Virus record (IMG/VR): IMGVR_UViG_3300021197_001722
DNA from: an uncultured virus (IMG/VR IMGVR_UViG_3300021197_001722)
Lineage: Duplodnaviria > Heunggongvirae > Uroviricota > Caudoviricetes
Reading direction: 5' to 3' (one strand)
DNA length: 64,000 nucleotides
The position numbers and the translations under genes were made by a program. The notes under the pieces are model-generated. The model did no database searches. It worked only from the letters and a program-made list of their open reading frames with translations, and was not told the origin of the DNA. Below, one piece after another: positions 1 through 64,000 of the stretch (its first letter is position 1; each line of letters opens with the position of its first letter).

Positions 1-2
1 CT

Positions 3-95
3 CTTGGCATTAGTACAGAAAAAAGCTACACAGCAAAAAATGGTCGCCCAATGAGAATTGCAAACAACGGTAAAATAATAGAAGGTTTAGTATAA
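3..95 (+). CDS. 3' end of a gene truncated by the window edge; DUF1501-like C-terminus
   Basis: The frame from 3 reads LGISTEKSYTAKNGRPMRIANNGKIIEGLV*, with TAA at 93-95 overlapping the next ATG. This resembles the LGI...GRP..(L/I)...G..I..L ending of DUF1501 proteins. Confidence 0.55.
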   Translation, partial: LGISTEKSYTAKNGRPMRIANNGKIIEGLV

Positions 96-769
96 TGGAT
101 ATAATATCAGAAATAAATAAATCTATTACATCTAGCATAGATTCTATTGTTTACAAAAATAACCTGAAAGATAAAAAGGTTTCTAATATAATAACAATAA
201 ATTGGGAGGGCGTTTTGCCAGAACCTCCTAAGAACACCTCAGAAGAAACAAAAAACGAACTTGAATACTTAGAAACACTAACAAGTAATTTGACTGTAGC
301 TAGTAAAAACTTAATACACCTAGTGGACAAGGAACCGCTAGATCTTTACAAGCCTATATTTAAAAAATTAGGCAAAGAAATGCCTGTCAAAGATTTCAAA
401 AAAGCGTATAATGTAGTAGATCCAATTATATTGAATTTAAAACACAAATTTAATAGACCTCGCCCTAAACAGCTAGGCGACGTTATGGATTTTAATATCA
501 ACGTAACTAAAACTAAAACGCACCATACGCCAGCATACCCTTCAGGTCATACAGCTTATGCTGCAATTGCGGCTTATTTATTTTCAGATATGTATCCGCA
601 TTATTCCTCAGAATTTTTTCAAATGATAAATATAGCTGGATTTGCTAGATGTTTACAGGGTGTTCATTACCCTTCAGATAATGAAGCATCAATGGTAATC
701 ACTGGCGCAATTTGGCAAGATATTAGATATAAACTATTCCCTGAATTAAAGCCTTATAGGAGTTCATAA
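95..769 (+). CDS. PAP2 / vanadium haloperoxidase superfamily phosphatase
   Basis: All three PAP2 motifs are present: KHKFNRPRP, YPSGH and ARCLQGVHYPSD. Confidence 0.85.
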   Translation: MDIISEINKSITSSIDSIVYKNNLKDKKVSNIITINWEGVLPEPPKNTSEETKNELEYLETLTSNLTVASKNLIHLVDKEPLDLYKPIFKKLGKEMPVKDFKKAYNVVDPIILNLKHKFNRPRPKQLGDVMDFNINVTKTKTHHTPAYPSGHTAYAAIAAYLFSDMYPHYSSEFFQMINIAGFARCLQGVHYPSDNEASMVITGAIWQDIRYKLFPELKPYRSS

Positions 770-1980
770 TGCCCATCCCATCAAAAAAAGACGGTGAAGA
801 CAGAAATAAATTTATGTCAAGATGTATGTCTGACCCCACAATGTCTAAGGAGTATCCAGAAAACAAACAAAGAGTTGCTGTTTGTATTAGCAAGGCAACG
901 GAAGGTATGGATTACATCGAGGCGGCAGACTTTCACCTAAACGTAAATGAGTATGGATATACAGAAGAAATTGACGAAGACAACTTCTATGTTCCAGCAG
1001 AAGCAGAGTACGAAGACTGGGATGATGGTGAAGTTGAAGAATGGGACTGGGCAGTGAGTCGTCCGGGTTTGTGGGAAAACATTCGTAGGAAAAAAGAACG
1101 AGAAGGTAAGAATTACAAACCCGCCAAGACTGTAAAAGAGGGCAGACCCACTCAAGAGCAGCTTAAACGCGCTCAGTCTGAAGAGCATCTTACTTATGCA
1201 GATCACGCAGAAGCAGACGAGCCGGGACCAAAAGATCCGCGAAGAACTCCTGCTCCTAAAAAGGATCAGAAAAAAGGATCTAAGAAAAATAAACCAGATA
1301 GCGCAAAAGACAAGTCTGGCAAAATTACTTTTAGCAAAGAAGTTACTGCTCAGTTATCCGCTAAAGTAAAAGAACATAACGCCAAGGGTAAAGGCTCAAA
1401 AGCCACGCTGGGTATGTTGAAGGCAGTCTATCGTCGTGGCTCTGGAGCTTTCTCTACAAGCCATGCACCTAAAATGAGTCGTCATGGATGGGCTATAGCT
1501 AGAGTAAATGCTTTCCTCAAACTACTTAGAAGCGGTAGGCCATCTAATCCTAAGTATACGACAGATAATGACTTGCTACCAAAGGGTCATCCAAGAGCAG
1601 GTAAATCTAAAGCTAGCTATAGGTACGAAGATCCCAAAACTGGTCAAGTATATGAATATGAAAGAAAAGGTGTTTATAAGAAAGGTGAAAGATTTTTGGT
1701 ATATAAAGGCAAAGCAGAAGTAGAATATACAGAATCTGCTGAATATCAAGGACGAAAAGTAAAACTTGGTAAGCCTTTCAAAACTCCCGGAGGGCCAAAG
1801 AAGAGTGCAGTATATGTAAAGAATGGATCGGGAAAAGTAGTAATCGTCAGGTTTGGCGATCCAAACATGAAAATCAAAAAGAATATTCCGGGTCGTCGTA
1901 AAAACTTCAGAGCAAGACATAATTGCGATAATCCGGGACCGAGGTGGAAAGCGCGTTATTGGAGTTGTAGAGCTTGGTAA
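769..1980 (+). CDS. Basic, mosaic multi-domain phage protein (possible internal head protein)
   Basis: String of short modules typical of aquatic viruses: FMSRCM..QRVAVC, PGLWENIR, VYRRG..WAIARVNAFL and AEYQGRKVKL..RARHNC..YWSC. Lys/Arg-rich. Confidence 0.6.
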   Translation: MPIPSKKDGEDRNKFMSRCMSDPTMSKEYPENKQRVAVCISKATEGMDYIEAADFHLNVNEYGYTEEIDEDNFYVPAEAEYEDWDDGEVEEWDWAVSRPGLWENIRRKKEREGKNYKPAKTVKEGRPTQEQLKRAQSEEHLTYADHAEADEPGPKDPRRTPAPKKDQKKGSKKNKPDSAKDKSGKITFSKEVTAQLSAKVKEHNAKGKGSKATLGMLKAVYRRGSGAFSTSHAPKMSRHGWAIARVNAFLKLLRSGRPSNPKYTTDNDLLPKGHPRAGKSKASYRYEDPKTGQVYEYERKGVYKKGERFLVYKGKAEVEYTESAEYQGRKVKLGKPFKTPGGPKKSAVYVKNGSGKVVIVRFGDPNMKIKKNIPGRRKNFRARHNCDNPGPRWKARYWSCRAW

Positions 1981-1999
1981 AACAATTAGGAGAGAAAGA

Positions 2000-2503
2000 G
2001 TGAAATATTATTCACAGCCCCAAACGGGGCAGGACAAGATAGTACTAGAAATTTTAGAAAACAAGAAAGATGGTTATTTTATTGATATAGGTTGTCATGA
2101 TGCATTTAGTATCAGCAATACTGCAACAATGGAAACAGAACTTGACTGGAAAGGTTTAGGTTTTGATTTAAAAATAAATGAAAGTTGGACCCAAAGACCA
2201 AATACAAAAACCTATGAAGCAGACATTTTAACTCTAAATTTAGAAAAAATATTTGCCGAAGAGGGTGTTCCAGAAGTTGTAGATTTTTTAAATGTTGACC
2301 TAGAGCCTTGGCAACCAACTTTCGAGGCTTTCAAAATGATTCCGCACGATAAGTATAAGTTCAGAACTATAGCTTTTGAACACGATGGTTATCGTTCGGG
2401 TGTGGGTTGGGTGAGTATGACTAATAACTACATCACTAGCTTAGGTTATAAATTTCATTCTATGTTAAACAATCAGGATAACATTTATGTTTTAGAGGAA
2501 TAA
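2000..2503 (+). CDS. FkbM-like (Methyltransf_21) SAM methyltransferase
   Basis: YSQ..QD, GYFIDIG, SNT..E, DFLNVD and FEHD motifs. GTG start downstream of AGGAG. Confidence 0.75.
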   Translation: MKYYSQPQTGQDKIVLEILENKKDGYFIDIGCHDAFSISNTATMETELDWKGLGFDLKINESWTQRPNTKTYEADILTLNLEKIFAEEGVPEVVDFLNVDLEPWQPTFEAFKMIPHDKYKFRTIAFEHDGYRSGVGWVSMTNNYITSLGYKFHSMLNNQDNIYVLEE

Positions 2504-3265
2504 ATGGTTAAAATTCGTAGAAAAAAAATAACTAGGGTTGTAGCCGATATGAGCAGGGTACAACTTGCGGTTTTGGGTCATTCCCCAGCGCAGCTTGAAT
2601 CATTACCTCATAGAGACTGGTTGTTTCCTACTTATTTAGATCGGCTAGATCTAGGATTCTACAACGACTATCAAGAAAATCACTGGGCAGAGGGTCGCGC
2701 TTTTCTGTGCGATTCTCTGTTCAATTATTCTAAATATGACTACGTTGGTGTTGTATCCGCATCTTGGAATAATAAGTTCTATTCTCCCAGATTAGAAAAA
2801 ATAGACAGACATGAAAACATACACAAATTGTTTGATAACAATACGGTGATAACAAGTTTGTTAGAACCTTTCTGGATGTGGCATACAATGTTTGATTACA
2901 TAGGATTCACCAACGGTACAAAAATTTCAGACTTTGTAAAATCATATTTTAAAGGAATAAACACAAACAAGCTGGTTCCTTTGTCTAATCAAGTGATATG
3001 TCACAAGTCTATATTTAAGGGTCTGTGTAATTTTCATAAATCTGTAGTTGAAGATATAAGAAAGTTTGTAGACAAATATGGAGATGTACCAGAAAACGAA
3101 CTTACCAGATCTAGAAAATACGCATACGTTGTAGAAGCGATGACTATGGCTTACTTTCAATCTAAAGATTACAACTACGTTCCGGTTGCAAAACTACATC
3201 CTCAGTGGTATAATCCAAGAGCCGCAGCAAAAAGGTATCGAGATGATAATAGACAAAATAAATAA
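2504..3265 (+). CDS. Hypothetical protein, possibly glycosyltransferase-related
   Basis: 253-aa ORF tightly packed in the operon. No diagnostic motif recognised. Confidence 0.6.
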   Translation: MVKIRRKKITRVVADMSRVQLAVLGHSPAQLESLPHRDWLFPTYLDRLDLGFYNDYQENHWAEGRAFLCDSLFNYSKYDYVGVVSASWNNKFYSPRLEKIDRHENIHKLFDNNTVITSLLEPFWMWHTMFDYIGFTNGTKISDFVKSYFKGINTNKLVPLSNQVICHKSIFKGLCNFHKSVVEDIRKFVDKYGDVPENELTRSRKYAYVVEAMTMAYFQSKDYNYVPVAKLHPQWYNPRAAAKRYRDDNRQNK

Positions 3266-3935
3266 AGTTATATTCTTAGAAACACCAAAAACAGGAACGA
3301 GTTTTATAAGACACCACTTGTATGATTACAAATCTGATAATTTTCTTATTAATCCTCCTTGGACTCATAGACACGCTGGTATAGAAATTTGCTCACGCAT
3401 TTACGATTTAGACCCAAAAGATTTTGATATTCACTGTTTTACAAGACATCCAGAAGATTGGCTAATATCAGAATTTTTAGAATTTACAAACAATCATCTA
3501 AAGCCATATTTAAATGGGCGCGGAGGTGAGCGGCAAAGAAAATATGTTAGTTATCGTCACGATTTCTGGCCCGGTGGAGATCCGTTCGATTTAAATACTT
3601 ATCTAGACACATTTCTTACAGATGACGAATATAAAATTCCAATGAAAAGACAAGTAGAGTTAGGATCAATGTGGAAACCTAGCGTTGAATATTATGAAGA
3701 ATTAGATCCAAATAAGATTCACATACATAAATACGAAGATTTTAAAAACTCTATAGAGAAACTGTTTACTGCTTTTAAAAAACCCATACCAGATTGCGAT
3801 CAAATAATTCACAAGACGAATACTAAAAAACCATTTTCAAATAGACAAAATAGAAGTCGTATAAACAGAATTTTTGATAGCGACTTTAAACAGTTTGGAT
3901 ATCAAAAAAGAACGGTTATGGCATTAAATGAGTAA
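3243..3935 (+). CDS. Sulfotransferase family 2 protein
   Basis: 5'-PSB-like motif PKTGTS and 3'-PB-like motif RHPEDWLIS. Likely start is ATG 3243 rather than 3186. Confidence 0.75.
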   Translation: MIIDKINKVIFLETPKTGTSFIRHHLYDYKSDNFLINPPWTHRHAGIEICSRIYDLDPKDFDIHCFTRHPEDWLISEFLEFTNNHLKPYLNGRGGERQRKYVSYRHDFWPGGDPFDLNTYLDTFLTDDEYKIPMKRQVELGSMWKPSVEYYEELDPNKIHIHKYEDFKNSIEKLFTAFKKPIPDCDQIIHKTNTKKPFSNRQNRSRINRIFDSDFKQFGYQKRTVMALNE

Positions 3936-5031
3936 AGCAGATTATCTAATTGTTGGTGCAGGTCTTTACGGCGCTACGTTTGCTAAAATGATGGATTACG
4001 CCGGAAAGAAGTGTATCGTTATTGACAAGAGAAGTCATATAGCTGGTAATTGCTATACCAAAAAAAAGAACGGTATAGAGGTACACCAATACGGACCTCA
4101 TATATTTCACACCAACAACGAAGTTGTGTGGGAGTTTGTAAATAGATTTAGTAAATTCAATAGATATACCCATAAGGTTAAGGCAAACTATAAGCACAAC
4201 CTCTACTCCATGCCTATAAATTTAAATACATTTAATGACATGTGGGGTATTACCTGCCCACAAGTAGCCTTAGAGAAAATATCTAGAATAAAAAAAGAGC
4301 ATCTAGTTAGTGAAAATCTAGAAGATTGGTGTATTGCAGAGATCGGAGAAGAGCTTTACAGGAAATTAATCTATGGATATACCAAAAAACAGTGGGGTCG
4401 CGAACCAAGAAAGTTGGCGTCGTCAATAATTAAAAGGTTGCCGATAAGATATACATTTGACGATGCGTATTTTAACGATACTTATCAAGGCATACCGGTC
4501 GATGGATATACCTCCATGATTTCTAATATGTTGTATGAGACACCTGTATTTTTGGAAGAGGACTACCTAACAAGAAGAGACTACTGGGATGCAAAAGCTA
4601 AAAAAGTTGTTTATACCGGCGGGCTTGATGAATTCTTTAATTACTGCTATGAACCTCTAGGATGGAGATCGTTGAGGTTTGAACATAAGAACTATTTTAT
4701 ACAGGATTATCAAGGTTTGGCTCAGATAAATTACACACACCCCGATATACCATACACACGCAAAGTGGAGCATAAACATTTTAATTATGACCCAAAAATT
4801 AAAAATACTATAGTAACAACAGAGTATCCAGATAAATGGGAAATTGGAAAAGAAAAATATTATCCAGTTAATGACATTGCTAATAATCAGAAGGCAAAAT
4901 CATACATGAAGAAAATTGATAGACAAAAGTATGTCTTCGGTGGAAGGTTAGCAACATACCGGTATTACGACATGCATCAGGTTATTGCGTCAGCTATGAA
5001 GAGGACTTTAGATGAACTTAGATTTCACTAA
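3928..5031 (+). CDS. glf: UDP-galactopyranose mutase
   Basis: IVGAGLYG, HQYGPHIFHT, YTKKQWG, YQGIP and GRLATYRYYDMHQVI motifs. Confidence 0.95.
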   Translation: MSKADYLIVGAGLYGATFAKMMDYAGKKCIVIDKRSHIAGNCYTKKKNGIEVHQYGPHIFHTNNEVVWEFVNRFSKFNRYTHKVKANYKHNLYSMPINLNTFNDMWGITCPQVALEKISRIKKEHLVSENLEDWCIAEIGEELYRKLIYGYTKKQWGREPRKLASSIIKRLPIRYTFDDAYFNDTYQGIPVDGYTSMISNMLYETPVFLEEDYLTRRDYWDAKAKKVVYTGGLDEFFNYCYEPLGWRSLRFEHKNYFIQDYQGLAQINYTHPDIPYTRKVEHKHFNYDPKIKNTIVTTEYPDKWEIGKEKYYPVNDIANNQKAKSYMKKIDRQKYVFGGRLATYRYYDMHQVIASAMKRTLDELRFH

Positions 5032-6061
5032 ATGTAACTGCAACGGCGCTGGATTTTGTGAGATATACCAAAGGGAGATGGACGCCGCCGGAATAAAGTG
5101 GTGTAAGCACACAACAGAAGAAAAAAGAAAACGGTACGCAAAAGCGAACAGGAGTAATTTTGTAGAACAAGAAGAAGTGCTACATACTGAAGAAAACTCA
5201 TCTATAAAATATATAACAAACAAAAATTTGATTGATGCAAGTCTTGATCTTTGTGAAATCGCCAGCAAGTTTGACGGCATAGTTGGTGTGCCTAGATCTG
5301 GAATGGTTCCTGCGTCAGTAATCGCAACCCATATAAATAAACCTTTATTTTCTATACATGAAAACGAAATAGTTATTTTAACCTACGCCTCAGACTACGG
5401 AGGAAGCAGGATGAAATACTATAAAAAATATAACAGTTACGATAAATTCAAAAACCTACTGTTTGTAGACGATACTAGTTGCAGCGGAAGGACCGTTAAA
5501 GCTATAAAAAAAACCTTTGGCGAGAATATTAAATTTGCTTCTATATTCTCAACGGAAGTTTCTTCTAATTTGGTTAATTATTATTCTAAACAATTAGAAC
5601 TACCTCACATACTGGAATGGAATTTTTTCAACTCTGGTTACTGTGGGACCACATGTTTTGATATTGACGGTATTTTCTGTAATGATGTACCTTTAGATGT
5701 GTGCAAAGATGAAAAACTCTATATAGAATACATAAAAAAAACACAACCATATCAACAAAGAATACCAAAACTTTTTAAAGCAAAGGCACTAGTCACCGGA
5801 AGACTGGAAAAATTTAGAGAAGAAACAGAATTTTGGTTGAAAAAGCATGGATTTAATTATGAACATTTGATAATGTTTCCTACGGAACGGGAATCAGAAA
5901 GAGATAAAAATCATTACGAAGTTGTAGGCAAGTACAAGTCAGAGATATTTAAAAAATTTAATTGTAATTTTTTTGTAGAAAGCTCTGAAGAAGAAGCAAA
6001 GTACATCAAGCACTTTTTAGGAAAAACTGTTATCCTTCCTAATCAAGAAATTGTGTTATAA
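5012..6061 (+). CDS. Type I phosphoribosyltransferase fused to a C-terminal HAD-family phosphatase
   Basis: VGVPRSG and the PRPP-binding motif LFVDDTSCSGRT; then FDIDG (HAD motif I), VTGR and FFVES. Cys-rich N-terminus. Confidence 0.75.
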   Translation: MNLDFTKCNCNGAGFCEIYQREMDAAGIKWCKHTTEEKRKRYAKANRSNFVEQEEVLHTEENSSIKYITNKNLIDASLDLCEIASKFDGIVGVPRSGMVPASVIATHINKPLFSIHENEIVILTYASDYGGSRMKYYKKYNSYDKFKNLLFVDDTSCSGRTVKAIKKTFGENIKFASIFSTEVSSNLVNYYSKQLELPHILEWNFFNSGYCGTTCFDIDGIFCNDVPLDVCKDEKLYIEYIKKTQPYQQRIPKLFKAKALVTGRLEKFREETEFWLKKHGFNYEHLIMFPTERESERDKNHYEVVGKYKSEIFKKFNCNFFVESSEEEAKYIKHFLGKTVILPNQEIVL

Positions 6062-6072
6062 AAAATTTTAAC

Positions 6073-6101
6073 TTGAAAATATAGCAAAACAACGCTATAA
6101 T
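6073..6101 (+). promoter_or_regulatory. Sigma70-type promoter upstream of dnaE-N
   Basis: TTGAAA (6073-6078), 17-bp spacer, TATAAT (6096-6101). AGGAG RBS at 6121-6125. Confidence 0.8.
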
Positions 6102-6128
6102 ACATTGAAACCATATTGAAAGGAGATA

Positions 6129-7769
6129 TTGATGAACTGGTTCCCGCTGTGTAATTATACTCATTATTCGTTGTTAAAGGGTTACTCTAAGCCCAAAGAA
6201 CTCGCTAAAAAGTGTGCAAGCAATAACTTTCGCGCTTGCGGTATAGCCGATTATAAAACTATATCTGGCGCGGTATCTTTTTACCAAGCCTGTGTTGCTA
6301 ACGACATCAAGCCAATTATTGGATGCACGTTTGACGGTTTTACGTTGTTCGCAAAGAACCAAGCTGGCTGGTTTGAGCTAATTAAGATCGTTTCGCTTCT
6401 TGATGATGAGGGCAACTACAATAGTGGGGATCTATCTAAAATCTGTCAGAACGGCAATCTCATTGTCCTAGCTGAATCCGCGACTAAATCTCCAGTTAAG
6501 ACAGGTTGGTACGAGAAGGGTAGATGTTTTCAGAATCTACACTACACAGAAAAAGAAGATGCCAACCTACATAGAATTCTTCTGTGTTCAGATATGAAAA
6601 CTACAATACCTAAGCTGAGAAAGAAATATGCAAAGGGCGAAGACTTTGATAACAAGCAGTTTTTTGATTTCTCACACTTCTTTGTGCCAGACCGTTACGG
6701 TGCAAGTGAAATATGTATAGAAGATCCTCAAGGTCTTCAAGACTTAGATGAGATATACAATCAATGTGAATTCTACGATATACTAAGTTCTCCGCAACTA
6801 CCCAGATTTTCTACACCTAAAGGTAAATCTGAAACGCAGTATCTTACTGAGCTTGCCAGACAAGGCTGGAAAGACAAGTTAGGACACATCAAAAAAAGTA
6901 ATAAACTCTGGAAGACTTATGGAGACAGATTTAAAAAAGAGTTTGACGTTATTAAAGGCGCAAAGCTTTCTGGTTATTTTTTAATTGTTCAAGATATAAT
7001 ACAGTATGCTAAAGACCAAGGGTGGATGGTTGGTCCGGGTCGTGGTTCCGCTGCGGGTTGTCTTATCTCTTACTTGATTGGAATTACAGAGGTTGATCCT
7101 ATAGAGTTTGATCTACTGTTTGAAAGATTTTACAATTCAGGTAGGAATACAAAAGACAATATCTCTTTACCTGATATTGACATTGACATCCCCGGAAAAA
7201 AACGCGATCAAATTATTGACTACATCAAAAAAAAGTATGGATATGCGAATGTTAGTCAGATGGTTACGTTTGGTAGACTTCAAGGTAGAAGTGCAATGAA
7301 AGAAGTGCTGCGCGTCAATGAGGCTTGTGGTTTTAGCGTTATGAATGAAATCACAAAGTACATTCCAGACGAAGCTGCAATATCTGACCAACTCTCACAA
7401 ATGGATGATGAAGATAGGTCTATTATTCGATGGGCTTTGCAAAACAATAGCAAAGAACTTTACGATTATTGTTACATCAACGACAAAGGGTATCTAGAAG
7501 GTGATTACGCTGAGTACTTTGAGCAAGCAATTAAAATTGAAGGAACGCTCAAAACTCAGGGTAAACACGCTGCTGGTGTCGTGATTTCCGCCAAACCTTT
7601 AGCGGAGGTATGCCCAATGGTACATTCTAAAAGTAGCGATGAAAAGATTGCTGGTCTTGAAATGGCAGACTTAGAAGCTCTTGGTCACGTTAAGTTTGAT
7701 GTCTTGGCGATTAATCTTCTTGACAAACTCATGTATATAAATAAACTAGTAGGAGAAACTAATGAATAG
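6129..7769 (+). CDS. dnaE: DNA polymerase III alpha, N-terminal part (degenerate PHP plus palm/thumb)
   Basis: YSLL, KPIIG, GYFLIVQD, VGPGRGSAAG, LLFERF, PDIDID, GKHAAGVVIS and VKFD motifs. Start is TTG 6129 or ATG 6132. Confidence 0.95.
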   Translation: MMNWFPLCNYTHYSLLKGYSKPKELAKKCASNNFRACGIADYKTISGAVSFYQACVANDIKPIIGCTFDGFTLFAKNQAGWFELIKIVSLLDDEGNYNSGDLSKICQNGNLIVLAESATKSPVKTGWYEKGRCFQNLHYTEKEDANLHRILLCSDMKTTIPKLRKKYAKGEDFDNKQFFDFSHFFVPDRYGASEICIEDPQGLQDLDEIYNQCEFYDILSSPQLPRFSTPKGKSETQYLTELARQGWKDKLGHIKKSNKLWKTYGDRFKKEFDVIKGAKLSGYFLIVQDIIQYAKDQGWMVGPGRGSAAGCLISYLIGITEVDPIEFDLLFERFYNSGRNTKDNISLPDIDIDIPGKKRDQIIDYIKKKYGYANVSQMVTFGRLQGRSAMKEVLRVNEACGFSVMNEITKYIPDEAAISDQLSQMDDEDRSIIRWALQNNSKELYDYCYINDKGYLEGDYAEYFEQAIKIEGTLKTQGKHAAGVVISAKPLAEVCPMVHSKSSDEKIAGLEMADLEALGHVKFDVLAINLLDKLMYINKLVGETNE

Positions 7770-8436
7770 AGATATTATCGTCTTTGACTTTGAAACTGGT
7801 GGTAGAGATCCTTGGACTTGCCAACCAACTCAACTTGCGGCTTTAGCTCTTGATGGTAGAAGTTTAAAATTAAAAGGAACTTTTAACAGTGAAATCTGGG
7901 CGGAGACTGATGACGACAAGGCAGAAAAGAAAGGGCTTGGACCAATAGAAGATGGCGCTTTGAAAGTTACTGGCAAAACAAGAGCCGGTATAGCCAAAGC
8001 CCCAAAACCTAAAACTGTTTGGAAAAAGTTTTGCGCATTTGTTGATAAATACAACTGGAAAGGTACGCCGTTCTTCGCGCCAATCCCTGCCGGTTACAAT
8101 ATCCTTGGATATGATATGATTATCATTGATAGATTATGTAAAGAGTATGGACCTTGGGATGAAACTCGCAACAAGCAAAAGATATTTAGTGCAATTAATA
8201 AAATTGATATGATGGATAATTATTGGATGTGGACAGAGGGCGATCCTAGCATCAAGACTCGTAGTATGGATAGTATCCGAGAAAGAATGGGGATGTCGTC
8301 AGAGAACGCGCATGACGCTCTACAAGACGTTAAAGATACTGCTAATCTAATGATTAAGTTCATGAAGACGCATCGTGCTGTATATAGAAACTTGAAACTT
8401 GAGAAAGCATTTGCAGATGGAAACACATACGTTTAA
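7762..8436 (+). CDS. DEDDh 3'-5' exonuclease (DnaQ/epsilon-like)
   Basis: ExoI VFDFETGG, ExoII GYNILGYD and ExoIII AHDALQD motifs. Confidence 0.9.
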   Translation: MNRDIIVFDFETGGRDPWTCQPTQLAALALDGRSLKLKGTFNSEIWAETDDDKAEKKGLGPIEDGALKVTGKTRAGIAKAPKPKTVWKKFCAFVDKYNWKGTPFFAPIPAGYNILGYDMIIIDRLCKEYGPWDETRNKQKIFSAINKIDMMDNYWMWTEGDPSIKTRSMDSIRERMGMSSENAHDALQDVKDTANLMIKFMKTHRAVYRNLKLEKAFADGNTYV

Positions 8437-8800
8437 AAAGTGTTGCAAATGTAACCAAAATTTGCCGGTAGAAAATTTTAGCAAGTGCAGCGGTGGAAAT
8501 TATTTACGACCAGAATGTAGAAAGTGCAACTATAAACTTTCTAAAGAAAGAAAAGAGCTTAGAGAAGCTTATGGATCTCCACCAGAAGGTTATGTTTGCC
8601 CAATATGTCAAAGAACTTCTGAGGACTGTAAAGGTGAGGGTGGAAGAAAAACATCTACTTGGGTTGTAGATCATTGCCACACTAAGAATAAATTTAGAGG
8701 ATGGCTCTGCCACAAGTGTAATAGAGGAATCGGCGCATTTACTGATTCGGTTGAAATTTTAGAAAGAGCTATAAAATATTTGAGAGAAACTAATGATTGA
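8417..8800 (+). CDS. Endonuclease VII-family (His-Me) nuclease with an N-terminal Zn finger
   Basis: CxxC pairs; CPIC...VVDHCH...RGWLCHKCNRGIG...AIKYL. Likely start is ATG 8417. Confidence 0.9.
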   Translation: METHTFKKCCKCNQNLPVENFSKCSGGNYLRPECRKCNYKLSKERKELREAYGSPPEGYVCPICQRTSEDCKGEGGRKTSTWVVDHCHTKNKFRGWLCHKCNRGIGAFTDSVEILERAIKYLRETND

Positions 8801-10319
8801 TTATAATGATGAAAAAACTTGGAATCTCTTCAAGGAGGGCAGAACCAAAGGTGTTTTTCAGTTAGAGAGTAACCTTGGTCGCGCTTGGTCTAAAAGACTC
8901 CAACCTACAAACATTGAAGAGTTAGGCGCATTGATTGCGCTAATTAGGCCGGGATCACTCAAAGCAGTGACTGACGGTAAATCAATGACTCAGCACTACG
9001 TTGATAGAAAGTTGGGTGTAGATGCCGTCAAGTATCTTCACGAATCTCTAACTGATACGTTGAAGCAAACCAAAGGTGTTCTAATCTATCAAGAACAGTC
9101 TATGCGTATTGCCCAAGAGCTTGCGGGTTTCAACCTACAGGAAGCAGACGTGCTTCGTAAAGCAATTGGAAAGAAGAAAGCAGACCTTATGGCTAAAGTT
9201 AGAAAAGACTTCTTAGAGGGCTGCACAGAGCAGGGTATTGTAAATACAGCTACCGCTGAAGAAATTTTTGGTTGGATTGAGAAATCATCACGATACTCAT
9301 TTAACAAGTCTCATGCGATTTGCTACGCTATCAACTCCTACAAGAGTGCTTGGTATAAAGCTAATCATACAAAAGAGTTCTTTTTGTCATACCTGACCTA
9401 TGCGAATGAAAAACAAGATCCTCACCAAGAAGTGTACGAGCTTGTATCCGATGCTAAGATGTCAGATATATCCGTTAAACTACCTACGCTTAACAAGTGG
9501 CAAAATCATTTCTTTGCTGAGAAAAACAATATCTACTTTGGTATAAAAGATATTAAATCTTTAACAGGTGTCAATGGCGACAAAGTTATTAAAGCTATAA
9601 AAGAATCTCCAAAAGTAAAAAAATGGTTAGATGTATTGATACACCTATCCCCAAACATGAACTCTACAGGTTTTAAAGCTCTTTGCTCTATTGGGTTTTT
9701 CTCTACTCGGCAGACTGGCGTGAGTAGAAACAAGGCGCTATATGAGTATCTTATCTTTAGAAATTTGACTAAAGCTGAGTTAAAATGGGTAACTGAAAAC
9801 TATAAGATTAAGAAGTGGAAAACTCTAACTGAGTGTTTTACTGATTTAGCACCAACCAAAAAAGAGGGTGGAGGAACCAGTAAAGTAGACAGAAAACAAA
9901 TAATTGAAAATGAAATTCATTTCTTAGAAAACCCGCCGTATGACCTTTCAGATGACCCAGAATGGATAATCGAACAAGAAAAGAAATACCTTGGATGTCC
10001 TGTATCTTTATCCAGAGTGGAATCGGCAGATACTTCTTCTTCAAATACAACCTGTAAAGAAATTATAGATGGTAAAGTTGGCAAGAATATTTGCCTTGTT
10101 GCTCATGTAACCAGACTTGTTAATCATAAGTGTAAAACTGGAGACTTGATGGCATTTCTAACTCTAGAAGATGAGACATGCTGTATTGACAATGTAGTTG
10201 TATTTCCAAAGGTTAGAACAAAATACCAATACGTTCTAGACGAAGATATTAATTTATTGTTTTGCGGGCAGATAGAAAAGACAGGTTCTTTCATTATTGA
10301 TAAAATTCACGAAATATAA
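8793..10319 (+). CDS. dnaE: DNA polymerase III alpha, C-terminal part (fingers, HhH, OB)
   Basis: GVFQLES, ALIRPG, YQEQ, ADVLRKAIGKK, YSFNKSHA, EKKYLG and MAFLTLED motifs. Confidence 0.95.
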   Translation: MIDYNDEKTWNLFKEGRTKGVFQLESNLGRAWSKRLQPTNIEELGALIALIRPGSLKAVTDGKSMTQHYVDRKLGVDAVKYLHESLTDTLKQTKGVLIYQEQSMRIAQELAGFNLQEADVLRKAIGKKKADLMAKVRKDFLEGCTEQGIVNTATAEEIFGWIEKSSRYSFNKSHAICYAINSYKSAWYKANHTKEFFLSYLTYANEKQDPHQEVYELVSDAKMSDISVKLPTLNKWQNHFFAEKNNIYFGIKDIKSLTGVNGDKVIKAIKESPKVKKWLDVLIHLSPNMNSTGFKALCSIGFFSTRQTGVSRNKALYEYLIFRNLTKAELKWVTENYKIKKWKTLTECFTDLAPTKKEGGGTSKVDRKQIIENEIHFLENPPYDLSDDPEWIIEQEKKYLGCPVSLSRVESADTSSSNTTCKEIIDGKVGKNICLVAHVTRLVNHKCKTGDLMAFLTLEDETCCIDNVVVFPKVRTKYQYVLDEDINLLFCGQIEKTGSFIIDKIHEI

Positions 10320-10349
10320 TTGACTTTTTTGGCATTTTGATGCTATAAT
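10320..10349 (+). promoter_or_regulatory. Sigma70-type promoter with extended -10, upstream of ssb and the glycosyltransferase operon
   Basis: TTGACT (10320-10325), 18-bp spacer ending in TGC, TATAAT (10344-10349). AGGAG at 10367-10371. Confidence 0.75.
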
Positions 10350-10375
10350 ACAGAGTAATACAAAATAGGAGTAAA

Positions 10376-10699
10376 TTGATGAATAATTGCACCTTTACTG
10401 GGTATCTTTTACACGACCCACAAATAGATAGTGAAGGGGGAGGTACGGCTTGCTGCACCGTAAAGATGGTAACTTATGAATATCGTAAAAACAAACGTGG
10501 GGAAAAGAAGAAGGTTCCAACAACCGTTACGCTACAAGCTTGGGCTAGCGGCGCAGAGACTATTGCCAAACTTGGTAAAAAAGGCACAAAGATGACTGTA
10601 TACGCCTCCGCCAGAAACAGTTTTATGAAGACGGAAGCTAGTGACGATATTATATTTAGAATTAATGAATTTGATTTTGGTTGTCTAGACAAGGAATAA
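10376..10699 (+). CDS. ssb: Single-stranded DNA-binding protein (OB fold only)
   Basis: N..TFTGYL..DP and QAWASGAETIAKLGKKG match the SSB OB fold. It lies directly after dnaE. Confidence 0.75.
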   Translation: MMNNCTFTGYLLHDPQIDSEGGGTACCTVKMVTYEYRKNKRGEKKKVPTTVTLQAWASGAETIAKLGKKGTKMTVYASARNSFMKTEASDDIIFRINEFDFGCLDKE

Positions 10700-10700
10700 A

Positions 10701-12374
10701 ATGAGAAAAAAAAGAATCCTATTTTGTAGTGAGGCTACCTTTTTAAACACAGGGTACGCAACCTATACCAGAGAAATCTTGAACTATCTGTATAGCACAG
10801 GTAAATATGAAATTGCAGAAATGGCATCATACGGAGAAAGAAATGACCCAAGAGCAGTAGACATTCCTTGGAAATACTACGGCGTTATGCCAAATCAAAA
10901 CTGTGAACCTAAAGCTAGCGAAGAAGAAGTAAGAGCTTACAATTCAAATCCAACAAATCAATTCGGCTCTTGGGCTTTTGAGCATGTGTGTTTAGATTTC
11001 TTACCGGATTTTGTTTGTGATATTCGTGACTTTTGGATGCTAGAATTTGCTGAAAGATCCCCTTTTAGAGATTATTTCCGTTGGGTTATAATGCCAACTG
11101 TTGACGCAAGACCACAAGCTCGTCAATGGGTTGCTACTTATGCGGGAGCAGATGCCTGCCTAACATATTCAGACTGGGCTGGCGGTGTTTTAGAAAATCA
11201 ATCTGGAGGAAAGATTAATTATCTAGGCAGCGCTCCTCCTTCTGCACACCCCGCATACAAGCCGGTTGAAGATAAAGTTCTACATAAAATTCAAATGGGT
11301 ATTGATCCTAGCTATAAAGTCATCGGAACGGTAATGCGTAATCAGAGGCGCAAACTGTATCCAGACCTGTTTGAAGCTTTTCGTAAATTTCTAGATACAT
11401 CAGAAGACAAAAAGTATTATCTGTATTGTCATACGTCTTATCCAGATTTAGGTTGGAATATAGATGAGCTTTTGCAAGAGTATAATCTTGCATCACATGT
11501 TTTATTTACATATATTTGTCCAGATACTAAAAAGCCTTTCGTCTCTAAATTTAAAGGCGCTGTGGCACAATCTCCCTTTACAAACAAATGGGGTTCTACA
11601 TTATCTAATGTTAAAAATGGGCTTAGTTACGAAGATCTATCAAGGGTTGTAAATTGCTTTGATCTTTATACTCAGTACGCAAACTGTGAGGGGTTTGGTT
11701 TACCTCAAGTTGAAGCTGCGGCGTGTGGGGTTCCTGTTTGTGGAACTGATTATTCCGCGATGGAAAGTGTTTTGAGGAAGTTGGAGGGATACCCTATCAC
11801 GCCAGCGGCTTTGTATAAAGAACTAGAAACTGGTTGCTTACGAGCAGTACCAGATAACGATGTAGCCTCAAAGTTTTTCTACGACTTTTTCCAGAAAACG
11901 GACGAAGAACGTGCCGAGATGGGAAAGAAAACAAGAGAAGCATTTGATAAATATTATCAATGGCATTTAAGTGGCTCTGTGTGGGAGAAATATTTTGATG
12001 AAACAGATCCTATAAGTTTTGAGATAGGTTGGGGTTCTGCTCCAAAAATTCTACCACCAGCAGAAAAGCAAGACTTAGGACAAGCCCGACATTCTCAAGC
12101 TACTCAGTGGTTGATAGAAAATGTTTTGAGACAACCAGAAAAAGTTAATTCATTTTTAGCTGATAGAATGACAAAAGACTTGTTGTACAAATCTTCTACT
12201 AGTTCTACAGGTGGTATGTATTTCAACGAAAGTAGCGCTGCTTTTGACGGGCAGCAGCACAGAAGTCATTTCGATTTTAATGTTGCATACGACCAAATGA
12301 AGATGCAAAGAGAAAGAATTAATCACTGGGAGCAAGAGAGAATAAACAGAATGAAAGCACTTAATGTACAATAG
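10701..12374 (+). CDS. GT-B (GT4-like) glycosyltransferase
   Basis: TGY near the N-terminus; RNQRRK; EGFGLPQVEAAACGVP. Confidence 0.9.
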   Translation: MRKKRILFCSEATFLNTGYATYTREILNYLYSTGKYEIAEMASYGERNDPRAVDIPWKYYGVMPNQNCEPKASEEEVRAYNSNPTNQFGSWAFEHVCLDFLPDFVCDIRDFWMLEFAERSPFRDYFRWVIMPTVDARPQARQWVATYAGADACLTYSDWAGGVLENQSGGKINYLGSAPPSAHPAYKPVEDKVLHKIQMGIDPSYKVIGTVMRNQRRKLYPDLFEAFRKFLDTSEDKKYYLYCHTSYPDLGWNIDELLQEYNLASHVLFTYICPDTKKPFVSKFKGAVAQSPFTNKWGSTLSNVKNGLSYEDLSRVVNCFDLYTQYANCEGFGLPQVEAAACGVPVCGTDYSAMESVLRKLEGYPITPAALYKELETGCLRAVPDNDVASKFFYDFFQKTDEERAEMGKKTREAFDKYYQWHLSGSVWEKYFDETDPISFEIGWGSAPKILPPAEKQDLGQARHSQATQWLIENVLRQPEKVNSFLADRMTKDLLYKSSTSSTGGMYFNESSAAFDGQQHRSHFDFNVAYDQMKMQRERINHWEQERINRMKALNVQ

Positions 12375-13011
12375 TCAAACAAAACAAGATCTATTTGTCC
12401 ATAAACTATTAAAATATACTGGCGGGTACTTCGTAGATATTGGTGCTGGAACAGGAGGTTTAAGAGGATACCCGGAAGGGTTCTATAGCAATAGCTATTT
12501 CTTTGAGAAGTTTTTGCGTTACGAAGGTATCGCTATCGACTTCGACGAAGAATGGATAAAGGAGGTAGAGAGTTATAGAACTTGCCAGTTAGTTTGCGAA
12601 GACTTGATGGAAGTAAATATAAACGATGTTCTTAACCGGCAAGGATGCCCTTTAGAAATTGATTATTTATCAATAGACGTAGATGATGCACAACTCAAAG
12701 TTTTCACAGAATTTGACTGGAACAAATACAGATTTAAAGTATTGACTCTGGAACATAACTTGTTTCAAGCCCTTCCGGGATGTACTCAGAATCATAGCGA
12801 AGATCACAAACGTAAGATCCTAAGCGAGCATAAGCTCTACAGAGATACACTGAGGGGTCATAACTACCATTTGCTCTGGGGAGACGTGATACTAGATGGC
12901 TACGGACCAGTAGAAGATTGGTGGGTGAGTGAAGATCTTTATGAGAAATATAAGTCTTACGAAAGACACAGTGTAAACTGTAACGAGGTAGTAAATGCTC
13001 TTTTTAGATAA
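12364..13011 (+). CDS. FkbM-like SAM methyltransferase
   Basis: SQTKQD, GYFVDIGA, SNSY.FE, IDYLSIDVD and LEHN motifs. Paralogous to 2000..2503. Confidence 0.75.
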   Translation: MYNSQTKQDLFVHKLLKYTGGYFVDIGAGTGGLRGYPEGFYSNSYFFEKFLRYEGIAIDFDEEWIKEVESYRTCQLVCEDLMEVNINDVLNRQGCPLEIDYLSIDVDDAQLKVFTEFDWNKYRFKVLTLEHNLFQALPGCTQNHSEDHKRKILSEHKLYRDTLRGHNYHLLWGDVILDGYGPVEDWWVSEDLYEKYKSYERHSVNCNEVVNALFR

Positions 13012-13672
13012 AATAAAAGAAAAATATCCAAATCCTAAGAATGTATTTGAAATTGGCGCACATAGAGGATATGATATACCAGAGATAGTAAAAGCTTTTC
13101 CAGAAGCTAATGTTTACGCTTTTGAAGCAGATCCTTATAACTACGATATTTGTGTTGAGAACTGTGCCGAATTTGCTAATGTTCACGTTTATAATCAAGC
13201 TGTGTACAATGCAAACCAAGAAATGACTTTTAATAGGTTTTGCGATATTGAGAATATTCCAGATGAAGAAACGCTTAAAGGTCAAAACCTACAATTCACA
13301 GGTTGTGGTTCGTTACACAAACCCGGAGTTGGATTGACGGAAATTTATAAAATAAAAGATGTTGTAGAAGAAATAAAAGTCCAAGCCGTGACTTTACAGT
13401 ATTTTTGTAATAAAAATAATATTGACTCTATTGATGCTTTGTTTATGGATGTTCAAGGCGCAGAGATGAATGTAATTCAAGGTGCTGGCAACATACTAAT
13501 GTCAACTGTTAAAGCTATCGCATTAGAGTGGTCAACTAACTACACACTCTACGAAAACGAGACTGACTTTATTTACATTAAAAGATATTTAGAAAATGCT
13601 TTAAGATTGGAAGAAGCCCAGAGAGAATACCAGCTACAAGGACTTAATGGAGACTCATTATTTTTGAGGTAA
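12995..13672 (+). CDS. FkbM family methyltransferase
   Basis: FEIGAHRG, YAFEADP and MDVQGAE motifs. Confidence 0.9.
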   Translation: MLFLDKIKEKYPNPKNVFEIGAHRGYDIPEIVKAFPEANVYAFEADPYNYDICVENCAEFANVHVYNQAVYNANQEMTFNRFCDIENIPDEETLKGQNLQFTGCGSLHKPGVGLTEIYKIKDVVEEIKVQAVTLQYFCNKNNIDSIDALFMDVQGAEMNVIQGAGNILMSTVKAIALEWSTNYTLYENETDFIYIKRYLENALRLEEAQREYQLQGLNGDSLFLR

Positions 13673-13674
13673 AA

Positions 13675-14814
13675 ATGAAAGTATTATACATAGGACATTA
13701 TAAAGAGTTTGGCGGTTGGGGTCAAGCCGCAACAGATTACATTCTAGCCTTAGATAAGGTTGGTGTAGATGTTGTCTGTAGAAATGTTACCTTGACTAGA
13801 GACAAGCCTGACGTAAACGCAAGAATTTTAGAGCTAGAAAAAAAGGATACAAACGACTGTACAATTTGTATTCAACACGTTCTACCTCACCACATTGAAG
13901 CGACTAGTAAGTTTGAAAAGAATATTGCTTTCTTTGCGGGTGAATCAACTAGCATCAAGCACCTTCCGTGGTTTGATCACCTGCAACTGGTAGATCAAGT
14001 TTGGGTTCCAAATGGGGATCTAAAAAAATCACTAGATTACGATGCTCTTGGAGTTGACGTTCGGGTTATTCCTCACACTACAGATATTAGCAAGTTTAAG
14101 CAGAGCTATAATCCTTTGCAGATTCCCTCCACACAAAACAGGTTTAAGTTTTATTACATTGGAGATGTCAACGCAAGAAAAAACATTGACACAATCATCA
14201 CTTGCTTTAATTCTGAGTTCGATAAGTATGACGATGTTTGTCTGATCGTTAAAGTAAACAAGTTTGGTGTTGATCCAGAAGCACTAACAAAAGAACTAGA
14301 CAGTCAGTTCTCTGCCGTGAAAAGCTCTATGAGGCTATATCAAGATATTAACGAATATCCAAAAGAAGTAATTATCGCGAATAGGATGACGGAAGAACAG
14401 CTATGTTCCCTACACGCTACTTGTGATTGTTTTATCGCTCCGTCTAGAGGTGAGGCTTGGTCAATCCCTAGCTTTGACGCTATGGCTTTTGGAAACACTC
14501 CAATTGTTTCTGACTTTGGTGGTACGAAAGATTTTGTTGATAGTGGCAACTGGAGAACAGGACATAAAATTAAAGGGACATACGACGTTTGTAAATACCC
14601 AGATCCAGCTTTCCCAGACCTGTTTACTGGCAGAGAGTTTTGGTTCCACCCCTGCGAAAAGCAAATCCGCGAACAGATGCGCACCTCCTTCGATTCTTGG
14701 AAGAAAGACCCCATCACGTACAAGTCTAGAAACCAAGCGGCTGGCGTGAAAAGAGCAGAGAATTATTCTTACGACAATATTGGAAAGTTGATGAGGGAGA
14801 CTTTAAGTGAGTAG
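13675..14814 (+). CDS. GT4-like glycosyltransferase
   Basis: RKN motif; SRGEAWSIPSFDAMAFG. Confidence 0.85.
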   Translation: MKVLYIGHYKEFGGWGQAATDYILALDKVGVDVVCRNVTLTRDKPDVNARILELEKKDTNDCTICIQHVLPHHIEATSKFEKNIAFFAGESTSIKHLPWFDHLQLVDQVWVPNGDLKKSLDYDALGVDVRVIPHTTDISKFKQSYNPLQIPSTQNRFKFYYIGDVNARKNIDTIITCFNSEFDKYDDVCLIVKVNKFGVDPEALTKELDSQFSAVKSSMRLYQDINEYPKEVIIANRMTEEQLCSLHATCDCFIAPSRGEAWSIPSFDAMAFGNTPIVSDFGGTKDFVDSGNWRTGHKIKGTYDVCKYPDPAFPDLFTGREFWFHPCEKQIREQMRTSFDSWKKDPITYKSRNQAAGVKRAENYSYDNIGKLMRETLSE

Positions 14815-15793
14815 TCAAACAAGAAGTATTATTAATAAGGCGACATCAAAGGAAGATAAATACAATATTCTCACTTTTGATACACATGAAAGATACCAAA
14901 GTCAGTTGTGTAAAACTGGTCACAATTTTTATTCTTTTAGATACGATGGTTGTAAAGTTTGGGATGAAAACTATGCCAAGCGACCAGAAAATTATTATAT
15001 ATTACCCAACAATACTATTTTTAACTGGCTTAACTTTGATTTCATATTAACGCAAAGTAAATTCGGACAGTTTCAAGCAACACAGAGTATTAATCAAACG
15101 CTATCAATACCAGTCTTGAATCTTGAGCATACCCTTCCGATTTCAAGCTGGCCTAAACAGCAGACAGAAGCATTTCGTCAAATGGAAGGCGATATTAATA
15201 TATTCATCTCAGATTACTCCGCTAAAGAATGGAATATGTCTGAAGATTACAAAGTTATTAAACATTCCGTGGACTCAAAACTTTTTTGCCCCGGAGAATC
15301 GGAAAGAAAGAATCAAGTTCTAAGTGTTGCCAATGACTTTATAAACAGAGACTATTGCCTTAATTATCAAGGATGGCAGCGAGTTACAGAGGGTTTTCCT
15401 GTCAGGGTTGTGGGAGACACACCGGGGCTTTCTGAGCCAGCAAAAGACGTGTCAGAGCTTGTGAAGGAATATCAAACATCTTCTGTGTTTTTTAACTCTT
15501 CTACCATTAGTCCTGTGCCGACATCTTTAGTTGAAGCTATGTCTTGTGGATGCGCGGTTGTATCGACTGCAACTTGCATGATACCAGAAATAATTGAAAA
15601 TGGTGTAAACGGATTTATTTCAAACGACGAAACAGAATTGAAGGGCTATATTAAACAATTGCTTGACGATCCATCTCTAGCAGCAAAAATGGGAAATGCC
15701 GCAAGAGAGACTGCTGTTGAAAAGTTCTCAGAAGAATCATTCATAAATAATTGGAACGAAACATTTGATCTCGCATATAGGATGAAAAAATGA
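14807..15793 (+). CDS. GT4-like glycosyltransferase
   Basis: PTSLVEAMSCGCAVVS...PEIIENGVNGF; MGNAARE. Confidence 0.9.
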   Translation: MSSQTRSIINKATSKEDKYNILTFDTHERYQSQLCKTGHNFYSFRYDGCKVWDENYAKRPENYYILPNNTIFNWLNFDFILTQSKFGQFQATQSINQTLSIPVLNLEHTLPISSWPKQQTEAFRQMEGDINIFISDYSAKEWNMSEDYKVIKHSVDSKLFCPGESERKNQVLSVANDFINRDYCLNYQGWQRVTEGFPVRVVGDTPGLSEPAKDVSELVKEYQTSSVFFNSSTISPVPTSLVEAMSCGCAVVSTATCMIPEIIENGVNGFISNDETELKGYIKQLLDDPSLAAKMGNAARETAVEKFSEESFINNWNETFDLAYRMKK

Positions 15794-16206
15794 AAGTACA
15801 GATTGTATTAACAGAAGAAGATAAAATTGAAGGCTTTACAACAATTGAGTTAAAAAATTTAGGTGTTGCAATAGAAGATATTTCTGATAATAAATGTGAA
15901 TTTATAGTTGCTACCAAGATTATTAATGTGCTAAGGCCAGAACAGATTGCAGATTTTATTAACTTGATAACATCAAAATTAAGGCGTGGCGGAACTCTAG
16001 TCTTGTCTGGGATTGAACCAAAAGTCTTGTGTAAGATGATTTCAAATGATCTTGTCAGAGAGGAAACACTAAATAATATCGTATCGCAGTGTAGTTCTGT
16101 GATGCCCATGAAAAACTGTCTAGAATTGCTATCTACAAAAGGTTTACAAATTAATAACGCATCAATAAATGGAGTAGAATATGAAATCTCAGCAAAACGT
16201 AACTGA
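15790..16206 (+). CDS. Hypothetical protein, degenerate methyltransferase-like
   Basis: KLRRGGTLVL resembles the LKPGG motif of class I MTases, but the SAM-binding motif I is missing. Confidence 0.55.
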   Translation: MKVQIVLTEEDKIEGFTTIELKNLGVAIEDISDNKCEFIVATKIINVLRPEQIADFINLITSKLRRGGTLVLSGIEPKVLCKMISNDLVREETLNNIVSQCSSVMPMKNCLELLSTKGLQINNASINGVEYEISAKRN

Positions 16207-16915
16207 ATGTGACAACTGTAAAAAATATACCGATCATGATTGTACTGAAAACAGAATCAGACAGCATCGAAAAGAAGGTCGTCGGATTCGCAAACAGCCA
16301 ACCGTAATTTCTGGTGAATGTGAAGGCTTTGTAGACAAGAGAAATGTTTCTCCAGAGGCTACACCCGCACCAGAGCCTACACCTGTAGCAGAGGCTACAC
16401 CCGCACCAGAGCCTACATCAGAGCCAGCGCCCGATTTGAAGACTGAACCAACGTTTGGCGTTGTGGCTTTTGTTGAAGATGTAGAATCAGCAGTAGAAAA
16501 ATTATTGAGTGTTAACTATAGCACAAGTAAAGTTAAAATACACATTGTTTCAACTCCAGAAAAACCAGAGCGAAAAATGATTGCACTAGATCAGTTGAAG
16601 CACAAATTCAATCATTCAACGTTGACAATGAATTTACTGGAAAAAGAATTGATTCAAACAGAAAGTCATGCATTTGGATTGGTAAAAGAAGCAAAATACT
16701 TTGTGATGATTGAAGATGGAGACGAGTTAGATCCAGATTTCTTACAGAAAGTTTCAGATAACGAATCAGAAATAGGAATTTATTCTGATAGAACTACGGT
16801 GGCTATTAGTTCTAGGTTGGCAAGTAAAAACTACTTAGATTATGCTGACTTTGGTTTTATGCTGGACTCATTCATGGAAAATAAAGACTCAGTTTGTTAT
16901 CTAAATGAAAAATAA
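16181..16915 (+). CDS. Hypothetical protein with a Cys-rich N-terminus and Pro/Glu/Ala/Thr linker
   Basis: CDNC...C...C at the N-terminus; PEATPAPEPT repeats; possible degenerate GT-A-like C-terminal domain. Confidence 0.6.
   Translation: MKSQQNVTECDNCKKYTDHDCTENRIRQHRKEGRRIRKQPTVISGECEGFVDKRNVSPEATPAPEPTPVAEATPAPEPTSEPAPDLKTEPTFGVVAFVEDVESAVEKLLSVNYSTSKVKIHIVSTPEKPERKMIALDQLKHKFNHSTLTMNLLEKELIQTESHAFGLVKEAKYFVMIEDGDELDPDFLQKVSDNESEIGIYSDRTTVAISSRLASKNYLDYADFGFMLDSFMENKDSVCYLNEK
16353..16417 (+). repeat. Direct repeat of 29 bp with a 36-bp period, inside the coding linker
   Basis: CAGAGGCTACACCCGCACCAGAGCCTACA occurs at 16353-16381 and 16389-16417. Confidence 0.9.
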
Positions 16916-17666
16916 AAAGTTTATAGTAGACGCTAAAAGACAAGACAAGAAAAAACGAGGGGACTTTGTTTCCATAATTCTTCTTTCTGAAAACTACGGA
17001 TACAGAATGAAATCTTATGGACCAATGTCTCTTTTGTCAATTGACAAGTCTTCTCTCATAGAAAAACAGATAAATGTAATTAAATCATTCTTTATAAACT
17101 ATGAAATCATTGTATGTTGCGGTTTTGAATCAAAGAAAACAATTGATTTTTTAAAAGATAATTACAAAAACGAAAATTTAAGAATTATTGAAAATCAAAT
17201 TTACTCCAACTCAAACTCTTGCGAAAGCGCAAGATTATGCGTTAACAATACGATGAATCATAAGATTCTAATACTGTACGGAGATTTAGTCATAACAAAA
17301 GACATGTTAGGTCAAATAGATTTTAATAGTAATTGCGTTTTAACTCAAGACGAAAACAAACATAATAATTACTCTATATCCGTTATAGAACACAATAAGA
17401 GTTTAAAAAATCTTTGTATAGGTGGTAAGTCTAATTTTTGGATGGATTGTTTGTATTTGAGTGACGAAGAATCTATATTAAAATTTACATCCATAGTAAA
17501 TAACATTGAATACAAAAACAAGTTTCTTTTTGAGGCTATAAATGAGTTGATAAAAAGTACAAATATTCTAGTTTGTAAAAACCAAGGGCGATCCATATTT
17601 AAAGTTAATAACATAAAATCATTGAGGGATTACATAAGCAATGAAAATTATAATTCAAGAAAATAA
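16905..17666 (+). CDS. Nucleotidyltransferase-like protein (LicC/GlmU-like fold), probably degenerate
   Basis: IILLSENYGYRMKSYGPMSLL is a divergent form of LAAGxGxRM...PK; ILYGDL also present. Confidence 0.65.
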   Translation: MKNKKFIVDAKRQDKKKRGDFVSIILLSENYGYRMKSYGPMSLLSIDKSSLIEKQINVIKSFFINYEIIVCCGFESKKTIDFLKDNYKNENLRIIENQIYSNSNSCESARLCVNNTMNHKILILYGDLVITKDMLGQIDFNSNCVLTQDENKHNNYSISVIEHNKSLKNLCIGGKSNFWMDCLYLSDEESILKFTSIVNNIEYKNKFLFEAINELIKSTNILVCKNQGRSIFKVNNIKSLRDYISNENYNSRK

Positions 17667-18537
17667 AGACAATATCAACACAAAGTTTCACTACATAGGA
17701 AGAATGGTTTCGGCTGCTGAAAATGTACATGCACAACCTTGGATGGAAAAAGATTTATACAAAGTGTATGATGTTCTTGATACATATCAGCCAGACATGT
17801 TGATTATAGGTTACGAAAATTTAAACCCAGATATTATTGAATATCTTAGCGAGTCTAATATATCACTAGTCGTTGATATTACTAATATAAACACAGAGAA
17901 CCTAAAAGAATTAGAATCTTTAATTGAAAGTAATAATATTAAATGTCAACTTTTTATAACAGAAAAAAAAGAACATGATAGTAAAATAAATACATTCGAG
18001 CTTAGTGCTTGCGCAGACATTGTAACGCCATATTCTGACCCAGTAGATTACAATCTAGAGGCGCTTCTTATATCTGAAACAGAAGAATATGATGACTCTT
18101 TGTTGTCTAAATTCAATAGTTACCATACTTGCTATGCACCTTCTAGTTTAGTTGTACCAATGAATACCCCAGACCTTACACCCGCTTATGATTTTGACTT
18201 TTTGTTAAACTCAAATCAACTAATAGGTCTTTACAATAAGTACGACCATGTTATAATTAATGGAAGTTTAGACTATTGTACTTCTCAGATATTTTTTGAC
18301 GCAACACTACGCGCAAAAAAGGTTACTCTCAACTATCCAGAAAAAGATAAAGATAAATTTATGGACTTTTTGAAGTCTACATTTATTGAATTTACTGAAG
18401 AACCCTCGTCAGATAAAATAAGACAACAGATTCACTTTAATCATACTTGTATAAATAGAGTTATGAAATTGTTAATTGCTCTAAATATGAAAGAAGAAGC
18501 TCAAAGCCTTTCTGCAAGACTTGGAGGCGGCCAATGA
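17641..18537 (+). CDS. Hypothetical protein, possibly a degenerate GT-B
   Basis: QPDMLII and C-terminal HTCINRV resemble CgeB-like glycosyltransferases. Confidence 0.55.
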   Translation: MKIIIQENKDNINTKFHYIGRMVSAAENVHAQPWMEKDLYKVYDVLDTYQPDMLIIGYENLNPDIIEYLSESNISLVVDITNINTENLKELESLIESNNIKCQLFITEKKEHDSKINTFELSACADIVTPYSDPVDYNLEALLISETEEYDDSLLSKFNSYHTCYAPSSLVVPMNTPDLTPAYDFDFLLNSNQLIGLYNKYDHVIINGSLDYCTSQIFFDATLRAKKVTLNYPEKDKDKFMDFLKSTFIEFTEEPSSDKIRQQIHFNHTCINRVMKLLIALNMKEEAQSLSARLGGGQ

Positions 18538-19340
18538 AACAGATAATTCAAACAGAATGTGGAAATCTAAACATTGAAGTTAGCAGGACGGTATCTTTAG
18601 TTAAGGATTATCCAAGACAACTACCAGATGATACCTATAAAATATATTGGGTCTGTGAGCCAAGAGCTATGCTTTCAGCTTGCGGTAATCTAAATAACAG
18701 CGCAATCAAAGCTGTAGCCTCAAGTTTTGATGCTGTACTAACTTACGACGACGAGTTGTTAGAATTGCCAAATGCTCACAATTTTGTTTATGGTACTTGT
18801 TGGCTGAGAGACAACATGTCTGGTGCAGACTATGAGTATAGAGATAAAAAATTTCAAATATCTCATCTTGTGGGTGGTAAAAATGCGGCTGAAGGTCATA
18901 GTATAAGACATTATGTTTATGATAATCAGTTGTCAATAAATAATCCAATTGATTTTTATATCAGTAGAAGACTTCCAAGATCAAACACTTTTAGTAATAA
19001 AGTTATTGGCGAATTTAAATACGACCTGTTTGATTCAGAGTATCACCTAGCAATTGAAAACTCAAGACAAAAAAACTACTTCACAGAAAAAGTTATTGAT
19101 TGTTTCTACGCAAAAACAATACCTATTTATTACGGATGCCCGAACATAGGAGATTACTTTGACACACAGGGTATGATTATCGTTAATTCTGCACAAGAAG
19201 CTATAGAAGCATGTAATTCTATTGATGAAAATTATTACAAATCGAAAATAGAACACATAGAAAGAAACTATGAACTTTGTCAAAAATATGTAAACATTGT
19301 GCCTAGACTTGAAAATAAAATAATGGAGCTTGTTAAATGA
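18534..19340 (+). CDS. GT10-like (alpha-1,3-fucosyltransferase family) protein
   Basis: LAIENS...NYFTEKVIDCF..TIPIYYG is the GT10 signature. Confidence 0.8.
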   Translation: MKQIIQTECGNLNIEVSRTVSLVKDYPRQLPDDTYKIYWVCEPRAMLSACGNLNNSAIKAVASSFDAVLTYDDELLELPNAHNFVYGTCWLRDNMSGADYEYRDKKFQISHLVGGKNAAEGHSIRHYVYDNQLSINNPIDFYISRRLPRSNTFSNKVIGEFKYDLFDSEYHLAIENSRQKNYFTEKVIDCFYAKTIPIYYGCPNIGDYFDTQGMIIVNSAQEAIEACNSIDENYYKSKIEHIERNYELCQKYVNIVPRLENKIMELVK

Positions 19341-19978
19341 AATCAACTTTATGTATAACCTGCTGGACAAAAGATGTACACCTTGTGGATAGATGTATCA
19401 AGTCTTTTGATACTCAAACAAGAAAGCCAGATGAAATTATCGTTATTGGCAACGGACTAAAAGAAATCCCTACAAACTACGACGTTAAAACATTCTGTTG
19501 CGAAGAACCTCAGTCTGTAAGCTGGTCTAGAAATAAAGCCTCAGAGATTGCAACGGGCGATATAATTATCTACTTTGACGTTGACGACCTACCACACGAC
19601 CAAAAAGTAGAATTAATTATGGAAGCTTTTGAGTCAAACGAAGAAGTAGATGCTGTAGTACATGCGTTTACCTATAATAAACCTTACACATTTTCTTATC
19701 CAAATCTTAAAATGACTAAAGTAACAAAGTTTATTAAGGATCATGTCACAGATGAAAGAGATAAGTTCTCTGTTTCTCACGGTCATATCTCGTTAAAAAA
19801 AGAAATACTACAAGAAGTTAAGTACGATGAATCTAAAAGGTGGGGAGAAGATGCTGACTTTTGTAGACGTTTGTTTGAGAAGTATAGTCTTTACAGACTA
19901 AAGCATAAACTGTTGGCTTATAAACCTAGCTATAGAGATTCTAACAGGTCTTGGTACTATGTACCGGAGGGTAGCTGA
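19337..19978 (+). CDS. GT2 family glycosyltransferase
   Basis: QTRKPDEIIV, SRN..A..ATGD, FDVDD and GEDADF motifs. Confidence 0.85.
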   Translation: MKSTLCITCWTKDVHLVDRCIKSFDTQTRKPDEIIVIGNGLKEIPTNYDVKTFCCEEPQSVSWSRNKASEIATGDIIIYFDVDDLPHDQKVELIMEAFESNEEVDAVVHAFTYNKPYTFSYPNLKMTKVTKFIKDHVTDERDKFSVSHGHISLKKEILQEVKYDESKRWGEDADFCRRLFEKYSLYRLKHKLLAYKPSYRDSNRSWYYVPEGS

Positions 19979-20691
19979 TGAAATTTCTAATGCAATTTCC
20001 AACAGCGTTTAGGCCAAAAAAGTTTATGGAATGTCTAGGTGTTTATCTAGATACCTACAGTGGTAATCATCATCTACACTTTAATATTGTTTGCGATGTT
20101 GATGATGAATCTATGAACAACTCCGAAGTTGTAAGTAATATTCATTCTTTATTTAAGGATAGGAAAAATATATCTTTTAAACTTTACTTTGATAAAGATA
20201 CCAATAAAATTAGTGCAATCAACTCTCACCTAGATGATATTGTAGAGCAATATGATATTGTATACTGCGTGTCTGATGACATGATACCGCAGGTTAATGA
20301 TTGGGACGAGATTATAGCGAGCGCTATGCAGGAAAACTTCCCAGAACTAGATGGATGTATTCATATCAATACTGGAGATAGAGACTTTTGGACAGACTGG
20401 ACAGAAGTTATTACGCTTTCTATACTGGGTCGTAATCTTTACAAAGAATTTGGGTATATTTACCATCCAGCGTATAAATCTTTTTACTGTGATGACGAGT
20501 TTAGCGCTATAATGCATATGAAGGACAAGATATTTAGAATAGACGAAAAGATTGTTCGCCATGAACATTGCCAGCATAAAGATAATAGAAACTCTGGAAC
20601 TATTGATAAAGGTGTTGAAGTCAATAACAAAAACTGGTTTATTGATGAAGCAACTTTTAAAAAAAGAAAAGCACAAGGATTTCCTAAATGA
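19978..20691 (+). CDS. GT-A (GT2-like) glycosyltransferase
   Basis: KISAIN, VSDDM and YKSFYCDDE motifs. Confidence 0.7.
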   Translation: MKFLMQFPTAFRPKKFMECLGVYLDTYSGNHHLHFNIVCDVDDESMNNSEVVSNIHSLFKDRKNISFKLYFDKDTNKISAINSHLDDIVEQYDIVYCVSDDMIPQVNDWDEIIASAMQENFPELDGCIHINTGDRDFWTDWTEVITLSILGRNLYKEFGYIYHPAYKSFYCDDEFSAIMHMKDKIFRIDEKIVRHEHCQHKDNRNSGTIDKGVEVNNKNWFIDEATFKKRKAQGFPK

Positions 20692-21326
20692 ACGTAATAT
20701 CGTTTAGTTTGTGGGGTAATGTTGAAAGATACCACTTAGGTGTTTACGAAAATATAAGACTTGCAAAAGAGATATTTCCAGATTTTAATATAATATTGTA
20801 TTATGACGACAGTGTTCCGATAGATAGAATAAAAAATCTAGAAAACGAGAGTGTCATATTGACAAATGCAACCGATATTCAATGTAACTCTATGATGTGG
20901 AGATTTTTGGCAGCAGATACAGATGGGGTCTTTTTATCAAGAGATTTAGATTCTAGATTAGACTATAGAGAAAAATATGCAGTGGAAGAATGGCTAAGTG
21001 GAGATAAAGATTTCCATATAATGAGAGATCACCAACAACACTCTGTAAAAATTTTAGGAGGTATGTGGGGTTGTCGCAACGGAATACTAAAAAACATAAA
21101 AGAGCTTGTTTATTCTTTTTCAGAAATAGATTTAAAAAACTTATATAAGGTTCAGGTGGATCAATCATTCTTACAGAAAGTTATTTATCCTATGATAAAA
21201 GACAATTGTATAATTCACGATGAATTTTTTGATAAAAAACCTTTTCCAGAAAAATCACCAAAGAGAACAAACACGTACTTTGTTGGGCAGTCATACGATG
21301 AATATAATAATCCGGTATATCAATAA
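20688..21326 (+). CDS. Putative GT-A glycosyltransferase
   Basis: ISFSLWG, MMWRFL, SRDLDSR (DxD), MRDH and ILGGMWG motifs. Confidence 0.65.
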   Translation: MNVISFSLWGNVERYHLGVYENIRLAKEIFPDFNIILYYDDSVPIDRIKNLENESVILTNATDIQCNSMMWRFLAADTDGVFLSRDLDSRLDYREKYAVEEWLSGDKDFHIMRDHQQHSVKILGGMWGCRNGILKNIKELVYSFSEIDLKNLYKVQVDQSFLQKVIYPMIKDNCIIHDEFFDKKPFPEKSPKRTNTYFVGQSYDEYNNPVYQ

Positions 21327-22159
21327 TGAAAATACTCTATATACAAGAAAACGGTAGACACGAAAAAAATAGAAACTTTAGAGAGTGCTTGTCTTTGCAA
21401 CGCGCTACTATTTATAATGGACATGAAGCAGATGTTTGGGGATTAAATCATGAAGGTTGGCAGCAATTACCAGACTGGGAGTCTTATGACCTAATTGTTA
21501 ATTTAGAAAACTATGACTCTACGGGGTGGGTTCCTAACTTAAATAAGGTACAAACTAAGAAATTTTTGTGGTCAATAGATGCTCACGTTAGAGGTATGGC
21601 TCCATACCTAAAAACAGCGCACGATGGAAACTACGATCTTATATTACAATCCACGCCGGAATATGTAGATCAAAATAGTGTTTGGTTTCCAAACTGTTAC
21701 GATGACGATTTAGTTAAACCTTTAAGTATAAATAAATCACATGATATTGGATTTTGCGGAAACGTTGCGAATAGAAGATCACAAATTAACTTTATGATTA
21801 ACAATCATCACATGAAATTTGATGAGATGGTAATTGGCAAAGATATGGTGGAAGCAATAAACTCATATAAAATACATTGGAATTTAAATATTTTAAACGA
21901 CATAAATTATAGAAACTTTGAAACAATGGGCTGTAAGACGCTTCTTCTAACATCGCCAAACGAGCATTATGAAAAATTAGGCTTTATGAATGAACGTAAT
22001 TATATTGAATGGTCAAATATTGATGAAATTAATAACACCCTAAAAGAATTACTATCCGACGAAAACAAAATAAAAGAAATAGCTGAAGCTGGATATGAAT
22101 TAGTAAAAAGTAATCACACATATAAACATAGGACAAAGGCCATACTGGAGATGATATGA
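21326..22159 (+). CDS. CgeB/Glyco_trans_1_2-like glycosyltransferase
   Basis: INYRNFETMGC..LLLT; IAEAGYELV..HTYKHR. Confidence 0.8.
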   Translation: MKILYIQENGRHEKNRNFRECLSLQRATIYNGHEADVWGLNHEGWQQLPDWESYDLIVNLENYDSTGWVPNLNKVQTKKFLWSIDAHVRGMAPYLKTAHDGNYDLILQSTPEYVDQNSVWFPNCYDDDLVKPLSINKSHDIGFCGNVANRRSQINFMINNHHMKFDEMVIGKDMVEAINSYKIHWNLNILNDINYRNFETMGCKTLLLTSPNEHYEKLGFMNERNYIEWSNIDEINNTLKELLSDENKIKEIAEAGYELVKSNHTYKHRTKAILEMI

Positions 22160-22896
22160 AAGTAGAAGTTTTAAACGGAGAAATAATGGAAAAACTTTTC
22201 ATACACCATCACCTTGGACTAGGTGATCACTTAGATTGTAATGGTCTAGTTAGATTTATCTTAGAAAAAAACCCAACAGAAAAAGTCTATGTGTTTTCTA
22301 AATCTAATTATTACAGTATGATAGAATATATGTATCGTGATACAGAAAATATTGAAGTTATTAAGATTAGCAAAGAAGATGAGTATGGCGATGTCGCTAA
22401 AGCTGTAGAGAAAGAAAATGGCAAACTAATAGTAATTGGTCATCAACACTATCCCGGAAAACAAGCAGAACTAAATCAAAATAAAAATTGTTGGGAATTT
22501 TTCTATGATCAGGTTGACATTCCCTATAATGTGCGTTATAATTACTTTTATGTAGAGAGAGATATTGCAGAAGAAGAAAGGGTCTATAATAAACTGAACC
22601 CAAATAACGAGCCATTTATATTTATTCACGAAGACGCCGCCCGTGGATTTACTTTGGATAGAAGTAAGTTTCTAAATAATAATCTTAAAGTAATTGAAAA
22701 CGACGTTACCGAGAACATATTTCACTTTACAAAAATTCTAGAACAAGCCCAAGAAATTCATTGTATGGAGAGTTCTTTCAAGACACTTATTGACTTCTAC
22801 TGTAAGCAAGAAAATCTGTTCTATCATGATATTCGAGAAAGTCAACCTCTAGGAGACTATAGCTCACCAAACTGGAAAGTACTTAAATATACATGA
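22156..22896 (+). CDS. Putative glycosyltransferase (GT9-like GLGD motif)
   Basis: HHHLGLGDHL and EIHCMESSF motifs. Alternative start ATG 22186 has a GGAG RBS. Confidence 0.55.
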   Translation: MKVEVLNGEIMEKLFIHHHLGLGDHLDCNGLVRFILEKNPTEKVYVFSKSNYYSMIEYMYRDTENIEVIKISKEDEYGDVAKAVEKENGKLIVIGHQHYPGKQAELNQNKNCWEFFYDQVDIPYNVRYNYFYVERDIAEEERVYNKLNPNNEPFIFIHEDAARGFTLDRSKFLNNNLKVIENDVTENIFHFTKILEQAQEIHCMESSFKTLIDFYCKQENLFYHDIRESQPLGDYSSPNWKVLKYT

Positions 22897-23747
22897 TTAG
22901 TTTAATTAATTACAACTGGATGCCAACAATAGCTAATCACGTTTTAGATTTAACAGAAGAGTTTTATAGGACGGCTGGTGTTAGTAGGTTACACAGTCAT
23001 TCAGGTTTCAAACCAGAAGATGTAAAAGAGAATGATATAGTATTTGTCAAAACAGATTATATTTACAACCAAACATTCCAAAAGTTATACTTACCAAAGA
23101 TTAAGAATAAATTTATCTTAATTAGTGGTATTTCTTCATATAATGTAGTTGGTAAAGAGCAGGAGATCCTAGATAGCGGTAAACTTAAACTATGGTTTTG
23201 CACAAATCCTCCATGTAGACATGATCTAATAGTACCGCTACCAATCGGTTTTGAAGAAAAGGAGCGTATTGGTGGAAATCAAGAGATTTTAAATGACGCG
23301 AAGAGAAATGCTGTTAGCTGGCACAATAAATCAGACAAGCTATATCTTCCATACCATGACGTTGGTACAAATCCGAACAGAGACAAAGAGATTGCAGAAT
23401 TAGCTGCTTTAGATTTTGTAGAAGTAGAAACACAAAAATTGCCATTCGCTGACTATCTTAAAAAATTAGGAAACTATAAGTATGTTCTTTGTTTATCTGG
23501 TGCGGGTTATGACACACACAGAAACTATGAAGTTCTTTTAGTTGGCTCAACACCTGTTATGCTAAACACACCACTTAAAACAGTATTTGATCACTATAAT
23601 CTACCATCTATATTCTTAAAAAGCTGGGAAACGCTAGAGTCAAGCTATAGGAATCTCATGATTAAAAACAAGCACAATTGGGATGTAACGGATTTTCTAA
23701 ATGTAAACAAACATAAGGAAAGGATATTAAAATATGCCAAAAATTGA
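22893..23747 (+). CDS. Exostosin/GT47-like glycosyltransferase domain protein
   Basis: YKYVLCLSGAGYDTHRNYEVLLVGSTPV. Confidence 0.6.
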   Translation: MISLINYNWMPTIANHVLDLTEEFYRTAGVSRLHSHSGFKPEDVKENDIVFVKTDYIYNQTFQKLYLPKIKNKFILISGISSYNVVGKEQEILDSGKLKLWFCTNPPCRHDLIVPLPIGFEEKERIGGNQEILNDAKRNAVSWHNKSDKLYLPYHDVGTNPNRDKEIAELAALDFVEVETQKLPFADYLKKLGNYKYVLCLSGAGYDTHRNYEVLLVGSTPVMLNTPLKTVFDHYNLPSIFLKSWETLESSYRNLMIKNKHNWDVTDFLNVNKHKERILKYAKN

Positions 23748-24123
23748 AGTATCTGTTGGAGAATTAATTGATAAGATAACGATCCTGCAAATCAAGCAGG
23801 ACAACATTACCGATCAAAATAAGCTAAAACATATCCAAATCGAATTGGATATTTTAACTAATACAGTTAAAGAAGAAGGTATTGAAATTCCTCAAGAAAT
23901 GATTCGTAAGTTACGAAAAATAAATCAAGAACTCTGGGATGCAGAAGATATTATTAGGGACTGCGAAAACAGAGAAGATTTCGGTGAAGACTTTGTAAAA
24001 TGCGCAAGACTAGATGCTATCTTAAATGACAAGCGTTTCCTTGCCAAAAACGATATCAATAATTTCACTAACTCTCTAGTAAAGGAGCAAAAGTCTTATG
24101 AGGGACTTTATACCTCAAATTGA
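23734..24123 (+). CDS. DUF6165-like protein
   Basis: VSVGELIDKITILQIK...INQELWDAEDIIR...NDKR...KEQKSY. Confidence 0.75.
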   Translation: MPKIEVSVGELIDKITILQIKQDNITDQNKLKHIQIELDILTNTVKEEGIEIPQEMIRKLRKINQELWDAEDIIRDCENREDFGEDFVKCARLDAILNDKRFLAKNDINNFTNSLVKEQKSYEGLYTSN

Positions 24124-25195
24124 ACCTTGGATAGACCAAGTTGAATTACATCACTTGAAACAGGTTATAGAAAGCACATATGTCACAGAACATGCTATGA
24201 CCGAACAGTTTGAGCAAATGATTAAAATTTTAACTAATTCTGACCATGCGGTTTCTACAACAAATGGAACCGCTGGTTTATTTTGCTGCCTGAAAGCGCT
24301 TGGTATTGGGCCGGGAGATGAAGTAATTGTACCAAACATTACATTTATTGCATCGTCAAACGCTGTAATTATGGCTGGTGCTACGCCCGTTTTTTGTGAA
24401 GTGAATGATAAGAATTTTTGTATTGATACTAACGACGCACAAAGAGTGGTAACGGATAAGACAAAGGCAGTGATGCCCGTTCACCTGTATGGACAGAGTT
24501 GCGACATGGATAGTGTTTTAGATTTTGCTCTCCTCAACAATCTATTTGTGATTGAAGATGCGGCTCAAGGAGTTGGTGTGAGATTTAATAGAAAACACAC
24601 AGGAACCTTTGGTCATCTTGGAATATTGTCGTTTTACGGTAATAAAACAATCACATGCGGTGAAGGCGGTGTTGTACTAACTAACTCATCAAAACTAAAA
24701 GACACTGTGTATCAACTAAAAAATCACGGCAGACTTAAAAAGGGCCAGTTCGTTCACGAAGCTATTGGTTATAATTTTAGCTTTACGGAAATGCAGGCTG
24801 CTGTTGGTGTAGCTCAACTTAAAAAACTATCAGCTATCAAGAGTAGGAAAAAGTCGATACACGACAACTATATGAAATCTTTTGCCTCAATCAGCGATAA
24901 GCTCAAACCAATATGGGTAGATAAACGTTGCGATCCAGTGTGGTGGTTCACTTCGTTCCTTACTGACCAAAGAGAGGAGCTTGCTGAATATCTACTAGAT
25001 AAAGGTGTACAGACCAGAAAGTTCTTCTGCCCCCTACATATGCAACCATGTTATGATTTTATGGACTTTGACAGATCAAAGTTTACTATTAGTGAAAAAG
25101 CATACAAAGAAGGAATTTCTCTTCCATCTGCATACAATCTATCACAAAAAGAACAAGATTACATCATAAACTTAATTACGGAATTTTTTAAATGA
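24098..25195 (+). CDS. DegT/DnrJ PLP aminotransferase, GDP-perosamine synthase-like
   Basis: NGT, PVHLYG, EDAAQ and SFYGNKTITCGEGG (catalytic Lys retained). Confidence 0.85.
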   Translation: MRDFIPQIEPWIDQVELHHLKQVIESTYVTEHAMTEQFEQMIKILTNSDHAVSTTNGTAGLFCCLKALGIGPGDEVIVPNITFIASSNAVIMAGATPVFCEVNDKNFCIDTNDAQRVVTDKTKAVMPVHLYGQSCDMDSVLDFALLNNLFVIEDAAQGVGVRFNRKHTGTFGHLGILSFYGNKTITCGEGGVVLTNSSKLKDTVYQLKNHGRLKKGQFVHEAIGYNFSFTEMQAAVGVAQLKKLSAIKSRKKSIHDNYMKSFASISDKLKPIWVDKRCDPVWWFTSFLTDQREELAEYLLDKGVQTRKFFCPLHMQPCYDFMDFDRSKFTISEKAYKEGISLPSAYNLSQKEQDYIINLITEFFK

Positions 25196-26349
25196 TACCA
25201 CTTGTAAAAGATACAATTTCAAACCAAGAAATCGACATGCTCATCGAATGGTTAAAGACATACCCTAGATTGACCAAGGGCGATTTAACTGTGAAATTTG
25301 AAAAGCTGTGGGCAGAGAAGATAGGGTCTAAATACTCTGTATTTGTAAACTCTGGCTCTTCTGCAAACCTTCTAATGCTCTACTCATTAATTGAAGCTAA
25401 GAAGATTGTAGCGGGTGATAAAGTTGTTGTTCCCGCTGTTGCTTGGGCTACAGACCTAGCTCCTGTTTGTCAGCTTGGATTACAGCCAGTTCTTTGTGAT
25501 TGTAACAAAGATGATCTGTCTGTTGACTTAGAAAAACTAGAAGAAATTTTTAAGAATGAATCTCCCAAGGTTCTAATGTTGGTTTCTGTACTTGGTTTAG
25601 TCCCACTAATGGATCAAGTCGTAGATCTCTGTAATAGATATGATGTTACGCTATTAGAAGATGCGTGTGAATCTGTCGGATCTAGTTTTCACAAAAAAAA
25701 TCTAGGTACTTTCGGCTTAATGTCATCATTCTCAACATATTTTGGTCATCACTTCTCCACCATAGAGGGTGGATTTATTTGCACCGACGATCAAGATATG
25801 TATAATACTCTCAAATGTCTAAGAAGTCACGGTTGGGATAGAGATACAGACGAGTATTTTAGAACAGACTTGAGAAAGACTTTTTTGGTTCCAGACGGTT
25901 TCGATTCGCTTTATAAATTTTATATGATGGGTTTTAATTTTCGATCAACTGATCTTAGCGCATTTCTTGGAATTAATCAGCTTAATAAATATAATGAGGT
26001 TGTAAAAATCCGAAATCGGAACTATAATATGTATCAGCAACTATTAACATGTGTAGACTGGAAACCACACGAATCAACAGAGGATAGATATGTATCAAAT
26101 TTTGCCTTCCCGGTTATATCTAGAAATAGACGCAAGATTGTAGAAAACTTACAAGTAAGTGGAGTTGAAACAAGACCTCTTATATGTGGATCATTAGAAA
26201 AGCAACCATTTTGGGTTAAGAATTTTATTCAAAAAGATAGACTACGTAATGCTGATATTGTTCATGATCATGGTTTTTACCTACCCAACAATACAGATAT
26301 AACAGAAGAAGAAATTAAACTAATATGTTCTATTGTTGAGAAATCATAG
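25192..26349 (+). CDS. GDP-4-keto-6-deoxymannose 3-dehydratase (ColD/E1-like)
   Basis: VNSGSSANL, EDACES, STYFGHHFSTIEGG (His at the usual Lys position) and RSHGW motifs. Confidence 0.8.
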   Translation: MIPLVKDTISNQEIDMLIEWLKTYPRLTKGDLTVKFEKLWAEKIGSKYSVFVNSGSSANLLMLYSLIEAKKIVAGDKVVVPAVAWATDLAPVCQLGLQPVLCDCNKDDLSVDLEKLEEIFKNESPKVLMLVSVLGLVPLMDQVVDLCNRYDVTLLEDACESVGSSFHKKNLGTFGLMSSFSTYFGHHFSTIEGGFICTDDQDMYNTLKCLRSHGWDRDTDEYFRTDLRKTFLVPDGFDSLYKFYMMGFNFRSTDLSAFLGINQLNKYNEVVKIRNRNYNMYQQLLTCVDWKPHESTEDRYVSNFAFPVISRNRRKIVENLQVSGVETRPLICGSLEKQPFWVKNFIQKDRLRNADIVHDHGFYLPNNTDITEEEIKLICSIVEKS

Positions 26350-26359
26350 GAGAAGAAAA

Positions 26360-27277
26360 GTGATAGATATTTCATTACAAAATCATGCAGAACTTTATTT
26401 TGATTATAGAAAAGGTTTAAAATTTTTAAGTAACATTAAAGATGAAGACTATGACTACCCTGATGAAAAGGTAAATTTTCATATTTATACAGAAGTAAAT
26501 AACGACAAGGAACTTGAATGTGTCAAGTCCTTTCTAGCTACACAGAATCTTGAAAAGACAAAGCTAATACTGTGGTCAGATTATGACATCTCTGACAACG
26601 AGCTTTTGAAACCATACATGGATTATATAGAACTCAAGGTGTACGACGCAAGAGCAGAAGCGATAGGAACTCCACTAGAATACGAACACGCAAAACTCGA
26701 CGCATCTGACAGTAAACACTATTTAAGGTCAGACTTGTTTAGAATACTAATCCTACACAAGTACGGAGGCGTTTGGGCCGATATGGATATTGTATTTTTA
26801 AGAGACTTTAAACCTATCTTAGATCAAGAATATATGTACCAGTGGGGTTCTGAAACCAACTATGGAGTGGAAGGTGCTTGTGCGACTATACTTGCGCTGA
26901 AAAAACAAAGTGAATTTTCTTACAAGTTGCTAGAGACATTGAAGACAATGCCAACTTTAGCTGACAGTACGATCTGGGGTAAAGATATGTTTGCAAAACT
27001 GTGGCGTGAATGGCCTAATTTTACAATCTTCCCGTCAACATTTTTCAACACAGAGTGGTTAATTAGTAAGGTGGATAGACCTCTGAGCGAGGACTTGGAA
27101 AACGACTGGTTCTACAATCGAAAAAACACAGCTAAGGATAATCTATTCTTAGAAGCGTTCGCTTGGCATTGGCACAATTCTTCTAAAAAGACATATCCAA
27201 TTCAAAAAGACTCTAAATTTGACTTACTAAGAAATATAACAGATAAGTTACTACAACAAAAAGGAATAGACACATGA
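26360..27277 (+). CDS. GT32/OCH1-like DxD glycosyltransferase
   Basis: SDLFRILILHKYGGVWADMD. Likely start is GTG 26360 after AGGAG. Confidence 0.8.
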   Translation: MIDISLQNHAELYFDYRKGLKFLSNIKDEDYDYPDEKVNFHIYTEVNNDKELECVKSFLATQNLEKTKLILWSDYDISDNELLKPYMDYIELKVYDARAEAIGTPLEYEHAKLDASDSKHYLRSDLFRILILHKYGGVWADMDIVFLRDFKPILDQEYMYQWGSETNYGVEGACATILALKKQSEFSYKLLETLKTMPTLADSTIWGKDMFAKLWREWPNFTIFPSTFFNTEWLISKVDRPLSEDLENDWFYNRKNTAKDNLFLEAFAWHWHNSSKKTYPIQKDSKFDLLRNITDKLLQQKGIDT

Positions 27278-28014
27278 AATTACAAGAATTAGCCAAAACT
27301 CATAGAACAGACAAGTTGCAGCATGGATACCTAAGTATATACGACTCTTTATTTTCAAAGTTTAAAGATAAAGAAATAAACTTTCTAGAAATTGGAGTGT
27401 ATACAGGCGAATCAGCGTCTCTCTGGGAAGCTTATTTTAGCTGCGCGAACATTTTTATGTTGGATATCTTTGATAAAACTGCAATATTGTCTGATTGCAA
27501 TGTAAATTTTTTTAGGGGCGACTCTGCCAGCGCAGAAGATGTTACAAAACTGATAGAATACGCAAAAGAAAAAAGCAAAAAAGATACATTTGATATTATC
27601 ATAGACGACGGATCTCATTTTCAGTATGATCAAATGAATGGGATTGGAAATCTCTTCCATCATGTGTCGGACGGTGGTTGTTATATCGTTGAAGACATCT
27701 GTAAAGAAGAGGATCTTAGAAGTGGTTCTATGTGGTGGGGTCATAGAGGCGAACCTCACCATGCAGTAAGAGGGTCTTGTCATTTCGGTTCTCAATTAAG
27801 AACAGATGAAGAGTGGCTTGCGGGAGATAAAATTGACTATTCTGCTAGCACCGATGCCACGATAAAGAAGTTTGTTGAAACAAAAGTATTTTGCAGTAAA
27901 TATCTATCAGAAGATCAAAATGCATATATTACTAATAATACCAAGACCCTAGAATATTACTCAGACGCTAATGGTTTAACATGTGAATCTAAATTAGCAG
28001 TTTTTGAAAAATGA
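27274..28014 (+). CDS. Class I SAM sugar O-methyltransferase (MycE/Methyltransf_24-like)
   Basis: TDK..HGY, LEIGV, DIIIDDGSH and YIVED motifs. Confidence 0.85.
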   Translation: MKLQELAKTHRTDKLQHGYLSIYDSLFSKFKDKEINFLEIGVYTGESASLWEAYFSCANIFMLDIFDKTAILSDCNVNFFRGDSASAEDVTKLIEYAKEKSKKDTFDIIIDDGSHFQYDQMNGIGNLFHHVSDGGCYIVEDICKEEDLRSGSMWWGHRGEPHHAVRGSCHFGSQLRTDEEWLAGDKIDYSASTDATIKKFVETKVFCSKYLSEDQNAYITNNTKTLEYYSDANGLTCESKLAVFEK

Positions 28015-28016
28015 TG

Positions 28017-28046
28017 TTGACAAAATTTATTTCCTAAAACTATATT
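28017..28046 (+). promoter_or_regulatory. Probable sigma70 promoter upstream of fcl
   Basis: TTGACA (28017-28022), 18-bp spacer, TATATT (28041-28046). AAGGAGG RBS follows. Confidence 0.6.
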
Positions 28047-28066
28047 AATAGTAAGGAGGATTATAT

Positions 28067-29005
28067 ATGAGAATACTACTAACTGGCGGCACAGGTTTTC
28101 TTGGCAAGAACATTCAAGAGAATCTTGGTAAATTTTTAAATCAAGATCACTCATTAACCGTGATGGGGTCTAGCGTCTATGATCTTAGGTGTCAACACGC
28201 TTGTAGAAAAATGGTTCAATATCACAATCCAGATGTAATAGTACATGCGGCTGGATCTGTAGGCGGAATCGGAGCAAATCAAGAAAACCCCGGTAAGTTT
28301 ATGTACGAGAATCTTGCTATGGGTGCAAATCTTATAGAAAGAGCTAGAATTGAAAAGGTACAAAAGTTTGTTCTACTTGGAACTGTTTGTGCTTATCCTA
28401 AACACACACCTGTACCTTTCGTAGAAGAACATTTATGGGATGGCTATCCAGAAGAAACAAATGCGCCATATGGCATTGCCAAGAAGACGCTCATGCGGCT
28501 CTTACAGGCATACGGAGAGCAGTATGGTATGAGAGGCGCTAACCTAATTCCGGTTAATATGTACGGTCCACACGACCACTTTAATTTGACTAGTAGCCAT
28601 GTGATTCCAGCACTAATCCTTAAATTTTATAATGCGATAAAAAATGGAAGTGAAGTAGAACTTTGGGGGACAGGTAATGTGTCCAGAGAATTTCTTTATG
28701 CTCCAGACTGCGTGAAAGCAATCGCAAAAGCAATAGAAACAGAAGTTAATCTAGAGCCAATAAATATTGGAACAGGAAAAGAAATAACAATTAAAGATCT
28801 AGCAACAGAGATTGCAGAACAGATGGGATACGAAGGTGAAATCAAATGGCAATCAGATAAGCCAGACGGACAACCTAGACGTTGCCTAGACACAAGCAAG
28901 GCTAAAAATCTGCTTGATTTTGAAGCTAAAACAGACCTACAGACAGGACTAAAACAAACCATAGAATGGTTTTTAAACGATAACAACTGGGAGAACCAAG
29001 TATGA
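28067..29005 (+). CDS. fcl: GDP-L-fucose synthase (Fcl/WcaG; ColC-like)
   Basis: GGTGFLG, VGGIGAN, LGTVCAYPK, YGIAK, SHVIPALI and KPDGQPRR motifs. Confidence 0.93.
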   Translation: MRILLTGGTGFLGKNIQENLGKFLNQDHSLTVMGSSVYDLRCQHACRKMVQYHNPDVIVHAAGSVGGIGANQENPGKFMYENLAMGANLIERARIEKVQKFVLLGTVCAYPKHTPVPFVEEHLWDGYPEETNAPYGIAKKTLMRLLQAYGEQYGMRGANLIPVNMYGPHDHFNLTSSHVIPALILKFYNAIKNGSEVELWGTGNVSREFLYAPDCVKAIAKAIETEVNLEPINIGTGKEITIKDLATEIAEQMGYEGEIKWQSDKPDGQPRRCLDTSKAKNLLDFEAKTDLQTGLKQTIEWFLNDNNWENQV

Positions 29006-29433
29006 ATCTAGGAATTTATGTACCATCGCTCGGACCAACAGATCTAAACAATGTATTGTTCACAAAGCTTAATCAATATGTAGATGAAAATACTTTTGAT
29101 GATATTTCATTGTTTTATGACGACATCAACTTTTGCCCAATTGAAGCAAAGTTTGGTCTATTTAATACCCACAACCTTTGGAATTTTACTGGAACTTTAT
29201 TTTGCTTTTCTTTGGATATTGTTCCTAAGCTGCAAAACACAGTAAATAAATTTAAAACCGTTCTAATCTATGACAATAGAAAGAATATATTTAATATTTT
29301 AAAAGCTATGGAAAACTACGACGTTATGTCTGTGAATGAAGACCACGCCAAATACTTAGGTAGAGTTACTGGTAAAAAGGTGAATATTTTAGAATCATTT
29401 GATTTCTCGAAAGCTGCGGAGTTAGCAAAATGA
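29002..29433 (+). CDS. Hypothetical protein
   Basis: 143-aa ORF with ATGA overlaps on both sides. Confidence 0.65.
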   Translation: MNLGIYVPSLGPTDLNNVLFTKLNQYVDENTFDDISLFYDDINFCPIEAKFGLFNTHNLWNFTGTLFCFSLDIVPKLQNTVNKFKTVLIYDNRKNIFNILKAMENYDVMSVNEDHAKYLGRVTGKKVNILESFDFSKAAELAK

Positions 29434-30197
29434 AAACATCTGACGAAAAAATAATTTCTATGTATACAGAGAAACTTATGTCTACATACGAAATCGCAAG
29501 TAAGCTAGAAACTTACCCCAACAAGATTACAAGGACGCTAAAGAAACACGGTATTGTACTTAGGGACAAAAGTCAAGCTCAGAAGTTAGCACTAGATCAG
29601 GGGCGGTGCGAACATCCTACCGCCGGAAAAGAACGCTCGCTTGAAGAAAGAGTTAAAATTAGCTCTGGACTTGTTTCTTATTGGGATTCTATAACAAAGG
29701 ACGAAAGAAAGCGAAGATCAGATCAGGCAAAAGACCGATGGGATAAGATGTCTGCATCTCAAAAAGATAAGATGTCACAGCTTGCTATGGCGGCGGTACG
29801 TCTGGCGGGTAAGGAAGGATCAAAGCTTGAAAATTTTATTGGAAGTAAAATAAAGGAATCAGGATACAGACTGCAATATCACAACAAAACCCTAATTCCT
29901 ACAGAAAAACTAGAAATTGATATTTATGTTCCTGAACTAAAGACTATAATTGAAGTAGATGGACCTTCACACTTTTTGCCAGTTTGGGGTAGTGAGAAAC
30001 TACAAAAACAAATAAAAGCAGATTTACATAAATCTGGCTTGATTTTAAGTCGTGGATACGCTATAATTAGAGTGAAGTCCGTTGGTAGAGAATCATTGAG
30101 TAAAAAGGAAAGGTTAGCTAACGATGTAGTCAATCATCTAAACAGTATAAAGAAAAAGTTTCCCCCTAAAGCAAAAAGATTTATTGAGGTTGAATAA
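29430..30197 (+). CDS. Vsr/DUF559-like (EDxHD-type) endonuclease with an N-terminal HTH; probable free-standing homing endonuclease
   Basis: HTH MSTYEIASKL...LKKHGI; basic helical repeats; SKLE...EIDIY...IEVDGPSH. Confidence 0.75.
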   Translation: MKTSDEKIISMYTEKLMSTYEIASKLETYPNKITRTLKKHGIVLRDKSQAQKLALDQGRCEHPTAGKERSLEERVKISSGLVSYWDSITKDERKRRSDQAKDRWDKMSASQKDKMSQLAMAAVRLAGKEGSKLENFIGSKIKESGYRLQYHNKTLIPTEKLEIDIYVPELKTIIEVDGPSHFLPVWGSEKLQKQIKADLHKSGLILSRGYAIIRVKSVGRESLSKKERLANDVVNHLNSIKKKFPPKAKRFIEVE

Positions 30198-30955
30198 TGA
30201 GTAATGATGATTTATTTGAAAGTGTTGAGCTTGAGACGCCTTCCAACACAGAGGTTGGAACTAAAGATGTTGTACAACCCGCAGTAAGTATTACTGACGT
30301 TGAGTGGAACGACTACGTGTTGTCAAACTTTAATGATAACGAGATGTTTGATGGTCGTCCCCTATGCGCTGGTTTACGTAGGGTTGCAGAACTTCTTCTA
30401 GGGAGAATTGTTGTAAGTAGACCCACTCAAATTTTCCCACCCACTAGCGGTGATGAGATTGGTAGAGCTACGGTTGTTTGGGAGGTAGTGTTTGAGGATG
30501 GTAGTATTTTTAGTGATGTAGCCGACGCTTGGGAGGGCAACACTGACGATACATTTTGCGTGTTTAACACCGCGACTGCGGCAACGCGAGCAGAAGGTCG
30601 TGCGCTCAGAAAGGCTCTTAGGATCAAGACTGTGGCTGCCGAAGAGATGACTACTAAGGATACTGCAAAGGTAGCAAAAAGTATCAGTAAAACCAATGTA
30701 GTACAAAAGGCTGGCGCTGAATACAACTCTTCAGACAGGGTTACGCCCAACCAGCTAGGATTTATCAACACTTTAGCAGAGCGTAATGATATAGATCCTG
30801 TCAAACTATTTAGTGAAGTGTTTAATTTAACACAGGCAACAAAGGTTTCAAAGGCTCAAGCACATAATGCAATCGAGAAATTAAATGAGTACGAAAGGGA
30901 TAAAAGCACTATCCCAGACAATATTCTAGGTTATGACTCTAACTGGAGGAATTAA
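30197..30955 (+). CDS. Putative Rad52/Sak-like single-strand annealing protein
   Basis: AGLRRVA; TAATRAEGRALRKAL; C-terminal TPNQL...A...IEKL extension. Confidence 0.55.
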   Translation: MSNDDLFESVELETPSNTEVGTKDVVQPAVSITDVEWNDYVLSNFNDNEMFDGRPLCAGLRRVAELLLGRIVVSRPTQIFPPTSGDEIGRATVVWEVVFEDGSIFSDVADAWEGNTDDTFCVFNTATAATRAEGRALRKALRIKTVAAEEMTTKDTAKVAKSISKTNVVQKAGAEYNSSDRVTPNQLGFINTLAERNDIDPVKLFSEVFNLTQATKVSKAQAHNAIEKLNEYERDKSTIPDNILGYDSNWRN

Positions 30956-31290
30956 TGAAGGTAGTTTATAGTACTAGAAACGGGCGTCTATCAGTGGAAT
31001 TATCTGGAGACGACCAAAAGACAGTGTTTGCAGAAATCGCTAGATTTCAAGAGGTTTTTGAAGAATCTGTCTGCGGAAAATGCGGTAGTGATAACGTAAG
31101 GTTTGTTGTTAGAACAGTTGATGACAATGAATATTATGAACTTCGCTGCGCAGATTGCGGTGCGCGTCTAGCGTTTGGTGTGAACAAGAAGGGTGGCACA
31201 CTCTTCCCGAAACGTAAAGATGCAGATGGCAACTGGTTGCCTGATCGTGGCTGGGTTAAATGGAATTCCAAAACCGGTCAAAACGAATAG
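30955..31290 (+). CDS. Small zinc-ribbon protein
   Basis: CGKC and CADC pairs. Confidence 0.7.
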   Translation: MKVVYSTRNGRLSVELSGDDQKTVFAEIARFQEVFEESVCGKCGSDNVRFVVRTVDDNEYYELRCADCGARLAFGVNKKGGTLFPKRKDADGNWLPDRGWVKWNSKTGQNE

Positions 31291-31322
31291 AAAAAGGCCA
31301 GTGACACACCATCACTGACCTT
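31291..31322 (-). terminator. Rho-independent terminator for the - strand
   Basis: On the - strand, an 11-bp stem AAGGTCAGTGA/TCACTGGCCTT (one G-U pair), a 7-nt loop and a U-tract. Confidence 0.7.
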
Positions 31323-31327
31323 GTTAG

Positions 31328-31359
31328 AAGAGTCGTCTACGGGCGGCTCTTTTTTATTT
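31328..31359 (+). terminator. Rho-independent terminator for the + strand
   Basis: AAGAGTCGTC-TACG-GGCGGCTCTT (two G-U pairs, cUACGg tetraloop) followed by TTTTATTT. Confidence 0.85.
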
Positions 31360-31413
31360 AGAACCGCAGTTACAATCACCGTCTTCGCACTTGCATTCTT
31401 TAAAAAACAACAT
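31354..31413 (-). CDS. 19-aa Cys-rich small protein (MLFFKECKCEDGDCNCGSK)
   Basis: AGGAG RBS 6 nt upstream overlaps the stop codon of the previous gene. The ORF fills the gap up to the terminators. Confidence 0.5.
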   Translation of the reverse strand: MLFFKECKCEDGDCNCGSK

Positions 31414-31422
31414 GATAGACTC

Positions 31423-32208
31423 CTATAGGTATTCTAGAGTGAAGTAAAGTCCGAAAGCTGTTTTGCTACCAATCGTTTCAGGGCTGGCACTGAGAGCAAC
31501 AAACCAATCGTGTCTAGTAGATTTATGCGTATTACCTTCTTTTGAAAGCCAGTTTACCTTACTATTAGCACCAACTCCATCTGCGTCGTTAGTACCATCA
31601 GTCACATTGCCATTAAGACCGCTCATGCCGGGACTTGAAGTCAAGTTCATGTCTGGAACAGCACCGCCCACAGTTGGTTCAAACTCAAACCATTCGTGGG
31701 TTGCAACGCCTTCTGAAGTATTACTAGCTCTATGATCCAGAGCAATCACGCCCTCGGCAGCACTATTACCAACGGTTGGGTGTGGATGACGAACTTCATA
31801 GACAGCAGTATCAACCTCTGTAGCATGAGTGTCAATATCATTACGATTAAAGATTCTTAATTTACAGTTCTGAGTCGCTACAGCCTCGTCATTTGTAAAT
31901 CTAATATTTAATGGCGCCCAGTAGTTAGGAACGTCATCTAGATCATAATCAGTATCAGAACCATTGTGATTCATCTGTGTGTCAGATTTATACTTAGTGT
32001 TTTGTAGTTTTGTTCCACCAGTACTAGTTCCATCTGAATTTGTCACCCAAGTTGTATTTTGGTACTGACCAACAGGTACAGACAGATTAAATCCATCACC
32101 AAAGAATCCAAGTCCAGATCCAGACAAGTGATCAATTGTGGTTGGATCACTGGGCGAGAGGCTCACCCCTTGATTTATATTTGCGTGAAATGTGATTGCC
32201 GCTGCCAT
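31423..32208 (-). CDS. Putative virion structural protein
   Basis: 261 aa, beta-rich Gly/Ser/Thr composition, AGGAG RBS, last long gene of the tail module. Confidence 0.6.
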   Translation of the reverse strand: MAAAITFHANINQGVSLSPSDPTTIDHLSGSGLGFFGDGFNLSVPVGQYQNTTWVTNSDGTSTGGTKLQNTKYKSDTQMNHNGSDTDYDLDDVPNYWAPLNIRFTNDEAVATQNCKLRIFNRNDIDTHATEVDTAVYEVRHPHPTVGNSAAEGVIALDHRASNTSEGVATHEWFEFEPTVGGAVPDMNLTSSPGMSGLNGNVTDGTNDADGVGANSKVNWLSKEGNTHKSTRHDWFVALSASPETIGSKTAFGLYFTLEYL

Positions 32209-32226
32209 TTTATATATCTCCTATAA

Positions 32227-32254
32227 GAATATGCATATTCAGTATATTATACAC
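32227..32254 (-). promoter_or_regulatory. -10-like element (GTGTATAAT) plus a 14-bp perfect palindrome
   Basis: The - strand reads GTGTATAATATACT followed by GAATATGCATATTC (32227-32240). No clear -35 box. Confidence 0.5.
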
Positions 32255-32263
32255 GAAAATTGT

Positions 32264-35200
32264 TTAACATTGATCAAATCCAAACGATGAGGCATCACCC
32301 CTAGCGCCGCCAGCCTTAGCGCCGTCACCGTTACAATTATTAAAGAAATCGAAGAAACTGTCGTCACCTCCACCTCCACCACCAAAGTCTGTGAAAGGAT
32401 CGCCCCAGTTAATATCGTCGCCAGCCCCTGCGCCAAGCCCAATATTATTATTAATTGTCAAGGTAATCATTTGCTCTCTAGCTTGAGGAACGTTTGGAGA
32501 TCCATTTGAATCTATACCAACGTGACTGATATCATTATGATAACGGAAGAACAAATCATAAGAATTATCTTCGTCAGGGTTGTTTATTTGGAAGGTATTA
32601 GAAGCGTTAGAACTCAAATTATCCCTAGAAAACGGACTAAGACGGATTGGGCCAGTAGCATCTAGCGGTTCTGCTGGTTTCGGATCTGTTAAAAGCGGTG
32701 AAAACACCACTGTTCCCCGAACAACGTATGCTATCAACCCTTCTCCTTGCGGGGGCTTTTCCCCCTGAGTAAGCGGCTGAACACTTAATTTTGAGATAAT
32801 TGGCGCTGCTACTTCTGGGTCGTCAGAGTATGTTATTGTATTATTTTTCCACTCTTCATTGTCTAAAATAGCCTGATTTCTAAAGTCTTCGGGTGCATAG
32901 GAAAGTCCCTCATCATTATCACTTCTGTTAACAAGCGAGGTAATCCGACCGACTTCGCTCACTCCACCTTCTGGGATTTTTAAAATTACCCCACCACCAG
33001 TTCCGCCAACAACGGTAAATTCTTCGCCAACACTATAGCCACCACCACCATCTACAATAATTATATCGTAAGCATTAGCCTGTAATTCATCTCCACGATT
33101 TATAGTAACAACATTATCAGCTTTAACGCCTATGGTTCTATATTTATATGAATACGGTAATAATTTTCCACGTCTAGTTGGATTATACCACCAATCATCT
33201 TTCTCTCTGACTTTATTATCAACACCTACATTTCCCGTGTAAATTGTAGAATCTCCGTATATTTTTTCATCTATATCTGCTAAACCGCCCTCCCATTTTG
33301 TGACCGCTTTTATGTCTACATCGTGTAATTTTTTTCTAATCGGGAACCAGCCGCTTGGATCTGCATAACCTTTTTGTAAAGTTTCATCTTCTAAGATTAA
33401 CCCGTCTGCTCGCAATCTTTGATTAACAGATGCTAAAGTTATATCGCTAATATCATCAGTAAAATCACTAATAATAACCCCGCTGGCTATAGTTGCAATA
33501 TCAAATGATTGTTTTGCAGGACCAACACCTTGATTAAAATGATGAACAACAAAGTATCTTGGATCATATATTGTTAACTCTCTGGGCCATCGCTTATAAC
33601 ATCTCATAAACAAATCCGTAGTATTTGGTTCATCAAAATTCCCTAAATTAAGAGATCTCTGTGTACCACCACCCGCTATCCCAAAATCTTCCAAATGAAC
33701 ATTTTCAGTAGATATAGATAGAGTACCTACAGATCTTAGGGACATAGTAGCACCAATAATACCAATAGCACCTAAAGAAAGGTCTCCATCTAATGCGTTC
33801 CACGTATAATTAGGCCCAGCATACCATAAGTACGGATATCCGTTATCCTTATCTTGTTCTAATTCTGCTTCTACAAATTGAGGTAAATCAGACCCATATT
33901 TTAAACCGTATTTGCCAACAAGACTGTTTTGCGGAGATTGTTCAAGTCCGAAATAGTGTGGATTTGAAGGCTCTTCTAATCTCAAAAGATTTCTTCTAAC
34001 ACTAACTGTTGAAATTGGAGAGTTATAACCAGCACCTTGCCATAATCTTTCAGAATCTACACCTCTACCCTCATAAGTTCCTCCGGGTTGCCCTATCGAC
34101 CCCAAATTTGTTGCTGCTGGTGGTGTAAAGTCAAATTCAAAACCACCATAAGTTTTAGCATCACCGCCCGTACCTACGGTTCCAATGTTAGATCTTTCTA
34201 AGAAAGAATATAGCTCTTTTGTCAGTGGTCTAAATTGTAATCTAGTAAACCTTGTGGGTTGTAAATCGTAAGCTGAGTTATTAAACTCTTCTATTTGAGG
34301 TGTTTTTTGACCACTTGGGTCAGAAAGAATTTCAACCTTGCGCTCAAAAACCCATCCGTATCTATCCTGTGTGCCTAGTTTGTCACCACTAGCAAAGATA
34401 AAGTTGTGAATATCATCACTAAATGATGTCCTGTTTGGATTTTTTTTGTCGTCCGTGATGTCAAATATTACAGCATCAGTTATTGGATATCCATTCTTTC
34501 CTGCCATAGAAGCGTTTGTAGCAATATCAGCAGGCAAATGCTTTAAAGCTGTGGCATTAACATCTTTAAACATACCAAGCTCTTGATGAGCATCACCCGC
34601 GATAGCAACAACATCATTGTTATTTTCTAAAACATTACCGCTAACAGGTAGAAAGTGTAAGTATTCTCTGTCTTTGTAACGAGGAAGAACTGTACTAAAG
34701 TATGTACCTTCTCCCGCCGAGTTTGTGTTCATCTTGGTTACAAAGTCGCTCGTTGATGAATATCCATCTGGAAAAACACAACCAAAGAAAGGGTATGTAT
34801 TTCTAATTTCATCCTCGTAGTCTTTATCTTGTACGTCTCTAAAGTAATCGGTGTTAGATAGTGCGTTCCCGTTCTCCCCTTGGATATACGCTGGAGTCTC
34901 TAGGTACAGGTTCTCTGCTAAGTAATTAATTCCTCCGTCTGGAAAAAAATAATTCTCATTCAATTGTGAATCTGCGATAGCGCCTTTTTTGGTTCGCGTA
35001 CCCCCAATAGAATCACCCATAAAATCCCAAGATGTAACTTGATAAAATTCATTTGGGCCACTAATCTTAGATATAAAAGAACTTTCGTATCTCTCAGAGT
35101 TTTCAGTAAAAATATCACCCTGATAATATTTACAATAAAACCCTTTTTCGTACTCATCAGGTGTGACTGACTCACCATTAGCATCTTTAAAATGCCATTC

Positions 35201-36589
35201 CTGATTTGTCATCAAATACATAAATTCCCACTTAGGATCTCTGTTCTCAACTGCTTTCGGGGTTAGGTCGCCAGAAGAAACAATACCAATCGGAAACCAA
35301 ACGCCTTCAATCCTATTGAGGATAACCATATCACCTCTAGTAAAATTAGTGGGACTTACGTTAGCTACTTTTATGTGCGATTTAGCAAAATTATCAGCTT
35401 TCCGATTTTCTTCATGTGTATTGTAAACTGGCGCCCACTGACGAGGATTAGTATTCTGCATATGAATCGGAATCGCAGAACCAAAGATAATCTCTTGACC
35501 ATCTGTGTGATCTAAAATAGTGTCAACAGAATCAGACTCTAAAGATTCAATACTTACACCCTCCGCTGCCTTTAAATCTGTAGACATAACAGCTATCATC
35601 TGCGGTGTACCAGACTCAAACTTTCCTAAAAAATCAGTATATGATAATGATAGTTCACCCGCCACCTCTGCTTTAGGGTTATAAATATCTGGAATTCCGA
35701 ATATTTTTCCATCTTCAGATTGAAGGAAGTCTCCAGCGCCATAATGACTACGCTTACCAATTACATCAAAGTTCTTTAAAGATACTTTTCTTTCTACCTC
35801 TATTGGTTGTGCAGTAGAAAATAAATACAATCTAAAATTAATTTCTTCTGTTTTTTCTCCAGAAACTTTTTTCTTTATTTGACCTTCCTCTGTTTTCTCT
35901 ATCCCCTGCGTTCTAAATTTAAGCTGTGCAGTCCAATTTATACAACCTTGCTTACTAGACATGACATCTACTAAAAACTCTCTTCTTAATCTATCTTCGA
36001 TATTCCAAATGGTTGTATCTTGACCGGTAGGATCTTGTATAAGTAAAGTATTTATATACCTATTTAAAGCTATGATATACCCTAAGAATGTTCGTGGTTC
36101 AGTATCATCGCCCTCGATAGGAATACTTAGAAGATTTAGCTCGCTAGAAGTCCATATCCTTCCGGGTTGAGCAGGATCTATTTGTGAATATAAATCTTCA
36201 AAATCCCAGTCGGAAAATTTTTGATAGAACTCATATTGTCCATTTCTACCCTTTGTCCTCCAAGCAGTAATATTAATAAACCCATCTTCTTTAGAAGGTG
36301 TAGAACCCGTTCCATCTTTTGCATCGTTGTAAGCTAATATGGTGTGGTAGATGCCATCTTCTAGAATATCTTCAATTTCTGATTCTGGATCGGCAAGGTA
36401 TTCATCATTGGGAACAAAAGCGTCAAATCTGCTTTCTTTAACCCAATACTTAAAACTGTCGGTGTCAAAAGAGGGTAGGGCTAAACTTTGCATAGACAAG
36501 CCCTCTGCAACAAAAAGATGATCCCCTTCTGCCTGACGACCTAAAGATATTTCATTAGATTTTGAATTTGTTTTGTATGATTTAGCCAT
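32264..36589 (-). CDS. Large putative tail/baseplate protein (1441 aa)
   Basis: Acidic protein in the tail module; IIVDGGGGYSVGE..GGTGGG is a motif seen in phage tail proteins. Confidence 0.6.
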   Translation of the reverse strand: MAKSYKTNSKSNEISLGRQAEGDHLFVAEGLSMQSLALPSFDTDSFKYWVKESRFDAFVPNDEYLADPESEIEDILEDGIYHTILAYNDAKDGTGSTPSKEDGFINITAWRTKGRNGQYEFYQKFSDWDFEDLYSQIDPAQPGRIWTSSELNLLSIPIEGDDTEPRTFLGYIIALNRYINTLLIQDPTGQDTTIWNIEDRLRREFLVDVMSSKQGCINWTAQLKFRTQGIEKTEEGQIKKKVSGEKTEEINFRLYLFSTAQPIEVERKVSLKNFDVIGKRSHYGAGDFLQSEDGKIFGIPDIYNPKAEVAGELSLSYTDFLGKFESGTPQMIAVMSTDLKAAEGVSIESLESDSVDTILDHTDGQEIIFGSAIPIHMQNTNPRQWAPVYNTHEENRKADNFAKSHIKVANVSPTNFTRGDMVILNRIEGVWFPIGIVSSGDLTPKAVENRDPKWEFMYLMTNQEWHFKDANGESVTPDEYEKGFYCKYYQGDIFTENSERYESSFISKISGPNEFYQVTSWDFMGDSIGGTRTKKGAIADSQLNENYFFPDGGINYLAENLYLETPAYIQGENGNALSNTDYFRDVQDKDYEDEIRNTYPFFGCVFPDGYSSTSDFVTKMNTNSAGEGTYFSTVLPRYKDREYLHFLPVSGNVLENNNDVVAIAGDAHQELGMFKDVNATALKHLPADIATNASMAGKNGYPITDAVIFDITDDKKNPNRTSFSDDIHNFIFASGDKLGTQDRYGWVFERKVEILSDPSGQKTPQIEEFNNSAYDLQPTRFTRLQFRPLTKELYSFLERSNIGTVGTGGDAKTYGGFEFDFTPPAATNLGSIGQPGGTYEGRGVDSERLWQGAGYNSPISTVSVRRNLLRLEEPSNPHYFGLEQSPQNSLVGKYGLKYGSDLPQFVEAELEQDKDNGYPYLWYAGPNYTWNALDGDLSLGAIGIIGATMSLRSVGTLSISTENVHLEDFGIAGGGTQRSLNLGNFDEPNTTDLFMRCYKRWPRELTIYDPRYFVVHHFNQGVGPAKQSFDIATIASGVIISDFTDDISDITLASVNQRLRADGLILEDETLQKGYADPSGWFPIRKKLHDVDIKAVTKWEGGLADIDEKIYGDSTIYTGNVGVDNKVREKDDWWYNPTRRGKLLPYSYKYRTIGVKADNVVTINRGDELQANAYDIIIVDGGGGYSVGEEFTVVGGTGGGVILKIPEGGVSEVGRITSLVNRSDNDEGLSYAPEDFRNQAILDNEEWKNNTITYSDDPEVAAPIISKLSVQPLTQGEKPPQGEGLIAYVVRGTVVFSPLLTDPKPAEPLDATGPIRLSPFSRDNLSSNASNTFQINNPDEDNSYDLFFRYHNDISHVGIDSNGSPNVPQAREQMITLTINNNIGLGAGAGDDINWGDPFTDFGGGGGGDDSFFDFFNNCNGDGAKAGGARGDASSFGFDQC

Positions 36590-36598
36590 TTTTTCCTC

Positions 36599-39500
36599 TT
36601 AAAATCTCATTCTTCTATTAATAGCATCGCGCTGAATAAAGTCCTTAGTGGGCATATATGGATTATACACCGATTGATCGTAACCCGTAAACATTGAGTT
36701 TAGATCGCTTTCTGCTGCTTGTTGTCTTAAAATACTAATACCTACGTAACTATCTACTTCTGTCTCTACCTGTTGTTTAAAACCGTCCTCTTGTAAAGAA
36801 ACAAAAGAGCCATATTGAAGTTGCTCCGCAGTTCTAAGACCGCCACTACCAAGAAAACTAACAGCTTGTTCCGTGGCGGTTCCATTGAAAACAATCGTGT
36901 TTTGAGTAGTATTACCCGCTTTAAAAGAGTTTTGTTTATACTGTCTGGTAAGTGCATCTACTTTTGACGCAAGGTCAGAATCAACACTAAGGTTATTCGT
37001 TCTGCTTTTGTAAATACCTTTACGTTTCAATTCGTTAGTTTGATCTAATTGTTTTTGTCTTTCTCTATTTAGCTTTGCTAGTTGATCTTCTTTTTGCTTT
37101 GTTAGCTTTCCAAACTGAGTACCATACAAATTCATACTAACTGTAGATTTTATACCACCGTCACTTACATTAACAGAAACAGAAGTAACAAGAGGTCCAC
37201 CACCAATAAACGGAGAGCCAACCAAAATTCCAGTTGGCGCATCTGCAACAGTAAAGCTACCTTTTTCTGTGAATAACTGTAAACTATTTGAGAACTGAGA
37301 TTTTAATAATCCTACTTCATTCATAGCTCCGTATCCACCAAAATTCCAAGGAACTAGACTTTCATCTTTTACATACTCGACTTTACCGCCTATATCTCTA
37401 AATCTAAATCTACCACCGTTTTCAGGACTATCAGAAACAGCAGAAAGCCAAGGGCCATAACACCTTTCTTTAGACATTAAAGGTAATACAAATACATGAG
37501 GCATTATTGGCGACGGGCTAGTGAACATAGCCTTAGTATCTGGAGAGCCGAACGGGTACTGTACTCCCTTTTTCTGGAAAAAATTAATAACAGCAGCTAA
37601 ATTATTAACAGAAGCTGCCGGATCATCACCGGCAATAGTACCATTGTTAACTGCCTGTTGAACAACGCCGCTTATTTTCGCTGTAGTTGGTAAGGCGTAG
37701 CTAGGGGTTGTGTTTTCTTGATTATTAAAGTCTTCTTTAAATACAACATCAGCAGAAAACATATTAGCAAACTGGATAGGGCTACTATTGTTTTTAAGTC
37801 CATCAGCAAAAAATCCATCAACCACAGCATTGACTCTACCCGGAAGTGTTACCAAAGCATAAACAGCATCGGAGTTTAGGTCTTTTCTATCCGTAGAAAC
37901 TTTATTTTCACCAAGTATATTAACATGTCTTTTAAAGTCAACTATTTCTGTTGTGGCATTTTTATACCTTTCGTCATCAGTATAGCTTGCTGAAGGATCT
38001 GCGCAGAGGTTTCTTATTCCGATTAACGCTGCGAGAGCGAGTAAATTATTATCATAAAGATCTTCTTTATCAATACTATCTTGAATCTCTTTTAAGAATT
38101 TACACATATTATAGCCAGTGTAATACTCTGAAATACCAATAGAACCCTCATCCTCAGAGTTACCCTCTGTTAGTTGCCCATCTTCAACTTGAAGATCTAC
38201 ACCTCCAGCCAAATCTCTAATCCAGTCTGTATTAAAGTTTTTCAAGCTTCTCTTTTTTACGAAAATTGCACCGGAACTCTCAACAGGGTTAAAACCAAAA
38301 CTTGCATGGCTTGGATCTCCGTAATCTGTGACGGGTTCGTATCCGTAAATATCAGGGTAACTGCCAGTTGCAAATGGGCTGTCGTCGAGGAAATATTTGA
38401 TGTCTTGTATTTCTTGCGTAGTGCCGCTTGTATAAACATAATAAAAACCACTAGCCGTGATACTCTTTGGTATATCATAAATCCACTTATCTTTATATGT
38501 TCTATTAATACCTTCAGGAAGTTCGCCGCTTATCATGGGTTTTTTTTGCCAGAAAGTCTTACTTCCGGGCTTATAAATAATTGGCGGAAATGAAATACCC
38601 GGAACTACTTTATTATTCTCATCTAAAGTTTTGCTTTCTATTAAGTCAGTATTATTCCAAGTATATTTTTGACCATAAACTTTTACGGTTGCAGTTTCAA
38701 GTTTTGGAGCTAAATATAATTTCTCATCAACAGTAACTTCTACATAACTATAATTATCTTTCTTTTTCTGTAAAACTTTATCTGTTTGATCTCCGGGCCG
38801 TCTTATAAATTCAGAAGCCGAAAAACCATTGTACATATCAGAAATAAAGTTTTCCGTTCTTGCAGTAGAAGGTATTTCCTCTGTAACAACAGATCCTACG
38901 CTACCGAAATCATAAAATTGACTGTGATCGAATCTAACATATGGTTTTATTCTATAACCATCTGTCAGTTGATCTGGAGCTTGGGGAAATATTCTATTTG
39001 TCTGATCAAGGCCACTACTCCACATATTCCAATCGAAATAGCCACCTTGAGGTTCTGGTTTGTAGTTATGCTCCCAGTCTCCATCAATAGGATTATAACT
39101 AGTTCGCAGAGCGCCCTCTGTCCACTTTAAGTTCTTTTCAAGACCAGAAGCTGGTTGCAAATAATGATGAAATCTTTCTTTGTTGAGAGAACTTGATATG
39201 CCGTTATTAAGGACGGGATCAAATCGTTTTGGATAAGGTTGTGTGAGATCACCAATGTTTTTAAGTGGTGGAAAACCAAACGGACCAGAGTCTACCCAAG
39301 CGCCTAACCTGTTTACCAAGCCTTTTGGACCCATCTTAAACTTATAGTTAACATTTGCGTTTTTAGGCATTTTAACTAAGTAAGTTTTACCCAAGTGTTT
39401 GTCTGCAACACCTTTAATCCAGTCATAAACCTTTTTAGAATTTTCTAAATTGATATTGATACCTGCGGTCGCTGAAGCAGCAAGCTGTCCATTCTGTGCA

Positions 39501-42430
39501 GATTGTTCCTTAACGGCCATGTAATTTTTTTTGTATTTTTTAGCAAATCCGTCTGGGAATTTCCTATGTAAACGATATGACTTTACTATAGGGGCTGCCA
39601 ATTCTTTGTATTGTTCATACTTATCTGGAGTATCTTCTGCTGGATTAGAGGGTACATTCTCAAGAGAACCCCAAATAGATATTTTTATTTCTTGTAATTT
39701 TTCCTCAGAATATTTTCTAAAGTTTTCTTGGACGAATTGACCTTCGCTACCTCTTAGTTCTTCTCCAATCTCATCGCTACGTATTTCGGCTTTACCAAGT
39801 TTGAGTATTTTATTAGTATCTCTAAACTCTGCATAGTGGGCAAACTCTGGATCGTTTTCGATCATTTCTTTTACTAATCTTTCCTGCGAAGTTTGTACAT
39901 TTTTAATGTCTTGCAGAATATCTACATAGCCGCCTCCACCAACACCGATTCGCTCTCCTCTTTTGTAGTACAGCGGATACCCATAAGGTGGTTGACAAAC
40001 ATCTACTGGCAAACCATCTTCGTCAACAGCTTCTCGACTTGAATTGAAAACACACCTTGGAACAGACATGCTATCAACAGTCCAAAACTTCATCCTTTTT
40101 TCTTGAGATTCTGGATCGGGATTCTCTATAATTCTAGAAAAAACTTCACTGTCAAGAACGGGATCGTTAGTGTTCATTATTTCTTGTTTGTCGAAATTAA
40201 AGTTATCCTTAATATACTCTTTGTCTGTAACTTCAAATGGGACTGGATCAGAGGAAGGTATTCTTTTGTCTACAACTTGAATGCCCTCTGCGCCAAAAAC
40301 ATCACCTTTGATTCTAGCTTCAACAGTTTCTGGAATTTTAATTGGCGTATCAGTTAACTCACCATATCTTTCATTATAGTACATCAAGAACTTTTGCCAA
40401 GCAGAATAAGAAATACTAGCAGCGCGAAGCTCCATTTCTGTGGTGATGTAGTAATTTCCAACATTAATCGCGTCTACATTGCTAGAATCTAACAAGATCT
40501 GTTGGAATGGACCAAATCCAATAGGTATTGTAGGTGTTTCTTTATCCAAGAAGCCGTAGAATGGAACAACCTGTTGTTTGTACATAGTGTCCAATCTCCA
40601 CTGTTCTTCTTGACGAAGAAAATCATAACTATCTTCTTTCGCTTTAGGACTTAGCTTTTTTATGTACTGTCTATATAGGTTATCCTTGTTTCTTGCGAAC
40701 GTATACATATTGACTTCTTGACCACCAACAACAAACTTGTCAGTAGTCACATTAGAAAGGTCGTAACCAATGTTCTGACTTTCTACGAACACCTTAGAGG
40801 AATCAGGAGCGTCTTCATTTCTTGGTTTAGAAATAAGATCAATATACTCTTTTACTGCTCCGTATCTTGGTTGAACAGACCGGTCAACTGTGTCAATCCT
40901 AATAATCCCCGTTACGATATCTCCAAACCTACCTTCATTCATGGCCCTTAAATTTTGAGCATAAAGAGAGGCTGTTGGTTTTGCGTCAATCACTGGTATC
41001 AGCGAAACACTAAAGTCATGACCAATAATCTCTGTTATTTCTTGAACGAATGATAACAGATCCATCTGGTTTTGTTCAATAAAGTACATTGGCGGAACTT
41101 TATCAAACGGAATACCACCAAAATCTACAACATAGTTATAACCACGAAAATCAATAGGGCCGCCAAAGCCCGCTCTTTCATACTCTCCCCAAAGTTGCCC
41201 ATCATAACCAAACAGCGCATTAAGAGCTTGAGTTACCCTATACATCGGAATGCCGCGCTCTGATCTTCTAGAAAATCCTTGACCAGTAATCGGGAAAAAC
41301 TCTGGACCAGATAGCTTTACTATATCTTCGTCACTTAAATTAGACCAAGCAAATGTGTCATTAAAGTTAAAGTTTTCTTGTTGGAACAATCTTTTTGGAA
41401 AACGGTACAAATCATTGCCGTTAAAGAATCCATCGTTATCTTTTCTTAAAATACTTTTAGCTATGTTATAACCATCAACAAACTCTTGTAAATCATCAGA
41501 CAGGTCATACTCCAAGAATCCATATATGTTATACATGTTCTTATTATCAAACGTAGTACCTTGATAATCATTTAGAACAAGAACTACATTGCTCAATATT
41601 TCTCTTGGGTCAGAGACAGTTACATCAAATGTATTTGAACTGCCTTTTTTTTGCGAGAAGCTACTTAAAATACCACCAAAAACAAAATGATTCCAGCCAA
41701 CAAAATCATAAATGGTTTGTCCAACTTGATCAGCCAAATCCGCCCAAGGATAAAAGTTAGAATCTTTAATTGCTTGGGGTGGCAATTGATCTTCGTAAGA
41801 CCACTCAGTTCCCGTTAAAACACTTTTTTTAAGATCTTGATATCTAATGTTAGAAGAAGATTCTAAGTCTATATACCTACCGTCTGGGAGTTCCGCTAAT
41901 TGTTGGTCTTTAATAACTCCCGTTGGATATACATAATCTGGAACAAAGTATCCATTATATTTTTCAAAATATGTTTTTAACCACGCCTGCGCGACTGTTG
42001 CTCGTTGTTTTCCAAATTTAAAGAATACAGGAGATCCAACAACAGGCGGTTTAAATTGATCTCCATTCGCACCTTGGTGATAAACGTCGTCACCAGAGCC
42101 AAAGTGAGTTCCATCAGATGTATTGTATTCGTCATTAACTAATGTAACCTGTAAGCTACTGCTAGTATCTCCAAATCCAGCGTTTAGAGAAAAGTTAGAA
42201 ATACTTGCGCCCAAGAAAGTCTGTTGCTTAAAGCCTTCATTACCTTTAGTCCAACCGGCAGCAGACAGTTTGCCCTGAAACCCTTGAGTTAATACTGGTA
42301 TAACGCTATCATTACCACCAGCCTGACCCGTCATTACAGCGGAGGGCCAAACACTAGGTTGTGTGTCAAAAACACCAGTGGTTGGTATTGTAGAATATCT
42401 TTTTTTATCTTGTGGGCAATCTTGACTCAT
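36599..42430 (-). CDS. Large putative tail tip/baseplate hub protein (1943 aa)
   Basis: N-terminal FLGASISNFS...LQVTLV; C-terminal VTSVSVNVSDGGIKSTVSM followed by a coiled coil. Lies downstream of the tape measure gene. Confidence 0.55.
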   Translation of the reverse strand: MSQDCPQDKKRYSTIPTTGVFDTQPSVWPSAVMTGQAGGNDSVIPVLTQGFQGKLSAAGWTKGNEGFKQQTFLGASISNFSLNAGFGDTSSSLQVTLVNDEYNTSDGTHFGSGDDVYHQGANGDQFKPPVVGSPVFFKFGKQRATVAQAWLKTYFEKYNGYFVPDYVYPTGVIKDQQLAELPDGRYIDLESSSNIRYQDLKKSVLTGTEWSYEDQLPPQAIKDSNFYPWADLADQVGQTIYDFVGWNHFVFGGILSSFSQKKGSSNTFDVTVSDPREILSNVVLVLNDYQGTTFDNKNMYNIYGFLEYDLSDDLQEFVDGYNIAKSILRKDNDGFFNGNDLYRFPKRLFQQENFNFNDTFAWSNLSDEDIVKLSGPEFFPITGQGFSRRSERGIPMYRVTQALNALFGYDGQLWGEYERAGFGGPIDFRGYNYVVDFGGIPFDKVPPMYFIEQNQMDLLSFVQEITEIIGHDFSVSLIPVIDAKPTASLYAQNLRAMNEGRFGDIVTGIIRIDTVDRSVQPRYGAVKEYIDLISKPRNEDAPDSSKVFVESQNIGYDLSNVTTDKFVVGGQEVNMYTFARNKDNLYRQYIKKLSPKAKEDSYDFLRQEEQWRLDTMYKQQVVPFYGFLDKETPTIPIGFGPFQQILLDSSNVDAINVGNYYITTEMELRAASISYSAWQKFLMYYNERYGELTDTPIKIPETVEARIKGDVFGAEGIQVVDKRIPSSDPVPFEVTDKEYIKDNFNFDKQEIMNTNDPVLDSEVFSRIIENPDPESQEKRMKFWTVDSMSVPRCVFNSSREAVDEDGLPVDVCQPPYGYPLYYKRGERIGVGGGGYVDILQDIKNVQTSQERLVKEMIENDPEFAHYAEFRDTNKILKLGKAEIRSDEIGEELRGSEGQFVQENFRKYSEEKLQEIKISIWGSLENVPSNPAEDTPDKYEQYKELAAPIVKSYRLHRKFPDGFAKKYKKNYMAVKEQSAQNGQLAASATAGININLENSKKVYDWIKGVADKHLGKTYLVKMPKNANVNYKFKMGPKGLVNRLGAWVDSGPFGFPPLKNIGDLTQPYPKRFDPVLNNGISSSLNKERFHHYLQPASGLEKNLKWTEGALRTSYNPIDGDWEHNYKPEPQGGYFDWNMWSSGLDQTNRIFPQAPDQLTDGYRIKPYVRFDHSQFYDFGSVGSVVTEEIPSTARTENFISDMYNGFSASEFIRRPGDQTDKVLQKKKDNYSYVEVTVDEKLYLAPKLETATVKVYGQKYTWNNTDLIESKTLDENNKVVPGISFPPIIYKPGSKTFWQKKPMISGELPEGINRTYKDKWIYDIPKSITASGFYYVYTSGTTQEIQDIKYFLDDSPFATGSYPDIYGYEPVTDYGDPSHASFGFNPVESSGAIFVKKRSLKNFNTDWIRDLAGGVDLQVEDGQLTEGNSEDEGSIGISEYYTGYNMCKFLKEIQDSIDKEDLYDNNLLALAALIGIRNLCADPSASYTDDERYKNATTEIVDFKRHVNILGENKVSTDRKDLNSDAVYALVTLPGRVNAVVDGFFADGLKNNSSPIQFANMFSADVVFKEDFNNQENTTPSYALPTTAKISGVVQQAVNNGTIAGDDPAASVNNLAAVINFFQKKGVQYPFGSPDTKAMFTSPSPIMPHVFVLPLMSKERCYGPWLSAVSDSPENGGRFRFRDIGGKVEYVKDESLVPWNFGGYGAMNEVGLLKSQFSNSLQLFTEKGSFTVADAPTGILVGSPFIGGGPLVTSVSVNVSDGGIKSTVSMNLYGTQFGKLTKQKEDQLAKLNRERQKQLDQTNELKRKGIYKSRTNNLSVDSDLASKVDALTRQYKQNSFKAGNTTQNTIVFNGTATEQAVSFLGSGGLRTAEQLQYGSFVSLQEDGFKQQVETEVDSYVGISILRQQAAESDLNSMFTGYDQSVYNPYMPTKDFIQRDAINRRMRF

Positions 42431-42439
42431 TCTTGGTCC

Positions 42440-43273
42440 TTAAAATTTATACGGGTTAGTATTTAAATCCGAAATCTTGTAATCCGCTAAATAATTTATG
42501 TAAACATATTGATAATCAAAAGTATTAGGTGCAGATCTAAACGGAGAGTAATGCACATAAGGATTAAATAAAGTAAAGTCTTCTTTTACTGTTTCTTGAA
42601 AAGTTTTATCTTTATTTGCGGCGTTAGAATAATTACTATACAGATCAGTAATTTCTACTCTTACTCTTAATGGATCTCTGGTATATAAATCATAATCACC
42701 AGTCTTTTTAAATTGAACGTAGTCATAATACTTGTATAATTTTTTATCAGAACGACCAAAGTGGAATAATCCACTCTCTGGAAAATGTGGATCATTTTTA
42801 TTATAACCCCAATCAGTTTCCGCCTCGGTAAAGAAAACGCCTGAGTTTTTAAAAACAAAATCAGATAATTGCTTTGGCGTCATGGACGCAACTGCTACGC
42901 CACCTTCGTCAAGCACCGAGTGCGTTTGATCGCCCCAATAAGTAGTAAGTGCTGATCTCAGGTGTTCAAAATCTCCTGACGGAAACTCATAATTTATACC
43001 AGACCTACCCGGATAATCTTGAAGATTAATTAGGTGTTGAAAGGTGTCAAAAAAATTAGATTCACCAGACGCTAGTATTTTCCCCCTTACAGACGATTCA
43101 TCAAAATTAGACGCTACAAAACTTTCTTCAAGTTGTGGCAATTCTCTTCTGTCTGGAACTGATGAGCCATTACCCGTGATCGGACCAAGATAGTCTTTGG
43201 CGCTTTCACATGGATCGGTAGGATCTGGTGTGGGACCATATCCTCTAATTATCTTTTTGTATTCGTCAGACAT
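42440..43273 (-). CDS. Hypothetical virion-module protein
   Basis: 277-aa ORF, co-oriented and tightly spaced with its neighbours. Confidence 0.6.
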   Translation of the reverse strand: MSDEYKKIIRGYGPTPDPTDPCESAKDYLGPITGNGSSVPDRRELPQLEESFVASNFDESSVRGKILASGESNFFDTFQHLINLQDYPGRSGINYEFPSGDFEHLRSALTTYWGDQTHSVLDEGGVAVASMTPKQLSDFVFKNSGVFFTEAETDWGYNKNDPHFPESGLFHFGRSDKKLYKYYDYVQFKKTGDYDLYTRDPLRVRVEITDLYSNYSNAANKDKTFQETVKEDFTLFNPYVHYSPFRSAPNTFDYQYVYINYLADYKISDLNTNPYKF

Positions 43274-43275
43274 AA

Positions 43276-45144
43276 TTATTTATCCAGTTCATAAGTCCAA
43301 GAAAGATTTATACTGTACTGACCGTCCTTTGGCGACCAAGACTCGCTAGGCGGCGATAGAAAATACTTTCTTATTCCCGGTTCGTTCGCGGGACTAAGCT
43401 CAATTAACAACTCATGGATTTGCTCTGCTGTTGGAGAAACAATACTAGGTTTTTTTAGTAATAGTGGGTTTCTAGTTTCTCCGTATGGAACTTTCGTATA
43501 GTCCATAACTAAGTTAATTGATACATCTCTCCTGTATTCAGTCCTTGATCCCATATATTGAAGAACAGGACCAGTAGCTCTTCCTAGTACCGGAATAGTT
43601 GCAAATACATCTCCCGGATATGTGTCATTTACATTTATCTGCTCTGTTAAACATCCAGATATAATATTCGTAGGTCTATTATCAAATGCTAGTGAGTAAT
43701 TTATCTCACCGGTATACTCATTAACACCCAAAGTTATTGTTTTAGGTTGGGAGTTTAGGGCAACGGCAACAGCATTATTAGCTCTTTTGTAAAGATCGCA
43801 ACCAACACCAAACTTACTATTGTTTGAAATGTCTCTATATTTTTGCATAGCGTTGTGGTATGCAGAGCCGGAAGAAAGAGGCCAGTATTGATTACTGCTT
43901 ATTTTATCCATAACACCGCTTGTACCCAAAGCCTCTAGACCTTTTATTTGACCGTCAAGACTTACATCAATAAAGGGTGCGTCAATGTTAGATGTTATGT
44001 TTAGATTAAATGACTCGTAAGATGTTCCACTAGCTAGCAAGAATGTCTCTGTCACAGAGAAGCTACCAGCGCCTTCGTCGCAATTTTCTGTTCTTACTTG
44101 ATTGTATGCATCATACTGATTTACTAAATTTATTGTGCCACTACCCATAAATCCCGGCATAAGTGTGTTTGGATACACGCCGCTTAAATCTTGAGGGTTT
44201 TGTATCAATCTTGACTTTACAAAATTTGCAGCATTTTCCCAAGCCTTTGTTTTTTTAGACCCAATGGATACAGACATGTCTGGACTATAATGCGTTTTGC
44301 CAGTCGCGCTAAGATTATGAGTGACACGGTAAGTTTTAGGTAAATAAGGATTTGTAGATTCAGGTTGTTGATCGTCTGCCTCTATAGACCAAGACTCTTG
44401 ATAATCTTGAATAAAATGACCAGAAAGAGAACTTAATAGCGCCGACTCGTTTACCCCAGTCGTGGGAATAACTGAATCTTCATCACGAGTATCTGGATGA
44501 GAATTTAATAATCCTATTTCTTCTATGTTAGCGTTAGCATCTAGTAGTGTGTCTGCTTCAAGAGTAATCGCATAATCACACCTAGTTACATACAAACCTT
44601 CTGTAAAACTAATATCCACAAGTCTGGGATAGCATACAATAGTGGCAGAGTCATCATCCCAGTCTGTAATTTCCATTCTCTGACCATCTCTAGCAAACAA
44701 GGCTTTAAGAGCCTTCTGCTTACTAAATATAGCATTTACAAGATTTTCACTTTCAACATACTGCCGCCACGGTTTATTGATAACAACATCGTGCGCATGA
44801 CTCAAAGTATTATCAAACGCTTTATATGGACCAACAAAATTGTAAGATTCAGGATGTGGTGACGGAGTGGGTTTTGGATCACCAAAGGTGTACTTAACAA
44901 ATATGTCATCAGATCCGGGTCTTAGATTCGCTGCCGCCCCTTCTAAACCAACATTTGCTGGCTTAAAGGCGTATGGACTACCCATGTCTGGAAGTAAGGT
45001 TCCAGTCAAAGTAATTGTGTAATTAACACCGTATGCTTCACCAGCGCCGTTTTTCAATACATTTGTAGATATATTGCATAAGGGCGTTGGCCTTATATTA
45101 CAAAGTTGGGTTTCTTGATTTTTATAATAAAGTTTAATTGGCAT
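43276..45144 (-). CDS. Putative tail protein with repeated beta modules
   Basis: 622 aa with recurring strand-G-strand motifs: GSFSVTETF, GEINYSLAF and GQYSINLSW. Confidence 0.55.
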   Translation of the reverse strand: MPIKLYYKNQETQLCNIRPTPLCNISTNVLKNGAGEAYGVNYTITLTGTLLPDMGSPYAFKPANVGLEGAAANLRPGSDDIFVKYTFGDPKPTPSPHPESYNFVGPYKAFDNTLSHAHDVVINKPWRQYVESENLVNAIFSKQKALKALFARDGQRMEITDWDDDSATIVCYPRLVDISFTEGLYVTRCDYAITLEADTLLDANANIEEIGLLNSHPDTRDEDSVIPTTGVNESALLSSLSGHFIQDYQESWSIEADDQQPESTNPYLPKTYRVTHNLSATGKTHYSPDMSVSIGSKKTKAWENAANFVKSRLIQNPQDLSGVYPNTLMPGFMGSGTINLVNQYDAYNQVRTENCDEGAGSFSVTETFLLASGTSYESFNLNITSNIDAPFIDVSLDGQIKGLEALGTSGVMDKISSNQYWPLSSGSAYHNAMQKYRDISNNSKFGVGCDLYKRANNAVAVALNSQPKTITLGVNEYTGEINYSLAFDNRPTNIISGCLTEQINVNDTYPGDVFATIPVLGRATGPVLQYMGSRTEYRRDVSINLVMDYTKVPYGETRNPLLLKKPSIVSPTAEQIHELLIELSPANEPGIRKYFLSPPSESWSPKDGQYSINLSWTYELDK

Positions 45145-48100
45145 TATTTACCCTTTGTCTTGAAATTGAGTACTGAGTGTTGATTTGCGATACCGCTAGT
45201 AAATAGTCCTACAGACCCATTTACATTTTCTAAATCTTCTGAGTTCCAGAAGTATGAAGTAGAACCAACAATCATCTCCCCACTATTATACACGAATAAA
45301 GGCATTATAGAGCTTGCTTGAGCCTCTTTACCAGCTACGAAAAGTCCTAACTCATCATTTATTCCAGTTCCAGAAATATACTCTCCAAACACAGATTCAA
45401 TATATGGTCTTTGTGTAGTAAATCCAATATCTGCTGGGTCGTAGCCAGAAACTTCTAGGAATATGTGACCACCAGCACTTGAATTAATCAGACCGCTAAC
45501 AGTGTAAGTTATTGGCAACCCAGAGGTGTTTTGATAAAATAATCCTGACAAAGATGATCCATCACCATATACTCTAGGCATAATGTAATTACCACCAACA
45601 GGTATTTGATCTGGCTGTTCTCTGAGCATCGCGTCATACGTATAAGCCGAACCAGCACCAGAAATCTCAATGGATGTATGATTCCCGCTAGTTGGATGGA
45701 TATGGTATGGAGCGCCAACAATCATCACGTAGTCGCTATCACCCCTATTAGCTCTATTTAAACACACAGAATATCCAAACATATCATTCTCTGCGCCAGA
45801 GGTAGGTGGAGAACCGGCTACTCTATCATTATATCCTTGAGCAACTAATTTCTCAGCAAAATTCCAAGTTTTATTTCTATTTTGATAATTATCTACACTG
45901 TGTCTGAATGTAAATACCGCGCCATTATTTAATATCATTTCTCCGCTTCCGGTGAAGTTATTTCTATTGGCGGGATCTCCTAAGTCATAGTATTCTCTAC
46001 CGGGAATTGTAAACGCTTTGCTAAATTCTTTTCTAATAAAAGCCGTATTTCCGTAATAGATATTATCATACAAAGTTTCATAATCGTGGTTTGGCGCACC
46101 GACCGCAGCAAAATCAGACTCTACAGATACAGACCAACCAAACATGTCTGGTCTCCAAGCAAATCCAGAGGCAAATGCGTCTGTCAGTGCGTGACTACCC
46201 TTTGCAGATGTTAAGTCTCCTGATGTCGCGTTATCGACACCTACCTGTAAGCTATCTGCCGGTTTGATTTTTTGACCAAACTCCCAAGGTAAAAATTCTG
46301 ATACAGCGTTAGTTCCTCTTCCAGTTTTGGAGAAGAAGAACGCAGATCCGGGACCACCACGACCACTTAGTTTTAATCCTGAACCAACATCACTAGCATC
46401 ATACGCTGCGCTAATACCAGACCAAGAAACCACACCTGTGCTATTATAAGCATTAAAAGGTGCGCCTACTATAAGTTTATCTTTGTAAAGATCAATTGCA
46501 TATCCAAATAAATCTCCGACGTATCCAGATTCTATAGTCTCTATATCAAGATAATCTCTATCATTGGCTTCCATAAATCTAGGGACACCGCCCATGATAT
46601 CAGAGTCTACCCAGTGCGTAATCTCTCCAAGAGATTCATCATAAAAGTTACCGCTATATCTTGGATATATACCGAAATCTGGAACGACCTCTTCTCCAAA
46701 TCTTTCAATTTCTTGATCTATCTTTATTTTCTCAAACGGTGTAAATCTTCTTTCTACATCACTCAAGACAAAATTATCTTCTTGGTCTGTATATTCATTC
46801 AGATTGCCAGCGACACCTCCTAATCCGTACATTTCTACAAGATATTGATTTCCAGAATTTGCATAATACTTAGCAGCACTACCATTTTCTGGCGATCTAA
46901 GTTTTTGATTAAACTCAAATCTAGTACCTTTCTTAGAAGTGCTTACATCTTCGTGGCTATAGTAGCTTCTATCAGGACTCTGTGGATACAGACTTCTAAT
47001 AAGTCTAACATTAGGAGACTCTGGCCCAGACCTGTAGTGACTGTTAAAGCCTTGGATCATAGAAGAGTCTGTAACAAGAACAATTCTAGATCTACGCAAA
47101 CCAGTATCAAAGCTACTAAAGTGTTCTAGTTCGTCCGCAACAATCATTGGACCATCTTCAACATCCAAAGTAGGATCAAACTCAAGACATGTTTCTGCGT
47201 TAGGGTTGCAGTACTTTTGGTGGTTTGTAGAGATAGGTCTAAACACAGCAGGGACCGTAATTGTTCTACCCGGAATGTACCAAGGAACACCAGAACATTC
47301 AGTAATATAAACTTTCTTCTCTATAATCGTATCTTTGCTGATAACTTCTGATTCGATAGGTAGATACATACCAGAAACTTGAAGAATTCTAGGTGTATAA
47401 GGTCTATCTCCATCAAACTGCTCTGGTCTAATCTGTTTCCACTCATTAGTATCGAAGGTGACAGTAATATCTTCCTTATCATTTTTAACCCTGAAGTCTA
47501 CAAAGTGTCTTTGAGGTTGATATTTTTTTGTCTTTCCGAGACGCTTAGATGAGTTAGGACTGGTTTCACCCTCTTGATCTTCAGGTGGACCAGCAGTAAA
47601 TACAACATTGTCATCGTCTAAATTAAATAGTACTTCAAACTTTTCGTTATCAGTTTCAGATACCCAATCAACAAAGAGTCTATAACCAGAACCAGAATTT
47701 ACTGGGAAGGTCATAGTAGACTCGCCATCAATTTTCCAGTACGTGTCTGGTGTTGACCACTTTTTATCAAAGACAGGATCTTTCAATTCTATAATAGTTG
47801 CAGTATTGCTTCCCGGTTTAATTGGGATATACGCATAACCGTTAAATCCATCTCCTTCTGGATCTACTTCAGAATCATTTAATGTTTGCGGATCTGCCGT
47901 GTTTGGAATAGCTGATAGTTTATCAACTTTAGTGGAGCTAATAATTGTAGAGCCAGTCCAACTATAACCTTCTGGACACCCATCAATTAAATTCGTCCCA
48001 CTGTAAATAACCATAGGTGTTGTGTCAGGGTCTACAGGGCAGCAGCTACTAAGTGCTGAATTTTTAAGTTGATCAGTATCTTGCACATAGTAAGATCCAA

Positions 48101-51100
48101 GATTATCTAATAACCAAGGTTTAGTGGTGAAGCCAAGCCTATCAATTGTTTTAGCAGTATTGTCTGCAATCTGCTGCTGCCTATCGTAAGTAATAACAAT
48201 CTTCTTGTTTCCAAGCTTCATCCAATTTTTAATTGGTGCTACATAAGATTCTGGTATGACTGCCGTGGGGCTTGCAATCCACAAGACAGAAACTGCCTCT
48301 GGAATAACAGACTCATTGTCGTAAACAACATTTTGGTTTACAATATGTCCTTGATTTTCAAGAACTGTCTTAACTACAGAATCATCAAACGCAGCTTTAA
48401 ACGATTCTCTACCTGTCCAGCCGCCAAGCTGAGATATTCTAGCACGATTTCCACAATCAATCATAGATAGATTATTATAGAAAGCTATGTTCTGGTCTTT
48501 ATTTCTTGGGTCGAACTGATCACCAAATCTAGTACCCATACTCCAAGAATTTTCTGGAAGTTGAGAGGCAATCAAATAAACTTTAGAAGTTTCTTCTTCG
48601 GTATAAGTTTCTTCTGTAACGTATGGGCTAACATCAGAGACTTTCACATTCTCAAGAGTAGCTTCTTCGGCCCAGTCAATACCAGTACCTCTAAGTAATG
48701 CATCTCTATCATTTTCTTTAGCTGGATTTTCAAAGAACTTACGCTCGTAATTATCAAAAATTCCATCAGCAACATCGTCTTTGTCAAGAATGTAAAACTG
48801 CGCATCGCCTACGGGATTACCGAAATTGTATATAGTTGTTTCAGTGGTAGTTGTCGTTCTAATAATTCCAGAAAGTCGTGTCGTACATCTTTCTTCTTCT
48901 CCGCTTTTAGCAGGAATAATTATATCTTTTTGTGGAATATACTCAGCAGCAGTTAATACAGGAGTAATTTCCTCATTTGGTTTGACCACTTCGGGTTTAA
49001 CAATTTCTGGATAGAACTTACAATTCTGACCCGGATTTGCTGTATCGAAATGGAAAGCCCAGTTAGTAAAGAACTCAATTTTATCAAAACACCCAGTATG
49101 CCATTCTGATCTTAAATCTCCAGAATGCTGAATAGGCGGAATACACCTGTCTGGAGCATCTGGGTCTTCTGGGTCACAGGGGCTGTAAATTTTCAGATCT
49201 TCTAGACCAACATCTGATAGATCAATTTTAATATCAGCAACACCGCTTGCGTACATGTTTTCACGAATCGCGTCGGACTCGTGCATGTACTGAGGTAAGT
49301 GTGCCAGTGTAACATTAAACTTGCTATCTCCAATCTCTTGTTCTGATATACCAGCATACAAAGATTCAAACTGATTTCTTGCGGCAGAAATTCTCATCCT
49401 AGATCCTAATTTTTTAAGGATCTTATTAATGATATCGTTGGATTTTTTGTACATACCACCCTGCTTCCAGATTGGGTCGTTACCAACCAAAACCAGAGTT
49501 CTATCACCGCGAGCAAGCCAAGTCTTGATGTTGTCAATGATCTCATCACTAGCTGCGTCAATTTCAGGCGTGATGATATACGCAAGACCAGCATCTTTTG
49601 GAATTTCTATATCGCTAAACTCAGTTCTTTCAAACCCAACACCATCTAACGCATACCAATTACCAAGATCTTCATAAGCATCCACGTCGCCAGCATCTAC
49701 TAATTTCTGTTTGTTAACAGACCTATCAAGGTTTCCAAACTTATAGAATTCAACTGCCTTGTTGTGGTTATGGAATGATCGAGATCCAAATACTCTTACC
49801 GCACCGGCATTTACGTATGAGGCCCAAGTGTTGTTTTCTGGGTAGGCAGTGCCAGTCAATCCACCATACCAAACATTCATATCATCAAATTCGTTGAATG
49901 AATCTGTAGGCGCACCAAAAGCAACAGTTTTTCCATCTTCGCTCACAGACGTGCTATAGCCAAGCCGTGAGAATCCGGCAAATTCATTAACAATAATATT
50001 CCAAGTACCTGTGTATGGAATATCTGTATAGTGGTATTTGTAGATCTTATCATAAAGCTTAATACTTTTATTCTTTCTTAGTAAGAACCTGTCTTTCTTT
50101 GTCATCTCCTTGTAAACTTGCTTTGCAGTCTCAATCGTACCGGAAGTAGCAATCAACTGATTCCATCTATCAAGTAAATGCTGCAAAGGATATTCAACTG
50201 CATCGTTAGTCTCAGTGAGCCAATCAAACATTACTTGATACATTCTAGTAGTTTCAGTATCGTCTCTTTCAAATACCTGACAAACTTCTTGTGAATATGG
50301 AGAGCCAACAGAGATAATTTCGCAATTCTCGCTAATACCAACGGAATGACCATATCTATCAACAGGATTGCCTTCTTCATAAAGTAAGTTTCCATCATAT
50401 GAATCGTCGTCTTCTAGAGGAGTAAAATCTTCTAGAGGTGAAACAAACTCTTGAACGCAGTTCCAATCTCCATATTCTTTTTCAAACACAAACACTCTAC
50501 CGCCAGACTCAGGTGGTATTTGGAAATTAGCAGCGTCATCTCTAGCAAACTGTTGACCTACACCGCTCGTTATAAATCTTAGATTATCAGTCGCTATAAG
50601 ATTACCAGTATCTAATGTGTCTTGAATAAGATTTACAGAAGCTTCGTTCCAAACAAAAGCATCATCAAATACTTTTCTTACATATCCAGCAGAAGCTTCG
50701 TCGTCAATAAAGTCATAAACACCACTAGCAAGAGAGTATTCATTATAATAGTCAATAAAGTCATCTAAGATATCTTCATAGGCAGCTTTATTATTTGTTG
50801 ATAAAGTATCATCACCGAAGAAACCTAAAATTGGAGGTATACCGCTATAAATTTTAGAATCATTATGTGGGAAAATTTCTGCAAACTTATTTTTTACAAG
50901 ACCTAAACCTTCTGATAGCAAATCTTCATTTTCTCTTTGCTTATCGGTTAAGCTGTTCACGTAAACATGATTAAACCAAGCTGGAGCAGCGCCACGACCC
51001 TGTTTATTGTTAGGAACGTTAGGTAGATCATCAATGTTATCACTATCGTAGAGTTGACAAATTAATAGTCTAATATCCAATTCTGGCTGCCATTTTTCGT

Positions 51101-54100
51101 CTGGAGGAGTAACGATCCAAGGAGCAGCAAAGAATTTATAAAGTAAATCATATTTAGAGGCAACGTTTCTAATCTGCAATAACTTTTCTTTATTGTATGA
51201 AAACTTATCAGTAAAGATAGTCATCAAGACTGGGATACCGGATGTGACAACTTCTGGGAATGTTCTAGTCCACTTAGCACTGGGAGCGCCAACCACAACG
51301 ACTTCTTTTTGTCCATCGTTTCCAATATCAATAGAATGTCCAAACTGTCTACCCTCTTGACCAATAGCCCACTTCTTACCGCCGATGGTTAAAGGTGGCG
51401 TTCCGGGGTAACTCACAATAGTTCCAATTTCTTGTTGTATATAGTCTCTTCTAGTACCGCTGGGTAGTAAAAGTTTTTCTTCTAGATACCAGTTAGCTTT
51501 TTTACCATTCTCCTCTTCGTTCCTTCTATACAAGAAAACTGCTCCAGCATCATCAACCAAACTTCCTGTTTCGTCTTGCACTTTGTGGAAAGGTGCGCCA
51601 ACTGCAATCAAATCCCCATCAGCACAAGATGAGAAACCATATCTATCACCAGCTTGTCTGCCAGACTCAATTTGGAATTCAGGAGTGATAGAAATATCAC
51701 CACTCAGATATGGGTAGTCACCAATTAATTTTATTCCAGAATAATTGAGCGGTTGATCACAATCTGGTGTACAGCACTCATTCTGAATTGTGCCGCTGCC
51801 ACATATACCATACTCCCACTCTTCAAATTCTCTAGGAACAGGAATAGGTGTAGGGTCTCCGGTCTTAACTGTCATTTCTACGAAGTAAGGTCTGTTTGGC
51901 TTCAGGTCATCATACCTTCTGACACCATAGTACTGATTTTCATAACCAGCCTCTTGGTTTGTATAAACATTAGTTGGTCTAAATATCCCACCATCATTAC
52001 AAACTTCTTCTCGCCATACTACACCGTCTGTTTCAAATTTTGGATCAATTGCTTTATCGGGACTATTACCATCACAATTACCATAACCAAATAAATCCAC
52101 ACCTCTAATTTCATCGTTTGGCGCTAAGGTGATAAATGGCTCATCATCAACATCAGTACCCGTTCCATAATTATCACCATCCCAAAGGAATGTAGAATCT
52201 CCGGGAACATTAGCTTCTCCCTTTACACCATTATTTCTAACAAACATACCCATATCTGCACTTGCGGCAATAGGTATTGCTCTATTGTCTATCACCAACG
52301 GCATAACGGCAGAGATAGAAGTTTCTAATGGGGCAATAATATAAAGCGGCATTATTGCTTCAGGTAAGTTATTGAAAGCTTGAGCCACTCCAAATGTAGC
52401 CAAATTTATATTTCCACTAGCATCACCAAAATTATTGAACGTTTCGTCATCATTTAGTAGGTATAGTGAAACTTTAGATCTAGTACCAGAAGTGCCGACG
52501 TTACTACCAAAAGTTGATAGGTTTAAGTTTTCTGTTAATTTAGGTAGGATTTCTGCGTTGTAAACCACGAGAGGTAATTTTTCTTCTTCAAAGCCAAATC
52601 CATCCATGTAGAATTTAAGTATACCAGAGTCCTCAACTGGAACTGGTGGAACTCTACCCGCAGTGAGCATCTGCAAGCCCTTAACAGGGCTAGAGCCGAC
52701 AATAAATGGCTCATAATCAAACTCATTCCACATACTACCAAATCCAGAAAATTCATCATCATCCGTAGATATAAATTTACTGTTCTTTGTGATAAGTCCC
52801 AGCGATTGATTTTCGATAAAAGCACCAGACATAATACAGAAAAGCATACCACTTCCGCTTTCCGGGACCATACCGCTGGTTATAAATCCTAGTACACCAG
52901 ATTCAATACCAAGGACACCGGACGTATACAGGTCAAGAGCAGTCGCATTTAAGTTAGCGCCACTCATTACAACACCTAGATCACCAGAAGCTTTAGTTGG
53001 TTTAATCCAAGCTTCTTCTGTTCTAACGTGAATTGCATGAATATCTAACTCAGAAGTAAACGCAGGTCCAGATGGATAAACCAAATCAACCTGAACAAAC
53101 ATATCATCAATATCATCAGAGAAATATTTCTCAGTAGCTTCAGTTAGTTTTCTTTCTTCTGGGAATAGCGCCCATTCTTCAGAGTCATCACAGTAATCAT
53201 CATAAGTAAATGTGCTTTGGAACATTTCCAAACAACTAGACGCAGCAATGAAATGCGACTTTCTATTGATTAGACCCCAATTAGGATCATCGGTAGTGTA
53301 GTAAGGTTCTTGATTTTTAGTGTAAAGACTAACAATTAACTTGGGACCAGATTTTTCAATACAGTCTGCCCACTGAATATTACCACTAGATTTATGCTCA
53401 TAGACAGTATCAACAACCAAGGCGCTTTCTCTAAAGTTGTAGCCTCTTGGTAAGCTCTTAGCAATACGCTTGTCTGTCGAATAGAAGTTATCTGCGGTGT
53501 CACTAAGTGGGAATCTCAAGAAGTCATTTTCAATTTGAGAGTGATATGCTACACCAGAGTTTACACTTGAAGGCATAGCAATATCTGGAGAGTAAGCAGA
53601 ACCATCATGACTAATATAGAAATTTAGCTGATCATCTTCGTCTGGGTTGTAATATCTCTTACCAACCTGCTGGTTGTTCATAGAGTCATACTGCCAATTA
53701 AATTCACAGGCTCTAAACGCACCCAGATACCAATCCGCAGAAGGAGAAATAGCGGTATTTTCGTCAACATATGACCAGAATTTGTTTGTATCGTTATGAT
53801 AGCTTTCGCCGGGATTCCAAAACTTTTGTCTAATGTTATTAAAGAATCTTTCTGCTGTAATCTGTTTGTCATTTAGAACAGCATTAGAGCTAACAATATT
53901 AGCACCGCTAACACTGTCAATCATGTGAGAGAAACCAAATTCAGATAATAGCATAGGTAAGCCAGAAACATCACCATTGGCGTAACCAAACCTAAGAGCT
54001 TCTTGGGTATCTAAAAGTTTAATACTACTACTGGTTGCTCTAAGGTGTGTGAAGTCACCTTCAGAATTTTCATTGTCTGTATAGATCCTGATCTTCTCAT

Positions 54101-57100
54101 CCAAATTCTCACTATAAGTAACAAGGAAAGATAACGGATATGAGTAACCAGAAAAAGGAATTGTATCTGTACATACAGCATTACTCGTTAAGTTTTGACC
54201 AGAAGCAAACAGATAACCCCCAGAGTAACCAATAACAAGACCGCTAAGGGCTGGAGAGCTAGCCATATCCAACTTTGCGATGGTACTACAATCAAAGAAA
54301 TTATCCTGACCCTCGCCGCTAACATTTACGTCTGGAATGAATCTAGCATAAAGAGCAGCACCACTAGCGACATTTACATTACTATAAAATGCGCTAGTTT
54401 TGTTTCCAAACCTAACCACTCTGTCGTAACCGTCATAAATTTTACCATAAAGTGGGTCAGAAGTATAATTAAGCCCACCATTAGTCAAAGCCGTCCAGTC
54501 TGCGGTTCTATAGTCACTAGACCATCCCGGCTTCAAAGTGCTAAACATATTCTGGTTTTTGAATCTAGCGCCGTAATTTTCAAAAACTTGTGGGGAAGTC
54601 GGAGTTCCAGCCTCTGTGAAATTAGCAGATTTATTCTCCCAAGCAAATTTAGAGTTTAATTTAACCTGAGTAGGAGCAGAATCTGTTATATCAGACCAGT
54701 TAATAAATGATCCAAGTAGGGGTCTCTTGAGCTTTCTTCCTCTGTCATACGCATAAGTAAACTCTCTGATATCAAACGCGCCAAGACCAATGCCGTATAA
54801 ACCTCTCCATCTTCTAGAGTAGTTTGTTTTTACTGTAGCTGGCGAAGCATACGCATGAGGTATGTCTTGTATCAAAGATAAAGGCTGATATCCACTACCA
54901 GTATTAAAAGTATTATCATTACCAGATCTAGCTACTGGGTAGAAAGATATTTCACTTCTACCAGTCTGAGACCTTCTGTTTGGACCACCGGCTGTTCTCA
55001 TCTCCATAGCCGCTGTCGGTCTATGACGAACAGCAAGCTCAATAGCAGCAATATTTGCACCACTAGGTAACGCATAAAGATCTATGTATAACTCTTCTAG
55101 TAGACTACTTAAACTGTAATTTCTAGACCTACCCAAATCAACATCGTCATTATAAACCTGTAAAGCAATTTCATACCATCTAAATTCAGTTCCGCTAACA
55201 ACAGGGTAATTAGATACAGAATAGTGATCCGCTCCAGCGTTATTTGTAAGGTTAGTTTCAAAATACTGTAGCTTATCGGAAATAGCTTCTGTAGACAATC
55301 CTAAATCATCAACAGGGTTAAATCCAGAGAAAGTAGGAATGTTACCTTGTGGATAATATTCGTCTAAACTTTCTGTAGCATAGTTGTAAACAAACTCTCC
55401 AGAAGTATTCTGTAAAAACCCACCGGTAGGCGAGGTGGAGTTCAATATACAGTCGTTACTATAACCAACTAAATCTAATGAGTAGTTTCTAGCATCTGCA
55501 TTCTTGTTGGCAAGAACCCTTAAAACCACCCTATCAAACTCAAAGAAGCTATCCTGAACAGGATATTCTCTTTCTTCTCGATTGTAGATTTTTTGAACAG
55601 GATCAAACCACCTATTGAATATACTAGCAAACGCTCCATTAAATTCACCCGGATCATACAAATAGTAATCATCGTTATCTCCAAGTCCAAACTTTAAAAT
55701 TAACTTGCCAGAATCTTGATAATTTATTGCAGAGTTAGATGTAATCCAGCTACCAGAAGACTCATTTCTTATAATACTTAGTAGCTGATTAGACCCTTCA
55801 CAATTTCTATTACTATACTCGTATGTATTATCTTGCCACATCCAGCCAGAAAGTGAAGCCAAGCCTGAAAGTTCTGGATAAATAGTTGTGTCAAAATCAT
55901 TCTCAAAGAAAAATGTTGGCTTAATAATTCTTTCAAACCTTTTGCCAGTTGGTTCGCCAAGGGCAAACATCTCTAAAAACATTTCTCTAAACGGAACCGG
56001 TCTACCGCTATTGTAAATCTCAAGGGCAGACATCCTAAGAGTTGGGTTATATCCACTCTGGGCGTAGAAGTTATCGTGCAGTTCATCGCCTCGCTGTGGA
56101 TCTAAATCACCCTCAAATCCAAATGTAAATGCGCTTAATGGTCCATAAGGTCTACCGCGATCTTCGGATCTAACGTCAAATGATATTGTATAACCAGAAG
56201 GTTCATCAAAACTTGGATAGCCATCTTGCCATTGATATTTTCTAGAGTTATTGATTTCTGGTGCTAGTGAATAGGTTGTGTAACCGGGATCTTCATCGTA
56301 TTGGTTTGAATCACCAATGAACTCAAAATCTTCATACTTAGTTATAAGATTACCTGATGGGTCGTCAAATCTAACATTAGAGAAATAAAACTTAGGAGAA
56401 ATTTCAGATTCAAAGTTTTGGACTGGACCAGAAATTCTCATTCTAAGTCTAGTGTCATAGGGTACAGATTTTGGTCTTGTTACTTCAAACCTTACTGACC
56501 CATCAAACTCTGTATTGACAGAAGAAGCTTGAATAAAGCTTTCTACGTCGTCAGCAATGCGAACATCACCAACGGTATAGTCACCTCCAGTGAATACACC
56601 CTCATCTATAGAATGGAAAAGAACCCCAGTGACTTGCGGCTGGTTGTTTTCATCTAAGAATAAATATCCAGACTCTAAAGGTGTTATAGATAAAGGATTT
56701 GCTTTATACCTAGTAACAATATCTGAGTTACCAGAAATTCCAATTTCATTAACGAATAAATCATTACCACTGTCAAATATTGGATAAAGAATGTTAGTGG
56801 CGTTCCAGTCTACAAAGTCTCCATTCGCCTTATCTAGCCAGCGAGAAGAAATTTCTCCCTCTGGCTCAAATACGTGTATAAGGTTATAATCAAGAGCGGG
56901 TAGTGGGAATATTTCACCAACCCCACTATACTCTCCTGTTGGAGCTAAAACTGCATTTAAAAGAAGTTTATCAAACATTCCGCTAGCGCGAACGTGAAAC
57001 TCATCACCGTTTGGCGAAGTTTGCGGAGGTGTATCACCTACAATGAAAAAGTTTTCAAGTGCATCATACAAACATTCTGGGTCTTCTCTTATTATATCTA

Positions 57101-60100
57101 TACTATCATCTACAGGTATAACAACGCCATCCAAATCTACATCAACGGGAACTTGCGGCGGCTTTGTTCTTTCTTTTCTGTTTAGATTTTTTACATAGGT
57201 TATTCTAGGTGCGCCAGTGAAGAAACAAAACTTAACCTCTGCATCAACATTACACTCCGTATCTAATACCCTTCCGCAGTCATCTGTAAAATCAACCTGA
57301 GTACAAAACTCGCTGATTGCAATATCCTGATAGCTACCTTTAACAAATTCAAACTCAAAGCAGTTACCTTTAGCTGAATTTATATCGTAAGCATATGTAT
57401 CCGTTCTTGATGCTATTTTTCTATGATTAGCTAATTTAAATATTTCGTTATTTGTTAATATTCTAGAGAAAACTCTAACGTCATCTAATATTTGTTTTTG
57501 ATGATCTGTTTTTGAAAAACCACCGATAGAACTGTGGATAGGATCTGCAAGAGAAAAGTCTGGTATGTTGTTCGCACTTATTTGTTCATGTAATTCTCCA
57601 GCTATGTAAAGACTAACATACTTAGAGTCTTTATCGTACAAAACAGAAAAATGAAAAAGGTCATTGTATTCTTCTATAGGTACGGTAAACTTCTTAAAGG
57701 ATTTAGTGAATAAAGATGTAGAATCGACAAAAGAAACTATTACATTTCTTTTAGTATCTGACTGAATAGAATTGACAGCCATGTTAATACTGAGTCTACC
57801 CCACTTTAATATCCTAGAGGAGCTTCTTTTGTTTACGTCCGACCAAAACGTAAATGACATTTTCTCTAAATCACCCTTCTCACCAAGGGCTATAGATTGA
57901 AATTTTCCATACTCTTTAGAAGTTTGACCATTAAATAGTGATCCATCATTTGTAAACAAATATTGGGAATACTCACCACTTTCTTGTATTGTGGAAGAAA
58001 AGTGTGAAAGATAACTAGTATTTAAGAAATCGTAATCTTGTCTATCATCCGTACCATTTATTGTATATACATTATGCGCATAATGATTTTGGTCTGTAGT
58101 GTTTGCACCAAGGAATGTTGTTGACACGTACTCGCCACCAGAAGACATGTGTGCAGACATGATTCTAGTCTGGGTGGTAAATATTTGATCTGCATGAAAA
58201 TACGTAGGATATTTAGGATTATCGTATTGATGAATTCTTGTTTTTTCTTGCCAACTACCTGCCCCATAGCCCGGAGATTTGTCATAAACCACAGCCCCGT
58301 CTCTTCTAGAGATTAAAAGGCTTTCACCATTTGCGGAAAGCGAAAGATTTTCACCAAGCAGTGTAGATGCGGTCCAGTCATCAAAAACACCAGAAGTTTG
58401 CTTTTGATTGTCACCAGATATCAATGGAGAATTTTTAAGTGTTGCATCTAGAAAATAATTACCATCACTACCAAGAGTGTAAATATTAACTTCACCATTA
58501 CTGGTATTTCCATGAATTGACCCAGACGCAGGAGTACCCAGAGCTAGAGTTGATCCGCTAGCATCTATAGATATAAAATTATTTACCTTTAACGCCCAGT
58601 CATCATTACTGACAAATGGAATTGAGCGATCATGCCCCTCTGGAAAAAATATAGAGTCTTGAATTTGCCAATTATTACCCACAAAAGAATAAATAGCAAC
58701 AGAGTCTCTTATGTCTTGCTTTGTCTCATTAGATCCGGGAGAAACTGGTACAAGTTTTTTAGCTAATCTATGGGCTACAATTTTAGAGCCGTCATAATTT
58801 ATTTTAACATTTCTACCAAAACCTATCCTACCATCATTTCTAAATAAAGTATTACGGATTGTATTCCCGATTCTTTTCCATTTAGAGCTAAGATTACCTC
58901 TTTGGAAAACTTTAACAGATCCGGGAAATGCATTGTTTAAAAAGGTTTTTTTCTTGTTACCAATAACAATGTTCTCTCCGTCGTAATCTAAATCAATAGA
59001 ATAACCCAGACCGTAGTCTGCCCTTCTACCAAAAATACCAACTGCCTCTGGACCTACGATCTTAATACCATACGACAGTGATTTATCACCCCAAACCACA
59101 ACGCTCTTATCTTCTCTGATAGCGATAAATCCAACCCTACCAGAGTGAATAGCAGTAACTTTATTTTCTGGATCTTCAAGCGAGGTATCTCCATCAGAGC
59201 TAGCAACATTAAACGTAACGTCACCACCAAATTCTTTTTTACCCCAAGCTTTAACTTTTCCCTCAGAGGTCAAAGCCGCATAAGCAAAAACAGAACTATA
59301 AATACTAGATATTGTTTCGCCATCAGCTAAGTAGAAGTTTGGAGATTCACCACCAAAACCTTTTCTACCCCAAGTTAAAACGGTATTGTTAGTTTTTAAA
59401 GCTGCGAAAGAATAATAGTTACTAATGACACTTTTTATGTCTTTAAAATCATTTTTAGATGCAAAACTAATATAGTCATTTTCTACGGCTTTTCCGCCAA
59501 CATTAACAACAGTAATCCCAACAATAGTAGCAAACTTGCTATTTGCTCTAGTTTCAAAACTAGGAGTAGTTCCATCAAGATTTGTAACAACTAGCGAGCC
59601 AACATTATTTTGTACAATAATATAATCACCGTCACCATACTCGTTACTACTTTTAATTCTTATAGATTGACCGGCTGAATATGGAAACGTGGTTTCACTA
59701 TCCGTCGCAGTTATTGTGTTACCAGCAAAAGACAATTGAAAAAATACTGAAATGCCATCTTCTTCAATTCTATTAACATCTTTAAATGGTCTACCGCCAT
59801 GCATTGAGTCACCCCAAGCGGTAATAAATCCGTCTTCTCTAAGCGCAACGGAAGCGTATGGATTAGATATTATATCTACATACTTCTTTTTATCTCTGGA
59901 TGCTACCTCCTGACTAGCTAGTGATAACTCACTGGCAACGCTAGAATCAAAAGAAGAGAAAAATGAATCGGGTGCGTCTTCATTTCTAGTTGGTTGAGAC
60001 GGGTCAATATTAAGCCCAGTCTTGCCAGCTTCATACCAAGGAAATAATGTAATGTCGTTGCCGTCTTCTGCCTGCTGTTCAATATTACCCCAAGTAGATA

Positions 60101-61922
60101 CAGAACCGTCATTGTTAATAGCAGCAAAGTAATTATGCCTACCGTATATTTTCTTTACATTATCTATAAGACCAAATCTATTGTAGTTAGAGTCTGCTCC
60201 GTATTCTTTTTGACCCCAAGCTACAACACTGTCATTTGTCTTTATGGCAGCAAAAGCCTTTTTTGTTGCACTTACGTCTGTTATATTTCTTAGATCGACA
60301 TATCCTTTGTTTGGCGTTAAGGTTGTCAGAAGTTCCCCATTAGCATTATAAATACCAGAAACACCACCGGTTATTCGTCCAATGTCTGAATATGGAAAGG
60401 CTCGTCCGTCACCCCCTAAAGCCACAAAAGAATTACTATTTGCAAATATCTTAGTAACATTTGTAAGATTACTGACATCACGATCAGACTCTTGTTTTAC
60501 ACCACCCCAAGTAAAAACAGTACCGTCCGATTTTAGGGCAGAAAAACCAAACTCACAAGCACTTACATCTTGTACATTTTCTAAAATATTATTGAGTGTG
60601 GTTATCTTACCACCAATATCAGGATCGCCCCAAGTAACAAGCGTGTTATCTTCAACAAGCCCGCAAAATGCGTCAGACACTCTAGCGTTTTTAGAGTATC
60701 CATTATATAAGAATGGTACTTCGCCATCAACTAACGCATCTGAACCAAAAGTAAATCTCTCAGTGCTTGTGCAAAATAACTGACTGTAACCTTCTATTTT
60801 TTCCAGAGCTTCTTCGTAAAATTCATCGTAGCTGTACAAAGTCGTACCGATGACAACAACTTCATCATCATTCCGTTCAACTATAAAGTTTTCAGGGCAG
60901 CGAAAATCATTTTGCGTATAGTTTCTATCGTATGACGACGGGTTTTCTACTTTTTTTGTTAGTGGATCATAACCAACTGGATCAGTTCTAACGTAGTTGC
61001 GATCTATTTCATTAAATGTCCAAATCTTTACTCTACCATTGTTTGGATAGATACTATCTTCTTCTTGGTTTGACACAGCAACAACTGTACCGTCTGCGTT
61101 TAAAGCCAAACCGCCAAAGAGAATACTAGTACCTTCAGTAGAAAAATCAATAAAACCAGTGGCTATCTTTGCACTAAGACTCCATTCGTCATCGTCATCC
61201 TTCTTGTAAATAGCGACATAAACCTGCGGGTTTGTAGGTTGATCTTCAAAGGTTTCATCTTCACCAATTCTCCAGTCTGGAAATCTACTTTTATATGCAT
61301 CGCAGTCATCAAAATTTTCTGCATTTACACCAAACTCAGCGTTACCAAGCTCATTGAAATAAGCAAATGCGTAAACCTTACCGTCCTTACTAAACCTAGC
61401 GTCTAGAAGTTTTGGGGTTCTACCGCCAACACCGACATCAAAATTTGCAATTTTATAAGCTAATTCAAAATCTTTTACGTTGTCTTGCTTAATTAAATCT
61501 GGCGATGCGATAAGAAGCTCGTCGCCAATCTGACCGTCTAAATAGTTTGGATCAACACTTAGTCTGTATTCTATTTCGGCAGAGCCTCTATTTACAAGAT
61601 AATCTAAAATCTCTTCATTAAGTTGTCCGGGTTCGTCTTCACATTTGTCATAGCTGTAGCCATAACTATTATATGGTGAGCATATCTGTATGTCAATAGG
61701 GTCTATGCAAACATCATAAATTGGACCCAACCCTTTAGCGCTATCAATAGATAACAAAGGTAGGCACTTTTTATAAAATTCCTTAATCGGAGATCTTAGT
61801 TGATGTTTTGACTTAACCTTCGCATCACGCACGTTCATCTTTAGGGACGGACGAGCGTTTATAATACCAACACCATTTGGTTGTGCGGTATCAGCCTTAC
61901 ATCCACAAGTAATTTCTATCAT
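45144..61922 (-). CDS. Giant 5592-aa virion/adhesin-like protein with FG-GAP-like and RCC1-like propellers and a LamG-like domain
   Basis: FGYS/FGWS..VGAP repeats; AFAA.K....V..WG...GG repeats; LDDVRVFSRILT. Uninterrupted 16.8-kb ORF directly after the tape measure gene. Confidence 0.8.
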   Translation of the reverse strand: MIEITCGCKADTAQPNGVGIINARPSLKMNVRDAKVKSKHQLRSPIKEFYKKCLPLLSIDSAKGLGPIYDVCIDPIDIQICSPYNSYGYSYDKCEDEPGQLNEEILDYLVNRGSAEIEYRLSVDPNYLDGQIGDELLIASPDLIKQDNVKDFELAYKIANFDVGVGGRTPKLLDARFSKDGKVYAFAYFNELGNAEFGVNAENFDDCDAYKSRFPDWRIGEDETFEDQPTNPQVYVAIYKKDDDDEWSLSAKIATGFIDFSTEGTSILFGGLALNADGTVVAVSNQEEDSIYPNNGRVKIWTFNEIDRNYVRTDPVGYDPLTKKVENPSSYDRNYTQNDFRCPENFIVERNDDEVVVIGTTLYSYDEFYEEALEKIEGYSQLFCTSTERFTFGSDALVDGEVPFLYNGYSKNARVSDAFCGLVEDNTLVTWGDPDIGGKITTLNNILENVQDVSACEFGFSALKSDGTVFTWGGVKQESDRDVSNLTNVTKIFANSNSFVALGGDGRAFPYSDIGRITGGVSGIYNANGELLTTLTPNKGYVDLRNITDVSATKKAFAAIKTNDSVVAWGQKEYGADSNYNRFGLIDNVKKIYGRHNYFAAINNDGSVSTWGNIEQQAEDGNDITLFPWYEAGKTGLNIDPSQPTRNEDAPDSFFSSFDSSVASELSLASQEVASRDKKKYVDIISNPYASVALREDGFITAWGDSMHGGRPFKDVNRIEEDGISVFFQLSFAGNTITATDSETTFPYSAGQSIRIKSSNEYGDGDYIIVQNNVGSLVVTNLDGTTPSFETRANSKFATIVGITVVNVGGKAVENDYISFASKNDFKDIKSVISNYYSFAALKTNNTVLTWGRKGFGGESPNFYLADGETISSIYSSVFAYAALTSEGKVKAWGKKEFGGDVTFNVASSDGDTSLEDPENKVTAIHSGRVGFIAIREDKSVVVWGDKSLSYGIKIVGPEAVGIFGRRADYGLGYSIDLDYDGENIVIGNKKKTFLNNAFPGSVKVFQRGNLSSKWKRIGNTIRNTLFRNDGRIGFGRNVKINYDGSKIVAHRLAKKLVPVSPGSNETKQDIRDSVAIYSFVGNNWQIQDSIFFPEGHDRSIPFVSNDDWALKVNNFISIDASGSTLALGTPASGSIHGNTSNGEVNIYTLGSDGNYFLDATLKNSPLISGDNQKQTSGVFDDWTASTLLGENLSLSANGESLLISRRDGAVVYDKSPGYGAGSWQEKTRIHQYDNPKYPTYFHADQIFTTQTRIMSAHMSSGGEYVSTTFLGANTTDQNHYAHNVYTINGTDDRQDYDFLNTSYLSHFSSTIQESGEYSQYLFTNDGSLFNGQTSKEYGKFQSIALGEKGDLEKMSFTFWSDVNKRSSSRILKWGRLSINMAVNSIQSDTKRNVIVSFVDSTSLFTKSFKKFTVPIEEYNDLFHFSVLYDKDSKYVSLYIAGELHEQISANNIPDFSLADPIHSSIGGFSKTDHQKQILDDVRVFSRILTNNEIFKLANHRKIASRTDTYAYDINSAKGNCFEFEFVKGSYQDIAISEFCTQVDFTDDCGRVLDTECNVDAEVKFCFFTGAPRITYVKNLNRKERTKPPQVPVDVDLDGVVIPVDDSIDIIREDPECLYDALENFFIVGDTPPQTSPNGDEFHVRASGMFDKLLLNAVLAPTGEYSGVGEIFPLPALDYNLIHVFEPEGEISSRWLDKANGDFVDWNATNILYPIFDSGNDLFVNEIGISGNSDIVTRYKANPLSITPLESGYLFLDENNQPQVTGVLFHSIDEGVFTGGDYTVGDVRIADDVESFIQASSVNTEFDGSVRFEVTRPKSVPYDTRLRMRISGPVQNFESEISPKFYFSNVRFDDPSGNLITKYEDFEFIGDSNQYDEDPGYTTYSLAPEINNSRKYQWQDGYPSFDEPSGYTISFDVRSEDRGRPYGPLSAFTFGFEGDLDPQRGDELHDNFYAQSGYNPTLRMSALEIYNSGRPVPFREMFLEMFALGEPTGKRFERIIKPTFFFENDFDTTIYPELSGLASLSGWMWQDNTYEYSNRNCEGSNQLLSIIRNESSGSWITSNSAINYQDSGKLILKFGLGDNDDYYLYDPGEFNGAFASIFNRWFDPVQKIYNREEREYPVQDSFFEFDRVVLRVLANKNADARNYSLDLVGYSNDCILNSTSPTGGFLQNTSGEFVYNYATESLDEYYPQGNIPTFSGFNPVDDLGLSTEAISDKLQYFETNLTNNAGADHYSVSNYPVVSGTEFRWYEIALQVYNDDVDLGRSRNYSLSSLLEELYIDLYALPSGANIAAIELAVRHRPTAAMEMRTAGGPNRRSQTGRSEISFYPVARSGNDNTFNTGSGYQPLSLIQDIPHAYASPATVKTNYSRRWRGLYGIGLGAFDIREFTYAYDRGRKLKRPLLGSFINWSDITDSAPTQVKLNSKFAWENKSANFTEAGTPTSPQVFENYGARFKNQNMFSTLKPGWSSDYRTADWTALTNGGLNYTSDPLYGKIYDGYDRVVRFGNKTSAFYSNVNVASGAALYARFIPDVNVSGEGQDNFFDCSTIAKLDMASSPALSGLVIGYSGGYLFASGQNLTSNAVCTDTIPFSGYSYPLSFLVTYSENLDEKIRIYTDNENSEGDFTHLRATSSSIKLLDTQEALRFGYANGDVSGLPMLLSEFGFSHMIDSVSGANIVSSNAVLNDKQITAERFFNNIRQKFWNPGESYHNDTNKFWSYVDENTAISPSADWYLGAFRACEFNWQYDSMNNQQVGKRYYNPDEDDQLNFYISHDGSAYSPDIAMPSSVNSGVAYHSQIENDFLRFPLSDTADNFYSTDKRIAKSLPRGYNFRESALVVDTVYEHKSSGNIQWADCIEKSGPKLIVSLYTKNQEPYYTTDDPNWGLINRKSHFIAASSCLEMFQSTFTYDDYCDDSEEWALFPEERKLTEATEKYFSDDIDDMFVQVDLVYPSGPAFTSELDIHAIHVRTEEAWIKPTKASGDLGVVMSGANLNATALDLYTSGVLGIESGVLGFITSGMVPESGSGMLFCIMSGAFIENQSLGLITKNSKFISTDDDEFSGFGSMWNEFDYEPFIVGSSPVKGLQMLTAGRVPPVPVEDSGILKFYMDGFGFEEEKLPLVVYNAEILPKLTENLNLSTFGSNVGTSGTRSKVSLYLLNDDETFNNFGDASGNINLATFGVAQAFNNLPEAIMPLYIIAPLETSISAVMPLVIDNRAIPIAASADMGMFVRNNGVKGEANVPGDSTFLWDGDNYGTGTDVDDEPFITLAPNDEIRGVDLFGYGNCDGNSPDKAIDPKFETDGVVWREEVCNDGGIFRPTNVYTNQEAGYENQYYGVRRYDDLKPNRPYFVEMTVKTGDPTPIPVPREFEEWEYGICGSGTIQNECCTPDCDQPLNYSGIKLIGDYPYLSGDISITPEFQIESGRQAGDRYGFSSCADGDLIAVGAPFHKVQDETGSLVDDAGAVFLYRRNEEENGKKANWYLEEKLLLPSGTRRDYIQQEIGTIVSYPGTPPLTIGGKKWAIGQEGRQFGHSIDIGNDGQKEVVVVGAPSAKWTRTFPEVVTSGIPVLMTIFTDKFSYNKEKLLQIRNVASKYDLLYKFFAAPWIVTPPDEKWQPELDIRLLICQLYDSDNIDDLPNVPNNKQGRGAAPAWFNHVYVNSLTDKQRENEDLLSEGLGLVKNKFAEIFPHNDSKIYSGIPPILGFFGDDTLSTNNKAAYEDILDDFIDYYNEYSLASGVYDFIDDEASAGYVRKVFDDAFVWNEASVNLIQDTLDTGNLIATDNLRFITSGVGQQFARDDAANFQIPPESGGRVFVFEKEYGDWNCVQEFVSPLEDFTPLEDDDSYDGNLLYEEGNPVDRYGHSVGISENCEIISVGSPYSQEVCQVFERDDTETTRMYQVMFDWLTETNDAVEYPLQHLLDRWNQLIATSGTIETAKQVYKEMTKKDRFLLRKNKSIKLYDKIYKYHYTDIPYTGTWNIIVNEFAGFSRLGYSTSVSEDGKTVAFGAPTDSFNEFDDMNVWYGGLTGTAYPENNTWASYVNAGAVRVFGSRSFHNHNKAVEFYKFGNLDRSVNKQKLVDAGDVDAYEDLGNWYALDGVGFERTEFSDIEIPKDAGLAYIITPEIDAASDEIIDNIKTWLARGDRTLVLVGNDPIWKQGGMYKKSNDIINKILKKLGSRMRISAARNQFESLYAGISEQEIGDSKFNVTLAHLPQYMHESDAIRENMYASGVADIKIDLSDVGLEDLKIYSPCDPEDPDAPDRCIPPIQHSGDLRSEWHTGCFDKIEFFTNWAFHFDTANPGQNCKFYPEIVKPEVVKPNEEITPVLTAAEYIPQKDIIIPAKSGEEERCTTRLSGIIRTTTTTETTIYNFGNPVGDAQFYILDKDDVADGIFDNYERKFFENPAKENDRDALLRGTGIDWAEEATLENVKVSDVSPYVTEETYTEEETSKVYLIASQLPENSWSMGTRFGDQFDPRNKDQNIAFYNNLSMIDCGNRARISQLGGWTGRESFKAAFDDSVVKTVLENQGHIVNQNVVYDNESVIPEAVSVLWIASPTAVIPESYVAPIKNWMKLGNKKIVITYDRQQQIADNTAKTIDRLGFTTKPWLLDNLGSYYVQDTDQLKNSALSSCCPVDPDTTPMVIYSGTNLIDGCPEGYSWTGSTIISSTKVDKLSAIPNTADPQTLNDSEVDPEGDGFNGYAYIPIKPGSNTATIIELKDPVFDKKWSTPDTYWKIDGESTMTFPVNSGSGYRLFVDWVSETDNEKFEVLFNLDDDNVVFTAGPPEDQEGETSPNSSKRLGKTKKYQPQRHFVDFRVKNDKEDITVTFDTNEWKQIRPEQFDGDRPYTPRILQVSGMYLPIESEVISKDTIIEKKVYITECSGVPWYIPGRTITVPAVFRPISTNHQKYCNPNAETCLEFDPTLDVEDGPMIVADELEHFSSFDTGLRRSRIVLVTDSSMIQGFNSHYRSGPESPNVRLIRSLYPQSPDRSYYSHEDVSTSKKGTRFEFNQKLRSPENGSAAKYYANSGNQYLVEMYGLGGVAGNLNEYTDQEDNFVLSDVERRFTPFEKIKIDQEIERFGEEVVPDFGIYPRYSGNFYDESLGEITHWVDSDIMGGVPRFMEANDRDYLDIETIESGYVGDLFGYAIDLYKDKLIVGAPFNAYNSTGVVSWSGISAAYDASDVGSGLKLSGRGGPGSAFFFSKTGRGTNAVSEFLPWEFGQKIKPADSLQVGVDNATSGDLTSAKGSHALTDAFASGFAWRPDMFGWSVSVESDFAAVGAPNHDYETLYDNIYYGNTAFIRKEFSKAFTIPGREYYDLGDPANRNNFTGSGEMILNNGAVFTFRHSVDNYQNRNKTWNFAEKLVAQGYNDRVAGSPPTSGAENDMFGYSVCLNRANRGDSDYVMIVGAPYHIHPTSGNHTSIEISGAGSAYTYDAMLREQPDQIPVGGNYIMPRVYGDGSSLSGLFYQNTSGLPITYTVSGLINSSAGGHIFLEVSGYDPADIGFTTQRPYIESVFGEYISGTGINDELGLFVAGKEAQASSIMPLFVYNSGEMIVGSTSYFWNSEDLENVNGSVGLFTSGIANQHSVLNFKTKGK

Positions 61923-63998
61923 CTATACAGTTCTCTCTAGTTGTCCTAATTGATTTAATTGAATTTCGGAAACAACCGCATTTAATACGACTTCTTTTGT
62001 AGCATCGGTAAGTTCCGAAAGCATAGGTCCAATAACGTTTACATCAACTCTAGTTGGGGATAGGTTTACACTTAATTTCATATTTGCTAATTGTTGTACG
62101 CTTTGTGAGAAAGTTCCAAACGCGCCGCCAAGCTGACTGATAGCTTGACTCATACCATTAATAAAATCTCCCATTCCGGCAGTCACTTCGCCACCTTGGT
62201 TGTAATAACCAACAGATCCACCTTTTGACATAGCTGCTGGCGCTCCGTTTGGAGTAGTATCGCCACCGTTCATAGATCTTAATATTTGTAGATTGTTGCC
62301 ACGTTGTACCGCAGAACGATTTACAACAAATTCTCCGGGCGTCAACATAGCTGGTACTGTGTCTGTTCCTTTGGGGACAAACATTCCGCGAGAAGCATAA
62401 ATTGTTCCTCCCTTAGCTCTTCTAACCGACAAATTCCGAGTCTGTTCAAATTGGTTGTTTCCGTTAAACATACTTCCGCCTACGGACTGACCAATTTGCT
62501 CTCCGGGTTGCTGTCTGCCAAAATAAATACCCAAAGCCGAATCTGACTCCTGCCTGAAGCGATTTGGATCTGCCAATGCTGCGTCTGCCTCTGCTTGTGC
62601 TGCGTCACCAAGTCTTTTTTCCTCTGCTGCTTTTGCTGCTTTTTCTGCTTCTTCTCTTGCTTTTCTGTCTGCTTCTACCTTTGCTGCTGCTGCTTCTGTT
62701 TCTTTCTTTTTAGCGTTAAATTCTGCTTGTTGTTCAGCCGCTTTGTTTTGGGCTGTTTCTAAGGCTTGTTTTCCAAGTGTCTCTAAATTTTCAGCCGCAG
62801 TCAAGCTTGCTTCCGCCAATCTAACCCCCGCATCACCACTTTGAGCAATAATTTGAGCATACTCAATAGCCTCTGCTTGAAGAGCTTGAATTTCTGATGA
62901 AGTTCCTGCTGCGGAATCCGCAAGACCAGAGCTAAGACCAAGGGCTTCTAGTTGAGGTTTAGCGGCACGTTTTTCTTCATCCGTTAAAGACCCAAAGCCT
63001 GCTGCAACAGCCTCTCCACCGAGTGCTTGCAGGGAGGCGGTGTCACCACTCCTAAACGCACTAGCTGCAATAGAGGCATTAATATTTTCAGCAAACTTAG
63101 CTACGTCTCCAGCTAAAAGAGCTTGAGCGGCATCTTGCTCTAATTTTAATCTTTGTTTTGCAGCAGCAATTTCTTGTTGATATATCTTAACTCGCTCTCT
63201 CGCGTAAGTTAAAATTTCTGCGTTTTGAGAATTTAATTTTTGCTGGTTTGCTTCTACTGCTGCTCTGTCTTGACCCCCAAGGGCAGCACCTCCAGTCGCT
63301 GATAATGAAGCTACATTGTTTTGTTGAGCAAGAGAATTAAAAGCTAGAGTGTTTGAAAGTGAACCTGCGTCTTGCGCGTTAATACCAGTAGCTCTTAACC
63401 TGCCAGCAGCAAGGTTTGCCTGATCGCCACCACTAAGTTGTTTTCCAGAAAACTCAGCTATAAGTTTTGCAGCTTCTCTTTGTGCATTTGCACTACTCAA
63501 TTGCGCAGCAACCAATTGTTGTTCTGCGACTATTCTTTTCTTGGTTAGATCCAGTAAAGAACTCTGAGCATTTACTATATTATCTATGAGAGGACCAAGT
63601 TCTTTAAATACTTCCCCGCCCTTTTCTTCAATAATTTTGAATAGTTCATCTAAATTACCATCACTAATTATTTTCTCAACAGTGTCCTTATCTAATTTAA
63701 TATCTCCTAAAGCTTCTTGTATAATCTTTTTGGATTCTGGACCCATGTTTTCTGTCAAGGTGTCAGTAAGACCACTTATTAGTTCCTTCGGATTTGCATC
63801 ATCAATTTCTCCAGTTATCAACTTGCTTCTAAATTCTTCTAATGCGGGACCAGCACCTTCAGAAGCTTCTCTTAAAGCAGTAATCGTTTTTCTAATTTTA
63901 CTAAGTTGCTCTCCACCGCCAAAAGCTTTTAAGTCTTTTTCTACAGTGCTTAGTGCATCGTTAAAAGCTTTGTCGTCAACAGTAGCGCCAGTTGCAGC
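61923..63998 (-). CDS. Tape measure protein, C-terminal part (5' end lies outside the window)
   Basis: Ala/Gln/Glu-rich helical sequence with the AKGG..GTDTVPAMLTPGEFVVN motif. The frame stays open from 63821 to the window edge. Confidence 0.85.
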   Translation of the reverse strand, partial: AATGATVDDKAFNDALSTVEKDLKAFGGGEQLSKIRKTITALREASEGAGPALEEFRSKLITGEIDDANPKELISGLTDTLTENMGPESKKIIQEALGDIKLDKDTVEKIISDGNLDELFKIIEEKGGEVFKELGPLIDNIVNAQSSLLDLTKKRIVAEQQLVAAQLSSANAQREAAKLIAEFSGKQLSGGDQANLAAGRLRATGINAQDAGSLSNTLAFNSLAQQNNVASLSATGGAALGGQDRAAVEANQQKLNSQNAEILTYARERVKIYQQEIAAAKQRLKLEQDAAQALLAGDVAKFAENINASIAASAFRSGDTASLQALGGEAVAAGFGSLTDEEKRAAKPQLEALGLSSGLADSAAGTSSEIQALQAEAIEYAQIIAQSGDAGVRLAEASLTAAENLETLGKQALETAQNKAAEQQAEFNAKKKETEAAAAKVEADRKAREEAEKAAKAAEEKRLGDAAQAEADAALADPNRFRQESDSALGIYFGRQQPGEQIGQSVGGSMFNGNNQFEQTRNLSVRRAKGGTIYASRGMFVPKGTDTVPAMLTPGEFVVNRSAVQRGNNLQILRSMNGGDTTPNGAPAAMSKGGSVGYYNQGGEVTAGMGDFINGMSQAISQLGGAFGTFSQSVQQLANMKLSVNLSPTRVDVNVIGPMLSELTDATKEVVLNAVVSEIQLNQLGQLERTV

Positions 63999-64000
63999 AG

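Follow-up and report, generated by a model that had tools for sequence, protein, structure and literature searches.

How can a replicative DNA polymerase of the C family function when its gene is interrupted by other genes? This question is raised by a locus in the window, the whole 64,000-nt stretch of viral DNA that was analysed, for which the preliminary description had reported four overlapping genes: two parts of dnaE with an exonuclease gene and an endonuclease VII gene between them. The arrangement was confirmed from the ORFs. All four genes lie on the + strand, in the order dnaE-N, DEDDh exonuclease (exo), EndoVII-type HNH gene (e7) and dnaE-C (Table 1), with overlaps of 8 nt between dnaE-N and exo, 20 nt between exo and e7 (counted from the ATG at 8417) and 8 nt between e7 and dnaE-C. 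The distance from dnaE-N to dnaE-C is 1,023 nt. The ORFs of dnaE-N and e7 were listed from TTG codons (6129-7769 and 8399-8800, respectively); in both cases the ATG used in Table 1 is the likelier start, and that of dnaE-N has an AAGGAG sequence 8 nt upstream. In most related loci dnaE-C is followed by an SSB-like gene, as is an unsplit allele described below. The same layout was found on 97 different viral contigs, and 16 DNA runs from 7 studies, one run possibly being the source sample, contain half or more of the words sampled from the sequence. This recurrence rules out an assembly artefact, against which the preliminary description had cautioned.

Table 1. Coordinates of the genes of the split dnaE module and of its downstream neighbour in the window.
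Feature	Position	Strand	Description
dnaE-N	6132..7769	+	C-family DNA polymerase part with PHP, palm and thumb; 545 aa when started at ATG 6132
DEDDh (RNase T / DnaQ-like) 3'-5' exonuclease (exo)	7762..8436	+	224 aa; probable proofreader
Endonuclease-VII-type HNH freestanding homing endonuclease gene (e7)	8417..8800	+	127 aa; PF02945, phrog_2633
dnaE-C	8793..10319	+	Fingers, helix-hairpin-helix, OB region; 508 aa
Short SSB-like gene	10376..10699	+	PF00436; syntenic neighbour downstream of the module

The domain content of the two halves was determined by profile searches. DnaE-N matches the PHP family (PF02811, E 3e-18, residues 11-99) and PF07733 (E 4e-72), while DnaE-C matches PF17657 (E 1e-45) from profile position 25 of 166. 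The helix-hairpin-helix family PF14579 scores weakly in DnaE-C (22.3 bits, under the 25.6 cut-off), and relatives score PF01336. The alignment of both halves to E. coli DnaE, which had been proposed as a check, proved collinear. DnaE-N covers residues 12-566 of E. coli alpha, and DnaE-C spans residues 590-1055 (590-851, plus weakly 1006-1055 in the OB region). The corresponding positions are 206-574 and 587-1049 in NCBIfam PRK05673, and 1-590 and 600-1102 in the unsplit relative P0032. Judged by these alignments, the two chains together would make up exactly one DnaE, collinear with the single-chain enzyme, with no segment missing or added, and the predicted position of the break is the linker between palm and fingers. 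Asp349 and Asp351, which align with the PDFDVDF motif of E. coli, and Asp524, which aligns with VKFDFL, are invariant in 26 sequences; we take the aspartates of these motifs to be the catalytic residues of E. coli alpha. The features of family C are thus present, i.e. PHP, a palm with three aspartates, and the fingers, HhH and OB regions, except that the catalytic subunit is not a single polypeptide: it is encoded by two ORFs for which no joining device was found.

Comparison with related loci indicates that the division is an old one. The order N, exo, C was observed in all 22 close loci reaching past N, and of 80 more distant viral loci, 79 have dnaE-N 5' of exo; this order is the ancestral one. 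Of the 150 top-ranking library representatives, 145 consist of a C-half by itself and show no homology to the N-half, the half-proteins that stand alone in this lineage number thousands, and the exonuclease forms 1,150 clusters at E <= 1e-10. All three genes are under strong purifying selection (pN 0.06-0.26 vs saturated pS of 0.70-0.92). A relative of 162,690 bp, rated 98% complete, contains one PF07733 match, one RNase_T exonuclease and neither PolA nor PolB. The split DnaE is therefore the only polymerase detected in this relative, given that completeness is an estimate and that very divergent polymerases could escape detection. In locus L084 no N-half is present within 4.2 kb upstream of exo, and therefore the halves need not adjoin. 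A natural control is offered by L141-L143, in which dnaE is a single ORF of 1103 aa, preceded immediately by exo, with ssb and the downstream synteny likewise shared; in L141, exo and the unsplit dnaE have a methyltransferase-like gene between them. With the split form, the unsplit one (P0032, L141-L143) shares 43-45% identity in N, about 40% in C and 51% in the exonuclease. A less likely reading is that the lineage has toggled between one chain and two by moving the exonuclease gene into or out of dnaE.

Because of this conservation, the collinearity of the halves and the exclusion of alternatives considered below, the best-supported reading is a polymerase of two chains, and we assign a probability of about 0.75 to the account as a whole, comprising a non-covalent two-chain DnaE, a proofreading exonuclease and an EndoVII gene as a passenger. 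According to this account, a large clade of uncultured aquatic phages would have a replicase operon in which the gene for a DnaE-type (family C) polymerase is permanently split at the linker joining palm and fingers. The N chain would provide PHP, the palm with all three catalytic aspartates and the thumb, and the C chain the fingers, HhH and OB regions. Each would have a start codon of its own, with translation coupled to the stop of the preceding gene, and the two chains would associate non-covalently to form one active site. The intervening exonuclease would most likely supply proofreading in trans, and a promoter-less EndoVII/HNH cassette would have been inserted later after the exo stop, capturing the start of the C-half. 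The preliminary description had suggested a non-covalent two-chain enzyme, to which the exonuclease might belong as a third subunit; this suggestion stands as a prediction from sequence.

The role of the exonuclease is the part of this account most open to an alternative. The protein matches PF00929 and phrog_192, the latter annotated as 'DNA polymerase exonuclease subunit', and 22 sequences all keep its DEDDh residues D9, E11, D118, H184 and D189. The top fold matches of its structure model (pLDDT 69.8) are ExoI, RNase T and the PolC exonuclease domain, with a TM of about 0.6 to ExoI and RNase T for this moderate-confidence model. Among NCBIfam models, no epsilon (dnaQ) model was matched, and the hits obtained, to ExoI and to generic models of 3'-5' exonucleases, were all weak and partial. 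By sequence and fold the exonuclease is thus of a generic DEDDh type, and it could act independently, in recombination, host DNA degradation or counter-defence, having merely settled in a permissive junction of a polymerase that works without it. In the unsplit lineage the gene lies outside dnaE, separated from it in L141, and methyltransferase and HNH genes occupy these junctions as well. However, exo is never missing, as the passengers often are; it directly precedes dnaE-C in all of 80 loci, is next to dnaE in the unsplit lineage too, and it is the best conserved of the three genes (65-96% identity). Moreover, the HxH metal motif of the PHP domain is degenerate wherever exo is present, both in the window (CNYTHYS) and in P0032, and intact in the unsplit P0113 and P0134 (LHAHSD and LHCHSD, respectively), so that it appears to have been lost from the phage domain. 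An independent exonuclease is therefore regarded as unlikely. Because of the gene position and the PHP degeneracy, the protein is most likely a proofreader in trans, as epsilon is in E. coli. A stronger version, in which the exonuclease would be an obligate structural part, docking at the palm/fingers seam and holding both DnaE chains together, and in which the order N-exo-C would reflect the ordered, translation-coupled assembly of a PolC-like proofreading polymerase in trans, is equally doubtful.

The second gene in the break is of a different nature. The e7 product carries a domain (PF02945, E 4e-15) with a fold known from homing endonuclease genes (HEGs). Comparison with HEG-free relatives sets the borders of a cassette of ~362 nt (about 8437-8798) directly after the exo stop. 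The gene uses the former start codon of the C-half (METHTF in the window, METPIF in endonuclease-free relatives), and its 3' end gives the C-half a new overlapping start (..TAATGA..) at a cost of ~4 N-terminal residues. Translational coupling is thereby kept on both sides, and the insertion is an event of a known kind. The survey of related phages proposed in the preliminary description revealed the same break both with and without the endonuclease: all relatives with the split have exo, and e7 is present in 8 of 22 close and 10 of 80 more distant loci. In other relatives the same site holds an HNH_3 gene or another ORF, it is empty in 7 of the 22, and the cassette is absent from the 98%-complete relative. 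The nearest homologues of e7 (55-62% identity) occur in unrelated contexts, 0 of 12 being near DnaE or exo. DNA contigs break at 8393-8422 and 8777-8806, i.e. at the e7 borders, and the depth within e7 is 2-3 times that of the flanks. Presence or absence at a fixed site among close relatives, together with homologues in other contexts, is the pattern of a HEG, and e7 is predicted to be a late, dispensable selfish passenger, neither a subunit of the polymerase nor the cause of the split. Methyltransferase and HNH genes were also seen to settle in these gene junctions.

The two-chain reading presumes that the halves are not rejoined. The interruption could be removed at the level of RNA or the ribosome, by an ORF-bearing intron, a frameshift or read-through, to give an N-C or N-exo-C fusion. 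Group I introns are frequent in phage polymerase genes, dnaE of Bacillus phage vB_BceM_WH1 is annotated as three CDS with non-coding gaps between them, and recoding is conceivable where stop and start codons overlap. However, Rfam revealed no intron at 5800-10800 of the window (E <= 10), the sole match being a chance snoRNA with E 9.1, and nothing at E <= 1 in 5 related loci. The gap is taken up by a conserved coding gene, in agreement with the earlier claim that no room is left for a group I intron core; the smallest interruption among relatives is exactly the 672-nt exo ORF, overlapping both neighbours and under strong purifying selection. The junction between N and exo ranges in relatives from a 14-nt overlap to a 15-nt gap with varied frame relations (in L016 both genes share one frame), which argues against conserved recoding, and no recoding signal was found. 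Spliced mRNA, which the preliminary description had regarded as decisive against two chains, was not seen: contigs from RNA libraries are collinear over the N/exo (7648-7822) and e7/C (8777-8936) junctions with no joint skipping the insert, these being assembled metatranscriptome contigs that may contain DNA and cannot show transcript ends. Together with L084, where the N-half is nowhere near exo, these observations make a fusion at this level very improbable.

Ligation of the finished chains into a single-chain DnaE, by an unrecognised split intein or another chemistry, has precedents in this very gene. Split inteins are used by cyanobacterial DnaE and by metagenomic 'fractured' dnaE (PMC2677866). 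Inteins were also found inside the fingers in 12 of 20 relatives scanned for Pfam domains, these 20 having been chosen for excess length. A positive control is provided by L020-L022, in which the same gene is broken at another point and there bears a canonical split intein, with the junctions GPGRG|CFLPDTRV...TKDHKF and ...GVHN|SAAG. At the palm/fingers break, however, there is no room for an intein, as the N tail outruns the homology by only 9-12 residues and the C head by only 2, and both are free to vary across relatives. No intein or Hint family was matched in DnaE-N or DnaE-C (Pfam, E <= 0.01). The marks of a 'fractured' gene, an IntN starting with Cys/Ser and an IntC ending in HN-C/S/T, are absent here: the N tail does not start with Cys/Ser plus block A, and DnaE-C lacks HN followed by C/S/T. 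The claim that split-intein ends are missing is upheld by these results, and ligation appears slightly less probable still than removal at the RNA level. Least credible of all, a decaying pseudogene or an assembly error in a phage served by the host replisome, for which the lack of a beta-clamp match in G001 (host factors are therefore probably used) might be quoted, is already contradicted by the data, given purifying selection at a divergence where synonymous sites are saturated, invariant catalytic residues, the recurrence of the break across contigs and studies, and ORFs intact with coupled start codons throughout.

Replicative polymerases of the C family are regarded as enzymes of one chain, or of chains that inteins put back together. 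In an abundant marine phage lineage, the only polymerase detected is predicted to have its active site on two polypeptides, the aspartates on one and the fingers on the other. With the unsplit and split-intein alleles as a natural comparison, the recognition between palm and fingers in DnaE becomes open to testing, as do the recruitment of proofreading partners by gene position and the places where DnaE tolerates cuts, the latter being useful for engineering split polymerases.

In the literature searched, no description of the N-exo-C architecture was found, and several known systems share parts of it. The E. coli Pol III core consists of a single-chain alpha and of epsilon, whose gene is unlinked, and in PolC the exonuclease domain is fused in-frame inside PHP. 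As in both, a C-family polymerase is here paired with a DEDDh 3'-5' exonuclease; unlike in PolC, the exonuclease has a gene of its own, located where palm and fingers meet, and unlike epsilon itself, it is unmatched by epsilon models.

Iyer et al. (2021, PMC7824862) describe group 2.2 jumbo phages with a minimal, phage-specific Pol III alpha module encoded as two stand-alone proteins, proposed to reconstitute the enzyme. The catalytic module is likewise divided between two proteins here. The jumbo phage version, as presented there, lacks PHP and other domains, has its genes at a distance from each other and accompanies a family-B polymerase, whereas the present DnaE is full-length and cut once, with its two genes on either side of an exonuclease, and is the sole polymerase detected. 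In Aeromonas phages 25 and 44RR, the family-B polymerase is split without inteins into gp43A and gp43B, and the chains co-purify and are polymerase-active (Petrov et al. 2006, per Edgell et al. 2010, PMC2988022). The freestanding endonuclease gene in the gap of phage 25 may, according to the same summary, have invaded an already split gene. The present predicted enzyme resembles gp43A/gp43B as an intein-free replicative phage polymerase from two genes; unlike that family-B case, reported there for few phages and with no conserved functional gene in the break, it belongs to family C, holds a conserved exonuclease in the break and occurs in a very large clade.

Aeh1 nrdA with mobE and T4 gene 39/60 with mobA are described in the same source as intein-free split essential enzymes working as separate chains (PMC2988022). 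The HNH cassettes of the mobE/mobA type lack promoters and share about 20 bp with the ORF before them (PMC2988022), and e7 is likewise promoter-less with an overlap of ~20 nt. In those genes, as recounted there, the split is believed to have arisen through insertion of the endonuclease, whereas here the endonuclease is predicted to be later and dispensable. From the parallel with nrdA/mobE drawn in the preliminary description, a split enzyme that would work as two chains is therefore retained, and the endonuclease as the cause of the split is not. Cyanobacterial split DnaE and metagenomic 'fractured' dnaE depend on split inteins and trans-splicing (Dassa et al. 2009, PMC2677866). 'Fractured' dnaE has a freestanding endonuclease between its halves, which is exactly what L020-L022 show at GPGRG|S; the palm/fingers break differs from both in being free of inteins, and the cyanobacterial gene is broken at another place, around residues 135-169 of the C-half (NCBIfam PRK09532, PRK07373). 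Finally, the unsplit sister allele (P0032, L141-L143) shares the same polymerase, exo, ssb and downstream gene in the same synteny, and differs in that dnaE is one 1103-aa ORF with exo immediately upstream of it, whereas in the window exo lies inside dnaE.

The region at 6129-10319 contains four overlapping open reading frames on the plus strand, and its preliminary description as a split dnaE with an exonuclease and an endonuclease VII gene in the break was borne out by the ORF listing, the domain assignments and the collinear alignments. The proposed comparison of both halves with E. coli DnaE placed the N-half on residues 12-566 and the C-half on residues 590-1055 of the alpha subunit. The halves covered positions 206-574 and 587-1049 of the NCBIfam model PRK05673, and 1-590 and 600-1102 of P0032, an unsplit relative of 1102 aa. 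On these alignments, the two DnaE pieces are complementary and complete. Compared with the unsplit relatives, the N chain ends a few residues past the helix ..LLDKLMYINK and the C chain starts at ..IDYNDEKTW, points that are connected by a linker of roughly nine residues in the unsplit protein. The gene borders overlap by 8 nt (N/exonuclease), 20 nt (exonuclease/EndoVII) and 8 nt (EndoVII/C), and the likelier start of DnaE-N is the ATG at 6132, which has AAGGAG 8 nt upstream. The aspartates matching the E. coli catalytic triad (D349, D351, D524), invariant in 26 sequences, are all located on the N chain, and the conserved finger motifs RPG, YQEQ, LRKAIGKK and FNKSH are all located on the C chain, which suggests that neither chain alone should be a polymerase. 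Non-synonymous differences between the window and its relatives amounted to 0.06-0.26 per site for N, exonuclease and C alike, with synonymous differences saturated (0.70-0.92). The reading best supported by the sequence data is a two-chain DnaE that would assemble non-covalently.

Coordinates of the features discussed (positions without a locus handle refer to the window; L014, L020 and the other L handles denote related loci)
Feature	Position	Length	Strand	Domains and remarks
DnaE-N	6129-7769, from TTG	546 aa	+	PHP PF02811; Pol III alpha palm/thumb PF07733
Exonuclease	7762-8436	224 aa	+	RNase_T/DnaQ-like PF00929; phrog_192 'DNA polymerase exonuclease subunit'
EndoVII gene	likely ATG 8417, end 8800		+	Endonuclease_7 PF02945
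DnaE-C	8793-10319	508 aa	+	PF17657 finger profile from position 25 of 166, then weak HhH match
UDP-galactopyranose mutase	3928-5031			
FkbM-type methyltransferase genes	12364-13672 (two); L014:7571-8254; L020:6707-7360; L141:4333-5004			
Split-intein breaks	L020:3950-6714; L022:6004-7969; also L021			
Mini-gene	L073:4080-4307; L079:4071-4310; L103:4075-4290; L088:2977-3207; L097:4048-4284; L078:4059-4310	71-83 aa		between dnaE-N and exonuclease

The claims that neither split-intein ends nor an intron would be found at the break also held. The Pfam scan revealed no intein or Hint family in N or C, and the parts beyond homology, an N tail of 9-12 residues and a C head of 2 residues, are too short for any intein part. 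Three relatives (L020-L022) serve as a positive control. Their N-half has an extra break at the GPGRG/SAAG motif, where both parts of a split intein are visible (..GPGRG-CFLPDTRV..TKDHKF.. and MKLTKK..GVHN-SAAG, with Cys1, the TKDH block and ..VHN/S) and are supported by weak Hint matches. The intein halves are separated by a 291-aa TnsA-like/DUF7487 ORF in L020 and L021, and by only 425 nt in L022. This split-intein arrangement corresponds to the 'fractured gene' outlined by Dassa et al. 2009 (in the part of PMC2677866 concerned). Together with the palm/fingers break, DnaE in these loci would therefore consist of three pieces joined by two different principles. Unlike the GPGRG/SAAG break, the palm/fingers break is not flanked by such intein parts. 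As regards an intron, Rfam found none in 5800-10800 of the window nor in five related loci, the sole match being a chance snoRNA (E 9.1), and all gene borders overlap. Programmed recoding is argued against by the variable junctions of the relatives, where the genes overlap by 8-14 nt at one extreme and lie 15 nt apart at the other, and where the frame differs too, N and exonuclease of L016 lying in one frame. Neither promoter-like sites (15 versus 17.0 +/- 3.6 in shuffles) nor terminator-like sites (3 versus 3.3) were enriched. Parts of the stretch are present in two metatranscriptome libraries, whose contigs are collinear with the DNA, spanning the N/exonuclease (7648-7822) and EndoVII/C (8777-8936) junctions with no differences; no joint skipping the insert was present in these contigs, stretches without cover being uninformative. 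As they are assembled and may include DNA, they support a collinear transcript only weakly. A joint from 7796 to 9261 in the DNA sequencing run X6 was disregarded, having 23 letters on one side and being likely a cross-organism join.

The survey of related phages at the break, with and without the endonuclease gene, comprised 23 IMG/VR loci whose N-halves are 59-83% identical to that of the window. The order N, exonuclease, C was kept in all 22 loci extending past the N-half, and EndoVII-type genes occupy the exonuclease/C junction in 8 of them. A profile search with diverse C-halves confirmed 546 viral stretches, the best 80 of which were inspected (C-half identity 41-86%; six on contigs of the first IMG/VR set). 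The exonuclease was directly upstream of C in 80/80 and N upstream of the exonuclease in 79/80. The exception, the IMG/VR contig L084, has adjacent exonuclease and dnaE-C preceded by unrelated metabolic-looking genes, with dnaE-N absent within 4.2 kb upstream; its N-half must be elsewhere in the genome or missing. Among 1.84 billion library representatives, 20,255 matched the C-half (E <= 0.001), and 145 of the best 150 were without any N-half homology, most of these stand-alone C-halves being 500-580 aa long with a common start point in the finger domain. Stand-alone N-halves of ~540 aa and the exonuclease are also abundant, including in Tara Oceans data. INPHARED contained no close cultured phage (best amino-acid identity ~31% for the halves and 24% for the exonuclease). 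Across 185,579 prokaryote species, with one genome each, the exonuclease was found at four loci only (L189-L192), all on MAG contigs, of which three had been assigned to Flavobacteriales bins and one, of 152,655 bp, to a SAR202 bin. Phage contigs that were grouped with their hosts, or placed there by composition, are the probable explanation, and the bins are at most a weak host hint.

Further variation was noted around the split genes. In more distant relatives, a mini-gene is conserved between dnaE-N and the exonuclease, with the recurring motifs ..SV(I/V)FSGC.., ..YQV(W/H)SD.. and ..IDDA(V/L)DKF.EL. It is missing from the window's sub-lineage, a different 60-aa ORF takes its position in L098 and L115, and it could encode a small accessory subunit. 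Many distant stand-alone C-halves (P0003, P0006, P0007, P0008, P0010, P0011, P0013 and P0016 in alignment A4) carry an N-terminal extension of 30-50 residues with a CG..C.F motif pair (CG...CSF, CG...CKF), which the C-half of the window does not have. Among cultured phages, dnaE is also annotated as several CDS, with other break positions: as two adjacent ones (gp038, gp039) 1 nt apart in Cellulophaga phages, represented by phi13:1 (L024, KC821625), and as three in Bacillus phage vB_BceM_WH1 (L025, LC597490), where the non-coding stretches between them, of ~720 and ~400 nt, may be introns.

The same enzyme exists as one chain or two, differing in the position of the exonuclease. In three metagenome loci (L141-L143), 83% identical to P0032, dnaE is one 1103-aa ORF with the exonuclease gene immediately upstream, and ssb and its downstream gene are arranged as at the split loci; L141 additionally has a methyltransferase-like gene between the exonuclease and dnaE. 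A re-fusion of split dnaE was considered, as P0032 and the unsplit P0019 nest among split forms in C-region trees (FastTree; IQ-TREE quick, SH-aLRT 99), and was set aside, since one clade uniting the unsplit forms remained compatible with the data in the AU test (p = 0.107, for a grouping picked after viewing the tree). In the trees, 5 of 150 rows were left out for low coverage, and the smaller tree comprised 50 hand-picked rows. For P0113, a further unsplit relative, no viral locus was found.

The exonuclease is the best conserved of the three genes and was never missing from the related loci compared. Its DEDDh residues were invariant in 22 sequences, none of the NCBIfam epsilon models matched it, and its structural model (pLDDT 69.8) gave ExoI, RNase T, a TREX1 homologue and PolC exonuclease domains as top Foldseek matches (TM ~0.6). 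By sequence and fold it is a generic DEDDh enzyme. Its gene context points to its probably being the polymerase's proofreader. This role is favoured by its presence beside dnaE even in the unsplit lineage, and by the state of the PHP domain, in which the HxH motif marks an active nuclease. According to the alignment, this motif is intact in the unsplit P0113 and P0134 and degenerate in the clade of the window and in the P0032 group, the two groups with the exonuclease gene found beside dnaE. A related viral record, G001 (162,690 bp, CheckV 98% complete), encodes one DnaE of the window's type, one RNase_T exonuclease and a DnaB-like helicase; PolA, PolB and a beta-clamp match were absent from it.

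The EndoVII gene arrived by a known kind of event, a recent selfish insertion. In the endonuclease-free loci L001, L005, L006, L008, L016 and L019, the ATG of the C-half (METPIF...) lies 20-23 nt within the exonuclease 3' end; in the window the corresponding ATG at 8417 opens the EndoVII ORF (METHTF...), and the C-half starts anew at an ATG overlapping the endonuclease stop codon. Homology to the endonuclease-free allele ends at the exonuclease stop (8436) and returns at ~8799 (TTATAATGATGAAAA). These borders, along with the captured start, define a promoter-less insert of ~362 nt that is coupled on both sides, like the overlapping, promoter-less HNH cassettes of T4 (as reviewed in a section of PMC2988022). 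Contigs from an independent seawater metagenome (X1) matched the window perfectly over 5800-8422 and 8777-10663 and ended exactly at the cassette borders; summed depth was 48-63 inside the cassette and 21-25 in the flanks, with two variants present. The nearest homologues of the endonuclease (55-62% identity) belong to 12 viral loci, some beside PolA-like genes, and DnaE or the exonuclease was near none of the 12. In G001, PF02945 gave no match, but the control genomes were silent too, so it is mainly the locus comparison that speaks for EndoVII being absent from this record.

The exonuclease/C junction was empty in 7/22 loci. A 158-aa HNH_3 gene with an identical right border occupies the EndoVII site in L002-L004 and L007, the spacing in L009 and L010 equals that of these loci, and L011 has a different 126-aa ORF. 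Among the best 80 of 546, EndoVII-type genes were present at this junction in 10, and ten more had 310-1040 nt of other sequence, three of them being contigs already counted. The N/exonuclease junction also hosts genes in relatives: L014 and L020 have an FkbM-type methyltransferase there, and L019 and L022 have ORFs (164 and 212 aa, respectively) that gave no Pfam match. Small FkbM-type genes also seem to move as cassettes. A 13-nt identity, GAGAAACTAATGA, occurs at the N/exonuclease (7753-7765) and EndoVII/C (8784-8796) junctions. A duplicated scar was set aside, as the related cassette in L042 has a similar end (..GAGAGAAAATAATGA). This near-identical ending indicates that GAGAAACTAATGA probably corresponds for the most part to the YLRE.ND* end of the endonuclease itself, together with a coupling signal. 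Its occurrence at two junctions is probably convergent, a copied junction being the lesser possibility.

The surroundings of the split genes include a run of sugar-modification genes of ~20 kb (10701-31290), with glycosyltransferases of families 1, 2 and 10, two DegT/DnrJ aminotransferases, an NAD-dependent epimerase/dehydratase and FkbM methyltransferases. Genes like the two FkbM-type genes of this cluster are located in relatives at the dnaE-N/exonuclease junction or between the exonuclease and dnaE. The minus strand at 32264-61922 carries giant ORFs of 1441, 1943 and 5592 aa, the first two of which were scanned and had no Pfam match at E <= 1e-4.

In the full-text literature searched, with subscription journals outside its scope, no account was found of a full-length DnaE that is divided at the palm/fingers linker and has an exonuclease gene as a constant occupant of the break, and the accessible text of a survey of bacterial polymerases from 2026 contains no wording for a split of this type (PMC12926913). 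The rejoining of split DnaE by inteins is established (passages of PMC2677866), and for some jumbo phages a minimal Pol III alpha, split into genes far apart, has been proposed (excerpt of PMC7824862). Phage enzymes split without an intein are likewise established, namely Aeh1 NrdA, the topoisomerase of T4 and, in Aeromonas phages 25 and 44RR, the family-B polymerase gp43A/B, the halves of which co-purify and are active (relevant sections of PMC2988022).
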